A stretch of DNA of 4,879 nucleotides from a virus (lineage: Duplodnaviria > Heunggongvirae > Uroviricota > Caudoviricetes): IMG/VR virus record IMGVR_UViG_2744054628_000007, one strand, 5' to 3'. Positions 1 through 4,879 of this stretch are shown here, one piece after another. Below the pieces are notes generated by a model that saw only the letters and a program-made list of their open reading frames with translations, made no database searches and was not told where the DNA came from. Numbering within the stretch: position 1 is the stretch's first letter; every line of letters begins with the position of its first letter. Both the position numbers and the translations under genes were made by a program.

Positions 1-184
1 CATCAAAGCAGTCTGTCAGTCAGTGCGTGAAGCCACCACCGCCTCCGGCGTGGATAATGCAGCCTCCCCCCGACTGGCAGACACCGCTGAACGGGATTAT
101 TTCACCCTCCGGGAACGACTGGTAATGATGCAGGCCCAACTTGAAGGTGCTCAGCAATACATAACCGAGCAGTGTTTAAAGTAA
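1..184 (+). CDS. rzpR: Rz-family i-spanin (phage lysis), 3' end only; the gene starts upstream of the window
   Basis: Codons read from nt 2 give IKAVCQSVREATTASGVDNAASPRLADTAERDYFTLRERLVMMQAQLEGAQQYITEQCLK, with the TAA stop at 182-184. From memory this is nearly identical to the C-terminus of lambda Rz. The position immediately upstream of trkG matches rzpR of the Rac prophage. Confidence 0.9.
   Translation, partial: IKAVCQSVREATTASGVDNAASPRLADTAERDYFTLRERLVMMQAQLEGAQQYITEQCLK
3..125 (+). CDS. rzoR: Rz1-family o-spanin lipoprotein, 3' end only, nested out of frame inside the Rz gene
   Basis: Codons read from nt 3 give SKQSVSQCVKPPPPPAWIMQPPPDWQTPLNGIISPSGNDW, with the TAA stop at 123-125. 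The proline-rich sequence matches my memory of lambda Rz1 (…QCVKPPPPPAWIMQPPPDWQTPLNGIISPS…). The nested +1 arrangement is the classic Rz/Rz1 architecture. Confidence 0.85.
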   Translation, partial: SKQSVSQCVKPPPPPAWIMQPPPDWQTPLNGIISPSGNDW

Positions 185-321
185 AATCTTAACTACAATA
201 TGATTCATTTTGATGATTGTTTCATAAGGAACAGTGAAGTAAGATCTAAGAGGAGTTAAATTTTATACAGTATAATCATAATATTGCAGCAAGGTGGTTA
301 TAATTGAAAGAATATTTAGAT
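185..321 (+). promoter_or_regulatory. AT-rich upstream region of trkG with candidate -10 hexamers and a ribosome-binding site
   Basis: Two perfect TATAAT hexamers lie at 271-276 and 299-304, and AAGGTGG lies at 291-297. I found no convincing -35 at 17-nt spacing, so the promoter assignment is tentative. Confidence 0.3.
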
Positions 322-1779
322 ATGAATACATCTCATGTAAGAGTTGTTACTCATATGTGTGGGTTCCTGGTTTGGCTCTATAGTCTTTCAATGTTGCCAC
401 CAATGGTTGTAGCATTGTTTTATAAAGAAAAAAGCCTGTTCGTTTTCTTTATAACTTTCGTTATATTTTTTTGCATTGGTGGCGGAGCGTGGTATACAAC
501 TAAGAAATCTGGCATTCAATTACGTACCCGTGATGGGTTTATTATAATTGTAATGTTTTGGATTTTGTTTTCTGTTATTAGTGCATTCCCTTTATGGATT
601 GACTCAGAACTTAATTTAACGTTCATTGATGCTCTGTTTGAAGGGGTTTCTGGAATAACAACAACAGGAGCAACTGTAATTGATGATGTTAGTTCATTAC
701 CTCGGGCATATTTGTACTATCGGTCACAGTTAAATTTTATAGGTGGTTTAGGAGTTATTGTTCTGGCGGTTGCTGTATTGCCATTATTGGGTATTGGTGG
801 TGCAAAGCTTTATCAGTCAGAAATGCCGGGGCCATTTAAGGATGACAAACTCACTCCCCGCCTGGCCGATACGTCACGGACACTGTGGATAACTTATTCT
901 TTATTAGGTATTGCTTGTATTGTCTGTTATAGACTTGCAGGAATGCCTTTGTTTGATGCTATTTGTCACGGGATTTCCACAGTTTCGCTTGGTGGTTTCT
1001 CAACTCATAGCGAGAGTATCGGATATTTTAATAACTATTTGGTTGAGCTGGTGGCTGGTTCTTTTTCCCTGCTATCGGCTTTCAACTTCACTCTTTGGTA
1101 TATTGTTATTAGCAGGAAAACGATAAAACCTTTAATCAGAGATATTGAACTTCGTTTCTTTCTGTTAATAGCCTTAGGGGTGATCATTGTTACCTCTTTC
1201 CAGGTCTGGCATATAGGTATGTATGACTTGCATGGAAGTTTTATTCATTCGTTTTTTCTTGCCAGCTCCATGCTCACTGATAATGGTTTAGCTACGCAGG
1301 ATTATGCAAGTTGGCCCACGCACACGATAGTGTTTTTGCTGTTGTCAAGTTTCTTTGGGGGATGTATAGGTTCAACTTGTGGTGGAATTAAGTCACTTCG
1401 ATTTCTTATACTTTTCAAACAAAGCAAACACGAGATAAATCAGCTTTCTCATCCCAGAGCGTTGTTGAGTGTAAATGTAGGAGGGAAGATAGTTACAGAT
1501 CGTGTAATGAGGTCTGTATGGAGTTTCTTTTTTCTTTATACTCTCTTCACGGTGTTTTTTATACTGGTGTTAAATGGTATGGGATATGATTTTCTTACAT
1601 CATTTGCAACAGTGGCTGCATGTATTAATAATATGGGATTAGGTTTTGGGGCTACTGCATCGTCATTCGGAGTGCTTAATGACATTGCAAAATGTTTAAT
1701 GTGCATAGCTATGATTCTTGGTCGCCTTGAAATTTATCCTGTTATTATATTGTTTTCAGGTTTTTTTTGGCGCTCCTAA
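322..1779 (+). CDS. trkG: Trk-system K+ uptake membrane protein TrkG (TrkH/TrkG family), a prophage-borne moron
   Basis: The 485-aa product from ATG 322 (MNTSHVRVVTHMCGFLVW…FFWRS) is recognised as E. coli Rac-prophage TrkG. It is a polytopic membrane protein with four P-loop-like segments typical of TrkH/KtrB: GVSGITTTGAT, STVSLGGFST, MLTDNGLAT and INNMGLGFG. An in-frame TTG at 304 with a better Shine-Dalgarno (SD) sequence is an alternative start. Confidence 0.96.
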   Translation: MNTSHVRVVTHMCGFLVWLYSLSMLPPMVVALFYKEKSLFVFFITFVIFFCIGGGAWYTTKKSGIQLRTRDGFIIIVMFWILFSVISAFPLWIDSELNLTFIDALFEGVSGITTTGATVIDDVSSLPRAYLYYRSQLNFIGGLGVIVLAVAVLPLLGIGGAKLYQSEMPGPFKDDKLTPRLADTSRTLWITYSLLGIACIVCYRLAGMPLFDAICHGISTVSLGGFSTHSESIGYFNNYLVELVAGSFSLLSAFNFTLWYIVISRKTIKPLIRDIELRFFLLIALGVIIVTSFQVWHIGMYDLHGSFIHSFFLASSMLTDNGLATQDYASWPTHTIVFLLLSSFFGGCIGSTCGGIKSLRFLILFKQSKHEINQLSHPRALLSVNVGGKIVTDRVMRSVWSFFFLYTLFTVFFILVLNGMGYDFLTSFATVAACINNMGLGFGATASSFGVLNDIAKCLMCIAMILGRLEIYPVIILFSGFFWRS

Positions 1780-1865
1780 TATATGGCTGATTTATAATTG
1801 TGAGTTTAATATTATGTTGACTCACTCATTGATCCAATACCTAACTTTACCAGCAACACCTCCGT

Positions 1866-1900
1866 CCCCAGTAGCACTGGCTGCTGGGGTGCGTTTTATT
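1866..1900 (+). terminator. Rho-independent terminator-like hairpin downstream of trkG
   Basis: CCCCAGTAGC (1866-1875), loop ACTG, GCTGCTGGGG (1880-1889) form a 10-bp stem with one G-U pair. The hairpin is followed by TGCGTTTTATT, with the T-run at 1894-1897. It lies 87 nt after the trkG stop and 17 nt before the next ATG. Confidence 0.6.
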
Positions 1901-1916
1901 CATAAAGCAAGGCTGT

Positions 1917-2708
1917 ATGAGCGAGAAATTAAAGATAGTCTATCGCCCATTACAAGAATTGTCACCGTATGCGCACAACGCCAGGACGCACAGTACTGAG
2001 CAGGTGGCACAACTGGTAGAAAGTATTAAGCAATTCGGCTGGACTAATCCGGTGCTGATTGACGAAAAGGGCGAAATTATTGCGGGTCACGGTCGTGTTA
2101 TGGCGGCTGAAATGCTCAAAATGGATTCTGTTCCGGTCATTGTTCTGTCTGGCCTGACGGATGAGCAGAAAAAGGCGTACCGCCTGGCAGATAATCGCCT
2201 GCCGATGAATGCTGGCTGGGATGAAGATCTGTTGCGGATGGAGCTGTCGGACCTAATCAATGCTGATTTTGATGTCTCCCTGACAGGCTTCATCCCGACA
2301 GAAATTGATGAACTGTTGACGGATGTTTTGCCCGGTACAGGAAATGAGGAGGAGCCGTATACGACGAAAATTGATACGCCTGTTTATGAGCCGTCGGGCG
2401 GTAAACCGGATATCAGTGAACTGTACGACGATACGAAAACTCAGGAGCTGATCAGCCGGATACGTTCGGCGTCCCTTGAGCCTGATATTGAGAAATTCCT
2501 CCTGTGTGCGGCAGAACGTCACACGGTGTTTAATTTCAGCAGAATTGCGGACTATTACGCTCACGCCCCCTCTGAAATTCAGTGTTTTTTCGAGGAGTCG
2601 GCGCTGGTGATCATTGATTATCAGCAGGCTATTGAAAATGGATTTGTCCGGATGACGCAGCGCATGGTGGAGATCATGCATGGTGGTGAGGAGGAGGAAT
2701 ATGCGTGA
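1917..2708 (+). CDS. ynaK: ParB/Srx N-terminal-domain protein (ParB-like nuclease/NTPase fold) with an uncharacterised C-terminal domain; apparently the full-length form of the Rac ynaK locus
   Basis: The 263-aa ORF has a ParB-N pattern across its N-terminal ~135 aa: LSPYAHNARTH, SIKQFGWTNPVLID, IIAGHGRVMAAEML, RLADNR, W, and TGFIPTEIDELL. The gene symbol is assigned by synteny only (directly downstream of trkG, as in K-12 Rac, where I recall ynaK being much shorter). Residues ~135-263 carry no motif I recognise and end in an acidic tail, GGEEEEYA. Confidence 0.8.
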   Translation: MSEKLKIVYRPLQELSPYAHNARTHSTEQVAQLVESIKQFGWTNPVLIDEKGEIIAGHGRVMAAEMLKMDSVPVIVLSGLTDEQKKAYRLADNRLPMNAGWDEDLLRMELSDLINADFDVSLTGFIPTEIDELLTDVLPGTGNEEEPYTTKIDTPVYEPSGGKPDISELYDDTKTQELISRIRSASLEPDIEKFLLCAAERHTVFNFSRIADYYAHAPSEIQCFFEESALVIIDYQQAIENGFVRMTQRMVEIMHGGEEEEYA

Positions 2709-3633
2709 TGATTTTTGCGCCTTTATTCTGACTCACGGGCGACCGGACAAAGTTCTGACTTACCGGACGTTGCGTCGTGCTGGCTATACCGGGAAAATTT
2801 TTATCGTTGTTGATGATGAAGATAAGACACGGCATCAGTACATGGCTGAATTTGGTGAACAGGTGCTGGTGTTTTCCAAAGCCGATATCGCCAGTCGTTT
2901 TGACGAAGCCGATAATTTCTGTGACCGCCGCTCAATTTTTTACGCCCGTAATGCCTGTTTCGACCTGGCAAAACTGGTCGGGTGTAAATACTTCATTCAG
3001 CTCGATGATGATTATCACGAGTTCCAGTTTCGGGTGGATCGCAACTATGACCAGGCCTATTTTCCGATAAGGAAACTGGATGCGATCCTTTCTGAAATGC
3101 TGGCGTACTACGAATCAATACCTGCTCTTTCCATCGCTATGTCGCAGGGCGGGGATTTTCTTGGTGACAATGGCGGCCATGCTTCGTGGGTGAAACGCAA
3201 GGCAATGAACAGCTTTATCTGTTCGGTTGATCGACCGTTCTCATTCATGGGGCGCATTAACGAGGATGTGAATACGTACACGAATCTCGGTCGCTGTGGT
3301 GAATTGTTTATGACGATCGGTGCTGTCCAGTTAGGGCAGAAACAGACGCAGAAAAACAGCGGCGGAATGACCGAGCTGTATCTGGATTCCGGAACCTACG
3401 TTAAAAGTTTTTACTCCGTCATGTATGCGCCGTCGTGCGTAAAAATCTCACTGATGGGTGCCAGCCATAAACGCATTCACCATCAGGTCACCTGGAACAA
3501 CGCTGCAGTAAAAATCCTTCACGAAAAATACAGGAAGAAGACACCCTGCATATCAATGGGGGTGACAAATGATTCCGTATTCGAAAGTCGAGTCTCTGGC
3601 AGCGTGCCGGATGACTGCACAACAAATCGCTGA
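2701..3633 (+). CDS. Uncharacterised soluble protein with GT-A-like (DxD) nucleotide-sugar transferase signatures; putative glycosyltransferase
   Basis: The 310-aa product from ATG 2701 is preferred over ATG 2680 because GAGGAGGAGG at 2688-2697 is a strong SD. The start overlaps the upstream stop by 8 nt (ATGCGTGA). Motifs: CAFILTHGRPD (res 6-16), KIFIVVDDED (res 32-41), FIQLDDDY (res 98-105, nt 3004-3012 = DDD) and INEDVN (res 186-191). No long hydrophobic segment is present. By position it corresponds to the K-12 Rac ydaY pseudogene locus (from memory). The fold assignment is inferred from motif pattern and spacing, not from a search. Confidence 0.6.
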   Translation: MRDDFCAFILTHGRPDKVLTYRTLRRAGYTGKIFIVVDDEDKTRHQYMAEFGEQVLVFSKADIASRFDEADNFCDRRSIFYARNACFDLAKLVGCKYFIQLDDDYHEFQFRVDRNYDQAYFPIRKLDAILSEMLAYYESIPALSIAMSQGGDFLGDNGGHASWVKRKAMNSFICSVDRPFSFMGRINEDVNTYTNLGRCGELFMTIGAVQLGQKQTQKNSGGMTELYLDSGTYVKSFYSVMYAPSCVKISLMGASHKRIHHQVTWNNAAVKILHEKYRKKTPCISMGVTNDSVFESRVSGSVPDDCTTNR

Positions 3634-3820
3634 CGTTCTGGATGTTGATCTGAACCGACTGAAAGAAAATCGGGAAGCAATGACAGATTTTTATGCGGCC
3701 ATCCGTAAGGGCAGAGCGAAAGGTGAAGCCGAGTTACGAGCGGCATTGTTTAAGCTTGCCAGAAAAGGGGATGCCTTTGCTCTGCGCGAACTACTCAGGG
3801 TGGATAAAAATCAGGACTAA
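3569..3820 (+). CDS. Small helix-turn-helix protein, terminase small-subunit-like / packaging-associated DNA-binding protein
   Basis: The 83-aa ORF has GGGGGTGA (3558-3565) ahead of ATG 3569. The pattern ESLAACRMTAQQIADVLDV…FYAAIRKGRAKGEAELRAALFKLARKGDAFALRELL resembles the HTH plus helical repeat seen in small phage terminase-associated proteins. It ends 3 nt before the terminase ORF. An alternative start is ATG 3611. Confidence 0.6.
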   Translation: MIPYSKVESLAACRMTAQQIADVLDVDLNRLKENREAMTDFYAAIRKGRAKGEAELRAALFKLARKGDAFALRELLRVDKNQD

Positions 3821-3823
3821 CTG

Positions 3824-4810
3824 ATGAGCAGACCGGACTGGGGGGCGTTGCAGCAGGAGTATATTGCTGAATACACCCGCTCCGGTATATCTCCGGTGGC
3901 ATGGTGTGAAGCAAGGGGACTGAATTACGCAACAGCCCGTCGTTACATCAAAAAAACTCCGAAAAATGCGCAGACAGAAATGTGCAAAACTGCGCAAAAA
4001 AGTGCGCAGAAAAAATCTGCGCAGACTGCACAAAAGCGGAACGAAAAATCTCAGGAAAAAAAGCCAGTATTCGATGCGGGCCTGAATGAGGGCGACGCGG
4101 AGGAATTTTCGTTCTGTCCCGATGAATTCGGCATTTCTGACCAGCAGGCTAAGTTTGCGATGCTTGTTGCTCAGGGTAAAAAGCCGACATGCAAGGGGAT
4201 TTGGGAGCATCCAGGTATAAATCAGGGATATTTTGCGCCAACGTATCCCCAAATTCGCGATATTTTTTACCCTACAGTGGAAGAAGTTGCTGCTGACTGG
4301 GGATTGAACGTAAAAATTAATGAGGGAAATAAAGAGGTTCACTTTTATTACGGACGCCAGTATCGGGGAACCACTATCTGCAGATCGATGGAGAAGCCAC
4401 AAACGATCGTCGGTTTCAAAATTGGTAATGCGTTGGTGGATGAACTGGACATTTTGCCGAAGGAAAAAGCCAGAACGGCGTGGCGCAAGATAATTGCACG
4501 TATGCGTTATAAGATTGATGGACTTCGCAACGGTATTGACGTTACAACCACGCCGGAAGGATTCAAATTTGTCTACGAGCAGTTTGTTAAAGCCGTGCGT
4601 GAAAAAACAGAGCTGGCCTCACTGTATGGTCTGGTGCAGGCATCTACTTTCGATAATGAAAAGAACCTGCCAGCAGATTACATTCCTTCGCTTCTTGAAT
4701 CATACCCTCCAGAGCTGATTAAAGCCTATCTTCGAGGACAGTTTACTAACCTGACAAGTGGTACTGTTTACCTGATCTTACCCAGCAATAGTGGACACGC
4801 GGCTAAGTGA
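3824..4810 (+). pseudogene. Phage terminase gene remnant: TerS-like HTH N-terminus joined to a TerL ATPase core, truncated by IS3 (the last 38 nt of the ORF are IS3 sequence)
   Basis: The N-terminus (MSRPDWGALQQEYIAEYTRSGISPVAWCEARGLNYATARRYIKK, plus ISDQQAKFAMLVAQGK) resembles a terminase small subunit. From about residue 135 the sequence shows TerL ATPase features: YFAPTYPQIRDIF, Walker B ALVDELD (nt 4430-4450) and TTTPEG (nt 4544-4561). No GxxxxGK[ST] Walker A is present anywhere. The phage-derived reading frame ends at nt 4772 (…TSGTVY) and continues into the IS3 inverted repeat (LILPSNSGHAAK, stop at 4808-4810). No nuclease domain lies within the window. Confidence 0.75.
3950..4063. repeat. 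Phased array of palindromic TGCGCA hexamers interleaved with A-tracts, inside the terminase ORF
   Basis: Perfect TGCGCA hexamers start at 3967, 3991, 4003 and 4018. One-mismatch copies are TGTGCA at 3981 and TGCACA at 4027. Successive spacings are 14, 10, 12, 15 and 9 nt. A-runs of 4-7 nt lie between them and flank the array, for example at 3950-3956, 3962-3966, 3996-4001, 4010-4015 and 4055-4062. The region encodes the peptide repeat NAQTE/TAQKS/AQKKS/AQTAQK. Confidence 0.7.
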
Positions 4811-4879
4811 GTAAACTCTCAGTCAGAGGTGACTCACATGACAAAAACAGTATCAACCAGTAAAAAACCCCGTAAACAG
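4773..4879 (+). mobile_element. IS3 left end (IRL plus the start of orfA), continuing beyond the window
   Basis: From memory, the sequence from 4773 (TGATCTTACCCAGCAATAGTGGACACGCGGCTAAGTGAGTAAACTCTCAGTCAGAGGTGACTCACATGACAAAAACAG…) is the left terminus of E. coli IS3, starting with the TGATC terminal inverted repeat. Confidence 0.92.
4838..4879 (+). CDS. insE: IS3 transposase OrfA (InsE), first 14 codons only
   Basis: ATG at 4838 is preceded by GAGGTGA (4826-4832). The translation MTKTVSTSKKPRKQ matches the N-terminus of IS3 InsE as I remember it. Confidence 0.9.
   Translation, partial: MTKTVSTSKKPRKQ

Follow-up and report, generated by a model that had tools for sequence, protein, structure and literature searches.

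A translationally coupled gene pair, encoding an acidic ParB/Srx-domain protein and a predicted TAGT-family GT-A glycosyltransferase, heads the packaging operon of unrelated phages

In phages, DNA glycosylation is a major determinant of which defences work, be they restriction, CRISPR or glycosylases. The TAGT family has been assigned the GT-A fold (PMC13216743) and its characterised phage members glycosylate DNA (PMC13216743; PMC8256090), where the DNA glycosyltransferases of this fold carry R...DDD...ED motifs (PMC13216743; bioRxiv 10.1101/2023.12.21.572611). The founding characterised member of the Pfam family TAGT (PF20691) is the T2/T6 beta-glucosyl-HMC-alpha-glucosyltransferase (ggt). 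The link to precursor enzymes, such as TET, gives the TAGT family its name yet lies outside the Pfam definition. The TET/5mYOX-associated glycosyltransferases act post-replication and ParB-like genes are often found nearby; the authors of these studies refer to a proposal by which modification enzymes are guided by ParB as packaging proceeds (PMC8256090; bioRxiv 10.1101/2023.12.21.572611). The same GT-A clade also takes in GREB1, a large protein of several domains for which O-GlcNAcylation of ER-alpha has been reported (PMC7968844). A solitary TAGT of unassigned function was found in 288 of the 753 TAGT-encoding phages, and a 2026 study called for its investigation (PMC13216743). As described below, one large clade of solitary TAGT corresponds to an obligate two-gene module with a new partner domain and a fixed genomic position, and for which acceptor-pathway genes were not found in the genomes and neighbourhoods surveyed.

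Organisation and conservation of the gene pair

The window, i.e., the whole stretch of 4,879 nucleotides analysed here, derives from a Rac prophage and matches E. coli AF44 at 100%. The initial annotation had described two intact ORFs of 263 and 310 aa, overlapping by 8 nt and located between the lysis and packaging modules. Re-checking confirmed all of this, with ORF1 at 1917..2708 (263 aa), ORF2 running from the ATG at 2701 to 3633 (310 aa), an overlap that is exactly ATGCGTGA (2701-2708), and a gene order consisting of the lysis genes, trkG, the ORF1/ORF2 pair, a small ORF, truncated terS/terL and IS3. The features of the locus are as follows:

1866..1889, + strand: terminator-like hairpin in the trkG/ORF1 gap, with a 10-bp stem, 7 G-C pairs and a T-rich tail (context, outside the module)
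1917..2708, + strand: ORF1, acidic partner protein (pI 4.5, net charge -25), comprising a ParB/Srx N-module, a linker motif and a conserved C-domain
1917..2321, + strand: ParB/Srx N-module (residues 1-135), with a helical extension ending in LTGF
2358..2393, + strand: linker motif YTTKIDTPVYEP (residues 148-159), family consensus Y-[TS]-x-K-I-x-x-P-x-Y-E-P
2394..2651, + strand: conserved C-terminal helical domain of the partner (residues ~160-245)
2690..2708, + strand: translational-coupling junction, with SD GGAGGAGGAA at 2690-2699, ORF2 ATG at 2701-2703 and ORF1 stop TGA at 2706-2708
2701..3633, + strand: ORF2, predicted TAGT-family GT-A glycosyltransferase (Pfam PF20691), basic (family median pI ~9)
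3565..3633, + strand: non-homologous C-terminal tail of ORF2 (residues ~289-310), overlapping the next ORF and not aligning with the family
3569..3820, + strand: small ORF of 83 aa, terS-associated HTH-like protein (phrog_309, E=8e-23; context)
3824..4810, + strand: terminase remnant, in which the N-part of TerS is joined by deletion to the N-domain of TerL (context)

The ORF pair is real and beyond chance, as confirmed by matches to curated families above threshold, low dN/dS and recurrent coupling. Among E. coli alleles at ~96% DNA identity, dN/dS is 0.10-0.14; closer allele pairs give 0.04-0.38, values which stem from few substitutions. The pair is present at >=80% coverage in 889 of the 5426 complete E. 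coli genomes. In the terminase remnant, residues 1-122 match phrog_51 and residues 132-316 match Terminase_6N, and PGAP records both terminase pieces as partial pseudogenes, followed by IS3. With respect to K-12, where only fragments had been placed at this position of Rac, the proposal stands for ynaK, which corresponds to the first ~84 codons of ORF1, and falls for ydaY, which is an unrelated downstream gene and not a remnant of the glycosyltransferase (GT) gene, the latter being wholly absent. The small ORF (3569-3820) was considered as a third universal member of the module and rejected, as it lies directly 3' of the GT gene in enterobacterial relatives only.

Co-conservation of the two genes, proposed at first as a check, turned out to be very strong. 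An ORF1 homologue lies directly upstream and on the same strand in all 113 loci with a called GT ORF (113/113); among 40 non-redundant loci, stop and start overlap in 37, with an 8- or 11-nt overlap junction in 34. These pair-bearing loci occur in Enterobacteria, Bacteroidota, Lachnospiraceae, Desulfovibrionaceae, Planctomycetes, Acidimicrobiia and Saccharibacteria, and the ParB-like/GT pair is also found in cultured Lactobacillus phages and in the haloarchaeal virus HHTV-2, the GT homologue of which scores 106.7 bits against PF20691. GT identity is about 48-57% across bacterial phyla and 43% to the archaeal virus. The pair is usually located just upstream of the terminase whichever one is used, terminases of at least six families following it, and it opens the late operon of phage phi jlb1. 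In the lytic 191-kb Vibrio phage pv27, it sits amid primase, exonuclease and helicase genes, far from structural genes and not near the terminase. As such, what had been viewed as a moron/accessory slot is instead a conserved module heading the packaging operon in unrelated phages. In one locus (L019) the partner is fused to a SAM methyltransferase and in another (L028) the pair adjoins an SNF2-N6_N4 methylase. An apparent PolA-partner fusion (L020) was discarded, since it consists of two adjacent ORFs with a stop codon between them.

Predicted properties of the two proteins

From profile searches and structural modelling, ORF2 is clearly a predicted TAGT-family GT-A glycosyltransferase, in agreement with the SpsA-like GT-A fold initially proposed for it. 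Against Pfam TAGT (PF20691), it scores 122.1 bits (cut-off 27.5, E=3.8e-35) over profile positions 4-205 of 205; it further matches phrog_842 (E=7e-104) and bears the PGAP name 'GREB1-related protein' (WP_001204028.1). The Pfam model Glycos_transf_2 gave no match in ORF2, neither did any NCBIfam or PADLOC model, and a search of PDB sequences with the ORF2 profile matched no solved structure. The AF2 model exhibits pLDDT >90 in the N-terminal half and <50 for residues 216-310; family members end at about 285-290 aa. When this model was compared with the PDB by Foldseek, the top matches were all GT-A (6p61, 8zgc, 1qg8, 7msp and glycogenin; E=3e-4 to 1e-2, probability 0.97-1.0), the fold neighbours including SpsA, glycogenin, SunS, ThuS and ColGalT1, and the best viral structural matches being TAGT proteins, down to E=4e-20.

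All the motifs quoted for both ORFs in the initial annotation were recovered at their places. In ORF2, these are VVDD (36-39), DDD (102-104) and ED (188-189). Across 15 sequences sharing 60-83% identity, the invariant residues include R14, D38/D39, D102-D104, Y105 and E188/D189. With a V following ED and an invariant Y at 193, the third motif can be read as a variant of R...DDD...ED[Y/F]. As judged from a maximal 19-residue Kyte-Doolittle mean of 1.08, ORF2 has no membrane segment, and the methylase motifs [DNS]PP[YFW] and FxGxG are absent from both ORF1 and ORF2, two points on which the original description holds; no methylase domain is present in ORF1.

ORF1 is spanned entirely by phrog_620 (E=1e-90) and named 'ParB/Srx family N-terminal domain-containing protein' by PGAP (WP_001291105.1). 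Its N-module contains LSPYAHNARTH (15-25), FGWTNPVLID (40-49), IIAGHGRVMAAEML (54-67), ADNR (91-94) and TGF (123-125), and matches Pfam ParB_N (PF02195) over residues 23-90 (29.3 bits, cut-off 26.3, E=9e-7). Far better matches are obtained with DNA methyltransferase families, namely phrog_498 over residues 3-141 (E=9e-51) and PADLOC MTase_II over residues 10-144 (E=1.5e-38), which upholds the view that this domain is of the type fused to DNA methylases. In a PDB profile search, Noc, Spo0J and ParB were matched at E=3e-10 to 3e-8 and sulfiredoxin at E=8.5e-5, the Noc/Spo0J matches (E=3e-10) covering profile positions 4-115. The residues of the nucleotide pocket are kept across phyla, G57 and N93 being invariant and R60 present in >=90% of the sequences, and the GxxR box II and box III Asn align with GERR and ENLQR of Noc. 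The N-module may bind a nucleotide, and hydrolysis may differ since His-Gly replaces the Glu-Arg of GERR. In the AF2 model of ORF1, which was built from a shallower alignment, pLDDT is 80-95 for the N-module and 83-95 for residues 160-225.

Past the N-module, ORF1 does not resemble a partition protein. Against TIGR00180 (Spo0J-type partition ParB), it scores 38.1 bits for a cut-off of 58.45 and through the N-domain only; the HTH centromere-binding and dimerisation domains of true ParB were not found in ORF1, where the PDB matches end at about residue 115. Since these domains are missing and a conserved domain of unrelated type occupies residues 160-245, it is misleading that ORF1 was deposited as 'chromosome partitioning protein'. 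The alignment of this C-domain shows FLxxAAxRHxxFxF, IAxYY and SALVIIDxxxAIExGF. Pfam holds no model for it, with only a 14-bit sub-threshold match, and a search over 1.84 billion representatives retrieved 1189 clusters; among the matches listed, the C-domain nearly always closes the protein or lies close to its C-terminus, with one exception (P0312, 382 aa). The linker motif preceding it overlaps a low-confidence stretch of the model (138-155), which is probably disordered, and its Y148, P155 and Y157 are invariant in 32 sequences from many phyla. In at least three lineages, the partner is devoid of ParB-N and retains motif and C-domain, the motif being kept in the haloarchaeal virus as well. 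These ParB-less partners indicate that the C-module and the GT form the core, and that the chemistry cannot depend on targeting of DNA by ParB; the view of ParB as the essential partner element, in which the C-terminal module had gone unnoticed, must then be abandoned. Partner proteins are strongly acidic in every domain, with a median pI of ~4.6.

Possible acceptors and role of the pair

In the annotation of the whole Rac prophage and of the complete phi jlb1 genome, no gene for a TET/JBP, a thymidylate-synthase-like hydroxymethylase or a C5-methylase is listed, and none appears among the top 25 of the 31 and 35 Pfam families listed for the flanks of 39 representative loci (three genes on each side). 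To our knowledge, every characterised TAGT, JGT or T-even enzyme requires as acceptor either a hydroxymethyl-pyrimidine or the sugar that such a base already bears. Lacking a source of 5hmC or 5hmU in the genomes and flanks surveyed, the present enzyme must have an acceptor group different from that of all characterised TAGT enzymes.

In the reading we prefer, to which we give an even chance, the pair constitutes a two-subunit phage glycosyltransferase module whose target would be phage DNA at a late stage of infection, either ahead of packaging or in the course of it. ORF2 would be the catalytic subunit, binding an NDP-sugar and a divalent metal via the invariant DDD(Y) and ED motifs, and ORF1 its obligatory acidic partner, maintained in a fixed ratio by translational coupling. 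Most likely, the linker motif and the C-terminal helical domain of ORF1 would dock onto, activate or complete the basic GT, while the ParB/Srx N-module would be an accessory, probably NTP-dependent, that ties the enzyme to DNA or the packaging substrate. Once modified in this way, the packaged genome may be protected in the next host against restriction and other defences that target DNA. The complementary charges of GT (median pI ~9) and partner (~4.6) speak for two subunits, and a Pfam score above that of the characterised T6 enzyme (35.8 bits) for membership of a DNA-glycosyltransferase family. DNA as the target is favoured by an N-module of methylase-fusion type and by DNA-handling neighbour genes; the extreme conservation of the GT across phyla is likewise what one would expect of a substrate shared by all, such as DNA, rather than of virion proteins particular to a lineage. 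As the hairpin upstream is followed by no promoter-like site and the pair opens the phi jlb1 late operon, expression is probably late. Conversely, an acidic partner without HTH and dimerisation domains does not look like a DNA binder, and a relative, GREB1, is reported to glycosylate protein, both of which count against DNA, as do the precursor genes missing from the genomes and flanks surveyed and the lineages whose partner does without ParB-N. As a whole, the fold and function originally deduced for the pair appear largely right, DNA as the substrate of ORF2 belonging to what we infer. As to the chemistry, we would only tentatively suggest that the module installs a hitherto undescribed DNA glycosylation needing no hydroxymethyl-pyrimidine precursor, the sugar being placed on a canonical base, the backbone or the genome ends by a TAGT enzyme completed by the partner motif and C-domain and tied to packaging through the ParB module. 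In that case, a covert DNA modification would be borne by thousands of temperate phages of bacterial and archaeal hosts, and about one sixth of E. coli genomes would harbour such a prophage.

The main rival, which we regard as rather unlikely, is protein glycosylation, whereby the acceptor would be a packaging or virion protein or, most economically and in a glycogenin-like manner, the partner itself at the Tyr/Thr of the linker motif, the role of ParB being unrelated to the targeting of DNA modification. YTxKIxxPxYEP stays unchanged between E. coli phages and a haloarchaeal virus, and the linker around it is probably disordered, a frequent setting of acceptor peptides, though such conservation could equally denote a docking peptide; motif and C-domain outlast the loss of ParB-N, whereas the ParB N-module, where present, is of the type attached to DNA methylases. 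Glycogenin and the peptide/protein glycosyltransferases SunS, ThuS and ColGalT1 are among the fold neighbours of ORF2, no DNA acceptor is evident in the Rac prophage or the phi jlb1 genome, and protein is the reported target of the TAGT relative GREB1 (PMC7968844); yet DNA is the substrate of those family members from phages and trypanosomes that have been characterised (PMC13216743; PMC8256090; bioRxiv 10.1101/2023.12.21.572611). Morphogenesis genes adjoin the pair, but in pv27 it lies in the replication module, far from structural genes. The position next to terminases would be accounted for if the ParB-like protein aided the terminase at the packaging site and the GT were regulatory or structural, with no chemical modification of DNA. 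In most loci, and irrespective of the terminase family, terS/terL come immediately after the pair, an action of ParB during packaging has been suggested (PMC8256090), and ParB-like or HNH nucleases beside terminases, for which a similar role was proposed, provide a precedent. We nonetheless hold this accessory role to be improbable, given that every catalytic residue of the GT is kept under strong purifying selection, that three lineages keep the GT without ParB-N, that the pv27 pair is not near the terminase and that a single accessory would hardly serve six unrelated terminase types.

Ordinary TAGT chemistry, on 5hmC, 5hmU or glucosyl-5hmC made by genes located elsewhere or on the DNA of a co-infecting T-even-like phage, would suit the strong PF20691 membership of ORF2 and the PHROGs label of its family, which is the T6 activity. 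Here again the prospect is slim: a hydroxymethylase or TET gene is missing from Rac, the complete phi jlb1 genome and the neighbour families listed for the 39 representatives, T6 ggt is too distant from ORF2 to be connected by hhalign or tblastn, and the pair appears silent in the lysogen considering the hairpin and the lack of a promoter-like site. As far as we know, neither do the hosts of pair-bearing phages make any of these three bases. The same silence weighs upon the proposal of a defence or conversion cassette benefiting the lysogen, in which a prophage-expressed pair would exclude other phages, e.g., by modifying incoming DNA or a host component. The pair is intact in a Rac prophage with a destroyed terminase, it occurs in the 889 E. 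coli genomes mentioned above, and its dN/dS is about 0.1, a low value which may simply reflect a past in active phages. Against such a cassette, PADLOC-DB v2 gives no match to ORF2 and matches ORF1 to MTase_II via the ParB module only, the pair keeps its place at the start of the late operon and is found in a large lytic phage too, and the terminator-like hairpin (1866..1889) parts the pair from trkG with no sigma-70-like promoter site between it and the ORF1 ATG. No evidence was found for the defence system suggested at the outset, and we consider such a cassette very improbable.

Either of the two outcomes, DNA modification by the module we prefer or a glycoprotein switch acting as phage packaging begins, would be new and could bear on host range in phage therapy, artefacts in the sequencing of prophage DNA and DNA-labelling tools. 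The module is present in the Rac prophage of ordinary E. coli and deleted in K-12, which offers a clean gain-of-function background.

Comparison with described systems

The pair had been called unstudied, which holds in part only, as the GT family has been named and ParB neighbours of phage DNA-modification genes are documented (PMC8256090; bioRxiv 10.1101/2023.12.21.572611); literature dealing with ParB together with TAGT or glucosyl-HMC was searched for and none was found. M.EcoGII was dropped as a ParB-domain analogue, ParB not being mentioned in the M.EcoGII paper. At the level of the fold, SpsA (1qg8), third among the Foldseek PDB matches, shares with ORF2 the same architecture and spacing of acidic residues at only 12-15% identity, i.e., a fold-level likeness. 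The trypanosomatid JGT, which glucosylates the 5hmU produced by JBP, and the animal GREB1 are remote relatives of ORF2 in the same GT-A clade (PMC7968844; PMC6163654; bioRxiv 10.1101/2023.12.21.572611), and in these papers an ORF1-like partner is described for neither.

T6 ggt belongs with ORF2 to PF20691 (35.8 against 122 bits), and both it and the members of the ORF2 family are phage-encoded soluble enzymes of about 260-290 aa. A direct profile link between the ORF2 family and T6 ggt was not obtained (hhalign probability 0.15%, no tblastn match), so that the connection rests on the shared Pfam model. While T6 ggt adds a second glucose to glucosyl-5hmC, the phage of the window has no 5hmC pathway; the T6 gene follows that of the dCMP hydroxymethylase (gp42), and its surroundings, the upstream side included, contain no ParB-like gene. 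The TET/5mYOX-associated phage GT-A DNA glycosyltransferases have in common with ORF2 the TAGT/GT-A family and the R...DDD...ED layout (Burke et al. 2021, PMC8256090; bioRxiv 10.1101/2023.12.21.572611). Those enzymes need a C5-methylase and a TET dioxygenase from the same cluster to provide 5hmC, whereas the present module comprises two genes and neither enzyme was found in the surveys above; the third motif also differs, being EDV...Y in the ORF2 family and EDY/F in the published enzymes. Finally, the fusions of ParB-N to DNA methyltransferases (phrog_498, PADLOC MTase_II) have an N-module homologous to the N-terminal ~140 residues of ORF1 and share with the pair the logic of a ParB module associated with a DNA-modifying enzyme. 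In place of the methylase, ORF1 bears a dedicated C-domain and motif, and catalysis would be entrusted to a separate, translationally coupled polypeptide, a predicted glycosyltransferase.

Gene order of the window and its remnant in K-12

Against the Rac prophage carried by E. coli isolate AF44, the 4879-bp window gives a 100% match. The initial annotation had described two overlapping ORFs with ParB-N and GT-A-like features, and this held as an observation, i.e., the ORF pair, the overlap and every quoted motif lie where it had placed them, and neither a methylase motif nor a membrane segment is present in either ORF. The holin, endolysin and Rz genes are found upstream of the window, in the flank, and the features of the locus are as follows:

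304-1779: trkG
1866-1889, + strand: strong terminator-like hairpin in the trkG-ORF1 intergenic region (10-bp stem, 7 G-C pairs, T-rich tail)
1917-2708: ORF1, the partner protein
2701-3633: ORF2, the predicted glycosyltransferase (GT)
3569-3820: small ORF
3824-4810: TerS/TerL deletion chimera, followed by IS3 in the source genome

ORF1 and ORF2 overlap by ATGCGTGA, and GGAGGAGGAA stands at 2690-2699, ahead of the ORF2 start. The terminase chimera is a single 328-aa ORF, where the N-terminal part of TerS (residues 1-122) is joined to the Terminase_6N region of TerL (residues 132-316). The G+C content of trkG, 0.31-0.43, is far below the 0.47-0.52 of the flanking phage genes, as would be expected of a foreign moron that entered between the lysis genes and the ParB-GT pair. 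The trkG transcript probably ends at the hairpin, and no sigma-70-like or promoter-like site was found between this hairpin and ORF1. Transcription of the pair would then have to be late and antiterminated, which fits this layout better than expression from the lysogen.

E. coli K-12 matches the window only up to position 2170 (K-12 MG1655 1421000-1430000, at 4378-4981 of that segment). Of the two K-12 remnants proposed initially, ynaK is thus indeed a short ORF1 fragment, namely its first ~84 codons, whereas ydaY, located beyond IS3 on its downstream side in AF44, is an unrelated gene; the GT gene is entirely deleted in K-12, together with the terminase and head genes.

The glycosyltransferase and its partner protein

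ORF2 matches Pfam PF20691 (E=3.8e-35, 122 bits for a cut-off of 27.5), i.e., the TET-associated glycosyltransferase (TAGT) family, as well as phrog_842 (E=7e-104), and is named "GREB1-related protein" by PGAP. TAGTs have been described as GT-A enzymes glycosylating phage DNA (PMC13216743), with an active-site layout R...DDD...EDY/F (bioRxiv 10.1101/2023.12.21.572611). Among the many positions that do not vary in an alignment of 15 homologues (60-83% identity) are R14, D38/D39, D102-104/Y105 and E188/D189. Confidence in the AF2 model is good over residues 1-150 and poor in the C-terminal half; only GT-A enzymes appear among its best PDB matches, where SpsA, the archetype to which ORF2 had been likened from its acidic residues, ranks third, and the best viral matches of the model are TAGT proteins. 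ORF2 is assigned to the TAGT-family GT-A glycosyltransferases, and the fold first predicted for it holds, as does the likening to SpsA. ORF2 is a basic protein, the median pI of the family being ~9. Of note, its last ~22 residues (3565-3633) are not homologous to the family, the members of which end at 285-290 aa, and this tail overlaps the next ORF by 65 nt; the ancestral stop codon of the GT gene seems to have been lost in the E. coli Rac allele.

ORF1 can be divided into three parts:

Residues 1-135: ParB/Srx N-domain (Pfam, 29.3 bits vs 26.3)
Residues ~138-160: acidic linker carrying a conserved motif, of low confidence in the AF2 model
Residues ~160-245: helical C-terminal domain (C-domain), confidently predicted

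While the ParB N-domain call is upheld by Pfam, the N-module is far closer to DNA methyltransferase fusions, matching the N-termini of phrog_498 (E=9e-51) and PADLOC MTase_II (E=1.5e-38). In an alignment to the Noc and Spo0J CTP-binding domain it retains G57, R60 and N93, and ORF1 contains neither the HTH nor the dimerisation domain of partition ParB. In the deposited records ON470581-ON470616 and ON032529, corresponding to near-identical induced Rac-like phages, the pair is labelled "chromosome (plasmid) partitioning protein" and "hypothetical protein"; the domain content of ORF1, to which the former label presumably applies, does not support it. The linker motif, Y-[TS]-x-K-I-x-x-P-x-Y-E-P, is essentially invariant across phyla, and the C-domain, for which there is no Pfam model, is more conserved in the alignment than the ParB part. 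A search of 1.84 billion representative proteins with the C-domain returned 1189 clusters, 1000 of them at an E of 1e-10 or better; among the matches listed, it nearly always sits at or near the C-terminal end, with one exception of 382 aa (P0312), and the proteins are mostly of 250-300 aa, some of 130-200 aa. With a pI of 4.5 and a net charge of -25, ORF1 is a strongly acidic protein, and the median pI of its family is 4.6.

The weight initially given to ParB has to be reduced, as partners of 131-139 aa made of the motif and C-domain without ParB-N occur in a Lachnospiraceae locus (L020), a Bacteroidetes locus (L025) and Vibrio phage pv27 (locus L118, 8459-9888; 139 aa). Conversely, in an Ignavibacteriae MAG (locus L019, 189-1739) the partner reaches 516 aa, with an N-terminal class-I SAM methyltransferase fused to ParB-N and C-domain and the GT directly downstream. 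In a Prevotellaceae MAG (locus L028, 2519-5047), an SNF2 helicase fused to an N6/N4 DNA methylase is encoded upstream of the pair. Given these partner variants, the invariant core of the system is the motif, the C-domain and the GT, ParB-N being a frequent accessory.

Co-conservation and genomic context

Loci were gathered with a GT alignment, GTDB species genomes contributing 33 and IMG/VR 80, and in all those with a called GT ORF (113/113) the gene just upstream, in the same orientation, encodes an ORF1 homologue, as the initial annotation had predicted in expecting co-conservation. Once the set was reduced to 40 representatives (clustered at under 85% identity), the stop of the partner gene overlaps the start of the GT gene in 37, by 8 nt in 18 and by 11 nt in 16. 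The hosts include Enterobacteria, Bacteroides, Muribaculaceae, Lachnospiraceae, Desulfovibrionaceae, Planctomycetes, Acidimicrobiia and Saccharibacteria, and gene calls made independently, for which Pfam hits had been precomputed, recover the same architecture. Among cultured viruses, the gene next to the GT on its upstream side is annotated as ParB-like in Lactobacillus phage phi jlb1 and haloarchaeal virus HHTV-2, whereas pv27 has the partner without ParB-N; for other Lactobacillus phages and Nocardia NTR1, in which the GT is present, the GT alone was compared. Between bacterial phyla, GT sequences share ~48-57% identity, against 43% with the archaeal virus. Of 5426 complete E. coli genomes, 889 contain 80% or more of the pair, and dN/dS is 0.10-0.14 for both genes among E. 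coli alleles at ~96% DNA identity; closer allele pairs give 0.04-0.38, from few substitutions. By this distribution, the two genes are regarded as an obligate module.

Packaging genes usually lie directly downstream, with terminases of many unrelated families (Terminase_6N/6C, Terminase_3, Terminase_2, GP3_package, Sf6-type, T7-type, Terminase_4 + TerL_ATPase, lambda GpA), so that a module heading the packaging genes describes the position better than the moron slot first proposed. Upstream, the gene content is variable: lambdoid phages have lysis genes there, and other loci have primase, helicase or polymerase genes. The late operon of the temperate phi jlb1 opens with the pair; in the 191-kb lytic pv27, the pair stands among primase, exonuclease and helicase genes and the terminase is not adjacent. 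Of note, in a phage also carrying the ParB-TAGT pair (loci L120, 17837-20316, and L121, 8659-11138), three Glycos_transf_2 genes and a fourth with a faint Glyco_tranf_2_3 match follow the major capsid gene in a row, which may be a separate virion-glycosylation cluster.

Possible functions and relation to known systems

The favoured reading, to which we give about an even chance, is a two-subunit DNA glycosyltransferase, the substrate of which would be phage DNA once replicated, either ahead of packaging or in the course of it. It draws on the known chemistry of the TAGT family, on a ParB module of DNA-methylase type with occasional methylase fusion or neighbour, on the association with DNA-handling genes, and on the extreme cross-phylum conservation of the GT, which points to a universal substrate. 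The initial proposal of a GT in place of a methylase was sound in its logic, with an N-module of the kind fused to DNA methyltransferases and a TAGT enzyme as ORF2. The weaknesses of the favoured reading are real, namely the lack of a hydroxymethyl acceptor, so that the DNA chemistry would have to be new for the TAGT family, an acidic partner devoid of the DNA-binding domains of ParB, and an N-domain that can be lost. Ordinary 5hmC chemistry is unlikely: no TET/JBP, hydroxymethylase or C5-methylase was found in Rac, in the complete phi jlb1 genome or among the neighbouring families listed.

The main rival, to which we assign a low probability, is protein glycosylation, most simply of the invariant Tyr/Thr motif of the partner; it is made credible by the protein O-GlcNAcylation reported for GREB1 (PMC7968844) and by glycogenin and peptide GTs among the fold neighbours of the ORF2 model. 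A pure packaging role is unlikely, despite the usual downstream neighbours, and so is the defence role in the lysogen raised at first, against which stand the hairpin and the lack of a promoter-like site ahead of ORF1.

The pair had been called unstudied, which is not entirely so since Pfam names the family and ParB neighbours of phage DNA-modification genes were noted earlier (PMC8256090; bioRxiv 10.1101/2023.12.21.572611); still, no paper was found in the literature on the minimal two-gene module, the partner C-domain or motif, or experiments on this clade. A solitary TAGT of unknown function occurs in 288 of 753 TAGT-encoding phages (PMC13216743). The acceptor problem is real and the module very widespread, and E. 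coli K-12, where it is naturally absent, offers a direct test host. As for characterised enzymes, ORF2 shares its Pfam family with the T6 beta-glucosyl-HMC-alpha-glucosyltransferase, although the T6 enzyme scores only 35.8 bits, and hhalign and tblastn gave no connection between the two, the distance being too great. While family and fold are already known, what appears new here is that an enzyme of the TAGT family is tied to an obligatory partner domain, one not described before, and comes without a precursor pathway.

What the first reader, a model, noticed from the sequence alone, without database searches (positions are those of the whole stretch)
2319..2708. Uncharacterised ~130-aa C-terminal domain occupies the place of the methyltransferase in a ParB-N protein
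After the TGFIPTEIDELL boundary that normally leads into a DNA methylase domain, the protein continues with TDVLPGTGNEEEPYTTKIDTPVYEPSGGKPDISELYDD…EKFLLCAAERHTVFNFSRIADYYAHAPSEIQCFFEESALVIIDYQQAIENGFVRM and ends with GGEEEEYA. I recognise no catalytic or binding motif in this stretch. It could be an adaptor that recruits the downstream GT-A-like enzyme, or a sensor domain.
Basis: inference. Interest (0 to 1): 0.5.

Follow-up and report, generated by a model that had tools for sequence, protein, structure and literature searches.

The report
Partner domain of a phage glycosyltransferase
The unexplained C-terminal half of this prophage ParB-like protein (full-length E. coli YnaK) is a widespread, unnamed protein module that is almost always encoded directly in front of one type of DNA-modifying-class sugar transferase, so it is most likely that enzyme's partner subunit rather than a stray tail.

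Summary
Window 2319-2708 encodes residues 135-263 of a 263-aa ParB/Srx-N protein, the full-length YnaK of a defective Rac-like E. coli prophage. It starts where ParB-methyltransferase fusions continue into their methylase.

The region is a real, autonomous domain:
- It matches 1190 protein clusters (50% identity).
- It has no Pfam or NCBIfam model.

The domain comes in two forms. One is fused to ParB-N, as here. The other is a standalone ~132-aa protein.

In 252 loci from bacteria, phages and an archaeal virus, a TAGT glycosyltransferase (PF20691) lies directly downstream in 236 and within 1 kb in 11. After dereplication all 113 informative clusters have it. Start and stop codons overlap in 97 of these.

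Fused forms sit before terminase genes. Standalone forms sit among replication genes and start with a QxxLF motif that resembles a beta-clamp-binding motif.

No TET/JBP or hydroxymethylase gene recurs nearby.

Best reading: an acidic adaptor/activator subunit that couples a basic TAGT to a DNA-tracking module. Binding, the sugar acceptor and the role of DNA are all inferred, not shown. This would be a new variant of the known ParB-assisted phage DNA-modification theme.

The parts
1917..2708 (+). Full-length ynaK-type gene, 263 aa: ParB/Srx N-domain, linker and C-terminal partner domain (CTD).
   Evidence: ORF list. RefSeq CDS WP_001291105.1 in the identical ETEC H10407 locus. phrog_620 E 1e-90 over aa 1-250.
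1917..2201 (+). ParB/Srx nucleotide-binding-type core (aa 1-95), with GHGR (2085-2096) in place of GERR and ADNR (2187-2198) in place of ENxxR.
   Evidence: Pfam PF02195. phmmer alignment to Spo0J 1vz0 and ParB 4umk. AF2 pLDDT about 80-93. Foldseek hits to Noc 7nfu, ParB 6sdk and 7bnk, PadC 6ryk and KorB 8qa9 at E 1e-6 to 1e-4.
2202..2318 (+). Helical extension of the ParB-N module (aa 96-134), ending in the LTGFIPTEIDELL boundary (2280-2318) shared with ParB-methyltransferase fusions.
   Evidence: Helices 103-115, 120-123 and 127-134 in the AF2 model. phrog_498 and PADLOC MTase_II profiles match up to aa 141-144.
2319..2357 (+). Acidic disordered linker (aa 135-147).
   Evidence: pLDDT below 50 for residues 137-153 in the full-length model. 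Length and sequence vary in the alignment.
2358..2393 (+). Conserved linear motif YTTKIDTPVYEP (aa 148-159; family consensus Y-[TS]-x-K-[IV]-x-x-P-x-Y-E-P). A candidate partner-binding segment or, less likely, an acceptor segment.
   Evidence: Y148 and Y157 are invariant; K151, P155, E158 and P159 are at least 90% conserved. The monomer model gives low to intermediate pLDDT, 53-81.
2394..2597 (+). CTD helical core (aa 160-227): four helices containing FLxxAAxRH and IADYYAH.
2598..2654 (+). SALVIIDYQQAIENGFVRM (aa 228-246), the most conserved stretch of the family. It is predicted with only moderate confidence, so it is a candidate interface strand plus helix.
   Evidence: L, V, I, I and D are invariant and S, A nearly so. 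pLDDT falls to 60-79.
2655..2708 (+). Variable acidic tail (aa 247-263) and stop codon. The codons GGTGGTGAGGAGGAGGAA (2682-2699) double as the Shine-Dalgarno sequence of the next gene.
   Evidence: Sequence. pLDDT below 50.
2701..3633 (+). TAGT-family GT-A glycosyltransferase (310 aa from the RefSeq start). It overlaps ynaK by 8 nt (ATGCGTGA). Motifs: R (THGRPD, 2731-2748), DDD (3001-3015) and ED (NEDV, 3259-3270).
   Evidence: Pfam PF20691 E 3.8e-35; phrog_842 E 7e-104. RefSeq start. Motif positions. The R...DDD...ED[Y/F] motif of phage and JGT GT-A DNA glycosyltransferases is described in bioRxiv 10.1101/2023.12.21.572611.

Best explanation
Residues 135-263 of YnaK form an autonomous, acidic, mostly helical domain, here called the CTD. 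I propose it is the dedicated partner subunit of one clade of TAGT (TET-associated-type, GT-A) glycosyltransferases. Three things are shown. It is a conserved module. It occurs either fused to a ParB/Srx N-domain or as a standalone ~132-aa protein. It is practically always encoded immediately upstream of a TAGT gene and translationally coupled to it. The rest is inferred. The CTD would bind the basic TAGT through its helical core and its two conserved but poorly self-folding segments (YTxKIxxPxYEP and SALVIIDxxxAIxxGF). It would then activate or position the enzyme. The part attached to its N-terminus would supply the tether to DNA. In the packaging-module version, as in this window, the tether is a ParB-type NTP-binding, clamp-like domain, which is the same module that is fused directly to DNA methylases in other phages. 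In the replication-module version, the tether is a short N-terminal QxxLF peptide that resembles a beta-sliding-clamp-binding motif. The likely result is post-replicative glycosylation of phage DNA late in infection, just before or during packaging. No TET/JBP or hydroxymethylase gene is in sight, so the acceptor is unknown.
For: (1) Autonomy. About 40% of dereplicated homologues are standalone proteins of about 130 aa (40 of 113 clusters; examples).

(2) Synteny. A TAGT gene lies directly downstream in 236 of 252 loci and within 1 kb in 11. Of the 5 loci without one, 3 end at a contig edge. At 80% identity dereplication, 107 of 113 clusters have TAGT adjacent and 6 of 113 have it within 1 kb. 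Stop and start codons overlap in 97 of 113. In the window the overlap is 8 nt, with the Shine-Dalgarno sequence inside the CTD tail.

(3) Breadth. The pair occurs in E. coli and Salmonella prophages, 191-kb Vibrio phages, Lactobacillus phages c5, phiLdb and jlb1, Nocardia phage NTR1 and the archaeal virus HHTV-2. It also occurs in MAGs from many phyla.

(4) Reciprocity. Of the 36 phage records with this TAGT clade, 28 contain a CTD detectable by tblastn. The exceptions are the decayed or truncated TAGT loci of Ld17, LL-Ku and Ld25A, and two Porphyromonas phages. Their divergent TAGT (27% identity) is preceded by a ParB-like protein with a correspondingly divergent CTD (HMM E 1e-14).

(5) Inserted genes. 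When a gene sits between the CTD and TAGT genes, it encodes sugar-activation or tailoring chemistry: His_Phos_1 plus cytidylyltransferase (once fused to the CTD protein itself), or a SAM methyltransferase.

(6) Charge. CTD median pI is 4.95; TAGT median pI is 8.75.

(7) Structure prediction. The most conserved segments are the least confidently folded in the monomer, as expected for interface elements.

(8) Context split. Fused forms have TerL within four genes in 45 of 73 clusters, against 4 of 40 for standalone forms (Fisher p 5e-8). Replication genes are nearby in 2 of 73 fused clusters against 15 of 40 standalone (p 2e-6). A phage beta-clamp gene is nearby in 4 of 40 standalone clusters.

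(9) QxxLF motif. Qxx[LMIF]F occurs in the N-terminal head of 32 of 40 dereplicated standalone forms, and in 66 of 91 in the protein set.

(10) Precedent. A ParB-like protein with a nucleotide-binding domain, a linker and a C-terminal domain, but no DNA-binding domain, activates a phage DNA dioxygenase specifically on dsDNA (PMC13229309). YnaK has the same layout and the same closest solved structures.
Against: - No direct test of CTD-TAGT binding was possible, because only single chains can be modelled here.
- The mirror-tree correlation of CTD and TAGT distances is only modest (r 0.34 overall, 0.48 in standalone forms). The distances are saturated.
- The acceptor is unknown. No 5hmC or 5hmU pathway lies in the E. 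coli prophage stretch or in the complete 31.8-kb genome of phage c5, and TAGTs are so far known to act on hydroxymethyl-pyrimidine DNA or glucosyl-5hmC.
- The GREB1 TAGT domain glycosylates a protein (abstract of PMC7968844), so DNA is not assured as the target.
- The ParB-N domain has GHGR instead of GERR and lacks an HTH, so clamp behaviour and NTP use are unproven. ParB-fold proteins bind various NTPs or none (PMC12704722).
- MAFFT aligns the standalone KQxNLFG with the fused EIDELL helix. The motif may therefore be a remnant of the ParB-N boundary rather than a clamp-binding motif.
Confidence: 0.55

Rival explanations
1. The CTD is simply the dimerisation (clamp-closing) domain of an orphan ParB-type NTPase, as in canonical ParB. 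The TAGT gene is just a neighbour in the same late operon.
For: It occupies the position of the ParB C-terminal dimerisation domain. The CTD of the 5mYOX-associated ParB176 is required for function. The conserved SALVIID strand-like segment is poorly folded in a monomer, which would fit a dimer interface.
Against: Forty of 113 clusters are standalone proteins without any ParB-N domain. Only 6 of those 40 have a separate ParB-N ORF within 6 kb. Even so, all keep the TAGT gene directly downstream. There is no sequence or fold similarity to known ParB C-terminal domains. Dimerisation could coexist with the adaptor role.
Confidence: 0.13
2. The CTD protein is the acceptor of the glycosyltransferase, a self-contained glycoprotein or primer in the manner of glycogenin. 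It would be glycosylated on the invariant Tyr or Thr residues of the disordered YTxKIxxPxYEP motif.
For: Y148 and Y157 are invariant, and a conserved Thr or Ser lies in an exposed, poorly ordered segment. The GREB1 TAGT domain O-glycosylates a protein (abstract of PMC7968844). No nucleobase precursor pathway is nearby. Variable sugar-activation and tailoring genes are nearby.
Against: This does not explain fusion to a DNA-associated ParB-N module, nor the placement in packaging or replication modules. The TAGT keeps the R...DDD...ED motifs described for DNA-modifying phage GT-A enzymes and JGT, although those motifs are general catalytic motifs.
Confidence: 0.12
3. The CTD is a negative regulator or timing device. 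An acidic, DNA-mimicking cap would occupy the basic DNA groove of TAGT until the ParB-N or clamp tether delivers the enzyme to DNA.
For: Acidic CTD against basic TAGT. Translational coupling implies 1:1 synthesis.
Against: There is no toxin-antitoxin-like signature. Conservation at about 45-50% identity from archaeal viruses to E. coli suggests a structural partnership rather than a simple mimic. This rival cannot be separated from the activator model by sequence alone.
Confidence: 0.1
4. The CTD is a small-molecule or signal sensor domain that controls the ParB-N NTPase.
For: None beyond its position next to an NTP-binding fold.
Against: No similarity to any ligand-binding fold. Standalone forms lack the NTPase. 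The only constant associate is TAGT.
Confidence: 0.03

Closest known systems
5mYOX-associated ParB activators of phage thymine dioxygenases (e.g. ParB176; PNAS 2026, PMC13229309)
   Same: Both have a ParB nucleotide-binding domain, a short helical segment, a disordered linker and a C-terminal domain, with no HTH DNA-binding domain. Both are encoded next to a post-replicative DNA-modifying enzyme in phage genomes, often near terminase. Noc, PadC and MxParB are the closest solved structures of both.
   Different: The partner here is a TAGT glycosyltransferase, not a dioxygenase, and no TET/JBP gene recurs nearby. The CTD here is about 105-130 aa and also exists as a standalone protein. ParB176 is 194 aa in total, so its C-terminal domain must be much shorter. 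Homology of the two C-terminal domains could not be tested, because the ParB176 sequence is not held.
ParB-N / DNA methyltransferase fusion proteins of phages and prophages (phrog_498; PADLOC MTase_II PDLC03229)
   Same: The N-terminal ~140 residues, up to the LTGF...EIDELL boundary, are the same module (E 9e-51 and 1.5e-38).
   Different: The methylase domain is absent. In its place is the CTD, and the catalytic activity (TAGT) is on a separate, translationally coupled polypeptide.
TAGT family PF20691, including the T2/T6 beta-glucosyl-HMC-alpha-glucosyltransferase and the TET-associated GT-A DNA glycosyltransferases
   Same: The downstream gene is a confident member (E 3.8e-35) and carries the R...DDD...ED motifs. 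T6-type phages use a TAGT to add a second glucose to glucosyl-5hmC (PMC13390438).
   Different: This clade has an obligate upstream CTD gene, and no TET/JBP or hydroxymethylase gene is in its neighbourhood. T-even-type TAGTs were not retrieved at the tblastn threshold, so this looks like a distinct clade.
Canonical chromosome- and plasmid-partition ParB (Spo0J, Noc, KorB)
   Same: The fold of the N-domain and a retained Box-II arginine. Conceptually, KorB clamps a partner protein (KorA) on DNA (cited in PMC13229309).
   Different: There is no HTH/parS-binding domain, no ParA gene, no similarity of the C-terminal domain, and GHGR replaces GERR.
Beta-sliding-clamp-binding motif proteins (QL[SD]LF class, e.g. 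UmuC QLNLF, Pol II QLGLF). This comparison rests on my own knowledge of the motif literature (Dalrymple et al. 2001), not on a retrieved paper.
   Same: Standalone CTD proteins begin M-K-Q-x-[NSD]-[LM]-F-G. They lie in replication modules, four of which carry a phage beta-clamp gene.
   Different: The window's protein has no such motif; it has ParB-N instead. Binding is untested, and an alternative alignment to the EIDELL helix exists.

Membership tests
ParB/Srx N-terminal domain superfamily (N-terminal half of the protein) | Profile match above the curated cut-off | tested here: met
   PF02195 scores 29.3 bits against a 26.3 cut-off, over aa 23-90.
ParB/Srx N-terminal domain superfamily (N-terminal half of the protein) | ParB-CTPase-type fold | tested here: met
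   Foldseek of the AF2 model hits Noc 7nfu, ParB 6sdk and 7bnk, PadC 6ryk and KorB 8qa9 at E 1e-6 to 1e-4 over about 136 residues.
ParB/Srx N-terminal domain superfamily (N-terminal half of the protein) | Box II GxxR arginine and Box III asparagine | tested here: met
   GHGR (aa 57-60) aligns to GERR and ADN(R) aligns to VEN of Spo0J. The glutamate of GERR is replaced by His.
ParB/Srx N-terminal domain superfamily (N-terminal half of the protein) | NTP binding or hydrolysis | not testable with these tools
   This needs DRaCALA or ITC. ParB folds bind CTP, ATP, GTP or nothing (PMC12704722).
Canonical partition ParB (ParABS) | Central HTH/parS-binding domain | tested here: not met
   There is no HTH profile hit. 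TIGR00180 scores 38 bits against a 58.45 cut-off and covers only aa 11-94. The model shows only two short helices after the N-domain.
Canonical partition ParB (ParABS) | Adjacent parA gene | tested here: not met
   No ParA is annotated in the 25.9-kb stretch of the identical H10407 prophage.
Canonical partition ParB (ParABS) | C-terminal dimerisation domain of ParB type | tested here: not met
ParB-N DNA methyltransferase fusions | ParB-N module up to the LTGF...E(I/L)D.LL boundary | tested here: met
   phrog_498 covers aa 3-141 and PADLOC MTase_II covers aa 10-144.
ParB-N DNA methyltransferase fusions | SAM-dependent DNA methylase domain | tested here: not met
   No methylase Pfam hit. The profile matches stop at positions 171 of 633 and 151 of 436.
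5mYOX-associated ParB activators (PMC13229309) | Architecture of nucleotide-binding domain, helix-helix, disordered linker and C-terminal domain, with no DNA-binding domain | tested here: met
   The AF2 model is confident for residues 1-134, has pLDDT<50 for 137-153, and has a confident CTD core at 160-229. The comparison is with the description.
5mYOX-associated ParB activators (PMC13229309) | Cognate TET/JBP-family dioxygenase encoded nearby | tested here: not met
   None among the annotated genes of the E. coli prophage stretch or the complete phage c5 genome. None among the recurrent neighbour clusters scanned with Pfam. Singleton occurrences cannot be excluded.
5mYOX-associated ParB activators (PMC13229309) | Homologous C-terminal domain | not testable with these tools
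   ParB176 and related sequences are not held. The motif ALVIID is absent from the preprint's supplements.
TAGT (PF20691), downstream gene | Profile match and GT-A catalytic motifs | tested here: met
   E 3.8e-35 over aa 15-229 of the 317-aa ORF. THGRPD, LDDDY and NEDV are present (motif description).
TAGT (PF20691), downstream gene | Association with TET/JBP or a hydroxymethyl-pyrimidine pathway (the family's namesake context) | tested here: not met
Beta-clamp-binding-motif proteins (standalone relatives only) | Terminal QxxLF-type pentapeptide | tested here: met
   Present in 32 of 40 dereplicated standalone forms, and in 66 of 91 in the protein set. It is not present in the window's fused protein.
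Beta-clamp-binding-motif proteins (standalone relatives only) | Binding to the beta clamp | not testable with these tools
   This needs a peptide-clamp binding assay or multimer modelling.

The most novel reading that the evidence does not exclude
The CTD and TAGT form a self-sufficient two-protein DNA glycosylation system that works without TET/JBP or hydroxymethylase priming. It would therefore act on a canonical base, a host-methylated base, or another unrecognised acceptor. The CTD would be a universal adaptor that plugs the enzyme into interchangeable DNA sliding platforms: a ParB-type NTP clamp at packaging, or the replisome beta clamp through an N-terminal QxxLF motif. The system would be present in about one in six to one in three complete E. 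coli genomes and in viruses of bacteria and archaea.
Probability: 0.2. Interest if true: 0.85.

Novelty: new variant of a known kind. Interest (0 to 1): 0.62.

Why it matters
ParB-fold proteins were recently shown to activate a phage DNA dioxygenase, and surveys of ParB fusions rely on Pfam domains. This domain has no Pfam model, so YnaK-type proteins look like bare orphan ParBs in those surveys.

Recognising the C-terminal region as a separate module that always travels with one TAGT clade has three consequences:
- It defines a two-gene cassette that can be tested directly in E. coli.
- It gives a rationale for why some phage glycosyltransferases may be inactive when expressed alone.
- It suggests a general design in which a catalytic subunit, an adaptor and an exchangeable DNA tether are combined.

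It also points to a possible unrecognised DNA or protein glycosylation in common E. coli prophages and in dairy Lactobacillus phages that lack any hydroxymethyl-pyrimidine pathway.

Tried and rejected
1. Curated libraries. Pfam, NCBIfam and PADLOC give no hit for residues 135-263. The weak Pfam Phage_Gene47 hit (E 0.1, 20 residues) was dismissed as noise.

3. Natural CTD-TAGT fusion as a 'Rosetta stone'. Only a frameshift fragment (P0008) was found. The 560-aa ORF of L084 turned out to be ParB-N plus CTD plus His-phosphatase plus cytidylyltransferase, not a TAGT fusion.

4. Mirror-tree co-evolution. The signal is weak (r 0.34) because distances are saturated. I treat it as inconclusive.

5. 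DNA-binding role for the CTD. Rejected as unlikely because the domain is acidic across the family.

6. Recurrent TET/JBP or thymidylate-synthase-like neighbours. None were found among the cluster representatives scanned. The 150-protein scan lists only its top 25 families, so rare cases may be hidden.

7. Literature. Searches for ynaK and for TAGT plus ParB found no description of this domain or pair. Iyer et al. 2013 (PMC3763556), which may discuss ParB-TAGT operons, is not held.

8. The antisense 142-aa ORF at 2253-2681 was not pursued. All homology and conservation lie in the + strand frame.
Full report
**What is in the window**

The window is a piece of a Rac-like lambdoid prophage of E. 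coli. In order it holds:
- trkG (304-1779; Pfam TrkH)
- a 263-aa ParB-N protein (1917-2708)
- a TAGT-family glycosyltransferase (RefSeq start 2701, end 3633)
- a small terminase-like ORF
- a terminase gene

Bases 1-4189 are identical to ETEC H10407. There RefSeq annotates the 263-aa protein as 'ParB/Srx family N-terminal domain-containing protein', and other genomes name it ynaK. In that prophage the pair lies between the lysis cassette (plus the trkG moron) and the terminase genes, so it belongs to the late region. The 1861-bp ynaK-TAGT region occurs in 1610 of 5426 complete E. coli genomes, and 902 hold at least 80% of it.

**Checking the observation**

The quoted peptide strings are present at the stated coordinates. 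The first ~140 residues match three profiles:
- Pfam ParB_N
- the N-terminal part of the 'DNA methyltransferase' family phrog_498 (E 9e-51, aa 3-141 against profile positions 31-171 of 633)
- the PADLOC type II methyltransferase model (E 1.5e-38, aa 10-144 against positions 13-151 of 436)

No methylase domain follows. The statement that the C-terminal region occupies the place of the methylase is therefore correct.

Residues 135-263 have no hit in Pfam, NCBIfam or PADLOC. They are covered only by phrog_620, a whole-protein family called 'ParB-like partition protein'.

**The region is a real domain**

An exhaustive HMMER search with residues 135-263 alone found 1190 clusters (50% identity) at E<=1e-3 and 1001 at E<=1e-10. 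Across 103 homologues, eight columns are invariant and 28 are at least 90% conserved.

AF2 was run on the region alone and on the full-length protein. Both give a confident four-helix core (pLDDT 87-98, aa ~160-227). Before it lies a disordered acidic linker (aa 137-153, pLDDT<50). After it lies a less confident segment.

Two of the most conserved stretches are among the least confidently folded parts in the monomer:
- YTTKIDTPVYEP (aa 148-159)
- SALVIIDYQQAIENGFVRM (aa 228-246)

That pattern is what one expects of segments that fold on a partner or in an oligomer. This is my inference.

The fold has no recognisable relative:
- A profile search of PDB sequences gives nothing below E 0.27.
- Foldseek against viral predicted structures returns only two family members, one fused (262 aa) and one standalone (130 aa).

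The full-length model's structural neighbours all align to the N-domain only. They are Noc, ParB-CDP/CTPgS, PadC and KorB.

**Two architectures**

Many homologues are standalone proteins of about 130-138 aa, 45-60% identical to the window's domain. In 252 fetched loci, dereplicated at 80% CTD identity into 113 informative clusters, the split is:
- 71 clusters with ParB-N plus CTD
- 2 clusters with a divergent ParB/Srx-like N-domain
- 40 standalone clusters

Rare variants exist, such as a double ParB-N. In another, ParB-N plus CTD is fused to a histidine phosphatase and a cytidylyltransferase.

**The constant companion is TAGT**

The first three standalone homologues I located, in unrelated metagenomic phage contigs, were each followed immediately by a PF20691 (TAGT) gene.

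I then extended the sample with two IMG/VR scans, one GTDB scan and cultured phage records. Local HMMs for the CTD, TAGT and ParB-N gave these counts over 252 loci:
- TAGT directly downstream on the same strand in 236
- TAGT within 1 kb in 11
- no TAGT in 5, of which 3 end at the contig edge and one is an E. coli deletion variant

At the level of dereplicated clusters, 107 of 113 are adjacent, 6 of 113 are within 1 kb, and none lacks TAGT.

The TAGT start codon overlaps the end of the CTD gene in 97 of 113 clusters, typically by 8-14 nt. In the window the overlap is ATGCGTGA. The codons of the acidic tail (GGTGGTGAGGAGGAGGAA) form the Shine-Dalgarno sequence for TAGT.

Where a gene is inserted between the two, it encodes one of the following:
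- a histidine phosphatase plus cytidylyltransferase
- a cytidylyltransferase alone
- a SAM-dependent methyltransferase of the small-molecule type

Other recurrent accessories are a second tandem TAGT, radical-SAM proteins and sugar-nucleotide enzymes (GLF, epimerase/dehydratase).

The association also holds in reverse. Of the 36 phage records with this TAGT clade, 28 have a CTD detectable by tblastn. The remaining records are of two kinds:
- Decayed or truncated TAGT loci in Ld17, LL-Ku and Ld25A.
- Two Porphyromonas phages. Their 27%-identical TAGT is preceded by a ParB-like protein carrying a divergent CTD (HMM E 1e-14).

**Breadth**

The pair occurs in:
- E. coli and Salmonella prophages
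- 191-kb Vibrio phages
- Lactobacillus delbrueckii and L. gasseri phages
- Nocardia phage NTR1
- the haloarchaeal virus HHTV-2
- MAGs of Bacteroidota, Firmicutes, Proteobacteria, Verrucomicrobiota, CPR and other phyla

**Context differs by architecture**

| Feature within four genes | Fused forms | Standalone forms | Fisher p |
|---|---|---|---|
| Large terminase | 45 of 73 | 4 of 40 | 5e-8 |
| Replication genes (DnaB, primase-helicase, Pol A, beta clamp) | 2 of 73 | 15 of 40 | 2e-6 |

A further 9 standalone clusters have a DnaD-like loader nearby. Four standalone clusters have a phage beta-clamp gene nearby.

Standalone proteins begin with a conserved M-K-Q-x-[NSD]-[LM]-F-G. Qxx[LMIF]F is present in the N-terminal head of 32 of 40 dereplicated forms, and in 66 of 91 in the protein set. 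From my own knowledge of the QL[SD]LF class (UmuC QLNLF, for example), this resembles a beta-clamp-binding motif. That is a lead, not a result. MAFFT places the motif opposite the EIDELL helix of the fused forms, which allows a different reading.

**Mechanism proposed**

Three things are shown: an autonomous conserved module, strict translationally coupled pairing with one TAGT clade, and exchangeable N-terminal appendages that correlate with packaging or replication context.

The rest is inferred:
- The acidic CTD (median pI 4.95) binds the basic TAGT (median pI 8.75).
- The CTD links the enzyme to a DNA-associated platform.
- The enzyme glycosylates phage DNA post-replicatively.

Three published findings support this reading:
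- A phage ParB-like protein with a nucleotide-binding domain, linker and C-terminal domain, but no DNA-binding domain, activates its cognate thymine dioxygenase specifically on dsDNA. Both its nucleotide-binding and C-terminal domains are required (PMC13229309).
- An older proposal holds that ParB domains direct DNA-modification enzymes during packaging. It is quoted in PMC8256090.
- TAGT enzymes modify DNA in T6-type phages (PMC13390438).

The window's TAGT keeps the R...DDD...ED motifs described for phage GT-A DNA glycosyltransferases and JGT.

**What does not fit, or is unknown**

- No TET/JBP, thymidylate-synthase-type hydroxymethylase or other base-priming gene is annotated in the 25.9-kb stretch of the E. 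coli prophage, or in the complete 31.8-kb genome of Lactobacillus phage c5. None recurs among the neighbour clusters scanned. The acceptor is therefore unknown. It could be DNA without hydroxymethyl priming, a protein, or the CTD itself.
- The GREB1 TAGT domain glycosylates a protein (abstract of PMC7968844).
- The ParB-N domain has GHGR in place of GERR, and its NTP use is untested. ParB folds bind different NTPs or none (PMC12704722).
- The mirror-tree signal between CTD and TAGT is weak.
- Complex formation could not be modelled with the tools available.

**Comparison with what is known**

The closest functional analogue is the 5mYOX-associated ParB activator. The closest sequence relatives of the N-terminal half are ParB-methyltransferase fusions. 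The C-terminal domain itself has no named relative.

The 2025 survey of ParB-CTPase fusions was Pfam-based. It mentions neither glycosyltransferases nor YnaK. A domain without a Pfam model would have escaped it; that is my inference. I found no paper describing this domain or the CTD-TAGT pair. Iyer et al. 2013, which introduced TAGT and the ParB idea, could not be read here.

**Verdict**

I classify it as a new variant of a known kind: accessory-protein-assisted phage DNA modification, using a previously undescribed adaptor domain. Interest is 0.62. It would be higher if the cassette proves to glycosylate DNA without TET or hydroxymethylase priming.

Noticed in passing
window 3824-4879 (junction at 4189; IS3 from about 4773): The prophage in the window is defective. 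Compared with ETEC H10407 it has an 825-bp deletion that fuses the 'terminase small subunit' ORF in frame to the large terminase. This explains the odd ORF with an HTH and a Terminase_6N domain. The last ~107 bases are the left end of an IS3 element inserted in the terminase gene.
   Followed up: yes
window 2682-2708: The acidic tail of YnaK (GGEEEEYA) is encoded by GGTGGTGAGGAGGAGGAATATGCGTGA. This stretch contains the Shine-Dalgarno sequence and the ATG of the TAGT gene, with an 8-nt overlap. The tail's composition may be constrained by translational coupling rather than by protein function.
   Followed up: partly
window 304-1779 versus 1917 onwards: trkG has a much lower G+C content (0.33-0.40) than the flanking phage genes (0.47-0.50). 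This fits a moron acquired between the lysis cassette and the packaging genes.
   Followed up: no
window 3569-3820: An 83-aa ORF overlaps the 3' end of TAGT by 65 nt. It matches only the C-terminal part of a small-terminase PHROG (phrog_309 positions 145-218). RefSeq calls a shorter 69-aa hypothetical protein here.
   Followed up: no
L084 5578-7260; L078 2942-3895; L088 6326-7321; L168 867-1814: In a group of metagenomic phages a histidine phosphatase plus cytidylyltransferase-like protein sits between the CTD gene and TAGT. In L084 it is fused to the ParB-N plus CTD protein in a single 560-aa ORF. This suggests a phage-made nucleotide-activated donor.
   Followed up: partly
L237 7215-8093, L189 571-2001 and four other clusters: A second TAGT paralogue lies next to the CTD-TAGT pair. 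In some cases it has a ~190-aa N-terminal extension. This hints at a di- or oligosaccharide product, as with the two-step glucosylation in T6-type phages.
   Followed up: no
one search hit list (e.g. P0337, P0377, P0369, P0349): Many E. coli database proteins are chimeras of the YnaK N-terminal ~165 residues with Lom, terminase or other prophage proteins. They reflect recurrent deletions in Rac-like prophages. The short K-12 ynaK is, from my own knowledge, one such remnant.
   Followed up: no
L253 2636-4418 (Porphyromonas phage005b): A divergent ParB-N plus CTD protein and a divergent TAGT (27% identity to the window's TAGT) keep the same overlapping arrangement upstream of terminase. The two partners have diverged together.
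   Followed up: yes

Follow-up and report, generated by a model that had tools for sequence, protein, structure and literature searches.

Small terminases (TerS) of the P22 and SPP1 type recognise pac as oligomers that carry N-terminal helix-turn-helix (HTH) domains. The P22 site is single, asymmetric and ∼22 bp long, and SPP1 pac consists of boxes that are not hexamers and that are accompanied by bent DNA. A location of pac within terS is usual in headful phages (PMC11260489). In P1, pac covers 161 bp inside pacA and contains seven TGATCA/G repeats with Dam sites (PMC10028697). These hexamers contain GATC and cleavage is under the control of Dam methylation; the repeats are functionally required, synonymous recoding lowering the titre about ninefold (PMC10028697). 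In the P1 record, where pacA starts at L132:4530, one group of TGATCA/G copies is located at nt 194, 201, 213 and 228 of pacA and the other at nt 324, 336, 347 and 375; the groups span nt 194–233 and 324–380 in two reading frames, and the annotation places pac cleavage at pacA nt 276–285 and the IHF site at nt 256–268. Bending assisted by IHF/HU between the two clusters is a further feature of pac sites of this type.

The stretch of DNA analysed here (4879 nt in full; the window) contains a cluster of the palindromic hexamer TGCGCA. A motif count confirmed the first-pass annotation of four perfect copies (3967–3972, 3991–3996, 4003–4008 and 4018–4023) and two degenerate copies at intervals of 9–15 nt, the latter being TGTGCA (3981–3986) and TGCACA (4027–4032), each with one mismatch. 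Close relatives have a perfect TGCGCA in place of each degenerate copy, with MRK replacing MCK at 3981. The start-to-start distances are 14, 10, 12, 15 and 9 nt, and the A-runs that had been described as alternating with the hexamers are present, with lengths of 3–7, on the flanks and between the copies. The window contains five TGCGCA in total, the only one outside the array being at 1970. Dinucleotide-preserving shuffles of the whole window give 1.55 ± 1.16 copies, so that four in 57 nt, for which a Poisson estimate predicts ∼0.02, represent a real cluster. The array occupies nt 144–209 of terS, in the 5′ part of the small-terminase gene, where it also encodes the K/Q/A-rich linker of TerS. 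The surrounding interval 3950–4063 contains no GATC. The coordinates of the features are summarized in Table 1.

Table 1. Features of the window in and around the hexamer array (positions in the 4879-nt window)
Feature	Position	Strand	Basis
83-aa ORF upstream of terS	3569..3820	+	phrog_309, E 8e-23
terS codons 1–44, predicted N-terminal three-helix HTH (PacA-N-like), proposed hexamer reader	3824..3955	+	AF2, phrog_1711, BLASTP
terS remnant, codons 1–122 of 364-aa small terminase	3824..4189	+	Base-for-base identity to L001:6325-6690
Candidate pac recognition cluster, six hexamers	3967..4032	.	Motif positions; hexamers kept in all three frames and at synonymous sites
Deletion junction, 825 bp (L001 6691-7515)	4189..4190	.	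terS codon 122 joined in frame to terL ∼codon 39
terL fragment, part of Terminase_6N ATPase domain, 3′ side cut	4190..4772	+	Pfam; identity to L001 stops at 4772
IS3 left end, truncates terL	4773..4879	+	Thousands of E. coli matches annotated as IS3 family transposase

The gene carrying the array had been annotated as a terminase gene with the array in its TerS-like N-terminal part. This placement of the array holds, but the ORF (3824–4810) is a terS′–′terL deletion fusion cut by IS3. Its fused product matches Pfam Terminase_6N at aa 132–316 only; the Terminase_2 core is missing from the window terS, which is deleted from codon 123 onwards. Matches to IS3 transposases cover query positions ∼1273–1380, corresponding to 4772–4879 of the window. 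Intact relatives encode a 364-aa TerS (Pfam Terminase_2 at aa 122–321, E 2.4e-8) and a 433-aa TerL, and an intact terS–terL pair is found in 751 complete E. coli genomes and in several induced phages, e.g. vB_EcoS-666R9 (ON470614). The deletion junction was found in one of 5426 complete E. coli genomes. Judged from these matches, the window gene is by descent a small terminase of the Terminase_2 family (PF03592/phrog_51), present here as a truncated pseudogene. With terS ending at codon 122 and terL truncated on both sides, the packaging module of the window is dead; the array is a relic there and could serve a related phage only in trans.

Homologous terS loci were sampled from a single genome of each species (42 loci), from viral contigs (80 loci) and from annotated phages. 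Almost every homologue (80 distinct N-terminal segments) has four to seven TGCGCA at terS nt 137–205, and the ∼75 distinct array-bearing homologues come from many enterobacterial genera and from Aeromonas. The array always starts a few codons past a conserved 45-aa N-terminal domain (MxxPDWGxLQ...WCEAxGLNYxTARRYIKK). At protein identities of 33–55%, the hexamers are kept in Klebsiella, Citrobacter, Enterobacter, Raoultella, Leclercia, Yokenella, Kluyvera and Pantoea. TGCGCA reaches a density of 43 per kb within the array, compared with 0.52 per kb elsewhere. In 75 distinct R-type sequences the hexamer is read 297 times as xxT-GCG-CAx, 61 times as xTG-CGC-Axx and 17 times as TGC-GCA, yielding X-Ala-Gln, Leu/Met/Val-Arg-Thr/Asn/Ser/Lys and Cys-Ala, respectively, and the amino-acid changes beside the hexamers are only those that preserve the six bases. 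The residue X of X-Ala-Gln can be T, S, N, P, A, I, F or G, with a constant T as its third base. The codon pair xxT-GCG is used for 286 of the 317 X-Ala-Gln triplets of the arrays (90%), compared with 15 of 468 (3%) in other ORFs of the same loci. Among 27 divergent sequences, the codon for X ends in T 103 times out of 109 and the Ala codon ends in G 98 times out of 109, these being the two synonymous sites of the hexamer; the four-fold sites of the adjoining conserved codons 1–44 have a mean pairwise identity of 0.60 (27 sequences), with many columns at 0.3–0.46. Two independent assemblies (L004 and L005) encode an intact 365-aa TerS that is frameshifted over the array, with the linker KCAERNAQNCAKKCAKKKLRRLRK, and five hexamers remain. 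As this frameshift looks recent, it demonstrates only that the linker peptide is replaceable. No homologue that keeps the peptide repeat with scrambled codons was seen among the collected loci. The comparison of synonymous and nonsynonymous hexamer conservation that the first-pass annotation had proposed is thus borne out by the retention of the six bases in three frames, at synonymous sites and beside a varying peptide, which indicates that the hexamers are under constraint at the level of the DNA.

The arrangement of the copies is not fixed in the same way. The hexamers of the 75 homologues are spaced by 7–16 nt, most commonly by 9, 12 or 14 nt and without a mode at 10–11 nt, which speaks against the earlier description of the array as phased. 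The spacers have an overall A fraction of 0.59 owing to lysine codons, and the Aeromonas array is nearly devoid of A-runs. Helically phased A-tracts resembling the bent pac DNA of SPP1 were sought among the 75 homologues and are not conserved. The proposal of A-tract bending is not upheld, as the Aeromonas homologue lacks the A-rich spacers and these track lysine codons.

The 45-aa N-terminal domain was modelled by AF2 with a 40-sequence alignment (pLDDT ∼90 for residues 11–40) and consists of three helices (residues 6–20, 24–31 and 35–41), of which the third (YATARRY) is predicted to be the recognition helix of a helix-turn-helix. A model of full-length TerS from a single sequence had a pLDDT of 46 and was too poor for use. 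Pfam searches with the N-domain alone returned HTH_23, HTH_28, HTH_29 and HTH_Tnp_1, all below threshold, and a Foldseek search of the PDB with the N-domain model gave nothing significant (best E 0.9), the top matches being generic HTH domains. The N-domain is common to the TerS proteins of Stx phages, one Yersinia phage and one Aeromonas phage, and it weakly matches PacA of the P1-like phage D6. The PacA family itself is phrog_1711 (E 4e-202 for P1 PacA), and this profile matches the TerS N-terminus of the window type with an E of 3.8e-5, that of the Klebsiella type with 3.9e-6 and that of the Aeromonas type with 1e-6. In the reciprocal direction, P1 PacA matches phrog_370 (E 1.9e-4) and D6 PacA matches both phrog_370 (3.9e-8) and phrog_51 (8.3e-5). 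A BLASTP comparison of P1 PacA with the window TerS N-termini (E 0.001) aligns NLNPNTARRYL to GLNYATARRYI. The likeness to PacA is confined to the N-terminal 45–100 aa, and the remainder of TerS is the Terminase_2 core. These similarities, although weak (profile E 1e-4 to 1e-8), suggest that the TerS N-terminal domain is distantly homologous to the N-terminus of P1 PacA.

Every N-domain sequence with the motif ‘ARRYIK’ carries TGCGCA. A sister TerS group has the same N-domain with AKRYIK(I/V) in place of ARRYIKK, and at the same position its genes contain repeats that are translated as A-N-S-Q-K, namely TGCGAA(T) and a 12-bp palindrome, TGCGAATTCGCA. Viral contigs yielded 71 distinct AKRYIK sequences, all of which carry TGCGAA/TGCGAATTCGCA (TGCGAA(TTCGCA)) and none of which is dominated by TGCGCA; in this group, xxT-GCG-AAT encodes 194 of 220 X-Ala-Asn triplets. 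The variable Arg/Lys residue falls in the predicted recognition helix of the AF2 N-domain model. A search with the N-domain only yielded 191 representatives of 50%-identity clusters at E <= 1e-3, among which 79 of 97 Arg-type sequences have at least two ‘AQ’ in the following 45 residues and none of the 97 has at least two ‘AN’; for the 19 Lys-type sequences the corresponding numbers are zero and nine. In Stx phages, TerS has the variant ARTRIKM and the gene repeats (C/T)GATCAT(G/A)A four times at intervals of 12 nt. The sister arrays (TGCGAA/TGCGAATTCGCA) and the Stx arrays resemble the TGCGCA array in the family of the N-domain, in their position immediately after it and in their multi-copy layout. 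Their words differ from it, that of the AKRYIK group (TGCGAA) by one base, and that of the Stx phages in holding a Dam site and resembling the P1 word.

Both words are found on more than one type of terminase. An ARRY N-domain with TGCGCA is joined to a phrog_51/Terminase_2 core in the Rac-type and Klebsiella-type genes and to a phrog_370 core in Aeromonas phiARM81mr, which has seven copies. Likewise, an AKRY N-domain with TGCGAA is joined to a phrog_51 core in Yersinia vB_YenM_21.09 and to a phrog_370 core in Trabulsiella, Kluyvera and Serratia prophages. The repeat word therefore appears to track the N-domain and not the core of TerS. Since each of the two groups, Arg and Lys, could represent just one clade, the perfect association of Arg or Lys with the word may be built on few independent evolutionary events, and we regard the core swaps as the better evidence that word and N-domain are linked.

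A scan for three TGCGCA at spacings of 3–10 nt returned at least 120 loci from viral contigs. Among the matches listed, the array is directly downstream of the N-domain in 77 of 120, the same gene is cut by the edge of the locus in two, and five belong to other TerS families in which a different N-terminal HTH is followed by TGCGCA clusters (L135, L205, L222, L250 and L251); at least 84 of the 120 matches listed thus have a TGCGCA cluster in terS just past an N-terminal HTH. Clusters of TGCGCA also arise in unrelated contexts, the remaining loci of the scan comprising repeats of the collagen-like GAQ and tandem AAHDAART kinds as well as a small number of intergenic arrays. Three genes lie upstream, coding for a ParB_N protein, a TAGT glycosyltransferase and an 83-aa product. 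They were rejected as candidates for the conserved reader of the array, as they are restricted to the Rac lineage and accompany only six to seven of 49 array loci. The 83-aa product, an HTH protein that the first-pass annotation had named for binding tests together with an intact TerS homologue, is similar to an internal segment of a different TerS family (phrog_309) and is encoded in seven of the 49 array-bearing loci. As the array is nearly universal, these upstream genes are not its conserved partner; the partner conserved with the array is, from its genomic distribution, the N-terminal HTH of TerS itself.

P1 and the window terS share clusters of palindromic hexamers in the 5′ part of the gene, directly after a segment coding for a (distantly) homologous HTH, and in both P1 and the TGCGCA arrays the hexamers are spread over at least two reading frames and make the encoded peptide repetitive. 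The P1 word is TGATCA/G with GATC, whereas the window array consists of TGCGCA without GATC, so that control or timing by Dam methylation of the P1 type cannot apply. P1 has two clusters (4 + 3) around the cut, whereas the window and the Rac-type lineage have a single cluster, with six hexamers in the window. Klebsiella-type terS has a second conserved cluster of three hexamers (gtTGCGCAggNatTGCGCA...TGCGCAc) at nt 347–402, ∼150 bp downstream, in which the hexamers are fixed and the third base of the intervening Ala codons drifts; the two-cluster layout of these relatives resembles that of P1. The proteins differ outside the N-domain: the core of the window-type TerS is Terminase_2/phrog_51 and not the PacA body, and the associated TerL is Terminase_6N/6C, neither of which is matched by PacB. 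By eye, no good match to the IHF site WATCAANNNNTTR was found next to the array, and a repeated hexamer was not obvious in the first 420 nt of the pacA gene of D6, a relative of P1. With P22 and SPP1, the window array, if it is a pac site, shares the embedding of the recognition site in the small-terminase gene; it differs from both in being a multi-copy 6-bp palindrome with loose spacing and unconserved A-tracts. The open-access literature that we searched provided background on P1 only: TGCGCA, TGCGAATTCGCA or Stx-type arrays were not described there as pac sites, which given the open-access scope is not proof of absence, and no packaging terminus, binding assay or genetic test for a phage of the TGCGCA type was found in it.

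The earlier suggestion that the array is a candidate pac or terminase-recognition element gains support from the constraint on the word and from the PacA-homologous N-domain encoded immediately upstream. The element is best read as a hexamer pac of the P1 type whose word differs and is independent of Dam, on a module common to several TerS families. Specifically, we assign a probability of roughly 0.7 to the array serving a Rac-like headful-packaging phage as a pac site on the P1 plan, with a new Dam-independent hexamer that would be bound multivalently by the HTH domains of TerS. In such a mechanism the N-terminal HTH would sit on a long flexible K/Q/A-rich tether, itself encoded by the array, and several HTH domains of the oligomeric TerS would bind several hexamers at once. 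As TerS is oligomeric and binding multivalent, an exact spacing of the hexamers would not be needed, and the combination of a strict word with loose copy number (3–7) and spacing (7–16 nt) would be explained. The complex of TerS with the array would then recruit TerL, which would lead to a cut nearby and to the start of headful packaging. Both the binding of the hexamers by the HTH and the initiation of packaging at the array are inferred from comparison of sequences. Contig ends near the array were set aside in the assessment of packaging starts, since they would be confounded by repeats and by the calling of prophage boundaries. Under this reading, the array in the window is a putative fossil pac in a defective Rac-like prophage, and its practical meaning for the window itself is modest.

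Several other readings of the array were weighed against a role as pac. The region does code for a K/Q/A-rich linker, and whole-unit copy-number variation in some relatives (L089–L091) indicates that slippage does happen, so that the array could be a by-product of a low-complexity (S/T)AQK linker combined with codon bias or slippage duplication, without a function of the DNA. The use of three frames, in which the hexamers encode A-Q, L/M/V-R-x and C-A, the preference for xxT-GCG (90% in the array against 3% elsewhere) and the perfect state of the degenerate copies in close relatives lead us to reject the low-complexity peptide, which the first-pass annotation had offered as the alternative. 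A peptide-only origin is also at odds with the fixed third base of a varying X residue and with the retention of hexamers in ORFs frameshifted across the array, although these shifts look recent. In addition, the length and sequence of the spacers are lineage-specific, so that the identity of the hexamers is not explicable by recent duplication. We consider an origin in the linker peptide very improbable. Equally remote is selection of the repeats as mRNA hairpins that control the translation or stability of the terS–terL message. The RNA of 3950–4063 folds with −29.8 kcal/mol, compared with −16.5 ± 2.7 for shuffles (z = −5), but any GC-rich palindrome array folds like this, and ∼140 of 258 TGCGAA half-sites in the sister family stand alone in direct orientation and are unable to pair. 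Spacing and pairing partners also vary, the word co-varies with a protein helix and the equivalent repeats of P1 act as DNA (PMC10028697). A reading of the array as a target of restriction or methylation was rejected, as it would lead one to expect avoidance and not a conserved cluster, and as nothing links it to the co-variation with the HTH; TGCGCA is the FspI/MstI site.

It is also conceivable, though in our view unlikely, that the TerS HTH binds the array for autoregulation, repressing or timing terS and terL through the gene or its mRNA, and that the true pac is elsewhere. The array lies within the gene of its proposed binder, Rac-type phages have one cluster where P1 has two, and the co-variation and synonymous constraint fit any interaction of the HTH with DNA equally well. 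The position of the array favours pac over autoregulation: hexamers at the same position in the homologous P1 system are the pac site, a pac inside terS is the norm for headful phages (PMC11260489) and the array is in the middle of the operon, where a promoter function is unneeded.

The pac reading can be extended tentatively. The HTH and the array in the DNA of its own linker may form a portable, self-contained pac-recognition cassette that is shuffled among TerS cores and TerL types, with a specificity that can be read from the sequence and with relics that are usable in trans; we regard this as possible but somewhat doubtful. In such a cassette, ARRY would correspond to TGCGCA, AKRY to TGCGAA, the Stx type to GATCAT and P1 to TGATCA. 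If this were true, a single Arg/Lys change in the recognition helix would retarget packaging by one base, and relic arrays in dead prophages would launch headful packaging of the neighbouring chromosome by related phages.

Pac sites have been experimentally defined for only a handful of phages. If the pac reading holds, the sequence alone would suffice to predict pac sites and their specificity class in a large set of temperate phages, covering those of Escherichia, Klebsiella, Salmonella, Citrobacter, Enterobacter, Yersinia and Aeromonas and probably the Stx phages. It would also account for which satellites and phages cross-package each other, aid the design of phagemids and transducing particles, as P1 pac already does, and offer, through the contrast of Arg with Lys and of C with A, a natural system for testing how DNA is read by a ring of HTH domains. 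For the hosts of these phages, it would forecast the chromosomal regions that are moved by lateral or generalized transduction.

The 'terminase' ORF at window positions 3824-4879 is an in-frame terS'-'terL fusion caused by an 825 bp deletion. When 5426 complete E. coli genomes were compared, NZ_OZ547155.1 alone carried the deletion junction. The coordinates of this and related features are summarized in the table.

Features of the window and of compared loci (L-handles) and terS genes
Feature	Position	Remarks
trkG-like potassium uptake gene	window 304-1779	between prophage lysis and packaging genes
ParB_N-domain protein gene overlapping TET-associated glycosyltransferase gene	window 1917-3633	directly upstream of packaging genes
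83-aa ORF	window 3569-3820	phrog_309 match, E 8e-23
terS'-'terL deletion junction	window 4189/4190	
IS3 end	from window 4773	truncates fused terS'-'terL ORF
Second conserved TGCGCA cluster, three copies	terS nt 347-402; L002:3369-3425 and equivalents	
Four (C/T)GATCAT(G/A)A copies	L129:1501-1700	VT2-Sakai terS, after N-domain
TGCGAA(T) arrays	terS nt 125-260	'AKRYIK' sister TerS; L037, L039, L040, L130, L253-L332
3-6 TGCGCA, directly after HTH-coding part	L135:2090-2178; L205, L222, L250, L251	other TerS families
Dense TGCGCA arrays, 5-7 copies	L245:9745-9801; L232:1492-1597; L217:1891-1946; L159:10433-10517	viral contigs

Repeat arrays of differing sequence follow the same conserved N-terminal HTH (N-domain) in sister TerS proteins. 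The TerS of Stx phages shares the N-domain with the window-type TerS, and the match recurs across Stx-phage records; in VT2-Sakai the repeats that follow have a 12 nt period, encode the peptide IDHEIDHKTDHEIDHD and contain a Dam site in every copy. The repeat word resembles the TGATCA of P1, and the array is a candidate Dam-sensitive pac for Stx phages. The word of the 'AKRYIK' group, TGCGAA(T) as opposed to the TGCGCA of 'ARRYIK' TerS, frequently lies within a 12 bp palindrome, TGCGAATTCGCA, and hybrid TGCGAATGCGCA units are present in a few sequences of this group (L276, L281, L298 and L317). Klebsiella/Citrobacter/Raoultella-type terS genes contain a second TGCGCA cluster, ∼150 bp past the first, within the part coding for the Terminase_2 domain, where it encodes VAQAIAQQQKASxxRT. 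Array copy number differs by entire repeat units (L089-L091, L103 and L313). Frameshifts are located inside the hexamer-flanking A-runs in several assemblies, and these runs look like indel hot spots.

TGCGCA clusters also occur outside the N-domain family. The TerS proteins of L135, L205, L222, L250 and L251 have a different N-terminal HTH (DWxxIExDYxAGxxSxRxIA...), and the hosts of these families include both high-GC and low-GC organisms. The dense arrays of L245, L232, L217 and L159 are non-coding at least in part and are preceded by no recognised TerS N-domain; that of L245 is flanked by lysis genes and another late gene.

Upstream of terS, the trkG-like gene, which is annotated as TrkG in the record of an intact phage (L001), belongs to the cargo carried by Rac-type prophages. 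The ParB_N-domain protein also resembles the N-terminal part of the phage DNA methyltransferase family phrog_498, and its glycosyltransferase partner matches Pfam TAGT (E 3e-35) and phrog_842, 'beta-glucosyl-HMC-alpha-glucosyltransferase'. The ORFs scanned contained neither a TET nor a methylase domain, and the gene pair, which is confined to the Rac-type lineage, may represent a DNA-hypermodification module that is either minimal or a remnant. The 83-aa ORF aligns with internal positions 145-218 of 319 in phrog_309, a different small-terminase family, and appears to be a TerS fragment encoded as a gene of its own.

PacA of the P1-like phage D6 has a homologous N-terminus, and no obvious repeated hexamer is present in the first 420 nt of its gene (L128:1501-1920). 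N-domain-like HTH units (WCxxxxIxxxT/S...) are repeated in tandem, in four to seven copies, in six proteins (P0141, P0185, P0225, P0241, P0260 and P0265), which suggests that the N-domain is related to transposase-type HTH modules.
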